64,000 nt of DNA. It comes from an uncultured Actinomycetota bacterium (lineage in GTDB: Bacteria > Actinomycetota > Actinomycetes > Prado026). Under the pieces are notes generated by a model, which was given only the letters and a program-made list of their open reading frames with translations, did not search any database and was not told where the DNA came from. Positions 1-64,000 of the stretch are shown piece after piece. Within the stretch, counting starts at the first letter, position 1, and every line of letters starts with the position of its first letter. The stretch is taken from NCBI GenBank assembly GCA_963771835.1, contig CAVYVA010000001.1, positions 23,172 through 87,171 of the forward strand, in the 5' to 3' direction. Position numbers and translations under genes: made by a program.

Positions 1-1
1 C

Positions 2-283
2 ACCGGGCGCGCGGTGGTGCTCTCCGGCGGCAGGGCCGTGATCGAGCTCGCCGACCCGCGGCACGCTGCGTACGTCGACGAGCTGGAGGTGGGGCGACGG
101 GTCGCCGGCCGGCTGCGGCTCGCGTTCGAGGTCGAGCGCGTCCAGCAGGTCACCGACGCCCTCGTCGATGATGGTGCGACCCTGGTCGCGGCGCCGACCC
201 GAACCCCGTGGGACAGCCTCAACGCCCGGCTCGACGTCGTCGACGGCGTGCACGTCACCGTCTTCGGACCGGCTGCCCCCTGA
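2..283 (+). CDS. VOC/glyoxalase family protein (5'-truncated by window edge)
   Basis: Open frame from the window start; LAFEV...GATLVAAPTRTPW..NARL pattern typical of a VOC C-terminal half. Confidence 0.7.
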   Translation, partial: TGRAVVLSGGRAVIELADPRHAAYVDELEVGRRVAGRLRLAFEVERVQQVTDALVDDGATLVAAPTRTPWDSLNARLDVVDGVHVTVFGPAAP

Positions 284-298
284 TCCTCGGCGAGCGGG

Positions 299-994
299 TC
301 AGCGAGGGGCCTTCGGGACCTTGATGCCCTTGGGCAGCGGGCCCTTGGGGATCGGCACGGCGTTCTGGTTCACGGCCAGCGCCTTCAACCGGTGGTCCAT
401 CTCGGTCATCTGCGGACCCTTGAGCGTGCGGGGCAGCTTCATGATGGTGCCGCTCAGCTTGCGGATCGGCACCTGGCCCTCTTCGTTGCCGCCCTGGATC
501 TCGTGGACGGGGATGTCGCCGAGCACCCGCTCGTGCCGGCGGCGCTGGTCGCGCAGCATGTGCTGCACGCGGCTGGACGGCCCTTCCGAGACCAGCACCA
601 CGCCGCACTTGCCGACGACCCGCCACACCAGGTCCTGCTGGCGGTTCGCGGCCAGCGGCTCCTTGTCGACGGTGAACCCCTTGCGCAGCGTCGACAACGA
701 CTGCATGGCCGCCCCCGGCGTGCCGTCGATCTGCTGGTAGACCGACCGCTCGACGCGGCGGCCGAAGACGAACGCGGTCGCCGCCAGCGCGGCCGGCAGG
801 CCGAGGATCCCCATGAACACCGGGCTCTTGAGCAGGATGCCCAGGATCAGGAAGGCGACGAACACCCCGCCGAACACGGCCAGCAAGATCCAGGGCAGCC
901 GCGGGTCGCCCTTGTGCCCCAGCTCGTACGCCTGCCGGAGCTGCTTGACCCAGCGGAAGCGTTCCTTCTTCGCCTTCGGCGTCTTGTCAGCCAT
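299..994 (-). CDS. DUF4191 family membrane protein (Rv2219-like)
   Basis: Two N-terminal TM segments, [14 protein letters not shown] and IPKGPLPKG motifs; conserved position beside lipA; TAGGCT -10 7 nt upstream of ATG. Confidence 0.9.
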
Positions 995-1004
995 GCGGGC
1001 CAGC

Positions 1005-1775
1005 CTAGGTGGTCTCGTGAGCCTCGTCCGCCGCCGCCTTCTTCCGGCGCGCGTTGACGATGGCCTGGCCCTCCTCGGCCGTGACGGCCGTGCCGCCGAG
1101 CCGGGCCGGCAGCCACCAGGTGTCGTCCGGGCCCGCGGGTTTGTCCGGGTACGACTCCTGGGCCTTGTGCAGCATCGCGGTCATCTGCTCGCGCAGCCGC
1201 CGGGTGCCGCCGGCGATCCCGTCCTCGGCGGTGAGCACGAGCGGCTCGCCGACCATCACCGTGATCGGCAGCGGACGCTGGGTGACCTTCTTGCGGTGGC
1301 CGTAGGTCAGGACCCGCTGCGAACCCCAGATGACCGTCGGCAGGATGGGCACCTCGGCCTCGACGGCCATCCGGACCGTGCCCTGCTTGAACGGCAGCAG
1401 CTCCAGGGACGGGCTCATCGTCGCCTCCGGGAAGACCCCGACGATCTCGCCGTCGCGCAGCGCCCGCACCGCCGCGACCAGCGACGCGGCGCCCGCCTCT
1501 CGGTCCACCGGGATGTGCTTCATGCCGCGCATCAGCGGGCCGGCGACGGGGTGCCGGAAGATCTCGTCCTTGGCCATGAACCGGACCAGCCGCTTGGCCG
1601 GGACTGCGGCCGAACCGGCGAAGGTGAAGTCGAGGAAGCCCGTGTGGTTGATCGCCATCACCGCGCCGCCGGTCCGCGGCACGTGCTCGGTGCCGCGGTA
1701 GGTGAACTTCAGGCCGTAGGCCGCGAACACGGCCCGGGCGGCCGCGATCACCGGTGGGTAGACGAGCTCGGCCAC
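1005..1775 (-). CDS. Lysophospholipid (1-acyl-sn-glycerol-3-phosphate) acyltransferase
   Basis: NHTGFLD (HX4D) and FPEAT motifs. Confidence 0.9.
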
Positions 1776-1781
1776 GGGCGC

Positions 1782-2733
1782 TCAGGCTCCGGCCACGTGC
1801 AGGTCGTCGCCGGAACGCGCCTGCACGGCCGCGCGGTAGAGCCGGCCGGCGCGGTACGACGAGCGGACCAGCGGCCCGCTCAGCACGCCCGCGAAGCCCA
1901 TCCCCAGCGCCCGCTGCTCGAAGTCCGCGAACTCGGCCGGCGTCACCCACCGCTCGACCGGGTGGTGCCGCGGGCTGGGGCGCAGGTACTGGGTGATCGT
2001 GACCAGGTCGCAGCCCGCCTCGCGCAGGTCGGCGAGCGCCGCGACGACCTCCTCGGGCGTCTCGCCCAGGCCGAGGATGAGGTTGGACTTGGTGACCATG
2101 CCGGCGTCGCGGGCCGCGGTGATGACGTCGAGCGAGCGGTCGTACCGGAACGCCGGGCGGATGCGCTTGAAGATCCGCGGCACCGTCTCGAGGTTGTGCG
2201 CGAACACCTCCGGGGCCGCGTCGAAGACCTGCGCGAGCAGCTCGGGACGGCCGGAGAAGTCGGGCGTGAGCAGCTCGACCCCGGTGCCGGGGTTGGCCCC
2301 GTGGATCGCGCGGACCGTCTCGGCGTACAGCCAGGCGCCCTCGTCCTCGAGGTCGTCCCTGGTGACCCCGGTGACCGTGGCGTACCGCAGGCCCATCGTC
2401 CGCACCGACTCGGCGACGCGGCGCGGCTCGTCGCGGTCCAGCGGCGCGGGCCGGCCGGTGTCGATCTGGCAGAAGTCGCATCGGCGCGTGCACTGGTCGC
2501 CGCCGATGAGGAAGGTGGCCTCGCGGTCCTCCCAGCACTCGTAGATGTTCGGGCAGCCGGCCTCCTCGCAGACCGTGTGCAGGCCTTCGTCGCGGACCAG
2601 CTGCTTCAGCGCCGTGTACTGCGGGCCCGGTGCGCAGCCGCGTCTTGATCCAGGGTGGCTTGCGCTCGATCGGGACGGCGGCGTTGCGCACTTCCAGACG
2701 CAGCATGCGCCGGCCGTCCGGGGCGACACTCAC
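1782..2733 (-). CDS. lipA: Lipoyl synthase, with a 1-nt frameshift at ~2624 (probable sequencing error)
   Basis: N-terminus [25 protein letters not shown] in one frame; [20 protein letters not shown] and RSSY in the next frame; extra base in the GGG run at 2623-2625. Confidence 0.95.
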
Positions 2734-3389
2734 ACGGCAACCTTACGCCCGGACAGCAGCGAGCCGAGCCGGCTCTCGACCGGTCCGAGGGCATCGGTGA
2801 CCGACACCGGGCGGCCCAGCTCGGCGGTCAGCGACGTCGCGGTGGCGTCCTCGATGCCGCACGGGACGATGCGGGCGAACGCGCCCAGGTCGCAGTCGCA
2901 GTTGAGCGCGAAGCCGTGCATCGTCACGCCGCGGGCCACCCGGACGCCGATGGCCGCGACCTTGCGGTCCGGCCCGCGCCCGTCGGCCGGTACCCAGACC
3001 CCGCTGCGCCCGGCCACCCGTACGGTCGGCAGACCCAGCTCGGCGCAGACGTCGACGAGCAGGTCCTCGAGCTCGCGGACGTACGCGACGACGTCGACCG
3101 GCGCCGGCAGCCGCAGGATCGGGTAGCCGACGAGCTGGCCGGGGCCGTGCCAGGTGATGCGGCCGCCCCGGTCCACGTCGACGACCGGGGAGCCGTCCAC
3201 CGGCCGCTCCCAGGACGCCGTCCGCCGGCCGGCGGTGTAGACCGGCTCGTGCTCGAGCAGGAGGACCGTCCCGCGGGCGTCGGTGTCGGCGACGACCAGG
3301 TCGTGCCGTCGGCGCTGCTCGGCCCAGGCGACCTCGTAGGGAACGAAGTCGGGGGCCAGTCCCAGCCGGACCGTCTCGATCGGGTGCAC
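2730..3389 (-). CDS. lipB: Lipoyl(octanoyl) transferase
   Basis: [45 protein letters not shown]. Confidence 0.97.
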
Positions 3390-3491
3390 CCCCTCAGCCT
3401 AGGCGAGGGACCGCGGGATCGGGCGGGACGCCGTCGTGCACCGGCCCTAGGGTGGGATCGACCCGCTTCCGTACCGAGGAGCCCGCCGCCC

Positions 3492-5990
3492 GTGTCCGCC
3501 CCCCAGCCGCCGTCGGACCCGTACTCCCCATCCGCCGACCAGCCCGCCGACCAGCCGGCGGACCCGGCCGCGCCGGGCCAGGGGGTCTTCATCCGCATCC
3601 TCAAGCGGCCGCTGACCTGGGCTGTCCTGGTGCTCGTCGCCTGGTGGGTGGTCGGGGCGCTCGCCGGACCGCTGGCCGGCAAGCTGCAGGAGGTGCAGAA
3701 GAACGACAACGCGTCGTTCCTGCCCTCGAGCGCGGAGTCCACCGAGGTCAGCACCCTCCAGCAGAAGTTCGCCCAGAACGAGTCGTTCCCGCTGTTCGTG
3801 CTGTTCGTCCGTGACGGCGGGCTGACCGCCGCGGACCAGCAGTTCGTGACGACGTACACGCAGTCGATCGCGTCCTGGCCGCTGGTGGACGAGGACGGCA
3901 AGAAGCACTCGGGCGGCAAGACGGTCGGCGACTACCTCGAGCCGGGCACCGCTCCGGTCGCGGTGCCGTCCCAGGACGGCAAGGCCGTGCTGGTCAACAT
4001 GTCGGTCAGCGCCGACTCGATCAGCAAGGCGCTGCCGGACAGCACGTCCCCGATCGTCGCGATCGTCGAGACGCTGCGGTTCCACGACAAGTCCGCGCCG
4101 GCCGGGCTCACGTCGTACGTCACCGGCATCGGCGGCATCTTCGCGGACGAGTTCAAGGTGTTCGGCTCGCTCGACACGACGCTGCTGGGGATCACCGGCG
4201 TCGTGGTCGCGGTCATCCTGATTCTGGTCTACCGCAGCCCGGTGCTCTGGTTCGTCCCGCTCATGTCCGCGCTGCTGGCGCTGAGCGCCGCCAGCGGAGT
4301 CGTGTACGTCCTGGCCAAGAACGACGTCCTCACGCTCAACGGCCAGAGCCAGGGGATCCTCACCGTGCTGGTCTTCGGCGCCGCGACCGACTACGCGTTG
4401 CTCCTCGTCGCCCGATATCGGGAGGAGCTGCACTTCCAGGAGAACCACTTCGACGCCATGAAGCGGGCCTGGCGCGGGGTCTTCGAGCCGCTGACGGCGT
4501 CGGCGACCACGGTCATCATCGGTCTGCTCTGCCTGCTCTTCTCGGAGCTCAACTCGAACAAGTCCACCGGGCCGGTCGCGGCGATCGGCATCGCGTGCGC
4601 GCTCGTCACCACCTTGACCGTGCTGCCCGCCCTGCTGGTCATCCCGGCGGTCGCCTTCTACGTCGAGGTCGTCTTCCTCACGTTCCTGCTGTCGGCATTC
4701 GTGCTGCACGCGCCCGCCGTCATCGGCCTCGTGGCGATCGTGCTGCTCCCGTTGATGGTCTTCTCGGGGATCGCGCGCCGGCTGGGACGCGGTCCGTCCT
4801 GGATGCCGTGGCTGGCCTGGCCCAAGGCGCGCTGGGTGTTCTGGCCGAAGATCCCGCGCTTCGGCGCGGAGGACGAGAAGCTCTCCGGGATCTGGGCGCG
4901 GATCTCGGCGTTCATCGGCCGCCGGGCGCGCTGGTCGTGGATCGCGACCTCGGTGCTGCTGCTGGTCGCGGCGTTCTTCGTGACGACGCTGAAGGCGGAC
5001 GGGCTGAGCATCGCCGACTCGTTCACCAGCACGCAGGAGTCGGTCACCGGCCAGGGCGTGCTCGCCGAGCACTTCCCGGCCGGCTCGGGCAACCCGGCCG
5101 TCATCATCGCCAACGCCGACCAGGCAGCGGCGGTCGTCGCGGCCGCGCAGAAGGTGCCGGGGATCGCCGAGGTCGTCCCGTACACCGGCAGCGACTCGCA
5201 TGTCGCCAACCCGCAGCCGAAGGTGGTCGACGGGCTGGTGATGATCGACGCGACGCTGAAGTACCCGTCCGACTCGCCGCAGGCCCAGCAGGCGGTGCAG
5301 GACCTGCGGACCGCCGTGCACGCGGTGCCCGGTGCGGACGCGAAGGTCGGCGGGTTCACCGCGATCAACTTCGACACCCAGCAGTCCTCGCAGCGCGACC
5401 GGCAGGTGATCATCCCGATCACCCTGTTCGTCATCCTGCTGATCCTCATGCTGCTGCTGCGGTCGATCGTCGGACCGGTCCTGCTGATCCTGAGCGTGCT
5501 GCTGTCGTTCGGGGCGACGATGGGTGTCTGCGCGCTCGTGTTCAACCACGTCTTCCACTTCGCCGGCGCGGACTCCTCGTTCCCGCTGTTCGCGTTCGTG
5601 TTCCTGGTGGCGTTCGGGGTGGACTACAACATCTTCCTGATGACCCGCGTCCGCGAGGAGAGCCTGGCGATCGGGACCCGGCGCGGCATCCTCAAGGGGC
5701 TGACGGTCACCGGCGGCGTCATCACCTCGGCCGGGATCGTACTCGCGGCGACGTTCTCGGTGCTCGGCTCGCTGCCGCTGGTGTTCCTGGCCGAGCTCGG
5801 CTTCGCGGTCGCGTTCGGGGTGCTGCTCGACACCCTCCTGGTGCGGACGTTCCTGGTCCCGGCCCTCATGTTCGACGTGGGCCGGCCGATCTGGTGGCCG
5901 AGCCGGCTGGCCAGGGTCGCCGAGCCGCCGGTCAGCGCCGGGGACGACGGCGGCGGTGCCGTCGCGGACGTCCGGCAGCCGGTCGGTTGA
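3492..5990 (+). CDS. MMPL/RND family transporter
   Basis: GAGGA RBS then GTG at 3492; FGAATDYALLLVARYREE and GVDYNIFLMTRVREE motifs; many TM helices. Confidence 0.92.
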   Translation: MSAPQPPSDPYSPSADQPADQPADPAAPGQGVFIRILKRPLTWAVLVLVAWWVVGALAGPLAGKLQEVQKNDNASFLPSSAESTEVSTLQQKFAQNESFPLFVLFVRDGGLTAADQQFVTTYTQSIASWPLVDEDGKKHSGGKTVGDYLEPGTAPVAVPSQDGKAVLVNMSVSADSISKALPDSTSPIVAIVETLRFHDKSAPAGLTSYVTGIGGIFADEFKVFGSLDTTLLGITGVVVAVILILVYRSPVLWFVPLMSALLALSAASGVVYVLAKNDVLTLNGQSQGILTVLVFGAATDYALLLVARYREELHFQENHFDAMKRAWRGVFEPLTASATTVIIGLLCLLFSELNSNKSTGPVAAIGIACALVTTLTVLPALLVIPAVAFYVEVVFLTFLLSAFVLHAPAVIGLVAIVLLPLMVFSGIARRLGRGPSWMPWLAWPKARWVFWPKIPRFGAEDEKLSGIWARISAFIGRRARWSWIATSVLLLVAAFFVTTLKADGLSIADSFTSTQESVTGQGVLAEHFPAGSGNPAVIIANADQAAAVVAAAQKVPGIAEVVPYTGSDSHVANPQPKVVDGLVMIDATLKYPSDSPQAQQAVQDLRTAVHAVPGADAKVGGFTAINFDTQQSSQRDRQVIIPITLFVILLILMLLLRSIVGPVLLILSVLLSFGATMGVCALVFNHVFHFAGADSSFPLFAFVFLVAFGVDYNIFLMTRVREESLAIGTRRGILKGLTVTGGVITSAGIVLAATFSVLGSLPLVFLAELGFAVAFGVLLDTLLVRTFLVPALMFDVGRPIWWPSRLARVAEPPVSAGDDGGGAVADVRQPVG

Positions 5991-5992
5991 CG

Positions 5993-7063
5993 GTGCCGTC
6001 CACCGGGGAGTCGGGCGGCGCCGTGCGGGCCGCGGTAGTCGGGTACGGCCTCGCCGGTCGGGTGTTCCACGCGTCGCTGGTCGCCGCGGCCGACGGCATG
6101 GAGCTGGTGGCGGTGGTCACGGCCAACGCCGAGCGACAGTCCCAGGTGCGGGCCGACCACCCGAGCACGGCCGTGCTCAGGTCGGCCGACGAGCTGTTCG
6201 CAGCCGCGGACACCTTCGACCTGCTCGTCGTCGCCACGCCCAACGACGCGCACGCACCGCTGGCCCTGGCGGCGATCGCCCTGGGCAAGGCCGTGGTCGT
6301 GGACAAGCCGATGGCGCTCACGTCCGCGGAGGCAGCCGGGGTGGTCGAAGCCGCCCGGGCCGCCGGGACCGTGCTCACCGTCTTCCAGAACCGGCGCTGG
6401 GACACCGACCAGCTGACGCTGCGCCGGCTCGTCACGGACGGGTCGCTGGGCACCGTGCTGCGGTACGAGTCGCGGTTCGAGCGGTGGCGGCCGCAGCCGC
6501 GGCCGGGATCCTGGCGGGAGGCGCTGCCGGCTGAACAGGGCGGCGGGCTGCTGCTCGACCTCGGCAGCCACCTCGTCGACCAGGCGCTGCACCTGTTCGG
6601 CCCGGCCGCACGGGTGTACGCGGAGGTCGACGCCCGGCGCGGCGACGCCGACGACGACGTGTTCGTGGCGATCGAGCACGTCGGTGGCGTGCGCTCGCAC
6701 CTGTGGGCCGGCGCGCTGGCCGGGGTCCCCGGTCCGCGGCTGCGCGTGCTCGGCAGTGCGGGCGCCTACGTCGTCGGTCCGCTGGACCGCCAGGAGGACG
6801 TCCTGCGCGAGACGGGCCGGCTGCCGGCCGGGGGCCTTCCGGTCGGTACGGACGACTGGGGTCGGCTCGGCCGGGGCGACGAGTCCGTCCCGGTGCCGTC
6901 CGAACCGGGTCGGTGGGACCTGTACTACCCGGCGGTGGCGGCCGCCGTGCGCGGCGTGGGTGCCGTGCCGGTCGATGCCGCCGACGCGGTCCGCACGCTG
7001 GTCGTCCTCGAGGCGGCCCGAGAGTCGGCCCGGACGCGCTCGGTCGTGGACCTCGCCGGCTGA
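5993..7063 (+). CDS. Gfo/Idh/MocA family oxidoreductase
   Basis: VVGYGLAGRVFH, VDKPMA, FQNRRWD, DLGSHLVD motifs; start uncertain (5993 or 6023). Confidence 0.9.
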   Translation: MPSTGESGGAVRAAVVGYGLAGRVFHASLVAAADGMELVAVVTANAERQSQVRADHPSTAVLRSADELFAAADTFDLLVVATPNDAHAPLALAAIALGKAVVVDKPMALTSAEAAGVVEAARAAGTVLTVFQNRRWDTDQLTLRRLVTDGSLGTVLRYESRFERWRPQPRPGSWREALPAEQGGGLLLDLGSHLVDQALHLFGPAARVYAEVDARRGDADDDVFVAIEHVGGVRSHLWAGALAGVPGPRLRVLGSAGAYVVGPLDRQEDVLRETGRLPAGGLPVGTDDWGRLGRGDESVPVPSEPGRWDLYYPAVAAAVRGVGAVPVDAADAVRTLVVLEAARESARTRSVVDLAG

Positions 7064-7082
7064 CGCCGGCTTCATCGTCGCG

Positions 7083-7841
7083 TCAACCGATCCGACCGGG
7101 CGCGAGCCGCGTCTCGACGACGCCGTCGGGGGTGCGCTCGACGAGGTAGGCGGCCGGACCCTGCGGGTCGGCGGCCGCGAAGTCGTCGGGTCCCTGCATG
7201 TCGTCGGTGAGCACTGCCACGGCCTCCGTGCCCTCGTACAGGACGCCGACGTGGTCGTCCGTGGCGTACGAGCGCGGCAGCACGCCGTCGCCGACCAGCT
7301 GGTGCAGCAACGGGCGTCGCTGCTCCTCGCTGTCGTAGTGCACGCCGTTCCCGTACGGCAGGAGAGCGAGACCGTTCGTGACCGGTCGCAGCGTCGGTCC
7401 GAACGAGTCGGTGGGCCCGCCGACGTGCCAGCAGATCGACCCGGCGCTGACCCCGGTCAGCACGACCCCGGCCTCCCACGCCTCGCGCATGACGTCGTCG
7501 AGCCCGTGCGCGCGCCAGACCGCCAGCAGGTTGGCGACCGAGCCGCCCCCGACCCAGATCACGTCCTGGTCGAGCAGGAGCTCGCGCGGGTCGGCGTTCG
7601 GCATCGTGAACAGCTCGAGATGGCTGACGTCGACCGACCAGCCGCGGAACGCGCCGTACAGCCTGGTCAGCCACGCGCGGTCGTCGCCCCCCGCGGTGGT
7701 GACGAGCACGAGCCTGGGTCGCTCCTGGCCGGTGAGCCGCAGCGCCGCGCTGACCAGCCCGGCCGGCTCGATGACACCCCAGCGGTCCGTCGGCCGGAAG
7801 CCGCCGCTGGTCGCGAGGATCGTGGGGACGGCACGGCTCAT
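7083..7841 (-). CDS. Peptidase E / type 1 glutamine amidotransferase-like (S51)
   Basis: WVGGGSVANL, GVSAGSICW nucleophile loop, VHYD. Confidence 0.88.
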   Translation of the reverse strand: MSRAVPTILATSGGFRPTDRWGVIEPAGLVSAALRLTGQERPRLVLVTTAGGDDRAWLTRLYGAFRGWSVDVSHLELFTMPNADPRELLLDQDVIWVGGGSVANLLAVWRAHGLDDVMREAWEAGVVLTGVSAGSICWHVGGPTDSFGPTLRPVTNGLALLPYGNGVHYDSEEQRRPLLHQLVGDGVLPRSYATDDHVGVLYEGTEAVAVLTDDMQGPDDFAAADPQGPAAYLVERTPDGVVETRLAPGRIG

Positions 7842-7962
7842 GCCGACGGAACCTACCGTCCGCTCCCTCGCGCCGGGCACCGCGCCGCAGCCGCTGTGGA
7901 CGGCGACTGTCCTGTGGACGACGCCTCGGTCGCGTCACCCGGATCGGGCAGGGTGACGCCCC

Positions 7963-9333
7963 ATGCCCTCCCTGCGATCCCGCCCGAACGTCCGAAGTCG
8001 GCTCCCGGCACGCGGCGGGGTGACCGCGCCCGGCATCGCCGGCTTCACCCTCTGCCGTGCCTTGCGCGCCACCGGCGGTGGGCCGCCCTGGCGGGCGCGG
8101 CAGACCGCCACCGGGTACGACGTCGTGCTCAGGCTGCTCCCGGCCGGGGTCGGCGCGGACGACTTCGCGGGCCTGCCCGAGCACCCGCACCTCGCCGTGC
8201 CGACGGTGGTCCGCGGGGCCGACGGCTGCTCGTACGCCGTCAACAGGTTCGCACCGCACGGCGGCCTGGACGGCCTTCTGGCCCGGCGCGGAGCGCTCGC
8301 CGCCGGCGAGGTCAGCACGGTCGTGCTCGCCGTGGGTCGGGCGCTCGCCGCGATGCACGCGCAGGGGCGCGCGCACGGCTCAGTGCGGACGGGTGCGGTC
8401 CTGCTCGACACAGGTCTGCGTCCGTTGCTCGACGCGTCGCTGGGCCGCCCGTCCTCGGGACCGGACCTGCTGCGGGCCGAGGACGTGCGCGCCTTGGGTG
8501 CGCTCGCGGTCGAGCTGGTGGCGGGCGACGTCCCGGACGAGCTGCGGGCCTGCCTGTCCGCCGCGAGCGACCCCGACCCGGCGCTGCGTCCGGTCGCCGC
8601 CGACCTGGTCCGGCTCGTGGTCGCCGCCGTCCCGCCGGAGGCGCTGCGCCTGACGGCCGGGCCGGAGCGTCCGGTGGCCCCGCCGGTCGGTCGGATCCGG
8701 CCGGTGCCGCGCCGCCGGCACCGCGGTGCCGGGCCCGCGCGGCGCTGGCGCCCTGCCGTCCTCCCGGTCCTGGTCGTCGTCGTCCTGCTGGCCCTGGCGG
8801 TGCTCGCCGGCGCCGCCTGGGCGCGCATGTCGGACGGCTCCGAGGTGGTGCCGCAGGCGCTCGACGCCCCGGCCCGGACAACGGCGCCGACCGCGACATC
8901 GCCGCCCGGCTGGGCGCAGCTGCTCGACGACCTGGACTCGGCGCGTGCAGCGGCCTTCGCCGATGCCGACGACCACGCGCTCTCGTCCGCGGACGCGCCT
9001 GGCTCGCCCGCCATGGCCCGGGACCTCGCGGCGGTGCGCGCGCTTGCCGCTCACGGCGTGCAGGCCAAGGGGTTCCGGATCACCGTCCTGTCCGTGCGGG
9101 CGCTGTCGGTCGGGCCGCAGGTCGCGGTGCTGGACGTCACCGATCGCCGGGCCGGCTACGACCTCGTCGACGGGACGGGGGCGGTGGTCTCGTCCCAGCC
9201 GGCCAGAGGTCCGGCGCGCTGGCTGGTGGACCTCGTCCGGTCCCGTTCCGGCTGGCTGGTCCGCGACGTCAGGTCAGCGTCGCCACCGCCGACTGCAGGT
9301 CCGGGTGCTCCCACCGGAACCCGGCCTCCGTGA
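7963..9333 (+). CDS. Degenerate Ser/Thr kinase-like membrane protein (pseudokinase + TM + extracellular domain)
   Basis: HPHL, GGLDGLL, LAAMHAQGRAHGSV, DVRALG, DPALRP kinase-fold remnants; one TM (VLVVVVLLALAVLAG); start may be GTG ~8020. Confidence 0.65.
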   Translation: MPSLRSRPNVRSRLPARGGVTAPGIAGFTLCRALRATGGGPPWRARQTATGYDVVLRLLPAGVGADDFAGLPEHPHLAVPTVVRGADGCSYAVNRFAPHGGLDGLLARRGALAAGEVSTVVLAVGRALAAMHAQGRAHGSVRTGAVLLDTGLRPLLDASLGRPSSGPDLLRAEDVRALGALAVELVAGDVPDELRACLSAASDPDPALRPVAADLVRLVVAAVPPEALRLTAGPERPVAPPVGRIRPVPRRRHRGAGPARRWRPAVLPVLVVVVLLALAVLAGAAWARMSDGSEVVPQALDAPARTTAPTATSPPGWAQLLDDLDSARAAAFADADDHALSSADAPGSPAMARDLAAVRALAAHGVQAKGFRITVLSVRALSVGPQVAVLDVTDRRAGYDLVDGTGAVVSSQPARGPARWLVDLVRSRSGWLVRDVRSASPPPTAGPGAPTGTRPP

Positions 9334-10153
9334 GCGCCTTCGGCCGAACCCGGGCCGACGACAGCACCTCCGACGAGAACTCGCCGAGCACCGCGCGAAG
9401 GGCGAACGCCGGGACGGGCAGCGCCGTCGGACGGTGCAGGGCTCGCCCCATCTCCCGGGTGAGCTCGTCGTTCGTCACCGCCTCCGGGACGGTGAGGTTG
9501 ACCGGTCCGGACAGGTCGTGGTCGATGAGGAAGCGCAGCCCGCGTACCTCGTCCGCGAGGGTGATGTAGCTCCAGTACTGCCGGCCGTCACCCAGGTGCC
9601 CGCCCAGCCCGAGGCGGAACAACGGCAGCATCCGGGCCCAGGCCCCGCCCTGCCTGGTCATCACCAGCCCGGAGCGCGGGTGCACGACGCGGATCCCGGC
9701 GACGCGAGCCGGTTCGGCCGCCTGCTCCCACGCCTGCGCCACATCGGCGGCGAAGCCGCTGCCCTTGGGCCCGGACTCGTCCACCGTCCGGCCGTGGGTG
9801 TCGCCGTAGTACCCGATCGCAGACGCCGAGACGAGCACCGAGGGCAACGGGTCCAGGCGCCCCAGCGCGCGCGCCAGCGTGGACGTGCCGTCGACCCGGC
9901 TGCGCAGGATCACCCGCTTGCGCTCGTCGCTCCACCTCCGGTCGCCGATGCCCGCTCCGGCGAGGTGGACGACCGCGCCGACCCCCTTCAGCGCGTCGCT
10001 GTCGATGCTGCCGGCCGCCGGGTCCCACCACGCCTCGTCCGGCTCGCGGGTGGGGCGCCGGACGAACCGGACGACCTCGTGCCCGTCCGCCGTGAGGTCC
10101 GCGACGAGCGCGGTGCCGATCAGCCCCGACGCGCCGGTCACCGCGACCTTCAT
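9269..10153 (-). CDS. TIGR01777 family NAD-dependent epimerase/oxidoreductase
   Basis: [25 protein letters not shown]; conserved downstream of dlaT. Confidence 0.93.
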
Positions 10154-10255
10154 GCCTCGTCTTCCGTTTCCCGCATGCCCCCATCGTCACCCGATCGGTG
10201 CGGGCGGGCCACTCGGGACGGCCGCGCACGACCGCCCGCGGCGCGACCGACCTGC

Positions 10256-12035
10256 TCAGAGACCGAGCTCGGCCTCGAACGCCCCGTCCTCGAGCCGCTG
10301 CTTGATCGCGACCAGGAAGCGCGCGGCGTCCGCACCGTCGACCAACCGGTGGTCGTACGTGAGCGCGAAGTAGGCCATCGACCGGATCGCGATGCCGTCC
10401 GTCCCGGTGTCCGGGTCGGTCACGACGACCGGCCTCTTGACGACGGTGCCGGTGCCCAGGATCGCGACCTGCGGCTGGTTGATGATCGGGGTGTCGAAGA
10501 GCGCACCTCGGCTGCCGGTGTTCGTCAGCGTGAAAGTCCCGCCGGACAGATCGTCCGGGGTGATCTTGTTGCTGCGCGTCCGCTCGGCGAGGTCGGTGAT
10601 CTTGCGCGCCAGCCCGGCAAGGGTGAGGTCGCCCGCGGAGCGGATGACCGGCACCAGCAGGCCGCGCTCGGTGTCGACCGCGATGCCCAGGTGCTCCGCC
10701 TCGTGGTAGGTGACCGTGCCCGCCTCCGTGTCGATGCTGGCGTTGACCTGCGGGTAGGTCTTCAGCGCGTCGACCGCGGCCTTGGCGAAGAACGGCAGGA
10801 ACGAGAGCCTGACGCCCTCCCGAGCCTCGAACTCGGACTTGGCCCTGGCCCGCAGCCCGGCGACCCGGGTGACGTCGACCTCGACGACCGTCGTCAGCTG
10901 CGCCGAGACCTGCAAGGACTCCACCATCCGCTGCGCGATCACCTTGCGCAGCCGGGACAACGGCTCGGTCCGGCCGCGGAGGGCGGCTGCGGCCGGCGCG
11001 GTGGACGGGGTGGCCGCCGGCGCCGGCACGTTCGCAGCCGCGGCCGGTGCCGGCGCTGCGGCGGCCGCCCGGGAGGCGGCTTCGGCCCGCTGCCGCTCCG
11101 CGGCTTCGAGCACGTCCTGCTTGCGGATCCGGCCGCCGACCCCGGTGCCGGTGAGCGAGGCCAGGTCGACGCCGTGCTCGGCCGCGAGCTTGCGCACCAG
11201 TGGTGTCACGTACGACTCCTCGCCGCCGCCCGTCGGGGTGGCCGAGGCGGCCGGCGCGGCCGCGGTTGCGGCTGCAACGGGTGCCGTGGATGCAGCGGGC
11301 GCCGGGGCGCGGCGGTGCAGGCGGGCGCGGGGCGCGGTGCAGCGGGTGCAGCGCGGTGCCGGGCCTGGGGCCGCGGCCGTGCCGGCGGCGCCGATCACGC
11401 CGAGGGTGGTGCCCACGGGCACGGTGGCGTCCTCGGCCGCATCGATGGACAGCAGCACGCCGGCGACCGGGGCCGGGATCTCGGTGTCCACCTTGTCGGT
11501 CGACACCTCCAGCAGCGGCTCGTCCAGGGCCACGGCGTCGCCGACGGCCTTGAGCCAGCGGGTCACCGTGCCCTCGGTGACGCTCTCGCCGAGCGCCGGC
11601 AGCACGACCGCGGTGGTCGGCCCGGACGCCGGTGGCGCGGGTGCCGCGGGTGCCGCGGCGGTTGCCGCCGTCGCGGCCGGCGGGTCGGCCGGAACCGGCT
11701 CGGCCGCGGCCGGCACAGCGGGCTGGGCGGCGGCCGGCTCTGCGGGCGGGTCGACCGGCGCCTCCTGCGGCGGAGCATCGGCACCGCTGTCGGCCGGCTG
11801 CGTCGCCGATCACCGCGAGCTCGGCGCCGACCGCGACCGTCTCGTCCTCCCGGGCGACGATGCGGACCAGGATCCCGGTCGCCGGGGCCGGGATCTCGGT
11901 GTCCACCTTGTCCGTCGACACCTCGACCAGCGGTTCGTCCACCTGGACCGTCTCACCCTCCTGCTTGAGCCAGCGGGTGACCGTGCCCTCGGTGACGCTC
12001 TCGCCCAGGGCGGGCATCGTGACGGAGACCGTCAT
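10256..12035 (-). CDS. dlaT: 2-oxoacid dehydrogenase E2 dihydrolipoamide acyltransferase (two lipoyl domains); frameshift at ~11795 and a garbled linker at ~11300-11360
   Basis: Two [18 protein letters not shown] lipoyl domains in different frames, [11 protein letters not shown]3-binding domain, [10 protein letters not shown] catalytic motif. Confidence 0.93.
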
Positions 12036-12056
12036 GCGTGTCGACTCCTCGCTTCG

Positions 12057-13445
12057 TCAGCCGTGGGTGTGCAGCGGCTTGCCGGCGAGCGCGAGATGCG
12101 CCTCGCCGACCGCCTCGGACTGGGTCGGGTGCGGGTGGATCAGCGAGGCGACGTCGTCGGCGTAGGCCTCCCAGTTGTAGATGAGCTGGGCCTCGGCGAG
12201 CAGCTCGCCGACTCGGGCTCCGACCATGTGCACACCGACCACCGGCCCGTCCACGACCGACACCAGCTTCACGGCGCCGGCGGTCTTGAGGATCTGGGAC
12301 TTCCCGTTGCCGGCCAGGTCGTAGGTGAGCGTGCGCACCTTGTCGTCGCCGTACCGCTCCCGGGCGGCCGACTCGGTGATGCCCACCGAGGCCACCTCGG
12401 GCTCGCAGTACGCGATGCGCGGGACGCCGTCGTAGTCGATCGGGCGCGGGTTCAGCCCGCCGATGTGCTCGGCGACCAGGATCCCCTCGGCGAAGCCGAC
12501 GTGCGCGAGCTGCAGCGTCGGGATGAGGTCGCCCACGGCGTACACACCGGGCACCGAGGTACGGCAGAACTCGTCCACGGTCACGAACCCGCGGTCGATG
12601 GCCACCCCGGCCTCGGCGTACCCGAGGCCGTCGGAGACCGGGCCGCGGCCGACCGCCACCAGCAGGACGTCGGCGTCGAAGGTCTTGCCGCTCTCCAGCG
12701 AGACCCGCACCCCGGTGGCCGTGTGCTCCACCCCGCTGAAGCGGACCCCCAGCTCGAACGCGATGCCCCGCTTGCGGAACGCCCGCTCGAGCAGCTTCGA
12801 GCTGGACTCGTCCTCCAGCGGCACCAGGTGCGGCAGCGCCTCGACGACCGTGACCTCGGCGCCGAACGAGCGCCAGACGCTCGCGAACTCCACCCCGATC
12901 ACGCCGCCGCCGAGGATCACCGCCGACCGGGGGACGTAGTCCATGGTCAGCGCCTGGTCGCTGGTGATCACCCGGGCGGCGTCGATCTCCAGACCGGGCA
13001 GCGTCCGGGCGTACGAGCCGGAGGCCAGCACCACGTGCCGGCCGGTGTAGTCGGTGTCGCCCACGCGCACGGTGGTGGGGGAGACCAACCGGCCCTCGCC
13101 GGCGACCAGGGTGATCCCGCGGCTCTTCACGAGGCCCTGCAGGCCCTTGTACAGCCGGCCCACGACCTGGTCCTTGTACGTGTTCACGCCGGTCATGTCG
13201 ATGCCGTCGAGGGTGGCCCGGACCCCGAACTGCTCGGACTCGCGGGCCGCGTCGGCCACCTCGGCCGCATGCAGGAGCGCCTTGGTCGGGATGCAGCCAC
13301 GGTGCAGGCAGGTCCCACCGACCTTGTCCCGCTCGACCAGGGCGACGCTCAGACCCAGCTCGGCGGCCCGCAGGGCGCACGCGTAGCCGCCGCTGCCGCC
13401 GCCGAGGACGACGATGTCGAAGGTGCCATCGACGGTGTCCGGCAC
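12057..13445 (-). CDS. lpdA: Dihydrolipoyl dehydrogenase
   Basis: GGGSGG, GGTCLHRGCIPTK, HPHPTQSE. Confidence 0.97.
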   Translation of the reverse strand: MPDTVDGTFDIVVLGGGSGGYACALRAAELGLSVALVERDKVGGTCLHRGCIPTKALLHAAEVADAARESEQFGVRATLDGIDMTGVNTYKDQVVGRLYKGLQGLVKSRGITLVAGEGRLVSPTTVRVGDTDYTGRHVVLASGSYARTLPGLEIDAARVITSDQALTMDYVPRSAVILGGGVIGVEFASVWRSFGAEVTVVEALPHLVPLEDESSSKLLERAFRKRGIAFELGVRFSGVEHTATGVRVSLESGKTFDADVLLVAVGRGPVSDGLGYAEAGVAIDRGFVTVDEFCRTSVPGVYAVGDLIPTLQLAHVGFAEGILVAEHIGGLNPRPIDYDGVPRIAYCEPEVASVGITESAARERYGDDKVRTLTYDLAGNGKSQILKTAGAVKLVSVVDGPVVGVHMVGARVGELLAEAQLIYNWEAYADDVASLIHPHPTQSEAVGEAHLALAGKPLHTHG

Positions 13446-13596
13446 GGTTGCTCCTCGGTGTCGCGGCTGGCGCGGTCCAGCGGTGGCGTCATCATTTCAC
13501 CCTGGCGGGATCACCGGCCAACCGCCGGTCGTTGCCAGGCTTCGCCCTGCTCCGCCCGCTACCGTTGGCCCTGCTCGACTTCGTCCGGGAGGTTCC

Positions 13597-13953
13597 GTGG
13601 GTCTGTTCGGCCGGCTGGGCCGTCGCCGCGACCGCCAGCGACCCGGGCTGCCCCGGCAGGCCGTCTCGGAGGACCGCAAGCACCTCGAGGAGTTCGTCCG
13701 GACCAGGACCGGGGTCGAGGCGTTCGTCGAGCCGCGCACCACGGTCACCGAGACGACGGTCGTCCTGGTCGCCACGTCGGGGGAGTGGACCCGCCGCCGG
13801 GTGCCCTCGCCGAAGGTCGCGCACGAGTGGGCGAACGCCCTGGGCGTCCCCTCGTACGACGCGGCGGTGGTCGGCTATCCGCAGCGGATGCGCGACTGGA
13901 CGGCCGCGAAGGCCGCCGAGCAGAAGCGCCGCGCCGCCGGCGACACCGCCTGA
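13597..13953 (+). CDS. Conserved actinobacterial protein between lpdA and pepA
   Basis: GGAGG RBS + GTG; GVEAFVEPRT..LVATSGEWTRRRV..YDAAVVGYPQRMRDW family motif. Confidence 0.8.
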   Translation: MGLFGRLGRRRDRQRPGLPRQAVSEDRKHLEEFVRTRTGVEAFVEPRTTVTETTVVLVATSGEWTRRRVPSPKVAHEWANALGVPSYDAAVVGYPQRMRDWTAAKAAEQKRRAAGDTA

Positions 13954-13960
13954 GGTCGGG

Positions 13961-15529
13961 TCAGAACCGGCCGGCCGCCAGGTCCTCCGCCAGCTGCACC
14001 AGCGTCCGCACCGTGAACCCCGTCCCGCCCTTGGGCGTGTACCCGTAGGGCGCGCCCTCGTGGTACGCCGGTCCGGCGATGTCGATGTGCGCCCACCGTC
14101 GTCCCGGCTCGACGAACTCGCGCAGGAAGACCCCGCCCGAGAGCATGCCGCCCAGCCGCGCGTTGTCCACGTTCGCGATGTCGGCCACCTGCGAGTCCAG
14201 GCCGCGCCGGAGCTCCTCGGGCAACGGCATCGGCCACATCACCTCGCCGACGCGGTTGGCGGCGTCGAACACCGCGTCCCGGAGGGCGTCGTCGTTGGCC
14301 ATGATCCCGGCGGTTCTGGCCCCGAGTGCGATCCGGGCCGCTCCGGTGAGCGTCGCCACGTCGATGATCGCGTCCGGGTCCTCGGCGGCCGCGGCCACCA
14401 TCGCGTCGGCGAGGACGAGCCGGCCCTCGGCGTCGGTGTTCAGCACCTCGACCGTCCGGCCGCCGTACGTCGTCAGCACGTCGGACGGGCGCTGCGACCC
14501 GCCGCCGGGCATGTTCTCGGCCAGCGGGAGCCAGCCGGTGACGTCCACGACCGGTTTCAGGCGGGCGACCGCGACCATCGCCCCGAGCACGGCAGCGGCG
14601 CCGCTCATGTCGCTCTTCATGGCCTCCATGCCGGCTGCGGGCTTGATCGACAGGCCGCCGCTGTCGAACGTGATGCCCTTCCCCACGAGCGCCAGGTGAC
14701 CGGTGGCCTTCGGGTGGCGGTAGGCGACCCGGACCAGCCGCGGCGGGTTCGCCGAGCCCTGCCCGACCCCGAGGATCCCGCCGTACCCGCCCTTGCGGAG
14801 CGCCTTCTCGTCGAGCACCGACACGGCCAGCCCGGCCTGGCCGCCCTCGTGCTGCGCGACGTCCGCGAAGGCCGCCGGGGTCATGACGTTCGGCGGGGTG
14901 TTGATCAGGTCCCGCGCCAGCGTCATCGCGTCGGCGACCGCGCGGGCGTGCGCCAGCCCGGCGCGCGCGGCGCTGGCGTCGGCCGCCGGGCCGGTGGCGA
15001 CCACGAAGGCCCGGACCCCCGGCTTGCTCTGGTCGGCGCTGTGCCCGCGGAACCGGTGGAACGCGTACGCCCCGAGTGCCGCGCCGGTCGCGACGGCCTC
15101 GACGGCGGTGGCGTCCGCGGCCGGCAGACCGAGCACGACCCTGCCGCGGCCGGCCAGGCTCCGCGCGGCGGCACCGGCGGCCCGGCGCAGCGTCTCGGCG
15201 TCGTACGTGCGCTGCTGGTCGCCGAGCCCGGTCACGACCAGCATCCCGGCGGCGACCCCGGCCGGAGCCGGGATGCGCACCACCTCGTCGGGGGCGCCGG
15301 TCACGCCGAGCGCCGCCAGGGTGCGTCCCAGCCCGCGCAGCGCGCCGGATGCGTCCGGCCCGACGACCACCGGCGGCTTGCCGCCGGACCCGGGGCGGCC
15401 GGAGCCCGCTCCTTTGGCACCTTTGCCGCCCTTGGCTCCCTTGGACCCGGCTGCCCTCGCGACCCCGACCACGAGGGCGTCGCCCGGGACGGCGCTGGGC
15501 AGGTCGGCGGAGAGCGTGAGGGTGGCCAA
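13961..15529 (-). CDS. pepA: Leucyl aminopeptidase (M17)
   Basis: VGKGITFDSGG, MKSDMSG, NTDAEGRL; AGGAG RBS + TTG start at 15529. Confidence 0.95.
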   Translation of the reverse strand: MATLTLSADLPSAVPGDALVVGVARAAGSKGAKGGKGAKGAGSGRPGSGGKPPVVVGPDASGALRGLGRTLAALGVTGAPDEVVRIPAPAGVAAGMLVVTGLGDQQRTYDAETLRRAAGAAARSLAGRGRVVLGLPAADATAVEAVATGAALGAYAFHRFRGHSADQSKPGVRAFVVATGPAADASAARAGLAHARAVADAMTLARDLINTPPNVMTPAAFADVAQHEGGQAGLAVSVLDEKALRKGGYGGILGVGQGSANPPRLVRVAYRHPKATGHLALVGKGITFDSGGLSIKPAAGMEAMKSDMSGAAAVLGAMVAVARLKPVVDVTGWLPLAENMPGGGSQRPSDVLTTYGGRTVEVLNTDAEGRLVLADAMVAAAAEDPDAIIDVATLTGAARIALGARTAGIMANDDALRDAVFDAANRVGEVMWPMPLPEELRRGLDSQVADIANVDNARLGGMLSGGVFLREFVEPGRRWAHIDIAGPAYHEGAPYGYTPKGGTGFTVRTLVQLAEDLAAGRF

Positions 15530-15541
15530 GGTTCCGGCTCC

Positions 15542-15594
15542 TGTCGGTGGTTGTCGGTAGAGTTGTCGGGAGGCTTGTCGGAGGCTTGTCGGTG
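15542..15594 (+). repeat. Five closely spaced TGTCGG units; the first forms a TGTCGG-N10-TA-N3-T (PafBC/RecA-NDp-type) promoter motif
   Basis: ctgtcggtggttgtcggtagagttgtcgggaggcttgtcggaggcttgtcggtgg in the pepA/gcvT divergent intergenic region. Confidence 0.6.
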
Positions 15595-15641
15595 GGCGGA
15601 CTGGCGCAGTCCTAGCGGCCGACCCTAGTAGCGTGCCCGCC

Positions 15642-16781
15642 GTGACCGACCCCGACCCGTCGCCAGGTGCATCGGACGCCGTCCTGCTCACCTCGCCGCT
15701 GCACGACCGGCACGTCGCCCTGGGCGCCAAGATGGCCGACTTCGGCGGCTGGGAGATGCCGATCGAGTACCCCGGCGGGGGGGTGCTGAAGGAGCACGCG
15801 GCCGTGCGCGAGGCCGTCGGCGTGTTCGACGTGTCGCACCTGGGCAAGGCGTCGGTGCGCGGGCCCGGGGCGGCCGCGTTCGTCGACGCGACGCTCACCA
15901 ACGCGCTCAGCAGGATCGCTCCCGGGCAGGCGCAGTACACCTTGTGCTGCGACGAGTCCGGCGGCGTCGTCGACGACCTGATCGCCTACCTGGTGTCCGA
16001 CGAGGACGTGTTCCTGGTGCCGAACGCCGCGAACACCGCCGAGGTCGTGCGCCGCCTCGCCGCCGCCGCGCCCCCGGGGGTCGAGGTGCAGGACCTGCAC
16101 CGCTCCTACGGCGTGCTCGCCGTGCAGGGCCCGCGGTCGGCCGAGCTGCTGGACCGGCTGGGCCTGCCGACCGGGCACCCGTACATGTCGTTCGAGACCG
16201 GCGAGCTCGACGGCGCGTCGATGTCGGTGTGCCGCACCGGGTACACCGGCGAGCACGGCTACGAGCTGGTTCCGCGCTGGGAGGTCACCGCCGTGGTGTG
16301 GGACCGCATCCTCGCCGCGGGGGCCGACCTCGGCGTCCGGCCGTGCGGGCTGGGCGCGCGGGACACGTTGCGCACCGAGATGGGCTACCCGCTGCACGGC
16401 CAGGACCTGTCGCCGCTGATCTCGCCGGTGCAGGCCCGGTCCGGGTGGGCGGTCGGCTGGGACAAACCGGCGTTCTGGGGCCGGGAGGCGCTGCTGGCCG
16501 AACGGTCCGCCGGTGCAGCGCGCCTGCTGTGGGGGCTGCTCGCCCAGGACCGCGGCATCCCGCGCCCGCACATGCAGGTCCGCTCCGGCGCGGGTGACCA
16601 GCGGGTGCTCGGCGAGGTGACCAGCGGTACGTTCTCGCCCACGCTGCGTCGGGGGATCGGGCTGGCCCTGCTGGACCGCGCGGTAGCGGCCGGCGACGAG
16701 GTCGTCGTGGACGTCCGCGGCCGGCCGTCGACGATGCTGGTCGTCCGGCCGCCGTTCGTGCACCCGGACGGCCTCCGGTAG
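15642..16781 (+). CDS. gcvT: Glycine cleavage system aminomethyltransferase T
   Basis: [44 protein letters not shown]; TAGCGT -10 7 nt before GTG. Confidence 0.96.
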
Positions 16782-16799
16782 GAGCGGTTCCGCGGCGGT

Positions 16800-17210
16800 T
16801 CAGGTCCGCTCGAGGACGACGACCGGGATCGTGCGCTCGACGCCGGTCTGGTACTCGGCGAAGAACGGGTGCGCCGCGCTGATCGTGGCGAACAGCTCGT
16901 CGCGGTCGCGTCCGCGCGGCACCACCGCCAACGCGTCGTACGACTCCACCTCGATCTCGACGTGCACGTGCGGGTCTGCGACCAGGTTCAGGTACCACTG
17001 CGGGTCCGCGGGAGAGCCGGCGTTCGAGGCGACCACCATGAGCCGGCCGCGGTCCCGGACGAACATCATCGGCGTCGTCCGCGGCTCGCCGCTGCGCCGC
17101 CCGGTGGTGGTGAGCAGCAGCAGATGACGACCGTCGGGTGCCCCGTGACCGGCCCGGAACTGCTCGATCAACCGCTGGTTGTGCGCACGCATGTCGTCGG
17201 GCAACGCCAT
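16800..17210 (-). CDS. Deazaflavin (F420)-dependent nitroreductase family oxidoreductase
   Basis: LLLTTTGRRSGEPRTTP, VASNAG, PQWYLNL, RTIPVV. Confidence 0.9.
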   Translation of the reverse strand: MALPDDMRAHNQRLIEQFRAGHGAPDGRHLLLLTTTGRRSGEPRTTPMMFVRDRGRLMVVASNAGSPADPQWYLNLVADPHVHVEIEVESYDALAVVPRGRDRDELFATISAAHPFFAEYQTGVERTIPVVVLERT

Positions 17211-17219
17211 GGGCCGACG

Positions 17220-17891
17220 CTAGCGCGGCACCGCCTCGTACGGCACGAGCGAGCGGTGCCGACCCCCGAACCGCAGGTACAGCGCGATCACCCCCGCTGT
17301 CACGGCTGCCCACGCGCACCACAGCGATGCGAAGCCGTCGATGGTCAGCCGGGCCAGCACGGCGACGGCCACCAGGTTCACCACCCCGAAAGCCGCGAGC
17401 TGGGGGTGGCCGGACAGCAGCAGCGACCCGCAGGTGGCCGCGACGTAGGCGATGACGATCGGGTAGCCGGCGTGCAGTCCGATGCCGTACCCGACGTGGT
17501 AGTCCCCGAGCCGGGCGGTCACCGGGCCCACCAGCATCCCGGCCAGCAGCACCGCGGAGACGACCGCGCCGAGGGCGACGAAGCCCGCCATCAGCGACCT
17601 CCGTCGCCCGGTCGGCTCCAGCGCGAGCACGGCGGCCGGGACGTACACCGGGAGCACGACGAACGCGAACAGGAGGTACGCCCATACGGCCACCTCGCCC
17701 ACCGTCGCGCTGACGTGCCCCTGCAGTCCCCACCAGACGAAGGCCTCGTCCACCTGGTGCGCCGCCAGGAGCAGGGGGAGCGCGGCGAACGCCAGATGGC
17801 CCCGGCGCCGGTGCACGTGGCGTAGGGCGTCGATCCCGATCGCGGCCAGAACGACGCCGCCGACGAGGTCGCCCTGCGGGGAGAAGCACAC
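17220..17891 (-). CDS. Integral membrane protein (DUF6629-like, CFS N-terminus)
   Basis: Starts (M)CFSPQGD; HQVDEAFVW and FASLWC motifs; about 7 TM. Confidence 0.7.
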   Translation of the reverse strand: MCFSPQGDLVGGVVLAAIGIDALRHVHRRRGHLAFAALPLLLAAHQVDEAFVWWGLQGHVSATVGEVAVWAYLLFAFVVLPVYVPAAVLALEPTGRRRSLMAGFVALGAVVSAVLLAGMLVGPVTARLGDYHVGYGIGLHAGYPIVIAYVAATCGSLLLSGHPQLAAFGVVNLVAVAVLARLTIDGFASLWCAWAAVTAGVIALYLRFGGRHRSLVPYEAVPR

Positions 17892-17980
17892 CCCTTGAAC
17901 GTAGCCCTGGCGCCGCCGGGCGCCCGTTGCGCGCCGTCGGACCCCGATGATCTGCTGGGACCTTCCCTCGGAGGTGGGCG

Positions 17981-18889
17981 ATGGGCGGTCCAGGGCTGAC
18001 GGTCCTCGGGGTCCCGACGAGCGCGGGTGCGCACCACGCCGGTCAAGAGCTGGCACCGGCTGCGATCCGCGCTGCCGGCCTCGTCGAGCGGCTGCGTGCG
18101 GGCGGCGTGGACGTCCAGGACGGCGGCGACCTCGCCGGCGAGGTGTTCGCCGTCGACGAGGTCGGGTCGAGGCACCGCAACCTCGATGCGGTGGTGCGGG
18201 TCGCCCGGCTGGTGGCCGACGCGACGGCGGACGTGCTGCGGTCCGGGCGGGTGCCGATGCTGCTGGGCGGGGACTGCACGATCACGTTGGGCGTGCTGGC
18301 CGGTACCCAGCGGGTGCACCCGGACGCCGGCCTCGCGTACTTCGACGGCGACGCCGACCTGTCCACCCCCGCACGGACGCGCGGCGGGGTGATGGACGCG
18401 ATGGGCATCGCGCACCTGCTCGGGATCGCCGACAGCGAGCTCGCCCGGCTGGACGGGCCGGCGCCGATGCTCACCGACGAACGGCTGGTCATGCTCGGGT
18501 ACGACCCGGGTGACCCGGACGCGTTCGACGGCGAGGTGCTCGCATCCAGGCCCGGTCTGGTGCACCACTCCTACCGCGAGCTGCTGGTCGCCCCTGAGAA
18601 GCTCGCGCACGAGACGGTCGACGCGCTGGAGGCCGCCGCGTCGCGGATCGTCGTCCACTTCGACGTCGACGCCGTCGACAGCAACGACCTGCCGCTGGGC
18701 AACTTCCCGCACTACGGCACCGGCGTCCCGCTGGACACCGCGGGGTCCGTGCTGGAGATCCTGTGCTCCACCTCCCGGTTGGCGGCGATCGTGCTGACCG
18801 AGGTGAACCCGAGCCACGACCCGTCCGGCCGGTCCGTCGCCCGCTACGTCGAGGCTGTCGGCGGCGCCGTCGTCGGTGCTCTCGGCTGA
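17981..18889 (+). CDS. Arginase/ureohydrolase family protein
   Basis: LGGDC, YFDGDAD, HFDVDAVD, EVNPSHD. Confidence 0.85.
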   Translation: MGGPGLTVLGVPTSAGAHHAGQELAPAAIRAAGLVERLRAGGVDVQDGGDLAGEVFAVDEVGSRHRNLDAVVRVARLVADATADVLRSGRVPMLLGGDCTITLGVLAGTQRVHPDAGLAYFDGDADLSTPARTRGGVMDAMGIAHLLGIADSELARLDGPAPMLTDERLVMLGYDPGDPDAFDGEVLASRPGLVHHSYRELLVAPEKLAHETVDALEAAASRIVVHFDVDAVDSNDLPLGNFPHYGTGVPLDTAGSVLEILCSTSRLAAIVLTEVNPSHDPSGRSVARYVEAVGGAVVGALG

Positions 18890-18901
18890 GTCGCCCGCTC
18901 C

Positions 18902-19306
18902 TCAGGACGAGGCGGGCTTCTCCTGCACGGCCCAGCTGTTGCCGTCCGGGTCGTCGAAGAAGCAGAAGGTGTTCCAGGGCCCGCCGTGCCCGTCCTCCCA
19001 GCCGTTGTCGCCCATGAACCGCAGTGGCGTCACGTCGACCCCGCCGGCGACGAGCTGGGCCCGGGCCTTCTCGATGTCCGTGACCACCAGCTGGAGCCCC
19101 TTCAGGGAGCCGGGCGGGGAGTCGCCCAGGCCTTGGCCGATCGTCACCGAGCAGGCCGAACCCGGCGGGGTCAGCTGGACGACCCGCATCGTGTCGCTGA
19201 TCCGGCGGTCCACGTCGACGACGAACCCGACCTGCTCGTTGTAGAACGCCTTCGACCGGTCGACGTCGGACACCGGTACGACCACGACCTCGATCTTCCA
19301 GTCCAT
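18902..19306 (-). CDS. VOC/glyoxalase family protein
   Basis: MDWKIEVVVVPVSDVDRSKAFY, QLTPPGSACS, FDDPDGNSWAVQE. Confidence 0.92.
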   Translation of the reverse strand: MDWKIEVVVVPVSDVDRSKAFYNEQVGFVVDVDRRISDTMRVVQLTPPGSACSVTIGQGLGDSPPGSLKGLQLVVTDIEKARAQLVAGGVDVTPLRFMGDNGWEDGHGGPWNTFCFFDDPDGNSWAVQEKPASS

Positions 19307-19320
19307 GCCGTGCTCCCTCG

Positions 19321-20124
19321 CTAGCCGGACGTGCCCCGCACGGCCCACGCCCGGGCGGTCAGCCTGATCGATCCGTCCGGCTCCGTGGGCAGCTCGGCCC
19401 GGAGCCGGACGCGCAGCCGCTCGAGCCGGTCGTCCGCGAGCTCCGAACAGTAGCCCGGCGCCGGACCCTGCCCGCCCAGGAACGGCGTCCAGTAGTCGTC
19501 GAAGTCGCGGAACGTCGTCGGGACCTCGAGCGGGCGCGTGACGACGTCGACCAGCCCGGCCGTCCCGAAGCAGTCCTCGAGGCCACCGCGCTGGCAGATC
19601 GGGAAGCGCGCACCCTCGTCGAGCGCGCGGGCGTCCGCGTCCTCGGCGACCGCCGCGTCCCAGAAGTGCCGCAGCATCCGCATCCCGTCGGCGTAGTCCC
19701 AGACGTACCCGCCCACGACGCCGCCGGGGGCCAGCACCCGCCGCATCTCGCGCACCGCGACCACGGCGTCCGGCACGAAGTTGAGGACGAGCCCGCACCC
19801 GACCCGGTCGATGGACGCCTCCGGCAGCGGCAGGTCGTCGGCGCCGGCGACGCGGAACGTGACCCGCGGGTCGCGGATCCGTCCAGCTGCACCGTCGATG
19901 TACGCCGCGGACGGGTCGACCCCGACGAGCGAGGCCGGATCGGCGGCCGCCAGCACCGCCTCGCTCAGCGCTCCGGTGCCGCAGCCCACGTCCAGCCAGC
20001 GCAGCCCGGCCGGCGGGTCGAGCCAGGTCACGAACTCGCGCGCGACCAGCCGGCTCCACCGTCCGATGAACGGCTCGTACCTGTCGGCCGACGACCACGC
20101 CTCGCCCGTCATGCCGCCCAGCAT
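19321..20124 (-). CDS. Class I SAM-dependent methyltransferase
   Basis: LDVGCGTG, GVDPS, RRVLAPGG; start may be 20112. Confidence 0.9.
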   Translation of the reverse strand: MLGGMTGEAWSSADRYEPFIGRWSRLVAREFVTWLDPPAGLRWLDVGCGTGALSEAVLAAADPASLVGVDPSAAYIDGAAGRIRDPRVTFRVAGADDLPLPEASIDRVGCGLVLNFVPDAVVAVREMRRVLAPGGVVGGYVWDYADGMRMLRHFWDAAVAEDADARALDEGARFPICQRGGLEDCFGTAGLVDVVTRPLEVPTTFRDFDDYWTPFLGGQGPAPGYCSELADDRLERLRVRLRAELPTEPDGSIRLTARAWAVRGTSG

Positions 20125-20137
20125 GCCGTCCCCTCAC

Positions 20138-20193
20138 CCGGTCGTTGCATACGGATCGGGGGTCATGACCCCCGATCCGTATGCAACGACCGG
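20138..20193. repeat. Perfect 56-bp palindrome (28-bp arms, no loop)
   Basis: CCGGTCGTTGCATACGGATCGGGGGTCA|TGACCCCCGATCCGTATGCAACGACCGG checked base by base. Confidence 0.95.
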
Positions 20194-20754
20194 CTAGCCG
20201 CGGCGGGCGACGGCCGTCTCGAGGGCGGTCATCCGGTCCAGCAGCAGCTGGATGTCGCCCCGCGTCGCCGTCTGGGCGTCCTCGCGCAGGTCGACGAGCA
20301 GCGAGCCGGACGGCATCAGCTCCGCCCTCTCGACGTCGGCGATCGAGGTGGCGCCCTGGTCGCGCAAGGCCGCCTCGACGTCGCGCGGCCGCACCCCGAG
20401 GCGGCGCAGCACGTCGTGCTTGAGCGCGCCGTCCTCGGCGATCGTCGTCGGGTCGCCCTCGAAGATCCGCTCGGCCGTGTCGCTGCTGGCCCCCAGCCGG
20501 ACGAGCGCGCTGTTGACCGCGAACAGCATCGCGGCCCCGACCAGGCCGCCGGTCAGCGAGTTGTCCGGGCCGATGATCGCGTTCTGCACGACGTTGGACA
20601 GCAGCAGCACCATGACCAGGTCGAACGTCGTGAACTGGGCCAGGTCACGGCGGCCGATCAGACGCAGCGCGAGCGTGATGAACAGGTACACCGCGACGGT
20701 GCGGATCCCCTTCTCCATCACCGGGATCCCCATGACCCACATGTCGTTCCACAT
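20194..20754 (-). CDS. DUF421/YetF family membrane protein
   Basis: RLIGRRDLAQFTTFDLV, SNVVQNAI, EGDPT, ELMPSG. Confidence 0.88.
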   Translation of the reverse strand: MWNDMWVMGIPVMEKGIRTVAVYLFITLALRLIGRRDLAQFTTFDLVMVLLLSNVVQNAIIGPDNSLTGGLVGAAMLFAVNSALVRLGASSDTAERIFEGDPTTIAEDGALKHDVLRRLGVRPRDVEAALRDQGATSIADVERAELMPSGSLLVDLREDAQTATRGDIQLLLDRMTALETAVARRG

Positions 20755-20821
20755 CCGATGCCTCCGCCGCTCGTCGGGTCGCCCGGCCTGGTCGGGTCCG
20801 ACGATCCTCGCGCACGCGGGC

Positions 20822-21607
20822 TCAGACGAACGCGAAGCAGAGCAGAGCCGCAGTCGTGCCGACCTCGATCGTGGCGCCGAGGACGTCGCCGGTCACCCCG
20901 CCCAGCCGGCGGGTGCACCGCCGCACCAGCAGCGCTGCCACGGCCGCGGCGGCTGCGACGGCGACCGCGGACCGCAACGTCAGCCAGCCGCTGCGGTCGT
21001 CGTCGAGCCAGGACGTTCCCGCGCAGGCCACCGCGGTCAGCCCGGTCAGCACCGCGGCCGCGACGGTCGGGAAGGCGCCGGCGAACGGCAGGCCCAGACC
21101 GTCGGTGCGCGCGGCGGGCACGCCGGCCCGGCATCCCCACACGACCGCGGTCCGGCCCGCGGTGACGCCGACCAGCACGCCGAGCCAGCCGGTGCCGCGT
21201 CCGACGGACTCGGCGACGGCCCCGACCTGGACCAGCAGCACCAGCACCACGGTCACGACGCCGAACGGTCCGATGTCCGAGCGGCGCATCACCTCGAGCG
21301 CCTGGTCGGCCGGCCGCCCGGAGCCCAGGCCGTCGGCGGTGTCCGCCAGGCCGTCCAGGTGCAGTCCCCGGCTCAACAGGGCCGTACAGGCGATGGCGAG
21401 CACGGCCGCCAGCCAGGTCCCGGCGACGGAGTGGTGGGTGGCAACGCGGACGCCTTCGAGCACGGCGGCGGCGACCCCGCCGACCGCGGCGCCGACCACC
21501 GGCGTGAGCCACAGCGCGCCTCGGACGACGCCGCGGTCGACCCGCCGCGGCGGCGCGACCCGGACCGCGGTGAACGTACCGAGCGCCAGCCGGAGCGGAT
21601 CGCTCAC
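20822..21607 (-). CDS. cobS: Adenosylcobinamide-GDP ribazoletransferase (cobamide synthase)
   Basis: [32 protein letters not shown]. Confidence 0.95.
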
Positions 21608-22734
21608 CCGTCAGACCCGGCATCGGTCTCCCGGTCGGAGACGCCCGCCTCGTCGAAGGTCGACATCTCGGCCAGCGTGGCTGCCGCCGCCTTGAGCACC
21701 GGCAGCGCGACGAGCGCGCCGGTCCCCTCGCCCAGGCGCAGCCCGAAGTCGACGATCGGTTCCAGGTCGAGGCGGTCCAGCGCGCGCGTGTGCGCCGGTT
21801 CGGTGGAGCGGTGGCCGGCCAGCCACCACTGCCTGGACCGGTACCCGATCCGCTGCGCGACCAGGGCGGCGGCCCCGGAGACCACGCCGTCCAGCAGGAC
21901 CGGGGTGCGACGCACCGCAGCCTGGAACAGGAAGCCGGCCATGGCGGCGATGTCCGGTCCGGCCACCTCGGCGAGCAGGTCGACCATGTCCGCCTGCCGG
22001 GTGCGTCCTCTGCGGGCTGCGTCGCGCACCGCCGCGCACTTGACCATCCAGGCCCGGTCGTCGATGCCCGTGCCGCGACCGACCACGGTGGCGACCTCCG
22101 CGTCGGTGAGGACGGCGACCAGCGTCGCCGACGGCGTGGTGTTGCCGATGCCCATGTCCCCGGCGATCAGCAGGTCGGCGCCTGCGTCGACCTCCTCGTC
22201 CGCGATCGCGATCCCGGCGCGGACGGCCTGCTCGGACTCCTCCCGCGACATCGCCGGGCCGACCGCGATGTCGCCGGTCCCGCGCCGCACCTTGTACGCA
22301 CCCACCCCGGGCAGGTCGGACAGGTCGGCGTCCACGGACAGGTCCAGGACGCGTACGGACGCCCCGGTCAACCTGGCGAGCACGTTCACCGCGGCACCGC
22401 CCGCGACGAAGTTGCGCACCATCTGCGCGGTGACCTCGGGCGGGTAGGCCGAGACGCCGGACGCTGCCACGCCGTGGTCGCCGGCGAAGATGACGACCCG
22501 CGGGCGCTCGACAGGTCGCGGCGGGCACACGCCCTGCACGGCGGACAGCCAGACGGACAGCTCCTCGAGCCGCCCGAGCGCGCCGGTGGGCTTGGTGAGC
22601 CGCAGCTGCCTGGCCAGCGCCTGCGCGCGCACGTCGTCGTCGGGGATCGCCATCGACCGGCTGATGCGGTCGAGCTCGGCGGTCAGGCTCGGCGGCTCGA
22701 GCGCGTCGGTGTCGCTGCCGGTCGGGTCGCTCAC
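21604..22734 (-). CDS. cobT: Nicotinate-nucleotide-dimethylbenzimidazole phosphoribosyltransferase
   Basis: [36 protein letters not shown]. Confidence 0.96.
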
Positions 22735-24140
22735 GCGTACTCCCTCGGAGAGTGGTCCCGGTCGCCCGGGCGGGCTGCTCGCAGGTCCAGCGGCACGCCG
22801 GCGACGACCAGCGTGACGACGTCGCAGACGGCGGCGATCCGGGCGTTGAGCCGACCCAGCTCGTCGCGGAACCGGCGGCCGGACACGGTTCCGGGCACGA
22901 TCCCCGAGCCGACCTCGTTGCTGACGACCACGACCGTGGCTGTCGACGCCGCGAGGGCCTGGACGAGCCGGTCGCTGCGCCGCACCACCTCGGCGGCCGC
23001 GGCGTCGGACGCGGCTGCGGGAGCCCCGTCATCGGCCGCCCACACGCCGGCTTCGTCCATGACGCCGGCCAGCCACAACGACACGCAGTCCACCAGGACC
23101 GAGTCCGTGGCCGTCGCGTCGTCGAGCACCGCGGCCACGTCGAGCGTCTCGACGGTCCGCCACCCGGCCGGCCGCCGGGCACGGTGGTCGGCCACCCGGC
23201 GGACCCACTCGCCGTCGTCGGGTCGGGTGCCGCCGGTCGCGACGTACGTCACGTCGCGTTGCCCGGCCAGCAGCGACTCCGCGTGCACGGACTTCCCGGA
23301 GCGCGCGCCACCGAGCACCAGCGTGGAGGTCCCTCGGGCGGGTCGGCCGAGGACAGTGCCGTCCGGAACGACGCGGGCACCCACGGCGGCGAGCCGACGG
23401 GCCAGCTCGGCCGGGGCGGGGTCGTGATGCCCCAGGTGCACCGCGACGACGTCCGTCGACGCGACCACTGCACCGCAGGCGCGCAGTTCGGTCACCGCGG
23501 CGGCGAAGCTCGCGAGGTCCAGGTGCCGGGTGCCATGGTCGGTCCGGTCACCGAACGACTGCTCCAGCAGCACCACGTCGTACGCCCGGCCGGCCACCGC
23601 GTCCCGGGTCGAGGCAGGCAGCGGTCCGGTGTCGGTGGCGTACAGCACGGTCCCGCCGTCCGGCGCTGTCACGTCGTACAGGACTCCGGGGCCGGCGTGC
23701 TCGTCGCCGTGGTCCGCCTCGAGCACCGCGACGACGTAGCCGCCCAGCTCGAGCCGGTCGCCGGCACGCACCGCCCGTGGACGTACCGGGTCGTCCGGTC
23801 CGATCCAGTCGGCGAACACCGCGACCGCCTCCGGCGGCCCGACCAGGTCCAGCGGCTCGGTCCGGCCCGCCCACGCCCGCGCCAGCAGCGCCATCGGGCT
23901 CGCGTGGTCGGGGTGCGAGTGGGTGAGCAGCAGGTGCCGGACGTCCGCGAGCGAACGCCCGGCCCGGGTGGCGGCGTACGGCACCTCGGGTCCGCAGTCC
24001 AGCAGCAGCCGCCCGTCGACCAGCGCGGCGGTCTGCGCCCGTACGTCCCCGGTGGCCAGCGCGTCCGTGCACAGCCGGCACCGGCAGAAGGCGTTCGGCC
24101 GGCCGCCCGCACCCGCGGTGCCGAGCACGACGACCTCCAT
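22731..24140 (-). CDS. cobU: Fusion: PhnP-like metallo-beta-lactamase hydrolase + adenosylcobinamide kinase/guanylyltransferase (CobU/CobP)
   Basis: N-half: [34 protein letters not shown]-half: GGARSGKS P-loop, [23 protein letters not shown]. Single open frame. Confidence 0.9.
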
Positions 24141-25015
24141 CAGCGTCCCACCGCCGCGGGGCCCGGCTCGAAACCGACCGGGACGTCGAAGGCGGCCCGC
24201 CTCGTGGCCCGGCGCAGGGCGCGCAGCACCGGCCCGCCGAAGGCCAGCACGAGGGCCGCGTTCCCGAGGCCGCGGATCAGGTCCCAGCCCAGCGACGTCG
24301 CCACCGAGTACGCCAGGAACCGGCTGAGGTTCTCCGCCAGCGGTGCGCCCGGCACGAAGGACAGCGACGACGACGTCCCGGTCTGGAACGGCCAGAACCA
24401 CAGGTTCATCAAGAACCCGAACGCGACGCCGCTGACGGCCCCGTACCCGGCCAGCATCACCAGCTCGCGTCGCCCGCGCGCCGGCGGCAGCAGCCCGCTG
24501 AAGAACCCGGTCCAGGCGGCGGCGAGCATCTGGAACGGCAGCCACGGGCCGACCCCTCCGGTCAGCAGGGCGGAGCTGAACATCGTGGTGGCGCCGAGCA
24601 CGAAGCCGAACCCGGGACCGAGCGCGCGCCCGCCCAGGATCAGCACCACGAACATCGGGTTGAAGCCGGTCACGCCGGCGCCGAAGGGACGCAGCGCGGT
24701 GCCCAGCGCGGCCAGGACGCCCAGCATCGCGACGGCCTTCGCGTCCACCCCGCCGGAGGAGATCTCGGCCAGCAGCACCAGGATCAGCAGCGGCAGCAGC
24801 GCGGCGAACAGCCACGGCGCGTCCGCATCGTGCCCGATGCCGGAGCCGGGATGGGCGAGCAGCGGCCAGCCGAACGCGGCGACGCCGACCAGGGAGACCA
24901 GGGCGAGCGCGAGTGCCGGACGCACGCCGATGCGCAGGGCATGCGTACGGCCTGCGGCGGGTCGTGGCGCGCCGGCGCCGGGGTGGCCCGTCGCACGGGT
25001 GACGGTGGTTGTCAT
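24140..25015 (-). CDS. ECF transporter S component (CbrT-like, predicted cobalamin-specific)
   Basis: DAKAVAMLGVL, GPGFGFVLG, GGVGPWLPFQM, TSLGWD; located in a B12-riboswitch operon. Confidence 0.88.
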   Translation of the reverse strand: MTTTVTRATGHPGAGAPRPAAGRTHALRIGVRPALALALVSLVGVAAFGWPLLAHPGSGIGHDADAPWLFAALLPLLILVLLAEISSGGVDAKAVAMLGVLAALGTALRPFGAGVTGFNPMFVVLILGGRALGPGFGFVLGATTMFSSALLTGGVGPWLPFQMLAAAWTGFFSGLLPPARGRRELVMLAGYGAVSGVAFGFLMNLWFWPFQTGTSSSLSFVPGAPLAENLSRFLAYSVATSLGWDLIRGLGNAALVLAFGGPVLRALRRATRRAAFDVPVGFEPGPAAVGR

Positions 25016-26634
25016 CCGGCGGCTCGCAGCGCCTCGGCGACCTCGGCGACGGTGAGCCACGGCCCCGGTGCCAGCACCTTCGCCACCTGCGGTGAGAACG
25101 CGGGGGACCCGACGACGACCTCGGCGGTCGGCCCGTCCGCGACCACCTCGCCGTCGGCGACGACGACGGTGCGGTCGGCGACGTCGGCGGCCAGCTCGAC
25201 GTCGTGGGTGGCGAGCACGACCGCGTGCCCGGCGGCGGCCAGCTCGCGCAGCGTCTGCACCAGCCGCGCCTTGGCCTCGTAGTCCAGCCCTCGGGTCGGT
25301 TCGTCCAGCAGCACCAGTGGCGGCGCGGCGACCAGCACGACGGCCAGGGCGAGCGCGAGCCGCTGCCCCTCGGACAGGTCGCGTGGGTGCCGCTGCGGGT
25401 CGACGCCCGGGCTCAGCCGCCCGAACAGCGCGAGCGTCGAGCCCGCGGCCGTGCCGGCGTCGCGGTCCGCCCCGGCGCACTCGGACACGACGCTCTCGGC
25501 GTACAGCAGGTCGCCGGCGTCCTGCGGGACCAGCCCGACCCGGCGCAGCAGCTGGGGCCCGGTCAGTCCGACCGGGTCCGCGGCCTGCGCGCCGGCCCCC
25601 AGCCGGACCCGGCCGGCCATCGGGGTGGCGGTGCCGACCAGCGCGGAGAGCATCGTCGTCTTGCCGGCGCCGTTGCGGCCCATCAGCGCGACCACCTGGC
25701 CGGCGGCGAGCGCGAGCGACAGACCGTGCAGCGCCACCACCGCGTCGTACCTGACGGTGACGTCCTCGAGCGTGGCGGCCGTCGCGCCGGCGGGCACGTC
25801 GCGACGCACCGGGCGGTGTCCGTCCAGCCGCGCCCGCAGCGGGCCGGCCGCCCGGCGGGCGTCGCGCACGGACAGCGGCAACGGGTCCCAGCCGGCGACC
25901 CGGCCCAGGTGCACCACCGGCGGTGCCACCGACGAGCCGGCCATCACCTCGGCCGGCATCCCCACCTCGGGGGGCGTGGCCGAGCCGGACAGCCGCACCA
26001 CGCGGTCGGCGTACTGCACGACGCGCTCGAGCCGGTGCTCGGCCAGCAGCACGGTCAGGCCGAGGTCGTGCACGAGCCGCTGGAGCGCGGCGAGCACCTC
26101 CTCGGCGGCACCGGGGTCCAGCGCCGACGTCGGCTCGTCCAGGACGAGCACCTGGGGGTGCGCGGTGAGCACCGAGCCGATCGCGACCCGCTGCCGCTGT
26201 CCGCCGGACAACGTCCGCAGCGGCCGCTCCCGAAGCTCCGCCAGGCCGAGCAGGTCGAGCGTCTCCTCGACGCGCCGGCGCATCACGGCGGGCGGCAGGC
26301 CCAGCGACTCCATCGCGTACGCCAGCTCCTCCTCGACCACGTCGGTGACGAAGCCGGCCGTCGGGTCCTGGTCCAGGAACCCGACCACGTCGGCCAGCTC
26401 GCGCGGGGGGTGGTCGCGGGTGTCCCGTCCGGCGACCACGACGCGACCGGTGAGGGTGCCGCCGGAGAAGTGCGGCACCAGCCCGTTGACGGTGCGCAGC
26501 AGGGTCGACTTGCCGGACCCGGTGCTGCCGACGACCAGGCACAGCTCGCCCTCGGGCACGACCAGGTCGACGCCCTGCAGCGCCGGGCGGTCGGCCCCGT
26601 CGTAGGTGACGGAGACGTCCTCGAACCGGATCAC
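25012..26634 (-). CDS. ECF transporter duplicated ATPase (A-A')
   Basis: Two Walker A (GSTGSGKS, GRNGAGKT), LSGGQ/LSEGQ, two LDEPT. Confidence 0.93.
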   Translation of the reverse strand: MIRFEDVSVTYDGADRPALQGVDLVVPEGELCLVVGSTGSGKSTLLRTVNGLVPHFSGGTLTGRVVVAGRDTRDHPPRELADVVGFLDQDPTAGFVTDVVEEELAYAMESLGLPPAVMRRRVEETLDLLGLAELRERPLRTLSGGQRQRVAIGSVLTAHPQVLVLDEPTSALDPGAAEEVLAALQRLVHDLGLTVLLAEHRLERVVQYADRVVRLSGSATPPEVGMPAEVMAGSSVAPPVVHLGRVAGWDPLPLSVRDARRAAGPLRARLDGHRPVRRDVPAGATAATLEDVTVRYDAVVALHGLSLALAAGQVVALMGRNGAGKTTMLSALVGTATPMAGRVRLGAGAQAADPVGLTGPQLLRRVGLVPQDAGDLLYAESVVSECAGADRDAGTAAGSTLALFGRLSPGVDPQRHPRDLSEGQRLALALAVVLVAAPPLVLLDEPTRGLDYEAKARLVQTLRELAAAGHAVVLATHDVELAADVADRTVVVADGEVVADGPTAEVVVGSPAFSPQVAKVLAPGPWLTVAEVAEALRAAG

Positions 26635-27794
26635 CGCCGGTCACCGCCCGCCGGCACGAGGGCGGCGGCATGGTCGCGGCGCGGCGCCGGGCGGGACGGG
26701 TCGCGGGGCCGGGGCGAGACCCACGCGGGCAGGATGCCGACCAGGATTCCCGCGGTCGGCAGCAGCGGCAGCGTCGGCCAGGCCGGCGGCGCGTACTGGC
26801 CGACGAGGCCCGCGACCCCGGCCGCGGCGGCGACGACGAGCGTGCCCGCCGCCACGACCCCGCAGCCGGCGACCAGCCACTCCGGCAGCGCCCACGGGTC
26901 CGGACGGTAGCGGCTGCGCCGGACCCGCCGTCCGGCGACCACGAACCCGGCGCCGGCCACCACCAGGCCGGCCAGCAGCAGCGGCACCCCGAGCACCGGC
27001 AGCCCCGCGACCTGCGGCGAGCCACCCTCGAGCAGCCCGAAGACCCCCGCGCAGACCCCCACGAGCCCGGCGAGGACCAGGGCCGAGGTCAGCCGGCGCG
27101 CGCCCGCGCCGACGCCTGCGTTGCGGCCGTAGCCGCGCGAGTCCATCGCCGCGGCCAGCGTGAGCGAGCGGTCCAGCGCACCTTCCAGGACGGGGACCGC
27201 CACCCCGCGCAGGCCACGCAGCCCCCGGTCCGGGCGGCCGCGCAGTCGGTGCGCCACCTTGACCCGGGTGACGTCCTCGACCATCTGCGGCGCCAGCGTC
27301 ATCGCGACGACCACGGCCACCCCGACCTCGTACAGAGCGGCGGGCACGCACCGCAGCAGCCGGGACGGGTTCGCGAGGGAGTTGGCCGCACCCACGCAGA
27401 TCAGCAGGGTGGCCAGCCGAAGCCCGTCGTACAACGCGCCGAGCAGGTCCTGGACGGTGAGGTCGCCGCCGATCCGGACGCCGCCGGCCCAGCCCGGCAC
27501 CGGCAGCTCGGGGATGTGCAGGATCACCGTCCCGGTGCCGGTCGCGCCGAAGACGACCTGGAAGGCGAGCCGCAGGGCGATCACGACCAGGCCCAGCCGC
27601 AGGAACGCCCCGTACGAGCGGGCCCACGGCGCCGCGGTCCGGCGGGCGGCCACGACATAGGCGGTCACGGCGACGATCAGCAGCAGCAGCAACGGGTTCG
27701 TGGTGCGGCTGGCCGCGGTGGCCAGCCCGAGCGCCCACAGCCACCAGGCCCCGGGGTGCAGCGGCCGGGGCAGGAACGCGGTGCGCAGGCTCAT
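26631..27794 (-). CDS. ECF transporter T component (CbiQ family)
   Basis: LHPGAWW start, AHRLRG and MDSRGYG X-R-X motifs, multiple TMs. Confidence 0.9.
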   Translation of the reverse strand: MSLRTAFLPRPLHPGAWWLWALGLATAASRTTNPLLLLLIVAVTAYVVAARRTAAPWARSYGAFLRLGLVVIALRLAFQVVFGATGTGTVILHIPELPVPGWAGGVRIGGDLTVQDLLGALYDGLRLATLLICVGAANSLANPSRLLRCVPAALYEVGVAVVVAMTLAPQMVEDVTRVKVAHRLRGRPDRGLRGLRGVAVPVLEGALDRSLTLAAAMDSRGYGRNAGVGAGARRLTSALVLAGLVGVCAGVFGLLEGGSPQVAGLPVLGVPLLLAGLVVAGAGFVVAGRRVRRSRYRPDPWALPEWLVAGCGVVAAGTLVVAAAAGVAGLVGQYAPPAWPTLPLLPTAGILVGILPAWVSPRPRDPSRPAPRRDHAAALVPAGGDRR

Positions 27795-28687
27795 GGCGCA
27801 CCGCGGCCGCGGGTCCCGCGCAGCGCCCGTACGGCTGCGGCCCCGCCGACGGCAAGGACGAGCGCCGCTCCGGCCCACGCTCCGACCGGCGGTCCGCCGC
27901 TCGTCCCGCCTCGGTCGGGTACTCCGCCGGCGCCGACAGCCACTGGCTGCGGGTCGCCCGACGACGACCCGGACCCCGTGCCGGTGCCGCCCGGCTCGGC
28001 GCTGCCCGGACCCGGGCTCGGCGTCGTCGAGCCGCCCACGGCTGCCGCGCCGCTGTGCGCCGGACCGGCGGACCCGCCCGTCGAGGGACGGCTGCCGGAC
28101 GCGGTGGGAGCCGGTGCGTGCGAGGTCGGCTTCGGCGTCGGTGGCGGGGTCGGCTTCGGCGAGGGCGGCTGCACGATGACGCCGCACTCACCGGACGGGT
28201 AGCCGTCGATGCCGCACACGAGACCGCTGTCGCTGCGCACCGACGCGTACTGCTGGAGCACGACGGCGGAGCTGCCGTTGTCGGCCACCTGCGCGCAGAA
28301 CGTGTCCACGCCGCGGGGCGGCTTCTGCCCGGGCGGAGCGTCGGCGCTCGTGCCGTAGTCGACGACCAGCCCGACCAGCTTCTGGCCCGACGGCGCGGCC
28401 GTGTGGTGCGCGCAGATCGACGCGTACGAGGCGGTCGCCCGCGGCTTCACCGACCCGGCCGTGCCGCTGACGGCGAACCGCCACCCGTCCACCGATCCCG
28501 CCGGCGGCCGGTAGGTCGCCCCGACCGGCGAGAACGTCCAGCCGCCGGTCGAGGTGCCGTGCCAGTAGGACCAGTAGCGGTACGCGGACGCCGAGGCCGG
28601 CCAGGCTGCGACGGCGGCCGGCGCGAGCGCCGCCGAGGTCGCGACGACCAGCGCCGCGGCCCGGGCGGACAGCCGGCGCCGCGTCAT
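27791..28687 (-). CDS. SCO2322-family secreted, membrane-anchored protein
   Basis: Signal peptide, YRYWSYW..VDGWRF, LVVDYG, LVCGIDGYP..EC, P/S/G linker, C-terminal TM with basic tail. Confidence 0.85.
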   Translation of the reverse strand: MTRRRLSARAAALVVATSAALAPAAVAAWPASASAYRYWSYWHGTSTGGWTFSPVGATYRPPAGSVDGWRFAVSGTAGSVKPRATASYASICAHHTAAPSGQKLVGLVVDYGTSADAPPGQKPPRGVDTFCAQVADNGSSAVVLQQYASVRSDSGLVCGIDGYPSGECGVIVQPPSPKPTPPPTPKPTSHAPAPTASGSRPSTGGSAGPAHSGAAAVGGSTTPSPGPGSAEPGGTGTGSGSSSGDPQPVAVGAGGVPDRGGTSGGPPVGAWAGAALVLAVGGAAAVRALRGTRGRGAP

Positions 28688-30213
28688 GCCTGCCGTGACC
28701 CCCGCCGGCCGAACAGCAGCAGGGCGATGCCGCACAGCAGCAGCAGCGACCCGACGAGTCCGGCGACGGCCGCCCTCGCGCCGGCGCCGGTGTCGGGCAG
28801 CGTGCTCCCGGGGTCGGTCCCCCCACCTGGCGCCGGCGCCACCGTGGACGTCGGCGACGCAGTCGGCGAGGTTGTCGGCGCGGCCAGCGTCACCGTCGCC
28901 GCCAGCCGGGTGGTCAGGTCGCTCCCGCCGAAAGCGGTCGGGTCCTGGCCGCCCGCGGTCGACGCCAGGATCAGCAGGGCCAGCGCCCCCGGCTGGTCGG
29001 CCCCGGACTTCACGACGAACGCGTCCACCTGCCCGGCCAGCGCGGTCAGGGCGCCGGCGACCTGGCTGGACCCGTGCCTGGTCGCGACCAGCGCGACCAC
29101 CGCGTTGGCGGTGCTGCCGAAGTCGGTCTGCCCGGGGTTGAACGGGTCGGGGATGACGTGCCCGTTCGCACCGAGCTCGCGTACCAGGTAGCCCGCGGCA
29201 GCGTCGGCCGCCTCGGCCGGAGTGAGGCCGGCCGTCGACAGCACGTGCACCGGGCCGGCGACCTTCGTGGCGACGGTCGGCGCCTTTGTGACGGTCGGCG
29301 CGACAGTCTTCGGCTGCGCCGGGCTCGCGGTCGGGCTCGCGGTCGCGGTCGGCGGCGTGGCGGCAGCGGTCGTCGCGGGGACGACGGCGACCTTCTTCGC
29401 CGGCGCCGCGGCCGGGCAGGTCAGCACCGGTGAGTCGTCGGCACCGGCCTGCGCTGCGACCGGCAGGAAACCGCCGCCGACGGCCAGCGTCGCCTGCACC
29501 GTCGCGTAGTCGTTCGGGGAGCCGAAGAACGTGAACGCCCCGCGGTCGCCGACCGCGCCCTCGCACCCGACCTGGAGTCCCTGCAGCGCGTCGTACGGGG
29601 TCGGCCCGGCTGCCCCGCCCGCGTGCGGAGCGCCACGCCCGAGCGCGAGGAAGGCGGACAGCCCGAGTGCGGTCGAGTTCGCGTCCGGGTCGTTGCCCAC
29701 CGCGCCGTCCGGGTAGTACGCCCAGCCGCCGTCCGCGCTCTGCTTCGCCGCCAGCCAGTCGACCGCCTTGCCGGCCCGGGTCCCCTGGCCGAGCGCGTGC
29801 AGCGCCTGGGCGGCGATCCCGGTCGAGTTGGTGTCCTCACCGCTGAACGAGGCCGAGTCCGGAACCTGGCAGGCCGCCGCGAGCGAGGCGCGGAACGCCT
29901 CGAACCCGCCGTCCGCGCACTGCTGCGCGAGCAGCCACGCGACCGCCGCCGGCGCCGGCGTCCGGCCTGCCGCGACCGTCGCGAGCAGGGCGAGCGACTG
30001 GCGGTAGGCGCCGTCGAAGGACGGGTCCTGGCCGCCGAACAGCCCGACCTTCGCGGGGTCGGTCGTGGTGGGCGGAACGCTCGACGCCGTCCGGCCGGAC
30101 GCCACGGCCGTGCCGGCGAGCGGCAGGACGAGCGCGAGTCCGGCCGCGACGAGGGGCAGGCCGAGGCGTGGGACGCGACGGCGGGCTGATGGGCGGTGCG
30201 CGGTGCTGGTCAC
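28684..30213 (-). CDS. Secreted prenyltransferase/squalene-oxidase-repeat (alpha/alpha barrel) protein with LPXTG anchor (SCO2321-like)
   Basis: WLLAQQCADGGF, WLAAKQSADGGW, DTNST/DANST repeats; LPDTG + TM + RRGSR; GAAGGA RBS before GTG. Confidence 0.85.
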   Translation of the reverse strand: MTSTAHRPSARRRVPRLGLPLVAAGLALVLPLAGTAVASGRTASSVPPTTTDPAKVGLFGGQDPSFDGAYRQSLALLATVAAGRTPAPAAVAWLLAQQCADGGFEAFRASLAAACQVPDSASFSGEDTNSTGIAAQALHALGQGTRAGKAVDWLAAKQSADGGWAYYPDGAVGNDPDANSTALGLSAFLALGRGAPHAGGAAGPTPYDALQGLQVGCEGAVGDRGAFTFFGSPNDYATVQATLAVGGGFLPVAAQAGADDSPVLTCPAAAPAKKVAVVPATTAAATPPTATASPTASPAQPKTVAPTVTKAPTVATKVAGPVHVLSTAGLTPAEAADAAAGYLVRELGANGHVIPDPFNPGQTDFGSTANAVVALVATRHGSSQVAGALTALAGQVDAFVVKSGADQPGALALLILASTAGGQDPTAFGGSDLTTRLAATVTLAAPTTSPTASPTSTVAPAPGGGTDPGSTLPDTGAGARAAVAGLVGSLLLLCGIALLLFGRRGSRQA

Positions 30214-30372
30214 GTGAGGTGTCCTTCGGGTGAGCGATCCGTCGACCGACGCCCGCGCACCCCCGGATGACGACGACGCCCCCGTCACCTGAACGGTGAC
30301 GAGGGGCGCGGGCGCGGGTCCGGTGGGACCCGGGCTCCGCCCCGCAGACCTCGGCGGAAACGTGGAGCCGCT

Positions 30373-30481
30373 CGCCTCGGGGCAGGTATCCCGGCTCGCC
30401 GCCCGCACCCGGCTCGGGATGCGCGCGGCCTACGGTTGCGGGTCAGCGCCGGAGTTCGACCGGCTTCCCCTGTCCGAGGCG
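30373..30481 (-). ncRNA. Cobalamin (B12) riboswitch
   Basis: Minus strand: cgcctcgg-acAGGGGAAgccGGTcgAActCCggcgCTGaCCCGCAACcGTAgg...GAGCCgGgataCCTGCc-ccgaggcg, with B12-box elements and an 8-bp closing stem. Confidence 0.92.
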
Positions 30482-30563
30482 TGTGGAGTTGTGGTCGGAC
30501 GCTCCCACGCCGCGACCGCCCGCGTCAAAGTCCCGCCGCAGGTCCGCGGATAGGGTGCCGGGC

Positions 30564-30773
30564 ATGGGTTGGACCTGGCGCTACGCGGACGCCTCCGGCG
30601 GCGTTCTGGACGCCGACGAGCTGCCCCGGACCTCGTTCCCGACGCAGGCCGACGCCGAGTCCTGGATCGGGGAGTCCTGGGAGGAGCTGGTCGCCGGCGG
30701 GGTCGTCAGCGTCGTGCTGCTCGAGGACGGCGCCGAGGTCTACGGCCCGATGAGCCTGCTCCCGCCGGACTGA
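30564..30773 (+). CDS. Small conserved actinobacterial protein
   Basis: WTWRY..FPTQADAESWIGESW..YGPMSL; TAGGGT 7 nt upstream of ATG. Confidence 0.85.
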   Translation: MGWTWRYADASGGVLDADELPRTSFPTQADAESWIGESWEELVAGGVVSVVLLEDGAEVYGPMSLLPPD

Positions 30774-30779
30774 GGCTGC

Positions 30780-31784
30780 TCAGTCCTCGGGGCGGCTGGG
30801 CGGGCTGACCGTCTCCGCCGGGTCGGTGGTCACGACCCCCTCGAGCGCGGCGTCGATCGCGGCCATGCTGTCCGCGTCCAGCCGCACGCCGGCCGCCTTC
30901 ACGTTCTCGTGCACCTGCTCGGGCCGGCTGGCGCCGATGATCGCCGCCGCCACGTTGTCGTTCTGCAGCACCCACGCGACGGCGAGCTGGGCCATGCTGA
31001 GGCCGACCCGGTCGGCGATCGGCCGCAGGCGCTGCACCCGCTCGAGGACCTCGTCGGACATCCAGTCCTTCACGTCGTCGGCGCCGCCGTTCGGGTCGGT
31101 GGCGCGCGAGCCGGCAGGCGGCGGCTGACCCGGCAGGTACTTGCCCGAGAGCACGCCCTGCGCGATCGGCGACCACACGATCTGCGACAGCCCCTCCTGG
31201 ACGCAGGCCGGCACCACCTCGGCCTCGATCACCCGCCAGAGCATCGAGTACTGGGGCTGGCTCGACACGAACGGGATGCGCAGCTCGCGGGCCAGCGCTG
31301 CGCCGGCGTGGATCTGCGCCGCCGTCCACTCCGACACCCCGACGTAGAGCACCTTCCCGGCCCGGACCAGGTCGGCGAACGCGGTCATCGTCTCCTCGAG
31401 CGGCGTCTCGTAGTCGTACCGGTGCGCCTGGTACAGGTCGACGTAGTCGGTCCCGAGCCGGCGCAGCGACGCGTCGATCGACTCCATGACGTGCTTGCGG
31501 GAAAGGCCGCGGTCGTTCCCGCCCGGACCGGTGGGCCAGTACACCTTGGTGAGGATCTCCAGTCCCTCGCGCCGCTGTCCGGCCAGCGCGCGTCCGAGCA
31601 CCGACTCGGCCCGCCCGGCGGCGTACACGTCGGCGGTGTCGAACGTGGTGATGCCGGCGTCCAGGGCAGCGTGCACGCAGGCGCTCGCCTGGTCCTCCTC
31701 GACCTGGGAGCCGTGCGTGATCCAGTTCCCGTACGCGATCTCGCTGATCAGCAGGCCGCTGGTGCCGAGGTAGCGGAACTCCAT
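30780..31784 (-). CDS. Aldo/keto reductase
   Basis: MEFRYLG, FDTADVY, DLYQAHR, VGVSEW, IIGASRPEQ. Confidence 0.95.
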   Translation of the reverse strand: MEFRYLGTSGLLISEIAYGNWITHGSQVEEDQASACVHAALDAGITTFDTADVYAAGRAESVLGRALAGQRREGLEILTKVYWPTGPGGNDRGLSRKHVMESIDASLRRLGTDYVDLYQAHRYDYETPLEETMTAFADLVRAGKVLYVGVSEWTAAQIHAGAALARELRIPFVSSQPQYSMLWRVIEAEVVPACVQEGLSQIVWSPIAQGVLSGKYLPGQPPPAGSRATDPNGGADDVKDWMSDEVLERVQRLRPIADRVGLSMAQLAVAWVLQNDNVAAAIIGASRPEQVHENVKAAGVRLDADSMAAIDAALEGVVTTDPAETVSPPSRPED

Positions 31785-32389
31785 CAGAGCTCGTCTCCGG
31801 CCTTGAGGCGCGGCTTGGGCAGGCGCCACCGGCGCAGCTGCAGGGATCGCATCGCGGCGTAGAAGCCCGCGCCGCGCACGTCCTCGTCCGGGAACCGCCG
31901 CGCGGCCTCGCGCTTCACGCGACCTCCCAGCATCGCGGTGCCGCCGATCATCATGAGCATGTACAGGTACGTCGCGATCACGACGTAGGCGCGGACGGTC
32001 ACGTTCGCGATCGAGTTCGCGCCGAGCGTGAGCGGGATGAACAGCACCATCGACGGCAGCATCAGCTCGCCGAGGGTGCGCCGCGAGTCGACGTAGTCCC
32101 TGGCGAAGCGACGCACCGGACCCCGGTCGCGCGCAGGCAGCGCGCGCTCGTCGCCGCTGATCAGCGCCTGGCGGGTCTGCAGCCGCTGCTCGCGGGTGGT
32201 CTGCCGGTCGGCCTTGGCCGCTTCGCGACGGCTCAGCGGCGGCTTGGCCCGGGCCTTGCGGGCCGCCTCGGCCTCCTTGCGGCTGGGCGTCGGGCGGCCC
32301 TTGCCGACCTGGACCGAGCCGGCCTCGTCGGTCGTGACGGACTGGTCCCGGTCGGAACCGGCAGGCTTGCTGTCACGGCGGAAGAGCAC
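31784..32389 (-). CDS. DUF3043 family membrane protein (Rv2206-like)
   Basis: KGRPTPSRKEA, RDRGPVRRFARDYVDSR, RRWRLPKP. Confidence 0.92.
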   Translation of the reverse strand: MLFRRDSKPAGSDRDQSVTTDEAGSVQVGKGRPTPSRKEAEAARKARAKPPLSRREAAKADRQTTREQRLQTRQALISGDERALPARDRGPVRRFARDYVDSRRTLGELMLPSMVLFIPLTLGANSIANVTVRAYVVIATYLYMLMMIGGTAMLGGRVKREAARRFPDEDVRGAGFYAAMRSLQLRRWRLPKPRLKAGDEL

Positions 32390-32453
32390 GCTGCAGCAGT
32401 ATCCCGACCGACGTGCTGTCGCCGGGCGCGGGGAGCGGGCTTACGCTCATGGG

Positions 32454-33203
32454 ATGGCTGGCTTGTGGAAGCGGATGACCTCGATCTTCAAGGCCAAGGC
32501 GTCGTCGGCCCTGGACCGGGCCGAGGACCCCAGACAGACCCTGGACTACAGCTACCAGAAGCAGCTCGAGCTGCTGCAGCAGGTGCGCAAGGGCGTGGCC
32601 GACGTCGCGACCTCGCGCAAGCGGCTGGAGCTGCAGCTGCAGGCGGTCGGGCAGCAGATCGACAAGCTGGAGGGGCAGGGCCGGGCCGCGCTCGCCCAGG
32701 GCCGCGAGGACCTCGCCCGCGAGGCCCTCACCCGCCGGTCGGCGCTGCAGCAGCAGACGACCGACCTGCAGGGTCAGCTCGCACAGCTGCAGGCCGACGA
32801 GGACCGGCTGGTCGCGGCCCAGCAGCGGCTCGCCAGCAAGGTCGAGTCGTTCCGGACCCAGAAGGAGACGTTGAAGGCCTCGTACACCGCGGCCGAGGCG
32901 CAGACCAAGATCAACGAGGCGTTCACCGGGCTGTCGAACGAGTTCTCCGACGTCGGCCTGGCGGTCCAGCGGGCCGAGGACAAGACCGCGCAGATGCAGG
33001 CGCGCGCCGGCGCGCTCGACGAGCTGATCGCCTCCGGCGCGCTCGTCGACTCGTCCGGGGGGAGCAAGGACGACCTGACGGTCGAGCTCGAGCGGATGTC
33101 CAGCCAGAGCGACGTCGAGCGTGAGCTTGCCCGGCTCAAGTCCGAGCTCGCCCCTGGCCCCGCCGCACCCCAGATCGCCCCCACCCCGGAGCCTCCGGCC
33201 TGA
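32454..33203 (+). CDS. pspA: PspA/IM30 family protein
   Basis: EDPRQTLDYSY, GVADVATSRKR, GREDLAREAL, QARAGALDEL. Confidence 0.93.
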   Translation: MAGLWKRMTSIFKAKASSALDRAEDPRQTLDYSYQKQLELLQQVRKGVADVATSRKRLELQLQAVGQQIDKLEGQGRAALAQGREDLAREALTRRSALQQQTTDLQGQLAQLQADEDRLVAAQQRLASKVESFRTQKETLKASYTAAEAQTKINEAFTGLSNEFSDVGLAVQRAEDKTAQMQARAGALDELIASGALVDSSGGSKDDLTVELERMSSQSDVERELARLKSELAPGPAAPQIAPTPEPPA

Positions 33204-33228
33204 GCCGCCCCGGACGAGGTCGGACGGG

Positions 33229-34140
33229 TCAGGGCTGGCCGGGGGTGGACAGGTCGGCGCGGGCGCGGGCGTTCGTGGCGGCGGCACCAGAGCTGGCCAC
33301 CACCACGACGACGATCCCGGCCCACTGCCGGCCGAGCAGCTGCTCGTGCAGGAGCAGGACCCCGGCCAGCGCGGCGACCGCGGGCTCCACGCTCATGAGG
33401 ATGCCGAACACACCGGTCGGTACCCGGCGCAGCGCCTCCATCTCCAGCGACCACGGAAGCGCGGACGACAGCAGCGCGACGCCGCTGGCTGCGGCCAGCG
33501 CGGCCCAGGTGAGGTGCCCGGCCGCCGAGGCCATGCCCAGCGGCGTGGTGACCAGCGCCGCCACCACGAGGGCCGCGGCCAGTCCCGAGCCGCCGGGCAG
33601 GAGCTCGCCGACCCGGGCCGACAGGACGATGTAGCCGGCCCAGAACGCACCGGCGGTGGCGGCGAGCAGCACCCCGACCATGTCCAGCCGGTCGCCGGAC
33701 GAGGTCCTGACCAGCAGCAGGATGCCGGCGACGGCCAGCAGCACCCAGACGCCGTCGGCGAGGCGGCGCGACGAGAACGCGGCGAGCGTGAGCGGACCGA
33801 TGAACTCGACGGTGACCGCGATCCCCAGCGGCACGCGGTCCAGGGCGAGGTAGAAGGTGGAGTTCATCGCGGCGATCACCAGGCCGAAGGCCGCCACCGA
33901 CAGCAACGTGCGGCGGCTCCACCGGCGGCCGCGCCGCCACGGCCACGGCCGCCACGCGACCAGCAGCACCACCGCCGCGATCGACAGCCGCAGCCAGGTG
34001 ACCCCGGTGGCACCCAGCTGTGCGAACAGGTTCTTCGCCACCGCCGCGCCCACCTGGACGCTGATGATCGCAGCCAGGGCCAGACCCGCCCCGGAGACGA
34101 CCTGGGTGCGCGCGTCGCTCGTCGGGGCAGCCGGGGTCAC
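33229..34140 (-). CDS. EamA/RhtA-type DMT exporter
   Basis: SVQVGAAVAK, PLGIAVTVEFIGPL, LMSVEPAVAA. Confidence 0.9.
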   Translation of the reverse strand: MTPAAPTSDARTQVVSGAGLALAAIISVQVGAAVAKNLFAQLGATGVTWLRLSIAAVVLLVAWRPWPWRRGRRWSRRTLLSVAAFGLVIAAMNSTFYLALDRVPLGIAVTVEFIGPLTLAAFSSRRLADGVWVLLAVAGILLLVRTSSGDRLDMVGVLLAATAGAFWAGYIVLSARVGELLPGGSGLAAALVVAALVTTPLGMASAAGHLTWAALAAASGVALLSSALPWSLEMEALRRVPTGVFGILMSVEPAVAALAGVLLLHEQLLGRQWAGIVVVVVASSGAAATNARARADLSTPGQP

Positions 34141-35330
34141 GCCGGGAGCGCGAGCATGCGGTCCAGTCCGACGCGTGCCCAGTGCGCCACCTCGTGGTCG
34201 ACCTCGATGCGGTTGACCACGCGTCCCTCGACGAGGTTCTCCAGCGCCCAGACCAGGTGCGGCAGGTCGATGCGGTTCATCGTGGAGCAGAAGCACACCG
34301 TCCGGTCGAGGTAGACGATCTGCTGCTCCGGGTGCCGCAGGGCGAGCCGCCGTACCAGGTTCATCTCGGTCCCGACGGCCCATGCGCTCCCGGCCGGCGC
34401 CGCGTCGATCGTCCGGATGATGAACTCGGTCGAGCCGACCAGGTCTGCGGCGGTGACGACGTCGTGCCGGCACTCGGGGTGGACCAGGACGCGGACGTCC
34501 GGGACCCGCTCGCGCACCTCCCGCACCGAGTCGACGGTGAAGCGGCCGTGCACCGAGCAGTGCCCGCGCCACAGCACCATGCGCGCCGTCGCGAGCTGGT
34601 CCGGCCGGACCCCGCCGCCCGGCTTGTGCGGGTCGAACACCACGCAGTCGTCCAGCGACATCCCCAGCTCGCGGACCGCGGTGTTGCGGCCGAGGTGCTG
34701 GTCGGGCAGGAACAGCACGCGCTCGCCCTGGTCGAACGCCCAGCGCAGGGCTCGCTCGGCGTTGGACGACGTGCAGACGGTCCCGCCGTGCCGGCCGGTG
34801 AAACCCTTGATCGCGGCCGTCGAGTTCATGTACGTCACCGGGACCGTGCCGGCGGCGGCGCCGGCGTCGGCGAGCACGTCCCACGCGTCCTCGACCTGGC
34901 CGATCGCGGCCATGTCGGCCATCGAGCAGCCCGCGGCGAGGTCGGGCAGCACGACCTGCTGGCTCGCCGAGGTGAGGATGTCGGCGCTCTCGGCCATGAA
35001 GTGCACACCGCAGAACACGATGTACGGGGCGTCCGGTCGCGCGGCCGCTTCGCGGGCGAGCTTGAACGAGTCGCCGGTGACGTCGGCGAACGCGATGACC
35101 TCGTCGCGCTGGTAGTGGTGCCCAAGCACGAACACCGAGTCGCCGAGCGCGGCCTTGGCGGCGGCGGCGCGTCCCACGAGGTCGGGGTCGGACGGGGCCG
35201 GCAGGTCGCCGGGGCACTCGACCCCGCGCTCGGAGTCCGGGTCGGCGCCACGACCGAGCAGGAGCAGCGCGAGCGGCGTGGGCGTCACGCCCTCGGGCAG
35301 GCCCAGGTCGAGGTCGACCGTCCCGGTCAC
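34137..35330 (-). CDS. nadA: Quinolinate synthase
   Basis: GHHYQRDE, FCGVHFMAES, GCSMAD, YMNS, CTSSNA, HPEC, CFCSTM. Confidence 0.96.
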   Translation of the reverse strand: MTGTVDLDLGLPEGVTPTPLALLLLGRGADPDSERGVECPGDLPAPSDPDLVGRAAAAKAALGDSVFVLGHHYQRDEVIAFADVTGDSFKLAREAAARPDAPYIVFCGVHFMAESADILTSASQQVVLPDLAAGCSMADMAAIGQVEDAWDVLADAGAAAGTVPVTYMNSTAAIKGFTGRHGGTVCTSSNAERALRWAFDQGERVLFLPDQHLGRNTAVRELGMSLDDCVVFDPHKPGGGVRPDQLATARMVLWRGHCSVHGRFTVDSVREVRERVPDVRVLVHPECRHDVVTAADLVGSTEFIIRTIDAAPAGSAWAVGTEMNLVRRLALRHPEQQIVYLDRTVCFCSTMNRIDLPHLVWALENLVEGRVVNRIEVDHEVAHWARVGLDRMLALPA

Positions 35331-35399
35331 CGTCGCCACCTCCGTACGCGAGATCGGCTGGGTACACGAAGCCCTGTCCCTGCATCGTACGGTGGCGCG

Positions 35400-36434
35400 G
35401 TGAACGTGCTGGTGGCGCCCGACTCGTTCACCGGAACCCTCACGGCTGTGCAGGCGGCGCGGGCGATGGCCGCCGGCTGGCGCCGGCACGACCGTGGCGC
35501 GGTTCTCGAGCTCGCCCCCATGTCCGACGGCGGGCCCGGTTTCGTCGAGGTCCTGCACGCCTCGCTCCTCGGCAAGCTGCATGCGGTGCAGGCCACCGGG
35601 CCGCTGGGCGACCCGGTGCTCGCGCAGGTGCTGCGCACGCCGGACGGGACCGTGTACGTGGAGGCCGCGCAGGTCTGCGGGCTCGATCTGGTCCCCGTGG
35701 AACGCCGACGCCCGCTCGAGGCGACCACCACCGGCGTGGGCGAAGTCCTGCGGGCGGTGCTGGAGCTGTCCCCGAGCCGCGTCGTGGTCGGCGTGGGCGG
35801 CACGGCGAGCACCGACGGGGGGCGCGGCGCCGTGCAGGCGCTGGGCGGGCCCGACGGCTGGCCGCGCGACGTCCCGCTGGTGGTCGCCACCGACGTGGAC
35901 GCGCCGCTGACCGGGGCGAACGGGGCAGCGGCCGTGTTCGGCCCGCAGAAGGGCGCGACCGGGGCCGACGTCCGGGTGCTGGACGAGCGGCTGCGGTCCT
36001 GGGCCGAGCAGACCGGCGGAGACCCCCAGGCCGCCGGGGCGGGTGCCGGCGGCGGACTCGGCTACGGCCTCATGCTGCTCTCCGGCGTTCGGGTGAGCGG
36101 GGTGCAGACCGTGCTCGAGGCGGTCGACCTGCCCGCACGCGCGGCGTCCGCCGACCTGCTGCTGACCGGCGAGGGAACCTTCGACGCCACCTCCCTGCAG
36201 GGCAAGGTGCCCAAGGGGGTCGCCTGGGTGGCGCAGCGGGCCGGGTGCCCGTGCGTGGTGCTGGCCGGCCGGGTGATGGTGGGACGGCGGGAGTTCTCCG
36301 CCGCCGGGGTGGACGCCGCGTACGCGGTCGAGGAGAGCGCCGGCTCGCTGGCGGCGGCCCGCCGGGAGCCGGCCGCCCGGCTGGAGGACCTCGCCGAGCG
36401 CGTCGCCCGGACCTGGACCCCGCGGGAGGCCTGA
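35400..36434 (+). CDS. glxK: Glycerate kinase
   Basis: VAPDSFTG, PMSDGG, GGTASTDGG, FGPQKGA, TGEG. Confidence 0.92.
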   Translation: MNVLVAPDSFTGTLTAVQAARAMAAGWRRHDRGAVLELAPMSDGGPGFVEVLHASLLGKLHAVQATGPLGDPVLAQVLRTPDGTVYVEAAQVCGLDLVPVERRRPLEATTTGVGEVLRAVLELSPSRVVVGVGGTASTDGGRGAVQALGGPDGWPRDVPLVVATDVDAPLTGANGAAAVFGPQKGATGADVRVLDERLRSWAEQTGGDPQAAGAGAGGGLGYGLMLLSGVRVSGVQTVLEAVDLPARAASADLLLTGEGTFDATSLQGKVPKGVAWVAQRAGCPCVVLAGRVMVGRREFSAAGVDAAYAVEESAGSLAAARREPAARLEDLAERVARTWTPREA

Positions 36435-36579
36435 GACCCGGGCGGTCGCGGATGTGTCACGATGGAGGGGAACAGCCCGCGCGGCCGCGTGGTTCACGCT
36501 GGAACGGGCGATGTGCCCTCCGGCCCGCAAGCACTCCAGGCTCTCCAGCCGGGAGCCGTACGACCAGGAAGGTTCGACC

Positions 36580-36930
36580 ATGACGATCCAGGACGAGACC
36601 GTCACCGACGGGATCCTCCTCACCGAGACCGCCGCCGGGAAGGTCAAGGCTCTGCTCGACCAGGAGGGCCGCGACGACCTGTCGCTGCGGGTCGCGGTCC
36701 AGCCGGGCGGCTGCTCGGGCCTTCGCTACCAGCTGTTCTTCGACGAGCGGTCCCTCGACGGCGACGTGGTCAAGGACTTCGGCGGCGTCCAGGTCGTCAC
36801 CGACCGGATGAGCGCGCCGTACCTGTCCGGGGCGACGATCGACTTCGTCGACACGATCGAGAAGCAGGGCTTCACGATCGACAACCCGAACGCTTCGGGC
36901 TCCTGCGCGTGCGGAGACTCCTTCCACTGA
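36580..36930 (+). CDS. HesB/IscA/ErpA iron-sulfur cluster insertion protein
   Basis: GGCSGLRY, NPNA..SCACGDSF. Confidence 0.95.
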   Translation: MTIQDETVTDGILLTETAAGKVKALLDQEGRDDLSLRVAVQPGGCSGLRYQLFFDERSLDGDVVKDFGGVQVVTDRMSAPYLSGATIDFVDTIEKQGFTIDNPNASGSCACGDSFH

Positions 36931-37000
36931 GCCGCGTAGCCCACCGACCGCGCAGCAGGGCGTTCCGACCGCACTGCGCATCCGGCCGACCACCGATTGT

Positions 37001-37035
37001 CAGCGAGGCGACCTGCTCAGCAGGTCGCCTCGCTG
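37001..37035. terminator. 35-bp palindrome (17-bp arms, 1-nt spacer); terminator or operator
   Basis: CAGCGAGGCGACCTGCT-C-AGCAGGTCGCCTCGCTG between the HesB/IscA gene and the RCC1 gene. Confidence 0.6.
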
Positions 37036-37092
37036 TTCTCCTGACAGGACCATTTCGCTGGGGACAGACTGGCGCGGTCCTGGAGGGGGCAC

Positions 37093-38241
37093 ATGATGCG
37101 TAGACGCACGTTCGGCACGCTCGCGCTTGCCATGGCGCTGGCCGTCCCGCTGGCCACGGCGGTCACCACGTCGGCGAACGCCGCGACGGTCGGCACGGTG
37201 TGGACCACCGGATTCGGCGGCAACGGCCAGCTCGGCACCGGCGGCACCGCCAACCGCTCGACGTTCGGGCAGGTCACGAGTCCCAGCGACATCGTCCAGG
37301 TGTCGGGCGGTCGCGAGCACGTGCTCGCCCTCGACTCCACCGGCCAGGTCTGGGCCTGGGGCGACAACCCCAAGGGCCAGGTCGGCAACGGCACCAAGGT
37401 CGACGCGCTCAGCCCGGTGAAGGTCCCCGGGCTGACGAACGCGACGGCCGTCGCGGCCGGCCACTACCACTCGCTCGCGCTGCTGGCCGACGGGACCGTG
37501 CGGGCGTGGGGCATGAACGCCGTGGGCCAGCTCGGTGACGGGACCACCAAGCCGCGCACCAGCCCGGTCGCGGTGAAGAACCTGACCGACGTCGTCGAGA
37601 TCAGCGGTGGCCGCGACCTGAGCCTCGCGCTGAAGTCGGACGGCACGGTGTGGGCCTGGGGCCTGGACACCGACGGCGAGCTCGGCAACGGCGGTTCCAC
37701 GAACAGCAGCGTCCCGGTGCGGGTCGGCACGCTTACCGGTGTCGTGCACGTCGCGGCCGGGCGCGACCACGGGCTCGCGGTCGAGTCCGACGGCACCGTG
37801 TGGGCCTGGGGCCTGAACGCCTCCGGGCAGGTCGGCGACGGCACCAAGGTGGCCAAGCACTCGCCGGTCCAGGTGCCCGGCATCACCACGGCGACGGACG
37901 TCGCGGCCGGCGCCGACTTCTCGGTGGCGCTGCTGTCGGACGGCCGGGTCGAGAACTGGGGCGAGAACGGGCATGGCGAGCTCGGCAACGGGAAGACCGT
38001 CGACTCACCAACGCCGGCCCTGGTCGCCGGCCTGCCGGCCGTCCAGCGCATCGACTGCGGCCGCGACCACACGCTCGCGGTCACCACGACCGGGCAGCTG
38101 TGGGACTGGGGCTGGGACGACTTCAGCCAGCTCGGCGACGGCGGCACCACGAGCAAGAAGGCTCCGCAGCAGGTCACCGGGATCACGAACGCCATCGAGG
38201 CGTCGGGCGGGCGGAACTACTCGGTGCTGCTTCGCGGCTGA
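37093..38241 (+). CDS. Secreted RCC1/BLIP-II-like seven-bladed beta-propeller protein
   Basis: GGAGGG RBS, signal peptide, 7 repeats of (V)W(A)WGxNxxGQLG(D/N)G..AG.xH. Confidence 0.92.
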
Positions 38242-38283
38242 CCCGCTCGGCCGCCGGGCCGGGCTGACGTAGGGTGGCGTGTC

Positions 38284-39270
38284 GTGCGCATAGCCGTGAC
38301 CGGTTCGATCGCGACCGACCACCTGATGACGTTCCCGGGTCGGTTCTCCGACTCGCTGGTCGAGGGCAAGCTCGACAAGGTCTCCCTGTCGTTCCTCGTC
38401 GACGAGCTGGAGATCCGCCGCGGCGGCGTGGCGGCGAACATCGCCTTCGGGATGGGCTGCCTGGGCCTGCGCCCGATGCTGGTGGGGTCGGTCGGCGCCG
38501 ACTTCGCCGACTACCGGTCGTGGCTGGAGCGGCACGGCGTGGACACCGCGTCCGTGCACGTCTCGGACGTGCACCACACGGCCCGGTTCGTGTGCACGAC
38601 CGACGCCGACCAGAACCAGATCGCCTCGTTCTACCCGGGCGCCATGAGCGAGGCCCGGCACATGGAGCTGCAGCCGGTGGCCGACCGGGTCGGCGGCCTG
38701 GACCTCGTGGTCGTGGGCCCGAACGACCCCGAGGCGATGGTCCGGCACACCGACGAGTGCCGGTTCCGCGGCATCGCGTTCGCGGCCGACCCGTCCCAGC
38801 AGCTGGCCCGGATGGACGGCGCGGAGATCCGCAGCCTGGTCGACGGCGCGACGTACCTGTTCACCAACGAGTACGAGGCGGCGCTCACCGAGCAGAAGAC
38901 CGGCTGGACCGGCGAAGAGATCCTCGAGCGCGTCGGCACCCGGGTGACCACGCTGGGGGCCAAGGGCGCGCTGGTCGAGCAGCGTGGCGAGCCCGCCGTA
39001 TTCGTGCACTGCCCGCAGGAGGAGCGCCGGGCCGACCCGACCGGGGTCGGCGACGCGTTCCGGGCCGGGTTCCTGGCTGCGATCGCGTGGGAGCTCTCGC
39101 CCGAGCGGGCCTGCCAGGTCGGGTCGATGCTGGCGACGTACGTGATCGAGACGGTCGGCACGCAGGAGTACGAGGTGGGGCAGGCCGCGATGGTGGACCG
39201 GCTGCGGACGGCCTACGGCAAGCACGCGGCCGAGGAGATCGGCGCGCACGTCCGCTGCCTACGGCCCTGA
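38284..39270 (+). CDS. adoK: PfkB-family kinase, actinobacterial adenosine kinase type
   Basis: VTGSIATDHLM, RGGVAANI, DPTGVGDAFRAG. Confidence 0.88.
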   Translation: MRIAVTGSIATDHLMTFPGRFSDSLVEGKLDKVSLSFLVDELEIRRGGVAANIAFGMGCLGLRPMLVGSVGADFADYRSWLERHGVDTASVHVSDVHHTARFVCTTDADQNQIASFYPGAMSEARHMELQPVADRVGGLDLVVVGPNDPEAMVRHTDECRFRGIAFAADPSQQLARMDGAEIRSLVDGATYLFTNEYEAALTEQKTGWTGEEILERVGTRVTTLGAKGALVEQRGEPAVFVHCPQEERRADPTGVGDAFRAGFLAAIAWELSPERACQVGSMLATYVIETVGTQEYEVGQAAMVDRLRTAYGKHAAEEIGAHVRCLRP

Positions 39271-39932
39271 GCGACCTGTTCGGGGTCGGTCTCGACCTGC
39301 AGCCGGCGACGCTCGTCGCCGCGTACCGGTCCGGGCTGTTCCCGATGCGGCTGAACGGCCGCCGCGGGCGGCTCGGCTGGTGGTCGCCCGACCCCCGCGG
39401 CGTGCTGCCGCTGGACGGGCTGCGGGTCACCCGCTCGCTGCGCCAGTCCGCGCGGCGGTACACGGTCACGGTCGACACCGACTTCGCCGCCGTGCTGGCC
39501 GGGTGCGCCGACCGGCACCGGCCGGGCGGGTGGATCGGCGCCGACATCCGGGCGGCGTACACCGAGCTGGCCCGGCTCGGCGTCGTGCACTCGGTCGAAG
39601 CCAGGGACCGGGTCGGCGGCCGGTTGCTCGGCGGCCTGTACGGGGTCTGCATCGGCGGGCTCTTCGCCGGCGAGTCGATGTTCCACGTCGAGCCGGACGG
39701 GCGGGACGCGTCGAAGGTGGCGCTGGCCGCCCTGGTCGGGATCCTCTCCGGCGACGGGGTCGCCGGGCGGTTGCTGGACGTGCAGTGGTGCACGCCGCAC
39801 CTGGCGTCGCTGGGCGCCGTCGCGATGCCCCGCGAGCAGTACCTGGAGCGGCTGGCGTCGGCGTTGCGGCTGCCGCCCCCGCCGCAGTTCGCTCAGGCGC
39901 CGGCCGGGTCGGAGCCGATCCGGAGCACGTAG
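39267..39932 (+). CDS. aat: Leucyl/phenylalanyl-tRNA-protein transferase
   Basis: AAYRSGLFPM, WWSPDPRG, GGLYGV, FAGESMF, DASKVAL; no canonical start seen, CTG overlapping the adoK stop assumed. Confidence 0.88.
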   Translation: MSDLFGVGLDLQPATLVAAYRSGLFPMRLNGRRGRLGWWSPDPRGVLPLDGLRVTRSLRQSARRYTVTVDTDFAAVLAGCADRHRPGGWIGADIRAAYTELARLGVVHSVEARDRVGGRLLGGLYGVCIGGLFAGESMFHVEPDGRDASKVALAALVGILSGDGVAGRLLDVQWCTPHLASLGAVAMPREQYLERLASALRLPPPPQFAQAPAGSEPIRST

Positions 39933-40162
39933 GCCGTGACAGCGGTGACTGTTCCCTCCGGTTCCGCACCGACGTACGTGTGCCCGCGCATCCGGCACCA
40001 GGCGGGGACGTCGGTGGCCGCGGCCGGGTCGTCGGACAGCAGGCGGACGACCGCGCCGGGCGGGACCTCGGCGTCGGCCAGCCGGCGGGCCAGCTCGAGC
40101 ACGGGCATCGGGCAGCGCAGGCCCACCGCGTCGACGACGAGCGACGCCGGTCCGGTCGTCAC
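39893..40162 (-). CDS. TusA/SirA family sulfurtransferase
   Basis: VDAVGLRCPMPV, SDDPAA..DVPAWC; GTG overlaps the upstream stop. Confidence 0.9.
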   Translation of the reverse strand: MTTGPASLVVDAVGLRCPMPVLELARRLADAEVPPGAVVRLLSDDPAAATDVPAWCRMRGHTYVGAEPEGTVTAVTAYVLRIGSDPAGA

Positions 40163-41362
40163 AGCCCACCCGCCCCGAACGACGATCGCACCCGGTCGAC
40201 GGCGTCGGGCAGCACGTCCAGGAACCGATGGACGTCCGCCTCGGCCACGCCACGGGGGAGCGAGACCCGCAGGTTCCCCTGGGTCAGCGCACCCATCGCG
40301 ACCAGGACGTGGCTGGGCTCCAGGCTGGACGCGCTGCACGCCGACCCGGAGGTGACCGCGAACCCGGCCCGGTCCAGCTCGGCCAGCAAGGCCTCGCCGT
40401 GGACGTACAGGAAGCTGAAGGTCACCAGGTGCGGCAGGCGGCGGACCGCGTCGCCGAGCACGACGGTGTCCGGCACCCGACGCGGGACGTCGGCCCGGAG
40501 CCGGTCGACGAGCCCGCGCAGCCGGGCGTCCTCGGTCGCCGACCGTGCCGTCACCGCCTCGAGGGCGGCGGCGGCGGCGACCGCACCGGCGACGTGCTCG
40601 AACCCGGGCACCCTCGGGTCGGTAGCTGCGGTCGTCCGGCGGCGACGGCGAGCGCCAGCGCACCCCGGTCCGGACCGCGAGCACCCCGACGCCGGCCGGG
40701 CCGCCCCACTTGTGCGCGCTCGCCGTGAGCACGTCCCACCCGGCGGGCAGCGGGCCGTGCCCGACGCTCGCCGCCGCGTCGACGAGCAGGGGCACCCCGG
40801 CGGCCGCGCACGCCTGCGCCGCCTCGGCCACCGGCTGCTCGGTGCCGACCTCCTGGTTGGCCGTCTGCAGGCAGGCCAGCGCGACCCCTGGCCCGCGCAC
40901 CGCGGCGGTGAACGCGGCGGTGTCGACCCGGCCGTCGGCGTCCACCCCGACCAGCGTCACGTCCTCCTCGGTGCACCCGGCCCGGACGGCGTGCAGGACG
41001 GCCGAGTGCTCGACCGCCGAGGCCACCCGCCGGGTCCCGGTGCGGACCCGGCCCAGGACGAGGCCGGCCACCCCGAGGTGCACGGCCTGGGTCCCGGACG
41101 CGGTGAACGAGACCTCGTCGGGCCGGCAGCCGAGCGCGTCGGCGACCGACTCGCGGGCGGTGTCGAGCAGCACCCGCGAGCGCCGTCCGGCCGCGTAGGG
41201 ACGGGCCGGGTCGGCCCAGGCGGCCGTGTCGGCGGCCGCCAGCGCCAGCCGCGCGGCCGGGTGCAGCGGCTCACCGGAGGCGGCGTCCAGGTAGCCCCGG
41301 CGGCGGGGTCGGTCCCGGCGGCCCGGCGGGTCCGGGTCCGGGCGTCTCGAGGAGCACGTCAT
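40159..41362 (-). CDS. Cysteine desulfurase (IscS/NifS-like), frameshift at ~40615
   Basis: YLDAAS, SAVEHSAV, ANQEVGT, SAHKWGGP in one frame; SGSACS..SHVL..RVSL in the next; start uncertain. Confidence 0.88.
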
Positions 41363-41502
41363 GGACCCTGCCACGGGCCGCGCCGAGGGGGCCACCCAGC
41401 CGGGCGGGACCCGGTCCCCTGCGCTAACGTGTGGCGGGTTCGGAGCACTGTCCCCAGACGTCCCCGGGTGTTCCCGCTGAGCAGATCCGGAGTGGGCAAG
41501 AG

Positions 41503-42336
41503 GTGAGTCGCAGCACTGCGCGCAGGAGCGTGCTCGCCGGTGCCGGGCTGGCCGCGATGGCGGTCGTCCTGTCCGGCTGCACCCCGGCCGACATCCCGCC
41601 GATGCTCGACATGTCCAGCCCGGTCACCAAAGAGGGCGAGAGGATCTACTCGCTCTGGCAGGGGTCCTGGGTGGCGGCGTGGATCGTCGGGGCGATCACC
41701 TGGGGACTGATCCTGTGGGCCGTGGTCGCGTACCGCCGGCGGGCGGCGACGGCGCCCCCGCAGACCCGGTACAACCTGCCGATCGAGGCCATGTACACCG
41801 TCCTGCCGCTGATCGTCATCGCCGTGCTCTTCGGCTACACCGCGCGCGACCAGACGCAGATCCTCAAGGTCAGCGCGCACCCGGACAACAACGTCAACGT
41901 CGTGGCGTTCCGGTGGAGCTGGACGTTCAACTACCTCGACCAGAACGCCTACGACGTCGGCACCCCGCAGGAGCTGCCCACGCTGTACCTGCCGGTGAAC
42001 GAGACGGTGAAGTTCACCCTCACCTCGCCGGACGTCATCCACTCGTTCTGGATCCCGGCCTTCCTGTTCAAGATGGACGTGATCCCGGGCAAGGCCAACC
42101 AGTTCGAGCTGACCCCGACCAAGATCGGGACGTACTCGGGCAAGTGCGCCGAGCTGTGCGGCGTCGACCACTCGCGGATGCTGTTCGTCGTGAAGGTGGT
42201 CAGCGCCGACGACTTCGCGAGGCACATGGCCGACCTGAAGGCCAGCGGTCAGGTCGGGCTGCTGCAGACCGGCCGGGTCACCGACTCGGTCACCGGTGAC
42301 ACGCAGGGTCGAACCACCATCGGAGGCAGCTCGTGA
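41503..42336 (+). CDS. ctaC: Cytochrome c oxidase subunit II
   Basis: Lipobox [23 protein letters not shown] CuA motif. Confidence 0.96.
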
Positions 42337-44051
42337 CCGTCGTCGGTGACCCGTCCGTCACGGCCGAGACCCACGCCCCGGCGGTCGCGGCGCCGGTCCG
42401 CCTGCCGCGGGGCAAGATCGTCGTCAGCTGGATGACCTCGACCGACCACAAGATCATCGGCTACATGTACATCATCGCCTCGTTCGTCTTCTTCCTGTTC
42501 GGCGGCGTGCTGGCGCTGATCATGCGCGCCGAGCTGGCCAGGCCGGGGCTGCAGTTCCTGTCGAACGAGCAGTACAACCAGCTGTTCACCATGCACGGCA
42601 CGATCATGCTGCTGATGTTCGCGACCCCGCTGTTCATCGGCTTCGGCAACGCGATCATGCCGCTGCAGATCGGCTCGCCGGACGTGGCGTTCCCGCGGCT
42701 GAACATGCTCAGCTTCTACCTGTTCCTGTTCGGCAGCCTGACCGTCGTGGCCGGGTTCCTGACGCCCAACGGCGCCGCCGACTTCGGCTGGTTCGCCTAC
42801 GCGCCGCTCAACGACGTCGTGCACTCGCCGGGCGCCGGCGCGGACATGTGGATCGTGGGGCTGGCGCTGTCCGGCCTGGGCACCATCCTCGGCGGCGTCA
42901 ACTTCATCACCACGGTGCTGACCATGCGCGCCCCGGGCATGACGATGTTCCGGATGCCGATCTTCACCTGGAACATCTTCGTCACGTCGGTGCTGGTGCT
43001 GCTCGCGTTCCCGGTGCTGGCCGCGGCGCTGCTCACGCTCGAGGTCGACCGGGCCTTCGGCGCCCAGGTCTTCGACGCCTCCAACGGCGGCCCGATCATG
43101 TGGCAGCACCTGTTCTGGTTCTTCGGCCATCCCGAGGTCTACATCATCGCGCTGCCGTTCTTCGGGATCGTCTCCGAGGTCATCCCGGTGTTCAGCCGCA
43201 AGCCGATCTTCGGCTACAAGGGCCTGGTCTTCGCCACCCTCGCGATCGCGGCGCTCTCGGTCGCGGTGTGGGCCCACCACATGTACGTGACCGGCGCGGT
43301 CCTGCTGCCGTTCTTCGCCTTCATGACCATGCTCATCGCCGTGCCGACCGGCGTGAAGTTCTTCAACTGGATCGGCACGATGTGGCGAGGGTCGGTGTCC
43401 CTGGACACACCCATGCTCTGGGTCATCGGGTTCCTGGTCACGTTCCTGTTCGGCGGCCTGACCGGGATCATCCTGTCCTCGCCGCCGCTGGACTTCCCGG
43501 TCTCGGACTCGTACTTCGTGGTGGCGCACTTCCACTACGTGGTGTTCGGCACCGTCGTGTTCGCGATGTTCGCCGGCTTCTACTTCTGGTGGCCGAAGTG
43601 GACCGGCAGGATGCTCGACGAGCGGCTCGGCAAGCTGCACTTCTGGCTGCTGTTCGTCGGGTTCCACACGACGTTCCTCATCCAGCACTGGCTCGGCGTC
43701 GAGGGCATGGCCCGCCGCTACGCCGACTACCTGGCCGGCGACGGGTTCACCACCCAGAACACGATCTCGACGATCGGCGCGTTCATCCTCGGCGCCTCCA
43801 CGCTGCCGTTCATCTGGAACGTCTACAAGACCGCCAAGCACGCCCCACGCGTCCAGGTCGACGACCCGTGGGGCTGGGGCCGCTCGATGGAGTGGGCCAC
43901 CTCCTGCCCGCCGCCGCGGCACAACTTCGTCTCGCTGCCGCGGATCCGCTCGGAGTCGCCCGCGTTCGACCTGCACCACCCCGAGCTGGCGCCCAACCCG
44001 GCGCCTCGGCCGGCGGTCCCGGTCGGCGCCGGGGGCGGTGACCACCCGTGA
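42333..44051 (+). CDS. ctaD: Cytochrome c oxidase subunit I
   Basis: [25 protein letters not shown]. Confidence 0.98.
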
Positions 44052-44446
44052 AGACCGAGGGGCGCATCTTCGCCGGGCTGGCGATCTTCTTCGTGGTCGT
44101 GGCCGCGGTGTACGGGGAGCTGTCCCGCGAGGTCATCGGTACCACGGCCCTGGTGCTCAGCGGCGCCCTGGCCCTGGCGATCGGCTTCTACAGCCTGCGG
44201 CTGGCGGCCCGGCTCGGCCCGCGGCCGGAGGACCGCCCCGACGCCGACATCGACGAGGGGGCCGGGGAGTACGGCTTCTACAGCCCGCACAGCTGGTGGC
44301 CGCTGCCGACGGCGCTGTCCGCGGCGATCATGATGCTGGGGTTCGTCTTCGGCTGGTGGCTGACCGTGCTCGGTGCGTTCCTGCTGATCTCCTGCGCGGT
44401 CGGGTTCGTGTTCGAGTACTACCGCGGGTACCACGCGGAGGGCTGA
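44048..44446 (+). CDS. ctaF: Cytochrome c oxidase subunit 4 (actinobacterial)
   Basis: [26 protein letters not shown]. Confidence 0.92.
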
Positions 44447-44470
44447 CCATCCGGACCACCAGCTCGCCCC

Positions 44471-45619
44471 TTGCTCGTCCTGCTGCTGGCCGTCCTCGTC
44501 GCGGGCTGCTCGGGCGGCGGAGTGCCGCCCGGTCCCGGCAACCCGTCCGGCTCCGCGGTGGTCGTGGGCTTCGCGCCGAAGGGCGGGGCCGTCTCGGTAC
44601 GCCCGGACGCCCTGGTCAGGGTCGCCGCCGCGTCCGGGCGGCTGACCGCCGTCGACGTGCGCCCGCAGGGCGGTACGGCGGCGGTCCCCGGCGTGCTCAG
44701 CGCCGACGGCAGCACCTGGACCGCGCAGGCGGGCACCCTCCTGGCGCTCGACACCGTGTACGTGGTCGAGGCGCACGCGGTGGACACCGACGGGCGCGGC
44801 CGTTCGGTGCGGTCCACGTTCACGACGTTGCGCCCGAAGGGTGTGCTGAACACCGTGATCACGCCCGGCGACGGTGCGCTCGTCGGCGTGGGGATGCCGC
44901 TCATGGTCAAGTTCACCCAGAAGGTGACCGACCGCGCGGCCGTCGAGCGGGCCCTGTCGGTCGAGATGTCGAAGCCGGTCGAGGGTTCCTGGCGCTGGTT
45001 CAGCAGCGAGGAGATCCACTTCCGGCCGAAGACCTACTGGCCGGCCGGCGAGCACGTGGACGTCACGTTCCACCTGGCCGGAGTCGATGCGGGCGGGGGC
45101 GTGTGGGGCGACCACGACCGGACGTTCAGCTTCGACGTGGCACCCAGCGCGCTGGTCAGCACGGTCGACATCACCGCGCACACGATGACGGTCACGAAGA
45201 ACGGCTCCGTGCTCAGGGTCATCCCGATCACCACCGGCAAGGACGGCTACCTGACCCGCGGCGGGACCAAGGTCATCATCACCAAGGAGCGGACCAGGCT
45301 GATGGACTCCACCACGGTGGACATCCCGCCCGGCAGCCCGGACGCCTACCACCTGACGGTCGACTACGCGCTCCGGCTGACCTGGTCGGGCGAGTTCGTG
45401 CACGCCGCCCCCTGGTCGGTCGCGCACCAGGGGCACGAGAACGTCAGCCACGGCTGCACCGGCATGAGCACGGCCAACGCCGCCTGGTTCTACTCGATCA
45501 GCCACATCGGGGACGTCGTGCGGTACGTGCACTCGACACGCACGCTCGAGCCGGGCAACGGCTACACCGACTGGAACCTGTCCTGGGCCGCCTGGACGGC
45601 GGGCAGCGCCGTCGGCTAG
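44471..45619 (+). CDS. L,D-transpeptidase lipoprotein (Ig-like + YkuD)
   Basis: VAGC lipobox, [22 protein letters not shown]. Confidence 0.93.
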
Positions 45620-47356
45620 TGCGGCTGGCTGGCGCGGACTGCTGCGGGTCGGACGTCCCGGTCTCCAGCTGGCGGGCGTAACCATCGTTGAGCTCCTGCG
45701 CATGGTGCGCGCCGTGCTCGAGCTCCTCGGGGCTGGGCTTGTCGATCTGCTCGCCGAAGTACGCACGCGACAGGCGGGCGCGCATCCGCTGCACCGGGTT
45801 GACCCGCGGGTCGACGCCGTTCTCGTCCGGCTCGGTCTCCAGCTCCAGCGGCTGGTAGCGCTCGCCGGACAGCAGCAGGGCACGCTCCTCGGGCGACACC
45901 GGCGCGTGCACCTCGATGTACTCCCCGGACGGCATCCGCATGATGGTGCCGGTCTCGTACCCGTGCAGGAGCTTGTCGCGGTCCCGCCGTTGCAGGCCCA
46001 GGCAGAACCGCTTCGTGATGACGTAGACGATCGGTGGCAGCACGAAGAGCAGGACGCGCAGGGTCCACGTGATCTCGTTGATCGACAGCGAGAAGTGGGT
46101 GGCGATGATGTCGTTCCCGCCGGCGATCCAGAGCATCCCGTAGAACGCGATCGCCGTCGTCCCGAGCGCGGTGCGGGTGGGGACGTTGCGCGGCCGGTCC
46201 AGCACGTTGTGGTCGCGCCGGTCGCCGGTGACCCACTGCTCGATGAACGGGTACAGGCCGAGCGCGGTGAACAGGATGCCCGGCACCACCATGGCCGGGA
46301 TCAGGATGTTCAGGCTGAGCGTGTGACCCCAGGCGGTGATCTCCCAGTTGGGCATCAGCCGGAGCGTGCCGTCCAGCCAGCCCATGTACCAGTCGGGCTG
46401 CGACCCGGCGGTGATCTGTGTGGGTGTGTACGGCCCGAACATCCAGACCGGGTTGATCGTGGCGATCGCCCCGAGCAGGACCGAGAGTCCGAAGACGATG
46501 AAGAAGAAGCCGCCGGCCTTCGCCGTGTAGATCGGGAACAGCCGGTAGCCGACCACGTTGTGCTCGGTCCGCCCCATGCCGGGGTACTGGGTGTGCTTCT
46601 GGTACCAGATCATCATCAGGTGCGCGGTGATCAGCGCGAGGATGATGCCGGGGACCAGCAGCACGTGCACGATGTACAGCCGTGGGGATGAAGCTGTCCC
46701 CGGGGAACTCCCCGCCGAACACCAGCATCGCCAGGTACGTGCCCACCACCGGGACCGCCTGGATGATGCCCTCGGTGATGCGCAGCCCGGTGCCGGACAG
46801 CAGGTCGTCCGGCAGCGAGTAGCCGGCGAAGCCCTCGACGATGCCCATCGTCAGCAGGACGACGCCGATGACCCAGTTGATCTCGCGCGGCTTGCGGAAC
46901 GCGCCGGTGAAGAACACCCGGAACAGGTGGACGGTCATCGCCGCGAGGAACAGCAGCGCGGCCCAGTGGTGCACCTGCCGCATCAGCAGGCCGCCACGGA
47001 TGTCGAACGAGATGTCCAGCGTCGACGCGTACGCCTCGGTCATCCGGATGCCGTTGAGCGGGACGTACGACCCGTGGTACGCGACGTCCACCATGGACGG
47101 CTTGAAGAACAGCGAGAGGTACACGCCGGTGAGCAGCAGCACGATGAAGCTGTAGAGGGCGATCTCGCCCAGCATGAACGACCAGTGGTCCGGGAAGATC
47201 TTGCTCAGGTTCTTCTTCAGGAACTTGGAGATGCTGATCCGGTCGTCCAGGTAGCCCGCGACCCCGCCGCCGGCCTTGACCAGCGGGTTGTTGACGTCGA
47301 CGGCCCCGTCGGCGGCCGCGGTCGTCGTCGGCGCTGTGCTTGCCGTGCTCGCTCAT
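45616..47356 (-). CDS. qcrB: Cytochrome bc1 cytochrome b subunit; frameshifts at ~47350, ~46685 and possibly near the 3' end
   Basis: [26 protein letters not shown] distributed over frames; extra base in GGGG at 46684-46687. Confidence 0.93.
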
Positions 47357-48387
47357 CCGCGCTCCCAGAAGCTGGGGCCGATCGGCTGGGTGAAGTCTCC
47401 GCGGGCCACGAGGTAGCCCTCCGAGTCGACCGTGATCGCGAGCTGGGGCATGCTGCGGGCCGCCGGTCCGAAGACGACCTTGCCGGCGTCGGCCAGGTCG
47501 AACGTGGACTGGTGGCAGGGGCAGAGCAGGTGGTGGGTCTTCTGCTCGTACAGCGCGGTCGGGCAGCCCACGTGCGTGCAGATCTTGGAGTAGCAGAGGA
47601 TGCCCTCGTAGTCCCAGTTCGGCCCCTGCTGCGCCTTGATCTCCTCCGGCCGCAGCCGCACCAGCACCACCGGGGCCTTGGCCCGGGCGTTCAGCGTGCC
47701 CTCGGTCTCCTCGATGTTGGCCAGCGTGTCCGGGACGCAGGACACCAGGCCGCCGAAGGGGATGTCCTCGGGCCGCAGCGGGTTCAGCGTCGGGTCGGTG
47801 ACGATGCGGGTGCCCTTGGTCCAGATCGTGTGCCGCAGCTTGGTGCCCGGCATCGGGCCCAGGTCCTTCAGCAGCGGGACCGCGAACAGGGGCGTCGCCA
47901 GCAGCGCGCCGATCAGGGTGCGCCGGATCATCTTGTACTTGAGGAAGCCGCTGGACTGGGTCCCGTCGAGGAAGTCCTCGACGGCCACGTCCCGCTCGTC
48001 GGCGTCGCCGCCGAGGGGGTGCCGCTCGGAGACCTCCTCGACGTCCGGCATGAGCTTCTTGGCCCAGTGGATCGCGCCGGCGCCCACGCAGAACAGCCCG
48101 ACGCCCATCGTCATGCCGAGCCAGAAGTTGGACGCGCTCGTGCTCCCGATGAACGGGATCGTGACGACCTTGTCCTTGGGGATGTAGACGTACTCGAGCC
48201 AGAACGCGAACGGCGTGAGCATGCCGACGACGAACAGCAGCGACACCTGCCGCTCGGCCCGCCGGGCCGCCCGCGGGTCGACGTCGGTGCGCCGGAGGTG
48301 GTGCTCGGGCAGCTGGTCGGCGGGGACGAGGTGCGCCCGCTCCGGGTCCGCCGGGTGCACGCCGGTGCCGGGGGTGTGCTCGCTCAT
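47353..48387 (-). CDS. qcrA: Cytochrome bc1 Rieske Fe-S subunit
   Basis: CTHVGC and CPCHQS Rieske motifs, GPSFWER end. Confidence 0.96.
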
Positions 48388-49250
48388 GAGCTCTTCGCCC
48401 CGATCCACACGGCCACCAGCAGGACCGCGCCTATCCCCACCGTCCACAGGAACAGGCCCTCGCTCACCGGGCCGACCCGGCCCAGGGCCATCCCGCCGGG
48501 GTTGGGCTCGGTCCGCATCGTCTGGATGAACTTGATCAGCTCCCGCTTCTGGTCCGGGGTGATCGTGTTGTTGCTGAACACCGGCATCGACTCGGGCCCG
48601 GTGACCATGGCCTCCCACATCTGCTGAGGTGTGGCCTCCTTCAGCGGCGGAGCGTACTGACCGCCGGTCAGCGCGCCGCCCGCGCCGGCGAAGTTGTGGC
48701 ACTGCGCGCAGTTCGTGCGCCAGATCTCCCCGCCCGCCTGCAGGTTCGCGCCGGTCGTGTCCAGGTCGTCGGCTGACGGGATCGTCGGGCCGGGGGCCAG
48801 CGAGGCGACGTACGCCGCCAGCGCGTCGATCTGCTCCTGGCTGTAGATGACCTGCTTGCGCATCGACTGCGCGCCGGGGGCGGCCAGCGGCATCCGGCCG
48901 GTGCCGACCTGGAAGTCCACGGCGGCGGCGCCGACGCCGATCAGGCTCGGCCCGGTCAGGGCGGTCGTGGTCCCGTTGTTGACCAGCCCGCCCTGGGCGT
49001 TCAGGCCGTGGCAGCTCGAGCAGCCCTCGAGGAACAGCTGGCGGCCCTTGGTGATCTGCTGCGGGTCGCCGTCGCTGCTCGAGGCCGTGGCCGTCCCGGC
49101 GGCGCCCATCATCGCGTAGAGCCCACCGGTCAGCGACAGGCCGACGAGCAGCAGCAGGAACGTCGCGACGGGGTGCCGCCGGCGGTCGGCGAGCCGGACC
49201 GCCGCGGGTTTCGCGTCGTGGCTGGGAGAGGTCACAGGCAGCCCGTTCAC
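48384..49250 (-). CDS. qcrC: Cytochrome bc1 di-heme cytochrome c subunit
   Basis: CSSCH and [22 protein letters not shown]; start 49250 or 49235. Confidence 0.95.
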
Positions 49251-49862
49251 CGGATGAGGTAGATGGTCGAGAAGAGGCCGATCCAGACGATGTCGACGAA
49301 GTGCCAGTAGTACGAGACCACGATGGCGCTGGTCGCCTGGTTGTGCGTGAAGCGTTTCGCCACGTACGTGCGTCCGAGCACGAACAGGAACGCGATGAGG
49401 CCGCCGGTGACGTGCAGCCCGTGGAAGCCCGTGGTGAGGTAGAAGACCGAGCCGTAGTCGGTCTGCAGCGTGATGCCGTCGCGCACCAGACCGGCGTACT
49501 CGAAGACCTGGCCGCCGATGAAGACCGCGCCCATGACGAACGAGATGACGAACCAGCGTCGCAGCTTCACCACGTCGCCGCGCTCGGCCGCGAACACCCC
49601 CATCTGGCAGGTGACCGACGAGAGGACCAGCACGGTCGTGTTGCAGGCGGCGAACGACGAGCAGCAGGTGGCTGACCGAGTCCTTCCAGACGATCGGCCC
49701 CTGCACGGCCCGCACGGTGAAGTACATGGCGAACAGCGCCGCGAAGAACATCAGCTCGGAGGAGAGCCAGACGATGGTGCCGACGGCGACGTTGCTGGGT
49801 CGCGCGGGCCCGGCGGGGGAGTGTGGGGTGCTCAGGGGCGCCGGAGCGGTTGCGGAGGCCAC
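49247..49862 (-). CDS. ctaE: Cytochrome c oxidase subunit III, frameshift at ~49655
   Basis: [14 protein letters not shown] in one frame; [14 protein letters not shown] in the next. Confidence 0.93.
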
Positions 49863-50002
49863 GAGCGGCATTCTGGCAGGCCCGGGCACTCGCAGCGACC
49901 CCGACCCCCGGTTCGCCACGCCGCGTGTCCGGCCGCCCCGGCGGGCCGTGCGGAGCGCCGGTCGACCGACCTCGCGACGACCGGAACTGTAGGCTCCGGG
50001 TC

Positions 50003-50446
50003 GTGACCGACCACGGCCCGCCGACCCCCGCCGAGCGCACCCTGACCGTGCTCGTCTACAGCGACGACCGCAGCACCCGCGAGCAGGTCCGCCGGGCCCT
50101 GGGGCGCCGTCCCGCGGCCGGTCTGCCACTGCTCGAGTACGTGGACTGCGCCACCGAGCCCGCCGTTATCGCACGCATGGACGCGGGCGGGGTCGACCTG
50201 GCGATCCTCGACGGGGAGGCCGTCCCGGCCGGCGGGATGGGCGTCTGCCGTCAGCTCAAGGACGAGATCTACCGCTGCCCGCCGGTGCTGGTGCTGATCG
50301 GCCGTGCGGACGACGCCTGGCTGGCGACGTGGTCCCGGGCCGATGCCGCGGTGTCGCACCCGCTCGACCCGGTCGAGCTCGCCGCCGCCGCCGCGCGGCT
50401 GCTGGCTGCGCGCACCGGCGTGCCGGTGTCGCGCCCGGCCGGCTGA
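50003..50446 (+). CDS. Stand-alone receiver-domain protein (conserved next to ctaE)
   Basis: [33 protein letters not shown]; TAGGCT 7 nt upstream. Confidence 0.88.
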
Positions 50447-50463
50447 ACCCCGGGTCCGCCGCC

Positions 50464-51546
50464 TTGGTCGCCGACGGGTCCGGCCCGGCCCGGTCCTGGC
50501 CGTCCCTGCTCACGACGCTGCTTCGCGGCGGCGGGCTGTCGGCTGACGACACGGCCTGGGCGATGGGCGAGGTCATGTCCGGCGAGGCGACGCCGGCCCA
50601 GATCGCGGGCTTCGTGGTGGCCCTGCGCGCCAAGGGCGAGACGGCCGAGGAGATGGACGGCCTGGTCCGGACGATGCTCGAGCACGCGCACCGCATCGAG
50701 GTGCCGGGACCGGCGGTCGACGTCGTCGGCACCGGCGGCGACCGGGCCCACACGGTCAACATCTCCACCATGGCCGCCCTGGTGGTGGCCGGCACCGGCG
50801 CCACCGTGGTCAAGCACGGCAACCGGGCGGCGTCCTCCAGCTGCGGTGCCGCCGACGTGCTGGAGGAGCTGGGGGTCGCGCTGACCCTCACCCCGGCCCA
50901 GGTGGTGCAGGTGGCCGACCGGGCGGGGATCACCTTCTGCTTCGCGCAGGTCTTCCACCCGGCCTTCCGGCACGCGGCCGCCCCGCGGCGCGAGCTCGGC
51001 GTCGCGACCGCGTTCAACTTCCTCGGCCCGCTGACCAACCCGGCGCAGCCGGCCGCCCAGGCCATCGGCTGCGCCGACCCGCGGATGGCCGGCGTGATGG
51101 CCCAGGTCTTCGCCCGGCGCGGCGTCGCCGCCCTGGTCGTGCGCGGTGACGACGGCCTGGACGAGGTGACGACGGCGACGACGTCGACGGTCCGCCGGGT
51201 CCGCGGCGGTGTCGTGACCGAGCACGTCCTGGACCCGGGACGGCTGGGCGTCGCGGCGGCACCTGCGAGCGCCCTGCGCGGTGGCGACGCGACGTTCAAC
51301 GCGGCGGCCGTGCGGGACGTCCTGGCCGCTCGCCCGGGCCCGGTGCGAGACGCCGTCCTGCTCAACGCCGCAGCGGCCCTGGTCGCGCTCGGCGACGTGG
51401 ACGGGACGGCGCCGGACGACCTGGACGAGGCGATGGCCTCCGCTCTGGCGCGTGCGGCCGAGTCGGTGGACTCGGGTGCGGCCGCCGAGTCGTTGCGGCG
51501 CTGGGTCGAGGCCGGCGCGGCCGCTGCCGCCGGACTCGGCCCCTGA
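50464..51546 (+). CDS. trpD: Anthranilate phosphoribosyltransferase
   Basis: [32 protein letters not shown]; start approximate. Confidence 0.95.
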
Positions 51547-51577
51547 CGGCGCCTGCTCTGCGCTCCTGACCCTGCGC

Positions 51578-51907
51578 CTACCGGACCCGGTGGCTGCGCC
51601 AGGTCTCGCGCAGGTACCACAGCGGCAGCAGGGCGGTCGGGAGCACGAAGACCAGGTTGGCCATGCCGCCGCCGCTCATGAACCACATGAACCAGATGGG
51701 CGCCATCAGCACGAGGCTGATCACCAGGCGCCCGACCGGCCCGAACGACAACGGTCCGGCCGTGCTGCGGGAGAAGACCCGCTCGTCCAGGCGCGCGGTC
51801 AGGCCCGGCGGCCCGCCGGGGACCGGACCGACCGGAGCGTGGCACAGGCTGCAGGCGAGCGCACCGTCAGCCAGCGCCGCGCCGCACGGGCAGCGCGCTG
51901 GTTCCAC
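51578..51907 (-). CDS. Small zinc-ribbon membrane protein (hypothetical)
   Basis: CPCG..ACSLC followed by GPLSFGPVGR and two hydrophobic helices; start uncertain. Confidence 0.6.
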   Translation of the reverse strand: MEPARCPCGAALADGALACSLCHAPVGPVPGGPPGLTARLDERVFSRSTAGPLSFGPVGRLVISLVLMAPIWFMWFMSGGGMANLVFVLPTALLPLWYLRETWRSHRVR

Positions 51908-51965
51908 CCTGACTGGTTCGGTGCCGTGCGGGCCCGTCTTGAGCCGTGCCGCCGGTCCGTGCGGG

Positions 51966-52253
51966 TCAGACCCCGTCCTCGAGGCCGAGCGAGAACGCCG
52001 CCTCCAGGTCGTGCCGGGAGTACGCGCGGAACGCGATGTGCGTGGTCGTGGACAGGACACCGGGGACCTTGTTCAGCGCGCCCGCGATCACGTCGGCGAG
52101 CTGCTCGTGCTCGCGGACCCGCACCATCGCGACCAGGTCGGTGTCGCCGGTGACGGAGTACACCTCGGTCACGCCGGGCAGGTCGGCGATCTCCTGCGCG
52201 ACCTCGCCGATCCGGTCGACCTCGGTCGTCACGAGCACGATGGCGGTGATCAC
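51966..52253 (-). CDS. Lrp/AsnC ligand-binding-domain-only protein
   Basis: MITAIVL, EVYSVTGD.DL, THIAFRAYSRHDLEAAF. Confidence 0.92.
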   Translation of the reverse strand: MITAIVLVTTEVDRIGEVAQEIADLPGVTEVYSVTGDTDLVAMVRVREHEQLADVIAGALNKVPGVLSTTTHIAFRAYSRHDLEAAFSLGLEDGV

Positions 52254-52271
52254 GGCCCGAGCCTACGTCGG

Positions 52272-54060
52272 TCAACGCACCGGACGCAGCCGCCTGCGGT
52301 CGGTGCCGGGCGGGGCCGGCGACTGGGCGGCCCGCAGGTCGGCGAAGCGGTCCCGGTGCGCGCCCGGCCCCGTGCGCGGGCGAGCACCACGAGCCGTCCA
52401 TCTGCACCAGGCGAACCGCGGGGTGCTCGAGCCAGCGCAGCACGCACTCCATCTCCTCGGCGTACGCGTTCGGGGTCGGCCCGAGCCCGGCCGCGACCCG
52501 TTCCGCCGTGGCCACCAGCGCGTCGACGGCCGGGCGCGGCGGCACACCGGGCGGGACGGCGTCGGTCCCCGCCAGCCGTCCGTACCGGACCACGACCACC
52601 TCCCAGCCGCCGGCAGGCGTCGGTCGGGCGGCGACCAGCTCGGGGATCCGCGCGAGCGCGGCGAAGCGCTGCATCCGGGCCGCGGTGAGGACCAGGGCGC
52701 CGAGCCGGTCCCGGTGTGCGGCGGCGTCCTCGAACCGCTGTGCCTGCGCGAGCCGAAGGATCCGTGCCTCCAGCCGCGCCACGACCGGGCGGCAGTCGCC
52801 GGCGAAGACCGCGCGAGCGGCGCCGACGTGCACCGCGTAGTCGGCGCCGCTCTCGCGACCCTCGCACGGCGCCCCGCAGCGACCCATCCCGAAGAGGGCG
52901 CACGCCGACCCGGCCGGGTGCAGCGGGAGCCGGCCGCTGCACTGCCGCAGCGGGACGGCCTCGTGCAGTGCGGTCACCGCCGCCTCGGCGGACCGCCGCG
53001 ACCGGAACGGACCCAGGTAGTCGGCCCCGTCGTCCTTGACGGCGCGCACCAGCGAGAGCCGCGGGAACGGCTCGACGGTGAGCTTGACCCAGAGCACGCG
53101 CTCGGGGAACCGCGAGCGGCGGTTGTACCGGGGCCGGTGCTCGGCGATCAGCCGCAGCTCGCGGACCTCCGCCTCCAGCAGCGTCGGGCACGGGACCGGG
53201 CGGACCCGCTCCGCCAGCCGCACCATCTCCGCCATCCGCGTGCGCATCTCGCTGGCGGTGAAGTACGAGCGCACCCGTGCCTTGATGTCCTTGGACCGCC
53301 CCACGTACAGCACGCGCCCGCGCGGGTCCTCGAACAGGTAGACCCCGGGCCCGCGCGGCAGGCCCTCGGCCAGGTGCCGCTTGCGCCGCTGCTCGGGCGA
53401 GACCCGCGAGGAGTACGTCCCCAGCTCCTCGAGCGTGTCGACGCCCTGGGTGCCGACCCGCTCGATCAGCCCGTGCAGGACGTCCACGGTGGCCTTCGCG
53501 TCGTCCAGCGCGCGGTGCGTCGGCTGAGTGGTCGCCCGGAACAGCCGGGCGAGCGTCGAGAGCTTGCAGTCGGGCGCCTCGTCGCGCAGCAGCACCTGCC
53601 GGGCCAGGCGGGCGGTGTCGAGCACGCCGAACGGCGGCCACGCCCGGCCCTGTCGCTCGGCGGCCGCCCGGAGGAAGCCGACGTCGAACGGCGCGTTGTG
53701 CGCGACGAGCACGGCTCCCTGCGCGAACTCCAGGAACGCCGGCAGCATCGCGGCCACCGTGGGGCTGGCCGCGACCATCCCGTCGGTGATGCCGGTCAGG
53801 ACCTGGATGAACGGCGGGATCGACGTCCCCGGGTTGACCAACGAGTGGAACTCGCCCTCGACCACCCCGCCGCGGACCTTGACCGCCCCGATCTCGGTGA
53901 TCCCGCAGTCGGCGGGGGAGCCGCCCGTGGTCTCCAGGTCGACGACCACGAACAGCACCTCGCGCAACGGGGTGCCCAGCTCGTCGAAGGTGCCCTGCCG
54001 GGACCGCCATCCGCCGGGGCCCGCGCCCGGCCCCGCTGCGGCGGTCGGATCGGCGGTCAC
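52272..54060 (-). CDS. DEDD 3'-5' exonuclease / GIY-YIG UvrC-like fusion (Rv2191 type), frameshift at ~52365
   Basis: VVDLETTG, AHNAPFD, HRALDDA; GVYLF..LYVGRS..RVRSYF; UvrB/C-like QRFEDAA; natural C-terminus in another frame ending at 52272. Confidence 0.92.
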
Positions 54061-54067
54061 GGCTGCG

Positions 54068-54089
54068 ACGGTAGGCACGTCCACCGACA
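54068..54089 (-). promoter_or_regulatory. PafBC-dependent (RecA-NDp) DNA-damage promoter, leaderless
   Basis: Minus strand TGTCGG-TGGACGTGCC-TA-CCG-T, exact TGTCGG-N10-TA-N3-T, 7 nt before GTG 54060. Confidence 0.8.
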
Positions 54090-54167
54090 GCACCCGGCAG
54101 GCGCACCGGGCGGGCGCCGGCGGGACCGCCTAGCCTGGTGGACCGGACCCGACCGCCGGAGGACCGC

Positions 54168-54422
54168 GTGCCAGTACTGCCGCCCGACCCGAGCTCGCGC
54201 TGGCGCTGCACCAGCTGCGGGAACCTGACCCGGTTCGACGTCCGGCGCACCCGGCAGACGGCCGAGTACTGGCACCTCGACCTGGCCGGCGAGGTGTCCG
54301 TCGCGGAGACCGAGGTGCTCGCCGAGACGCTGGAGCAGGTGCGCTGCCGCTGGTGCGGCGCGATCGACGCCGTGGAGCTCGTGCCGCGCCCTGCCGGATC
54401 CGAGGACCCGGCCCCCCGTTGA
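54168..54422 (+). CDS. Small CxxC/CxxC zinc-binding protein
   Basis: GGAGG RBS; WRCTSCGNLTRFDV..CRWC. Confidence 0.85.
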   Translation: MPVLPPDPSSRWRCTSCGNLTRFDVRRTRQTAEYWHLDLAGEVSVAETEVLAETLEQVRCRWCGAIDAVELVPRPAGSEDPAPR

Positions 54423-55787
54423 CCGGGCTGCCGGCGGGAGCCGGCGAGCCGGTAAGGCTGCCGCCCGCGGTGCGCCAGCGGGTCGTCGCCTGGGCGGCCG
54501 ATGCGCTCGGCCGGCTGCCCGCCGACCAGGTCCCGACCCCGTTGCGCGCGGTGTCCAGGTTCGCCCCGGTCCGGCGCGCCAAGGCCGGGGCCAGCGCGCT
54601 CGCAGCCGCGCTGGAGTCCGACCCCGCGTTCCGGCAGCGGGTGGCCGCGGGCGTGCGGCAGGCGCTCCCCGAGCTCGTCGGCGCACTCGACGCGGGGACG
54701 GCGCCGGCGGCGGCCGACCCGGTGGACGTCGCCGCCGTCGCCTACCTGGTCCGTCCGGACGGCTGGGCGGCGGTCCTCGCCGCCGCCGGGCAGGACCTGG
54801 ACGACGCCGGTCGCGCGGCCGAGCTGGACGCGCTGGAGGCCGACCGGGCCCGGCTGGCCCAGGAGCTGGCCGCAGCCCGCGCCGACGCCACCCGCGCGGG
54901 CGCCGCGGCGCAGGAGCAGTCCGACCGGCTGAAGGCCGAGCTCGCCGAGGCCCGGCGGCGCTCCCGCGAGCTGGATGCCGAGCTCGGCCGGTCCCGTGCC
55001 GCCGTCGACGCGATGCAACGGGCCGCCAGGCAGGCCGGCGAGGCCGCCGTGGCGCAGGACACCGCGGCGGGAGCCGAGCTGAGGCGGCTGCGGGCGCGCG
55101 TCGGCGAGCTCGAGTCCTCCCTCGAGGGGGTGCGGCGGACGGCCAGGGAGGGCCGCAGCAACGACGACGTCCGGCTGCGGCTCCTGCTGGACACGCTGCT
55201 CGGCGCGGCCCAGGGTCTGCGGCAGGAGCTCGCGCTGCCGCCGGCGCCCACCGGGTCGGCGGCAGCACTGCCGGCCGACTCGGTCGCGGCCGACGCCCGC
55301 GCCGGCGGGCTCGCGGTGACCGGCGGGGTGGCCGGGGTGGGGGACGTGGCGGCCCGGGCGCTGGCCGCGGACGACCCGGCCGTGCTCGAGCAGCTGCTGG
55401 CGCTGCCCCGGGTGCACCTGGTCGTGGACGGCTACAACGTCACGAAGAGCGGGTACGGGACATTGCCGCTGGAGCAGCAGCGCACCCGGCTGCTGTCCGG
55501 CCTGGCGGCGCTCGCGGCCCGGACGCGGGCCGAGGTGACGTGCGTGTTCGACGGCACCACCCTCGGGGTTCCGGTGCTGACCGCGCCGCCGCGCGGCGTC
55601 CGGGTGCTGTTCAGCGTCGAGGGCCAGACGGCGGACGAGCTCATCGACAGGCTGGTGCGCGCGGAGCCGCCCGGCCGCGCGGTGGTGGTGGTCTCGACCG
55701 ACCGGGAGGTGGCCGACCGGGCGGCCGGGGCCGGGGCGCGGGCCGTCCCCGTCGGCCGCGCTGCTGCGCCGCCTCGACCGGGCCTGA
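54419..55787 (+). CDS. NYN (YacP-like) RNase domain protein with coiled coil; probable terminal frameshift at ~55748
   Basis: VVDGYNV, VFDG, TADELI, VVSTDREV; removing one C gives ..VPSAALLRRLDRA* ending at 55787 (as written the frame runs to 55840). Confidence 0.88.
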
Positions 55788-55893
55788 GCGGTTGCGCCCC
55801 GGTCTCCGGTCGCCGCCCGACTGTCGGACCCCGCTCCTAACCTGCCGGGCAACAGGTCGGAACAGGGTCGGGAACGGGAACAGGGAGGCTCCG

Positions 55894-56169
55894 GTGCTCA
55901 TCGACTGCGACGGCTGCGAGGTCCGGGGGCTCGCCTGCGGCGACTGCGTCGTCACCGTGCTGCTGGGGGCCCCGCCCGAGGGCGTCGTCCTCGATGACGA
56001 AGAGCGCCGTGCCCTCGAGGTCCTGGCCGGCTCGGGCCTGGTCCCGCCACTGCGCCTGGTGGACGGTGCCTCTGCGCCGCTCAGCGACCGCATGGTCGCT
56101 GAGCGTCACGAAGCCCCCGGTGAGAGGCCCGACGGGCGACACGCGGGGCTGCGGAGGTTCGTGGGTTGA
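55894..56169 (+). CDS. Small Cys-rich conserved protein
   Basis: GGAGG RBS; IDCDGC..ACGDCVVTVLL..GLVPPLRL. Confidence 0.82.
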   Translation: MLIDCDGCEVRGLACGDCVVTVLLGAPPEGVVLDDEERRALEVLAGSGLVPPLRLVDGASAPLSDRMVAERHEAPGERPDGRHAGLRRFVG

Positions 56170-56250
56170 ATTGATCCGCCGTGACCGGTTCGTTAGGGTG
56201 CACGACCAGGTACAGGCAGAAACGTCGTCCATACGGGTCGGCGGCCGGTA

Positions 56251-56421
56251 CCTCCGCTGAGTTCAGGATGGCGTCGGTCGGGCCGGTTCAGGTCTGGTCG
56301 GGGGTGTCCTGGAGCCGGGGACCCAGGTTCCTGGGGTGAATCCGACCGGGTGCGTGCTGCCTGGTTGGTAGGGCGTTCTTCCCCGCCCGAACCCGACAGC
56401 TAACCCGGTAGGCGGCCGAGG
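56251..56421 (+). ncRNA. Cyclic di-AMP (ydaO/yuaA) riboswitch
   Basis: CCGCTGA..GGAGCCGGGGACCCA..TGGGGTGAATC..GGTAGGG..CCCGAACCCGACAGCTAACCCGGTAGGCGG upstream of an NlpC/P60 gene. Confidence 0.9.
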
Positions 56422-56441
56422 AAGTGAGGAGTGCCGCCTCA

Positions 56442-57485
56442 GTGGCGTCCACCCGAGCTGGTTCCCGTCTTGTGCGGGTGTTGTTGGTGTCTGTGGTGGT
56501 AGCTGGTCTGGGTGCGGTGCTGGTGCCGCAGTCGGGGTCGGCGGCGCCGCGGCCGACGTTGGATCAGGTGCGGGCGCAGCTGGCTGCGCTGGGTGCGCAG
56601 GGTGAGGTGGCGCAGGAGCAGCTGAACCAGACGCGGGTGGCGTTGGCTGCCGGGCAACGGGTGCTGACCCAGGTGAACGCGCGGGTGGCCCGTTCGCAGG
56701 CGCTGGTGGATGCGGCGCAGGCGCAGGTCGGGGTGCTGGCGTCGGCGGCGTACCGCTCGGGCGGGGTGGACCAGACGTTGGAGCTGTTGCTGGCGGACAA
56801 CCCGACGCAGTTCCTGGAGCAGATGACGGCGCTGGACCAGGTGTCGAGCCGGCAGACGCAGGTGCTGCGGGCGGCGGCGGTGGCCCAGCAGCGGTTGGCG
56901 CAGGACAAGCTGGCGGCGGCGCAGCAGGTGAAGCAGTTGCGCAAGCTGTATGCGGCCGCGACAGCGCAGGCGAAGGCCGTGCAGGCGGCGCAGGACAAGC
57001 TGAGCGCCTTGCTGGCGTCGTTGACCGCCGCGCAGCAGGCCGCGCTGCGGGCCAGCGCCCGCGCGGCAGCGATGGCGCGCGCGTCCAGCCACACCTCGCG
57101 CAGCCACATCCGTTACGGCGGTGGGTCGTACAGCGGCAGCATCGGCGGACGGGTCGTCGCCTACGCGATGTCCAAGGTCGGCGACAGCTACTCGTGGGGC
57201 GCCACCGGGCCGAACTCGTTCGACTGCTCCGGCCTGACGATGCGCGCCTACGCGCAGGCGGGCATCTCGCTGCCGCACTCGTCCAGCGCCCAGTTCGGGT
57301 CGGGCCGGCACATCTCCCGCGGCAGCCTGCAGCCCGGCGACCTGGTCTTCTTCTACAGCCCGATCCACCACGTCGGCATCTACATCGGCGGCGGGATGAT
57401 CGTGCACGCGGCCAACCCCGGCGAGGGCGTCACCACCGCCCCGCTGGACTCCATGCCGTACTCCGGCGCGGTCCGCCCCTACTGA
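56442..57485 (+). CDS. Secreted coiled-coil NlpC/P60 (C40) peptidoglycan endopeptidase
   Basis: Signal peptide, coiled coil, YSWGATGP..FDCSGL, HVGIY, HA; start 56424 or 56442. Confidence 0.93.
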   Translation: MASTRAGSRLVRVLLVSVVVAGLGAVLVPQSGSAAPRPTLDQVRAQLAALGAQGEVAQEQLNQTRVALAAGQRVLTQVNARVARSQALVDAAQAQVGVLASAAYRSGGVDQTLELLLADNPTQFLEQMTALDQVSSRQTQVLRAAAVAQQRLAQDKLAAAQQVKQLRKLYAAATAQAKAVQAAQDKLSALLASLTAAQQAALRASARAAAMARASSHTSRSHIRYGGGSYSGSIGGRVVAYAMSKVGDSYSWGATGPNSFDCSGLTMRAYAQAGISLPHSSSAQFGSGRHISRGSLQPGDLVFFYSPIHHVGIYIGGGMIVHAANPGEGVTTAPLDSMPYSGAVRPY

Positions 57486-57550
57486 CCGCCCACGCCGTCA
57501 GCGCGGCCGGCTCGCCCGGCTGCACCGTTCCGCCCGCCTAGGATCGACCG

Positions 57551-58755
57551 GTGCCAGCCGTGCGCCCGATCCTCGTGACGCTCGCACTCGTGCTGGTCCT
57601 GACCGGCTGCCGGGCGGCGCAGCCCTCGCCATCCGGCGTGGCGCGCCGGCGCCGCGACCAGGACTGCAGCGGTCCGGCTGCTCGCGACCCGTGCGGCCGC
57701 CGTGCTCGCCGATGACCGGGCAGCCCTGGCATCGACCCTGGCCGCCCACCCGGACGTGGGCGCAGCGGCCCTCGGGCAGTCGGCCTCGACGCTTCCGTTC
57801 GCCACGTTCTCCTACCGGATCCAGGCGGCCACGCCCGGGCCGGCAGCGGGCGAGCTCACCGTCCGGGCGCTGCTGTCCTACCGGCTGGCCGCCGATCCCC
57901 ACGACCTCCCGGCGGCTACCGCGCTGCGTCTTCTGCGGCTCGTCCCGGACCCCGCTCACGCCGGGCGCGTTGCTGGTGCGGTCCGAGCAGCCGGTCGGCG
58001 CCTGGCTGCCGTGGGACGCCGGAGCCGTCGGCTGGACCCCAGGCAGCGGCTCCGCCGTCCTCGACGTGCGTCGCGGCGCCCACGACGACAGCTCGCTCCT
58101 GGCCGGCGCGAGCCGCGCGGCGACCGCCGTGACGGCCGTCTGGGGGACCGGCTGGCGACGCGTGCCCGTGCTCGTCGCCACGGACGGCGGGGTGCAGCTG
58201 GCGCACCTGACCGGTCGCGACCCGGCGTCGGTGTCCGGGCTGGTGGCGGTGACCACGCCCGACCGGGTGTACGTCGATGTTCCCGCCTGGCTCGCTCTCA
58301 CGGCGGCCGGACGCCAGGTGCTGCTCAGCCACGAGGTCACCCACCTGGCGACCGGTGCGGCTGCCGACCCGGATGTCCCGCTGTGGCTCGAGGAGGGTTT
58401 CGCGGACTACGTGGGGTTCCGTGGCTCGGGGATCCCCGAACGCACCGCGGCCGCGGCTCTGCTCGGTCCGGTCGCAGCAGGGGCCGCCGTGCCGGCCACC
58501 CTCCCGTCCGACCCTGCCTTCGCGGCCGGCGGCTCGGTCGCGGACCGCGCCTACGCGGGCGCCTGGCTCGCCTGCCGGCTCATCGCGGCCGCGGTCGGCC
58601 CGAGTGGTCTCGTCGCGGTCTACCGGACCACCGCGACCGGGCACGCGGGCCCGGCGGCGAACGTGGACGCGGCTCTGCGGGCCGTCACCGGGCAGGGCAC
58701 CACTGTCTGGACGGCACGCTGGCGCACCTCGCTCGCCGCGACGGCGGCCTCGTGA
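57551..58755 (+). CDS. Lipoprotein with gluzincin-like peptidase domain (Rv2189c-like), two frameshifts (~57645, ~57940)
   Basis: LVLVLTGC lipobox in one frame, middle part in a second, HEVTH..LWLEEGFADYV in a third. Confidence 0.75.
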
Positions 58756-59951
58756 GCGCCGCCGCCGGCTCGCAGCCGGGGACGCGCACGCTGATCGTCA
58801 CCAACGACTTCCCGCCCCGGACCGGCGGCATCCAGACCTTCGTGGGCGAGCTGGCCCGGCGCCGGCCGCCGGAATCCGTCGTGGTCTTCACCAGCGCGTG
58901 GCCGGGGGCGCGCGCGTTCGACCGCTCGCTGGACTTCCCGGTGCTGCGGCACCGCGCGTCGGTGATGCTGCCGACCCCGACCGTGGCCAGGCACGCCGAG
59001 GAGCTGCTGGACGCCTACGGCTGCAGCTCGGTGCTGTTCGGGGCCGCCGCGCCGCTCGGCATCCTCGGGCCCCGGCTGCGTCGCGCCGGCGCGCAGCGGC
59101 TCGTCGCGCTCACGCACGGGCACGAGGCCGGCTGGGCCGGGATGCCTGGCGGCTCGCCGCTGCTGCGCCGCATCGGCGACGGGGTCGACGTGGTGACCTA
59201 CCTCGGCGAGTACACCCGGGACCGGATCGCCCGGGCGCTGTCGCCGGCCGCCGCGGCGCGGATGGCCCGGCTCGCCCCCGGGGTCGACGCGCAGACCTTC
59301 TCCCCGGAGAACGACGGCAGCGCGGTGCGGGAGCGGTACCGGCTCGGCGACCGTCCGGTGGTCGTCTGCGTGTCCCGGCTGATGCCGCGCAAAGGGCAGG
59401 ACACCCTGGTGTCGGCCATGCCGGCGATCCGCAGCCGGGTGCCCGGCGCCGTGCTGCTGCTGGTGGGCGGCGGCCCGTACCGGGACCGGATCGAGCGGCT
59501 GGTGCGGCGCACCGGGGTGTCCGACCACGTGGTCCTGGCCGGCGCGGTCCCCGACGGCGAGCTGCCCGCGCACTACGCGGCCGGGGATGTCTTCGCGATG
59601 CCGTGCCGGACGCGCAACCGCGGCCTGGACGTGGAGGGGCTGGGAATCGTCTACCTGGAGGCGTCGGCCAGCGGCCTGCCGGTCGTGGCCGGCGACTCCG
59701 GCGGGGCTCCGGACGCGGTGCTGCCGGGCGAGACCGGCTACGTCGTCCCCGGCCGGGATGTGGCCGAGGTCGCCGACCGCGTCAGCGAGCTGCTCCTGGA
59801 CCCGGACCGGGCCACGGCGATGGGGGCGCGTGGCCGCGCGTGGGTGGAGCAGGAGTGGGGCTGGGACTCGGCGGCGGCCAGTCTGGACGGGCTGCTGACC
59901 GTCGGCGCGGGCGCTGCGGGAGCCGGGTCAGCGGGTGGTCTGCGGGACTGA
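58752..59951 (+). CDS. GT4 glycosyltransferase (PimB'/Rv2188c-like mannosyltransferase)
   Basis: VTNDFPPRTGGIQ, THGHE, RLMPRKGQD, EGLGIVYLEA. Confidence 0.92.
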   Translation: MSAAAGSQPGTRTLIVTNDFPPRTGGIQTFVGELARRRPPESVVVFTSAWPGARAFDRSLDFPVLRHRASVMLPTPTVARHAEELLDAYGCSSVLFGAAAPLGILGPRLRRAGAQRLVALTHGHEAGWAGMPGGSPLLRRIGDGVDVVTYLGEYTRDRIARALSPAAAARMARLAPGVDAQTFSPENDGSAVRERYRLGDRPVVVCVSRLMPRKGQDTLVSAMPAIRSRVPGAVLLLVGGGPYRDRIERLVRRTGVSDHVVLAGAVPDGELPAHYAAGDVFAMPCRTRNRGLDVEGLGIVYLEASASGLPVVAGDSGGAPDAVLPGETGYVVPGRDVAEVADRVSELLLDPDRATAMGARGRAWVEQEWGWDSAAASLDGLLTVGAGAAGAGSAGGLRD

Positions 59952-60143
59952 GCAGGACGACTGCGTCGCCGGCGCGGAGCCGGCGGCGCCGCAGGCGGGC
60001 CGCAGCGCGCTGTGCAGGTAGCTGCCGAAGGCGAAGGCGACCAGGGCGACGACGGTGGCGATCGCGGCCAGCAGCAGCGAGTACTCGACGGTCGAGGCAC
60101 CGCGCCTGCGACCGCGCGTCTCCTGACGCATCTGGTCGAGCAT
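59928..60143 (-). CDS. Flp family type IVb pilin
   Basis: AGGAGG RBS; basic leader, G|ASTVEY prepilin motif, hydrophobic helix, terminal Cys pair. Confidence 0.8.
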   Translation of the reverse strand: MLDQMRQETRGRRRGASTVEYSLLLAAIATVVALVAFAFGSYLHSALRPACGAAGSAPATQSSCSVPQTTR

Positions 60144-60273
60144 CGGACGTCCTCCTGAAGGCCCCTGCGGACCCCCCGCGGTCCAGGGCCCGTGGGCTCA
60201 GCCTGCCCGGCCCCGCCCGCAGGCGGATCGACCGCGCGGATACACCCGTTCGGCCGAACGGACGATCCGGGGA

Positions 60274-60963
60274 TCAGCCCCCCGGGAGCCCGGGCAGACG
60301 TGCCGCCGCCCGGCTCAGACGGTCGGCTGCGGGTCCGTCCTGCTTGATCAGACCCAGGCGCAGGGCCGACATGATCGCCTGGGCCCGGTTGGCCGCCCCG
60401 AGCTTCTCGTACAGCTTCGAGATGTGCGTCTTGGCCGTCGACTCGCTGATGTACAGGCGACGCGAGATGGCGGCCACGCCCAGGCCGTCGGCCAGCAGCG
60501 CGAGCACCTCCTTCTCCCGCGGCGACAGCTGCGGTCCGGACGGTGTCATGCGGCGCTTCATCGCCTCGGCGAGGTCCCGGGCCGTGAACGTCCCCGGGGT
60601 CGACGCCGCCTGCCTGGCGGCGGCCAGCACCTCGTCGGTGGGGGCGTCCTTCTGGATGTACGCGGAGGCGCCGGCGTCCAGGGCGCCGAACAGCTGCTCG
60701 TCGCCGGCGTACATGGTCAGGACCACGATGCCGATGTCGGCCCGCCGCTTGCGGACCTCCCGGACGAGCTCGAGCCCGCTGCCGTCCGGCAGCCGGACGT
60801 CGACCACGACGACCTGGGGCACCAGGGCCTCGAGCTTGCGGAAGGCCTCGGCGATGCTGCCGGCCTCACCCACGACCTCGAAGTCCGCGGAGCGTTCGAA
60901 CGCGCGCCGCAGTCCCTGGCGGATCAGCTCGTGGTCGTCAACGAGCAGCACCGTCGTGGACAC
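60274..60963 (-). CDS. NarL/LuxR-family response regulator
   Basis: LVDDH, DVRLP, LSPREKEVL..TAKTHISKLYEKLGA.NR. Confidence 0.95.
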   Translation of the reverse strand: MSTTVLLVDDHELIRQGLRRAFERSADFEVVGEAGSIAEAFRKLEALVPQVVVVDVRLPDGSGLELVREVRKRRADIGIVVLTMYAGDEQLFGALDAGASAYIQKDAPTDEVLAAARQAASTPGTFTARDLAEAMKRRMTPSGPQLSPREKEVLALLADGLGVAAISRRLYISESTAKTHISKLYEKLGAANRAQAIMSALRLGLIKQDGPAADRLSRAAARLPGLPGG

Positions 60964-62605
60964 GGGCACCTCCTCCGTCCGCGCGCGTCGGGCCCGCCGG
61001 CTCGGTAGCCGGGCCGCCGCGGGAGCGCAGGGTCCCCACCGCCACCTCGACGACCGTACCCCCGCCGTCGCGGGGCGACACCGACAGAGCGGCGCCGAGC
61101 CGGTCCGCCCGTTCGCGCATGATCTCCATGCCGTAACTGTCGGCACGTCCCGGGCCCAACCCGAGCCCGTCGTCCTCGATCCGTAGCAGGGCGCTCGGCG
61201 GGGCGGTCCGGACGGTCACCCACAGGTTCTGCGCCCCGGAGTGCTTGCGGACGTTGGCGATGGCCTCCTGGGCGATCCGCATGAGCTCGGCCTCGGCCTC
61301 CGTGCGCAGCCGCTGGGGCGACTCGTCGAGCTCGATGTGGACGGTCAGGTCGGAGGTCGCGCCGACGGTGCGGACGTGGTCGGACAGGGCGGCGCCGAGG
61401 CTGTTGCTCGCGAGCACCTCGCTGCGCAGGTCGAAGATGGACAGCCGCAGCTCGGAGATGATCCGGGTCAGCTCGCCGCGCAGGTACTGCATCGACTCGC
61501 GCTGCTCGTCGTCGGCCACCCGGTAGGACATGTCGTCCATCACGTAGCCCAGCGAGGCCAGCTCCTGGGCGATGCCGTCGTGGATCTCGCGAGCCAGCCG
61601 GCGGCGCTCCTCGGCGGTGGCGATCTGGCGCACCTCGGAGAACAGCAGGGCCGTCTCGATCCGCAGCGCCGCCTCGTCGACGACGCTGGCCGCCAGCGCC
61701 AGCTCGTCCGGCTGGAACGCTCCCTCCAGCCGTTCCACCCCGACCAGCCCGACCACGCGCACGCCGACCCGCAGCGGCAGCACCGCGGCGAAACCGCCCG
61801 GCTCGTCCGAGAAGGTGCCGGGCTGGCGCTGCGGGAGCCCGGAGCTCCAGGCGAACGCCCAGACCGAGTCGTCGTCGATGCGCGGCACCCAGTCGACCCG
61901 GCTCACCCCGGAGTAGGCCAGCGGGATCAGCCGGCCGCCCTCGGAGCGGGCGTACACCGCGCCCCGGCTGTACGGCAGCGCGGTGCGCAGCGACTCGAGC
62001 GTGGCCTGCCCGAGGCTGTACGCGTCCAGGCCCCCGGAGAGCTGGCGGGACACGACCCGCAGCTGGGACAGGAGCCGGTAGGCGGCGGCGTACGAGGCGG
62101 CCGAGGTGTCCGACGGGTCGGCTGCGCTGAGCCGGACCCGCCGCACCCAGGCGGCGACGGCGCCGGTCCCCAGGGCCAGCACCAGCCACTGGGCCACCAG
62201 CGAGGCGTACGCGCGGCGGTCCAGGATGCGCGGCGTCACCAGCGGGGCGACGGTCAGCGCGAACGCCGCGATGCCCACGGTGGTGACGACCGGCCCGAAC
62301 CCCCACAGCAGGCCGGCCTCGAGGGCCGGCGCGAGCAGGTACGGCAGCCCGATCGGGTCGTCCGCGGCCAGGTAGGAGATGACCGAGGCGGCCGCCGCAG
62401 CCTCGACGTACGGCGCCCAGACCACCGGCCGGCGGGCGGTGGCCAGCGAGCTGATCACCGCGATCGCGAGCAGCAGCAGGAGCACCGGCAGGTGCATGCC
62501 GACGTTGCCCCGGATCACCGTCAGCGAGACGCACAGGCCGTACGCCGCAGCGCGTCCGGCGATGACGGCGCCGCGCGGGTCGGCGATGACCGTCCTCAGC
62601 TGCAC
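60938..62605 (-). CDS. Membrane sensor histidine kinase (TM-GAF-HisKA_3-HATPase)
   Basis: About 5 TM, EERRRLAREIHD, QEAIANVRKH, DDGLG, GMEIMRER, GGTVV. Confidence 0.94.
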   Translation of the reverse strand: MQLRTVIADPRGAVIAGRAAAYGLCVSLTVIRGNVGMHLPVLLLLLAIAVISSLATARRPVVWAPYVEAAAAASVISYLAADDPIGLPYLLAPALEAGLLWGFGPVVTTVGIAAFALTVAPLVTPRILDRRAYASLVAQWLVLALGTGAVAAWVRRVRLSAADPSDTSAASYAAAYRLLSQLRVVSRQLSGGLDAYSLGQATLESLRTALPYSRGAVYARSEGGRLIPLAYSGVSRVDWVPRIDDDSVWAFAWSSGLPQRQPGTFSDEPGGFAAVLPLRVGVRVVGLVGVERLEGAFQPDELALAASVVDEAALRIETALLFSEVRQIATAEERRRLAREIHDGIAQELASLGYVMDDMSYRVADDEQRESMQYLRGELTRIISELRLSIFDLRSEVLASNSLGAALSDHVRTVGATSDLTVHIELDESPQRLRTEAEAELMRIAQEAIANVRKHSGAQNLWVTVRTAPPSALLRIEDDGLGLGPGRADSYGMEIMRERADRLGAALSVSPRDGGGTVVEVAVGTLRSRGGPATEPAGPTRADGGGARVHDGAAR

Positions 62606-62672
62606 GCCACGACGGTCGCACAGCGTCGCGCGGCCGCGCCACGGCGACCCGCCGAAACCACCCTTGCGGCGC

Positions 62673-63497
62673 TCAGCGGCTGCGACGGCGCAGCCGGCGG
62701 CCGCCGCGCGGCGCTGCCGGCCGCCAGTCCTGGAGGAGCTGCGCGACGGCGACCGCGACCGGGTGCTCCGGGTGGTCGACGGCGACCAGCGCCACCCCGG
62801 CCTCGAGATCGGCGCAGTCCGGGACGACCACCGTCACCTGCGCCGCCGTCACCTGCACGGCCGTCACCTGCACCGCGGTCACCTGCACCGCTGGGCCGGA
62901 GTCTGCGCCGTCTCCGGCGCCGGAGCCCGCCGCGGCGTGGTTGAGAACGATGCTGATCCGCTCCGCCGGCACCTGCATGAGCGCCAGCGACTCCAGCGTG
63001 AGGGCCAGCGCCTCGACCGCGGGACCCTCCGGGCTGGTCACGACGACGACCCGGTCCGACATGGCCAGCGCCGTGACGACGGGGTCCTCGAACGCCGCCG
63101 GCGCGTCGACCACGACGTCGGCACCGTCCCGGACGGCCTCCAGCAGGCGTGCCGTGCCGGGCGCGCCGAGCCGGTGCACCCGTACCGCGGCGCCGCCCCC
63201 GAGGCGGGGGGCGGCCAGCAGCCCGGTGAGGCCGGGGGCCAGCGGTGTCAGCAGCGGTTCGACCATGTCCAGCGCCCGGCCCGCTCCGGCGGACCCGGCG
63301 GCCAGCGTGGCGGCGTCGGTCACCGCGCCGGCCGGCTGGACGCCCAGGTCCTGCGCGAGGTGCCCGAGCGCGTCGTCCAGCTCCACCAGGCGGACCGGCT
63401 GGCGGCCGTCCGCCGTCATGGCCGCCGCGAGGTTGGCCGCCAGCGTCGTGGTGCCGACACCCGGGTGGGTCCCGAGCACGGTCACCAGCAGGCCCAT
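62673..63497 (-). CDS. Degenerate ParA/MinD/CpaE(TadZ)-like P-loop protein
   Basis: GTHPGVGTTTLAANLAA, LVELD, VVVDAP, SDRVVVV, IVLN. Confidence 0.7.
   Translation of the reverse strand: MGLLVTVLGTHPGVGTTTLAANLAAAMTADGRQPVRLVELDDALGHLAQDLGVQPAGAVTDAATLAAGSAGAGRALDMVEPLLTPLAPGLTGLLAAPRLGGGAAVRVHRLGAPGTARLLEAVRDGADVVVDAPAAFEDPVVTALAMSDRVVVVTSPEGPAVEALALTLESLALMQVPAERISIVLNHAAAGSGAGDGADSGPAVQVTAVQVTAVQVTAAQVTVVVPDCADLEAGVALVAVDHPEHPVAVAVAQLLQDWRPAAPRGGRRLRRRSR
62833..62891 (-). repeat. 15-bp in-frame tandem repeat x4 (A-V/A-Q-V-T)
   Basis: GTCACCTG recurs at a 15-nt period; protein AVQVTAVQVTAVQVTAAQVT. Confidence 0.85.
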
Positions 63498-63587
63498 GTC
63501 CGGATTGTCCCCTGCCGGGCACCCGGCTCCTGCACCCGTTCGGGTGAGCCGCTGCGATTCGCGCACGGCAGTTCCGTGGTCGGCGGG

Positions 63588-64000
63588 CTAGTCGCGTCCG
63601 GGGTACAGCCCCTCGACGTCGTCCGCGAAGTCCCGCAGGACGACCTGCCGGCGCAGCTTGAGCGTCGGGGTCAGGTGCCCGGCCGCCTCGGTGAAGTCCA
63701 CCTGCAGCACCACGAACCGCTTGATCGCCTCGGCCCTGGACACGGCGAGGTTCGCCCGGTCCACCGCCTCGGCCAGGTCCTCGAGCACGTCCGGGTCCCG
63801 GCTGAGGTCCGAGACGGCTTGCGCGGGGTCGCGGCGGCGGGCGGCGAGCCAGCCGGGGACAGCCTCCGCGTCCAGCGTGATCAGGGCCGCCACGTAGGGG
63901 CGCGCGTCGCCGACGACGATGCACTGCGACACCAGCGGGTGCGCCCGGATGGAGTCCTCCAGGGGTGCCGGGGCGACGTTCTTGCCCGCCGAGGTCACCA
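63588..64000 (-). CDS. Long-chain fatty acid-CoA ligase (FadD15-like), 3' part only
   Basis: TSAGKNVAP, VVGD.RPYV, LTPTLKLRR. Confidence 0.92.
   Translation of the reverse strand, partial: VTSAGKNVAPAPLEDSIRAHPLVSQCIVVGDARPYVAALITLDAEAVPGWLAARRRDPAQAVSDLSRDPDVLEDLAEAVDRANLAVSRAEAIKRFVVLQVDFTEAAGHLTPTLKLRRQVVLRDFADDVEGLYPGRD

What the first reader, a model, noticed from the sequence alone, without database searches (positions are those of the whole stretch)
22731..24140. PhnP-like metallo-hydrolase fused to CobU: candidate new cobamide-remodelling enzyme
Seen: one 469-aa ORF. The N-terminal ~260 aa carry the PhnP signature (LGT..CxCxxC structural Zn site, HxHxDH, later H, D and H ligands). 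The C-terminal ~200 aa are an intact CobU (GGARSGKS, the His of RVADHRARR). Because this assembly has indels, I checked the junction (~23310-23360): there is no stop in any frame and no plausible separate cobU start, so the fusion looks real. Established: PhnP is a phosphodiesterase; CobU, CobT and CobS rebuild the nucleotide loop; characterised remodelling enzymes (CbiZ amidohydrolase, CbiR) use other folds. Inference: the MBL domain cleaves the loop phosphodiester of imported foreign cobamides and channels cobinamide(-phosphate) to CobU. Alternatively it replaces the CobC phosphatase, which is absent from this operon. I cannot verify from here whether the fusion has been characterised.
Basis: partly seen in the sequence, partly recalled or inferred. 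Interest (0 to 1): 0.82.

Follow-up and report, generated by a model that had tools for sequence, protein, structure and literature searches.

The report
Metallo-hydrolase–CobU fusion in B12 salvage operon
This is a real, widespread but untested fusion of a phosphodiesterase-like metal hydrolase to the vitamin B12 loop-building enzyme CobU, sitting in B12-sensing import operons, where it probably helps actinobacteria that cannot make B12 to take apart and rebuild imported B12-like cofactors.

Summary
Window 22731-24140 (minus strand) is one 469-aa gene. Residues 1-262 are a PhnP-like metallo-beta-lactamase (MBL) domain with all metal ligands intact. Residues 271-455 are a complete CobU.

It is not an assembly artefact. 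MBL and CobU share one open frame in 52 of 59 loci from 48 genera of the same class, and in 70 of 80 metagenome loci.

The gene is translationally coupled inside a cobalamin-riboswitch operon: surface protein, ECF importer, MBL-CobU, CobT, CobS. The genome shows no CbiB or CobQ.

- The MBL domain is enriched in CobU-bearing genomes without CbiB: 76 of 103, against 34 of 168 with CbiB.
- It lies directly behind a riboswitch-controlled importer of either of two unrelated types, ECF or BtuFCD.
- It sometimes stands alone behind BtuFCD, or is fused to CobT instead.
- Its catalytic motif was lost only in CbiB-positive genomes.

My best reading (about 0.45) is a CbiR-like phosphodiesterase that opens the nucleotide loop of imported cobamides and hands cobinamide phosphate to CobU. 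A CobC-type phosphatase role (about 0.2) is not excluded.

No biochemistry exists and I found no paper on it. I rate it a new variant of a known kind.

The parts
22731..24140 (-). MBL-CobU fusion gene, 469 aa
   Evidence: The N-terminus [10 protein letters not shown] matches the consensus start of 49 homologues.
23355..24140 (-). PhnP-like metallo-beta-lactamase domain, residues 1-262
   Evidence: Pfam. PhnP 3g1p is the best solved relative. Coordinates.
24069..24086 (-). CxCxxC motif (C19, C21, C24). With H238 it forms the presumed structural zinc site.
   Evidence: These residues are invariant in 49 of 49 fused homologues, including catalytically dead ones. They align to the Cys motif of PhnP.
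23904..23921 (-). HxHxDH metal-binding motif (H74, H76, D78, H79)
   Evidence: The motif is intact in 96 of 97 complete domains that have an importer gene directly upstream.
23424..23720 (-). Remaining ligand and acid positions: H144, D170, H206, H235 and H238
   Evidence: They align to PhnP LNHS, SDTAG, NHCDL and HISHQ. Conservation; coordinates.
23331..23354 (-). Short linker, residues 263-270
   Evidence: No stop in any frame.
22776..23330 (-). CobU domain, residues 271-455, with P-loop 277-284 (23289-23312) and His319 (23184-23186)
   Evidence: G277, G282, K283, S284 and H319 are invariant in 49 of 49.
30385..30469 (-). Cobalamin riboswitch at the head of the operon
   Evidence: Rfam RF00174, 37.9 bits against a gathering score of 31.5.
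28684..30300 (-). Surface protein with terpene-cyclase-like repeats, related to the SCO2321 family. It has an N-terminal hydrophobic segment and a C-terminal LPDTG plus membrane anchor. The start codon is uncertain.
26631..28187 (-). ECF T component (CbiQ domain at residues 144-354 of a 518-aa ORF; start uncertain)
25012..26634 (-). ECF double ABC ATPase
24140..24880 (-). ECF S component. Its stop overlaps the MBL-CobU start (TGATG). Start uncertain.
21604..22734 (-). CobT. Its GTG start overlaps the MBL-CobU stop (GTGA).
   Evidence: TIGR03160 scores 435.8 bits against a cut-off of 319.3.
20822..21607 (-). CobS
   Evidence: Pfam CobS at 150.2 bits. The NCBIfam CobS models score below their cut-offs.

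Best explanation
The gene encodes one polypeptide with two catalytic halves. It is the central enzyme of a corrinoid salvage module that is switched on when adenosylcobalamin is scarce.

Shown: the gene and both domains are real, the operon anatomy, and the phyletic pattern.

Inferred: an importer brings in corrinoids (ECF here, BtuFCD in other lineages). The PhnP-like binuclear MBL domain hydrolyses the phosphodiester of the nucleotide loop of complete but unwanted cobamides. By analogy with RNase Z and PhnP chemistry and with CbiR, it would leave the 3'-OH on the alpha-riboside and the phosphate on the aminopropanol side, giving (adenosyl)cobinamide phosphate. The fused CobU domain converts this to cobinamide-GDP. 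Its kinase activity also accepts free cobinamide. CobT activates the available base and CobS closes a new loop.

The Cys3-His zinc site additionally gives the domain a structural role for CobU. That would explain why dead copies are kept.
For: 1. A real, conserved fusion.
- 119 of the 120 best database matches carry both Pfam domains.
- MBL and CobU share one stop-to-stop frame in 52 of 59 loci from 48 genera.
- The same holds in 70 of 80 metagenome loci.

2. Chemistry.
- PhnP, a phosphodiesterase, is by far the closest solved relative. Its E-value is 6.5e-20, against 1.5e-9 for the next MBL-fold match.
- All PhnP ligand positions are aligned and present.

3. Pathway link through independent arrangements.
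- Fusion to CobU is the commonest.
- Fusion to CobT occurs in P0133 and P0140.
- Stand-alone copies lie next to cobT-cobS in L202, L212 and L213.

4. Link to import.
- The gene directly upstream is an ECF S component in 38 of 59 genome loci and 42 of 80 metagenome loci.
- It is a BtuFCD-type set in 1 of 59 and 16 of 80.
- Five unfused MBL genes sit directly behind BtuFCD with no CobU downstream: L241, L247, L254, L255 and L262.
- A cobalamin riboswitch heads the window's operon.
- It also heads 5 of 7 ECF-type loci and 6 of 7 BtuFCD-type loci.

5. Salvage bias.
- In 401 genomes of the class, 76 of 103 CobU-positive, CbiB-negative genomes carry the MBL domain.
- Only 34 of 168 CobU-positive, CbiB-positive genomes do.
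- Without the unpublished genomes the figures are 74 of 100 and 33 of 163.
- The own genome has no CbiB, CobQ, CbiZ or BluB over cut-off.
- It does have 8 B12-binding domains and a PduO-type adenosyltransferase.

6. Decay pattern.
- HxHxDH is intact in 96 of 97 complete domains that have an importer gene upstream, against 33 of 45 without.
- All 13 degenerate copies lie in CbiB-positive genomes. They represent four lineages; one genus supplies 10 of them.

7. Precedent.
- CbiR is a cobamide phosphodiesterase encoded beside cobU, cobT and cobS in a non-producer. Its product enters the pathway at CobU (passages of PMC7733943).
Against:
- Known PhnP substrates are small cyclic phosphodiesters (recalled). 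Whether the pocket can take a corrinoid is untested.
- Six salvage operons of the same layout have a plain CobU and no replacement gene: L222, L224, L228, L231, L233 and L234. The domain is therefore not essential to the module.
- The specificity of the ECF S component is unknown. It has no NCBIfam or PDB match, so it might import a base or alpha-ribazole instead of a corrinoid.
- No BluB reached its cut-off in the own genome or in 5 of 5 MBL-bearing genomes without CbiB. The new lower base must therefore come from outside or be a purine.
- Fusion or adjacency to CobT and CobS fits a substrate made by those enzymes at least as well.
- Three clade-A copies (L200, L201, L209) have no cob genes nearby.
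- The sister clade in Clostridia is not cob-linked: 0 of 80 loci.
- The genomes counted are related to one another, so the enrichment is overstated.
- CbiB absence in incomplete genomes is not proof of absence.
Confidence: 0.45

Rival explanations
1. The MBL domain is the missing last enzyme of nucleotide-loop assembly. It would be a non-homologous replacement of CobC that removes the 5'-phosphate from adenosylcobalamin 5'-phosphate or alpha-ribazole phosphate. The operon would then encode all four loop-assembly steps.
For: - The operon holds CobU, CobT and CobS but no histidine phosphatase.
- No hit to the own genome's two best CobC-like proteins was found within about 9.5 kb in any of 59 loci.
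- No protein of the own genome reaches the CobC equivalog cut-off: best 121 bits against 162.9.
- MBL is also found fused to CobT or placed beside cobT-cobS, whose products are the CobC substrates.
- PhnP's own substrate is a 5-phospho-alpha-D-ribosyl compound, like alpha-ribazole phosphate (recalled).
- One MBL-less producer, G125, has a histidine phosphatase gene right next to cbiB.
Against: - The closest characterised relatives are phosphodiesterases, not monoesterases (family chemistry recalled).
- Every genome examined, with or without MBL, has 7-10 histidine-phosphatase paralogues scoring 100-145 bits to the CobC model. No gap is demonstrated.
- A last step needed by producers and salvagers alike does not predict the salvager bias of 76 of 103 against 34 of 168.
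- It does not predict loss of the catalytic motif only in CbiB-positive genomes.
- It does not predict unfused copies directly behind BtuFCD importers with no CobU downstream.
Confidence: 0.2
2. The domain hydrolyses another phosphoester of the loop pathway. Candidates are the alpha-DMB adenine dinucleotide that CobT can make from NAD (yielding alpha-ribazole phosphate), a cyclic or esterified form of an imported alpha-riboside, or cobinamide-GDP as a proofreading step.
For: - The phosphodiesterase family assignment.
- CobT fusions.
- A review passage notes that CobT may use NAD and that the dinucleotide would need cleavage by an unknown enzyme (PMC12713380).
- The ECF S component has unknown specificity.
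Against: - The commonest partner is CobU, not CobT.
- Unfused copies sit behind BtuFCD-type importers under cobalamin riboswitches, which points to the corrinoid itself.
- No direct evidence exists for any of these substrates.
Confidence: 0.15
3. The domain is mainly a zinc-stabilised scaffold that helps CobU assemble or dock, for example to CobS or the importer. Its hydrolase activity would be irrelevant.
For: - C19, C21, C24, H238 and D48 are invariant in 49 of 49 fused proteins, even where catalytic residues are lost (9 of 49).
- One genus keeps a shortened, dead domain in 10 of 10 loci.
Against: - In the window's protein every catalytic ligand is intact.
- HxHxDH is kept in 96 of 97 importer-linked copies.
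- Unfused copies without any CobU persist behind importers.
- Plain CobU works alone in many genomes and in all solved structures, which are 179-202 aa.
Confidence: 0.1
4. The single ORF is an assembly or indel artefact that joins two separate genes.
For: None found. An in-frame GTG exists at residue 275.
Against: - The same continuous frame occurs in 52 of 59 genome loci and 70 of 80 metagenome loci.
- 119 of 120 top database proteins show both domains.
- The coding phase is constant.
- An independent soil contig bridges the junction without a gap.
Confidence: 0.01

Closest known systems
PhnP of E. coli (PDB 3g1p, 3p2u), the phosphodiesterase of the C-P lyase pathway
   Same: It has the MBL fold and aligns over its full length (query 2-269 to chain 4-254, E 6.5e-20). 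It shares the N-terminal GT..G.P..C.C..C motif, HxHxDH, and the later H, D, H and H positions.
   Different: The score is far below the PhnP equivalog cut-off (42.6 against 272.25 bits). No PhnJ is found in the genome (genome 82% complete). The context is cobamide salvage, not phosphonate use, and the domain is fused to CobU. PhnP's substrate and its metal sites are recalled, not tested here.
CbiR of Akkermansia muciniphila (cobamide remodelling phosphodiesterase)
   Same: It is proposed to work alike: hydrolysis of the loop phosphodiester of imported cobamides in an organism that does not make corrinoids. Its gene sits beside cobU, cobT and cobS (passages of PMC7733943).
   Different: CbiR is a TIM-barrel enzyme of the AP endonuclease 2 superfamily, not an MBL, and is not fused to CobU. 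The activity of the MBL domain is untested.
CobU / CobP (Salmonella CobU, PDB 1c9k and 1cbu)
   Same: The C-terminal half is a full-length CobU with the P-loop and the conserved His.
   Different: All solved CobU chains are 179-202 aa with no N-terminal domain. Here 270 extra residues precede it.
CobC (alpha-ribazole phosphate / AdoCbl-5'-P phosphatase, histidine phosphatase family)
   Same: The place in the pathway is possibly the same. This is the only loop-assembly step not otherwise encoded in the operon.
   Different: The fold and catalytic machinery are unrelated. CobC is a monoesterase.
CbiZ (adenosylcobinamide amidohydrolase)
   Same: It also initiates remodelling by opening the loop region.
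   Different: It cleaves an amide, needs CbiB afterwards and has another fold. Neither CbiZ nor CbiB was found in this genome.

Membership tests
CobU/CobP bifunctional cobinamide kinase / guanylyltransferase | Full-length match to the family model above the curated cut-off | tested here: met
   PF02283 positions 1-168 of 168, 174.7 bits against 27. NCBIfam PRK05800 equivalog, 171.4 bits against 161.
CobU/CobP bifunctional cobinamide kinase / guanylyltransferase | P-loop GxxxxGKS and the conserved histidine that is guanylylated | tested here: met
   GGARSGKS at 277-284 and H319. Both are invariant in 49 of 49 homologues. That this His is the guanylylated residue is recalled.
CobU/CobP bifunctional cobinamide kinase / guanylyltransferase | Kinase and guanylyltransferase activity | not testable with these tools
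PhnP (C-P lyase pathway phosphodiesterase) | Score above the PhnP equivalog cut-off | tested here: not met
   TIGR03307 scores 42.6 bits against 272.25.
PhnP (C-P lyase pathway phosphodiesterase) | Occurs with C-P lyase genes | tested here: not met
   No PhnJ (PF06007) in the own genome, which is 82% complete. The neighbours are cob and transporter genes.
PhnP-like MBL subgroup (wider than PhnP itself) | HxHxDH plus the later H, D and H ligands, and the Cys3-His zinc site | tested here: met
CbiR cobamide phosphodiesterase | AP endonuclease 2 / TIM-barrel fold | tested here: not met
   The domain matches MBL families only.
CbiR cobamide phosphodiesterase | Hydrolyses cobamides to cobinamide phosphate | not testable with these tools
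   Inference from context only.
CobC alpha-ribazole phosphatase | Histidine phosphatase fold; TIGR03162 above cut-off | tested here: not met
   No such match in the protein. The best genome hit lies elsewhere, at 121 bits against 162.9.
CbiZ amidohydrolase | PF01955 domain | tested here: not met
   Not present in the protein or in the genome.

The most novel reading that the evidence does not exclude
The MBL domain is a third, non-homologous class of cobamide-remodelling enzyme. It would be a loop phosphodiesterase built onto CobU so that cobinamide phosphate passes straight to guanylylation. If so, the many actinobacterial genomes now scored as plain cobinamide salvagers can in fact use and rebuild complete foreign cobamides taken up by riboswitch-controlled ECF or BtuFCD importers.
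Probability: 0.45. Interest if true: 0.85.

Novelty: new variant of a known kind. Interest (0 to 1): 0.7.

Why it matters
Only two enzymes that open the cobamide loop are known, CbiZ and CbiR. More than 90% of corrinoid-requiring bacteria lack cbiZ (passage of PMC7733943). How most non-producers cope with the mixture of cobamides around them is an open question.

This architecture is common:
- 3947 database proteins match at E 1e-3 or better among the 8000 candidates scored. Domain content was shown only for the best 120, of which 119 carry both domains.
- 112 of 401 genomes of the class carry the MBL domain.

It is annotated only as CobU, and it is concentrated in genomes that lack CbiB.

If the hydrolase opens the loop, three things follow. 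Predictions of who can use which cobamide in soil communities would change. A compact importer-plus-rebuilding module would become available for engineering. There would be a clean example of substrate hand-over by gene fusion.

If it is instead the CobC step, it fills a hole in pathway annotation.

Either way the question is directly testable with existing E. coli and LC-MS assays.

Tried and rejected
Each retry came after the wait the tool asked for. No fold, no fold search and no docking were done. I did not use complex prediction as a substitute.

- The Atlas did not hold the query. A stored homologue, P0125, returned only generic MBL clusters.

CobC anticorrelation. TIGR03162 reaches its cut-off in 0 of 5 MBL-positive, CbiB-negative genomes and in 0 of 5 MBL-negative, CbiB-positive genomes. 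All have many paralogues. The test is uninformative.

In-situ displacement. MBL-less salvage operons carry no replacement gene, so this gave no functional clue.

CbiR. Its presence or absence could not be tested, because no CbiR-specific model is in the libraries.

Sister clade. It was checked for cob linkage and rejected: 0 of 80 Clostridia and Treponema loci have CobU, CobT or CobS. Their loose neighbours are sugar-use genes.

Trees.
- The careful treekit tree did not finish, so only the quick tree was used.
- A FastTree of 151 domains rooted on clade B places ECF-linked fusions basally and BtuFCD-linked and unfused forms inside them. Support is low, so I make no claim of order.

Reads. Only short contigs were found: best share 0.26, none spanning the gene. 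Identical 151-nt contigs occur in two RNA libraries, but this does not show transcription. Parts without cover mean nothing.

Consensus scans. The promoter and terminator scan found nothing.

I added it and sent the same report again.

Literature. Searches found no paper on an MBL-CobU fusion or on an MBL enzyme in cobamide metabolism.
- Two likely sources are not held and were not seen: the 2024 review on salvaging and remodelling (PMC11580458) and the 2003 comparative-genomics paper (DOI tried).
- Supplementary tables were not seen. The salvager lists of PMC6461909 and the CbiR homologue lists of PMC7733943 could bear on the distribution claims.
- Papers seen as passages: PMC7733943, PMC12713380, PMC7617358, PMC11287214 and PMC6461909.
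- PMC7466739 was seen only as a search listing.

Unpublished genomes. The tallies include genomes flagged unpublished: G082, G268, G405, G422, G427, G433, G440, G630, G671 and G740. The cross-table is also given without them. None of the 59 plus 19 regions I fetched comes from them. One search-returned locus, L129 (from G082), was scanned as a plain CobU.
Full report
**1. The observation**

The reported ORF lies on the minus strand. Read from the ATG at 24140 it gives 469 residues ending at the stop at 22731-22733.

- Pfam finds an MBL domain (Lactamase_B_2, residues 44-221, E 7.5e-14) and a complete CobU (residues 273-453, all 168 profile positions, E 1.5e-51).
- NCBIfam places the C-terminal half above the cut-off of the CobU equivalog (171.4 against 161 bits).
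- The N-terminal half hits PhnP best, but far below its cut-off (42.6 against 272 bits).
- Third-position G+C stays in one phase along the whole ORF.
- No stop occurs in any frame across the junction.
- The only in-frame start-like codon near the junction (GTG at residue 275) would remove the strand that precedes the P-loop.
- A soil-metagenome contig bridges the junction without a gap. This is weak support, because only short contigs were available.

**2. The surroundings**

All genes from about 30470 down to 20822 are on the minus strand:
- a cobalamin riboswitch (30385-30469);
- a protein with terpene-cyclase-like repeats related to the SCO2321 family, with an N-terminal hydrophobic segment and a C-terminal LPDTG followed by a membrane anchor;
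- a stretch with no clear frame (28188-28826);
- an ECF T component, a double ABC ATPase and an ECF S component;
- the MBL-CobU gene, then CobT and CobS.

The stop of the S component overlaps the MBL-CobU start (TGATG). The MBL-CobU stop overlaps the CobT start (GTGA). The gene is therefore embedded in a translationally coupled operon.

**3. The genome**

The assembly is 3.82 Mb in 8 contigs and 82% complete.
- It has one CobU.
- It has no CbiZ and no CbiB.
- It has no CobQ or BluB over cut-off.
- It has no PhnJ.
- It has eight B12-binding domains.
- It has a PduO-type adenosyltransferase.
- It has nine histidine-phosphatase matches, none reaching the CobC cut-off.

It looks like a cobamide user that cannot make the corrin ring and can only build the nucleotide loop.

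**4. The fusion is widespread**

- The word-index search found 3947 proteins at E 1e-3 or better among the 8000 candidates scored. Of the 120 best, 119 carry both PF12706 and PF02283. Where they are named, they are called only bifunctional CobU.
- The MBL half alone, searched against 1.84 billion representatives, has 1737 relatives at E 1e-3 or better and 79 at E 1e-30 or better.
- Among 94 near-full-length domains, 42 are fused to CobU, 43 stand alone and 9 have other tails.
- A quick tree splits them into two clades with 95% SH-aLRT support (the careful tree did not finish). One clade of 64 holds all the fusions. The other clade of 30 holds stand-alone proteins only.
- Two members of the first clade (P0133, P0140) are fused to CobT (DBI_PRT) instead of CobU.

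**5. The sister clade is not cob-linked**

Eighty loci found with a sub-alignment of the second clade come from Clostridia and Treponema. None has CobU, CobT or CobS within 10 kb. Their loose neighbours are LacI regulators (16 of 80), PTS components (15 of 80) and GH32 enzymes (10 of 80). The link to cobamide is therefore a property of the actinobacterial clade only.

**6. Distribution within the phylum and class**

- In 401 genomes sampled across the phylum, 199 have a CobU match. Matches that extend into the MBL half occur only in genomes of the window's own class, among the 150 rows listed.
- In 401 genomes of that class, 112 have the MBL domain at E 1e-15 or better.
- 170 have CbiB over cut-off and 271 have CobU over cut-off.
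- Among CobU-positive genomes without CbiB, 76 of 103 carry the MBL domain. Among those with CbiB, 34 of 168 do.
- Leaving out the ten unpublished genomes gives 74 of 100 and 33 of 163.
- These genomes are related to one another and some are incomplete. The contrast is real as a description, but it is not a statistical test.

**7. Gene order in 59 genomes from 48 genera**

I fetched about 9.5 kb on each side of the MBL match in 59 genomes of 48 genera.
- MBL and CobU lie in one stop-to-stop frame in 52 loci.
- In one locus CobU follows after about 600 nt.
- In three loci (L202, L212, L213) an unfused MBL lies within about 6 kb of cobT-cobS.
- In three loci (L200, L201, L209) no cob gene is near.
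- An ECF S component is directly upstream in 38 of 59. This is 32 of 37 loci from CbiB-negative genomes and 6 of 22 from CbiB-positive ones.
- The surface protein gene is present in 23 of 59.
- No histidine phosphatase like the own genome's best CobC-like proteins is in any of the 59 loci.
- A cobalamin riboswitch precedes the surface protein gene in 5 of 7 ECF-type loci tested.
- Among 7 loci without an ECF set, one riboswitch was found, on the opposite strand.

**8. A second importer type**

A metagenome scan with four unfused clade-A proteins gave 80 loci.
- 70 are fused to CobU, 8 have no CobU downstream and 2 are cut by a contig end.
- The gene directly upstream is an ECF S component in 42.
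- It is a BtuFCD-type set in 16, a BtuD-like ATPase only in 1, something else in 15 and a contig end in 6.
- The BtuFCD set was confirmed by Pfam on L253, L255 and L181 as Peripla_BP_2, FecCD and an ABC ATPase.
- Five unfused MBL genes (L241, L247, L254, L255, L262) sit directly behind BtuFCD. L254 and L255 look like the same organism.
- A cobalamin riboswitch lies just upstream of the binding-protein gene in 6 of 7 such loci tested.

The hydrolase thus travels with riboswitch-controlled importers of two unrelated architectures, even when CobU is not attached.

**9. Decay of the catalytic site**

- In 49 fused proteins, C19, C21, C24, H238 and D48 are invariant. The catalytic positions are degenerate in 9.
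- One genus of large genomes (7-10 Mb), all 22 sampled genomes CbiB-positive, keeps a shortened domain fused to CobU in 10 of 10 loci. It retains the Cys motif but lacks HxHxDH, H144, D170 and H206.
- Over 149 loci, HxHxDH is intact in 96 of 97 complete domains that have an importer gene upstream and in 33 of 45 without.
- All 13 degenerate copies are in CbiB-positive genomes and represent four lineages.
- Conversely, six salvage operons of the usual layout have a plain CobU and nothing in place of the hydrolase.

The catalytic function therefore looks useful for salvage, dispensable for producers, and not essential to the module. The fold itself seems to matter for CobU.

**10. What the domain resembles**

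- With a profile of the 49 fusions, the best solved MBL relative is E. coli PhnP (E 6.5e-20, aligned end to end).
- Well behind come an unnamed MBL-like protein (1.5e-9), an arylsulfatase (5.1e-9), PqqB (8.4e-8), RNase Z (1.2e-6) and Apyc1 (4e-5).
- The pairwise alignment puts the query's Cys motif, HxHxDH, H144, D170, H206 and H238 region onto the matching PhnP motifs.
- PhnP is a phosphodiesterase acting on a 5-phospho-alpha-D-ribosyl cyclic phosphate. This and its metal sites are recalled, not tested here.
- All solved CobU chains are 179-202 residues, so no fused form has been solved.

**11. Mechanism**

I commit to the reading that the domain is a phosphodiesterase for the nucleotide loop of imported cobamides, working like CbiR, with cobinamide phosphate passed to the attached CobU.

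The steps shown are the gene, the domains, the operon and the phyletic pattern. The substrate, the bond cleaved and any channelling are inferred.

The main rival is a CobC-type phosphatase. It is favoured by the pathway hole and by the CobT/CobS associations. It is disfavoured by four things:
- the family chemistry;
- the many histidine phosphatases present in every genome examined;
- the salvager bias;
- the importer-linked unfused copies.

Points against my own reading:
- no BluB in the own genome or in 5 of 5 MBL-bearing genomes without CbiB;
- the unknown specificity of the ECF S component;
- the existence of MBL-less operons;

**12. Novelty**

Ten full-text searches found nothing on this fusion or on an MBL enzyme in cobamide metabolism.

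The papers I could read in passages name only CbiZ and CbiR as loop-opening enzymes, and CobC/CobZ for the last step. One of them states that very few Actinobacteria are predicted to salvage precursors. That contrasts with the 103 of 401 CobU-positive, CbiB-negative genomes seen here.

Two likely sources and all supplements could not be seen.

I file the domain as a new variant of a known kind. It is a known fold and a known kind of job, in an unrecognised, very common fusion that makes the remodelling question directly testable.

Noticed in passing
window 28684-30300 (-): The first gene of the riboswitch operon encodes a protein with terpene-cyclase-like repeats (SCO2321 family, 225 bits, below the cut-off of 300). 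It has an N-terminal hydrophobic segment, Pro/Thr/Ala-rich linkers, and a C-terminal LPDTG followed by a membrane anchor. That is the look of a sortase-anchored surface protein, and it may capture corrinoids for the ECF importer. A homologue is present in 23 of 59 related loci.
   Followed up: partly
window 28188-28826 (-): The stretch between the surface protein gene and the ECF T gene has no clear coding frame. The listed ORF translates to an Arg-rich sequence with no family match.
   Followed up: no
window 26631-28187 (-): The ECF T ORF is 518 aa, but the CbiQ domain covers only residues 144-354. Either there are extensions or the start is mis-set.
   Followed up: no
L106-L115 (one genus, genomes of 7-10 Mb): CobU carries a shortened, catalytically dead MBL remnant in 10 of 10 loci. 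The Cys motif is kept, but HxHxDH, H144, D170 and H206 are lost.
   Followed up: yes
proteins P0133 and P0140; locus L248: The same MBL domain is fused to CobT (DBI_PRT) instead of CobU. L248 shows the order ECF S component, MBL, CobT.
   Followed up: partly
L022-L101: The stand-alone sister clade of the MBL domain, in Clostridia and Treponema, lies near LacI regulators, PTS components and GH32 genes, not cob genes. Its substrate may be a sugar phosphodiester.
   Followed up: partly
G125:C12:184901-186350: In an MBL-less producer, a histidine phosphatase gene (86 bits to the CobC model) sits directly next to cbiB. It is a candidate for the real CobC of that genome.
   Followed up: no
window 56286-56429 (+): A c-di-AMP riboswitch (69.3 bits against a gathering score of 38) overlaps the start of an ORF at 56412-57485.
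   Followed up: no
L253 10992-11085 and 12470-12563: Two SAM riboswitches lie downstream of a BtuFCD-MBL-CobU operon, and a Cys/Met PLP enzyme gene (3772-5007) lies upstream of it.
   Followed up: no
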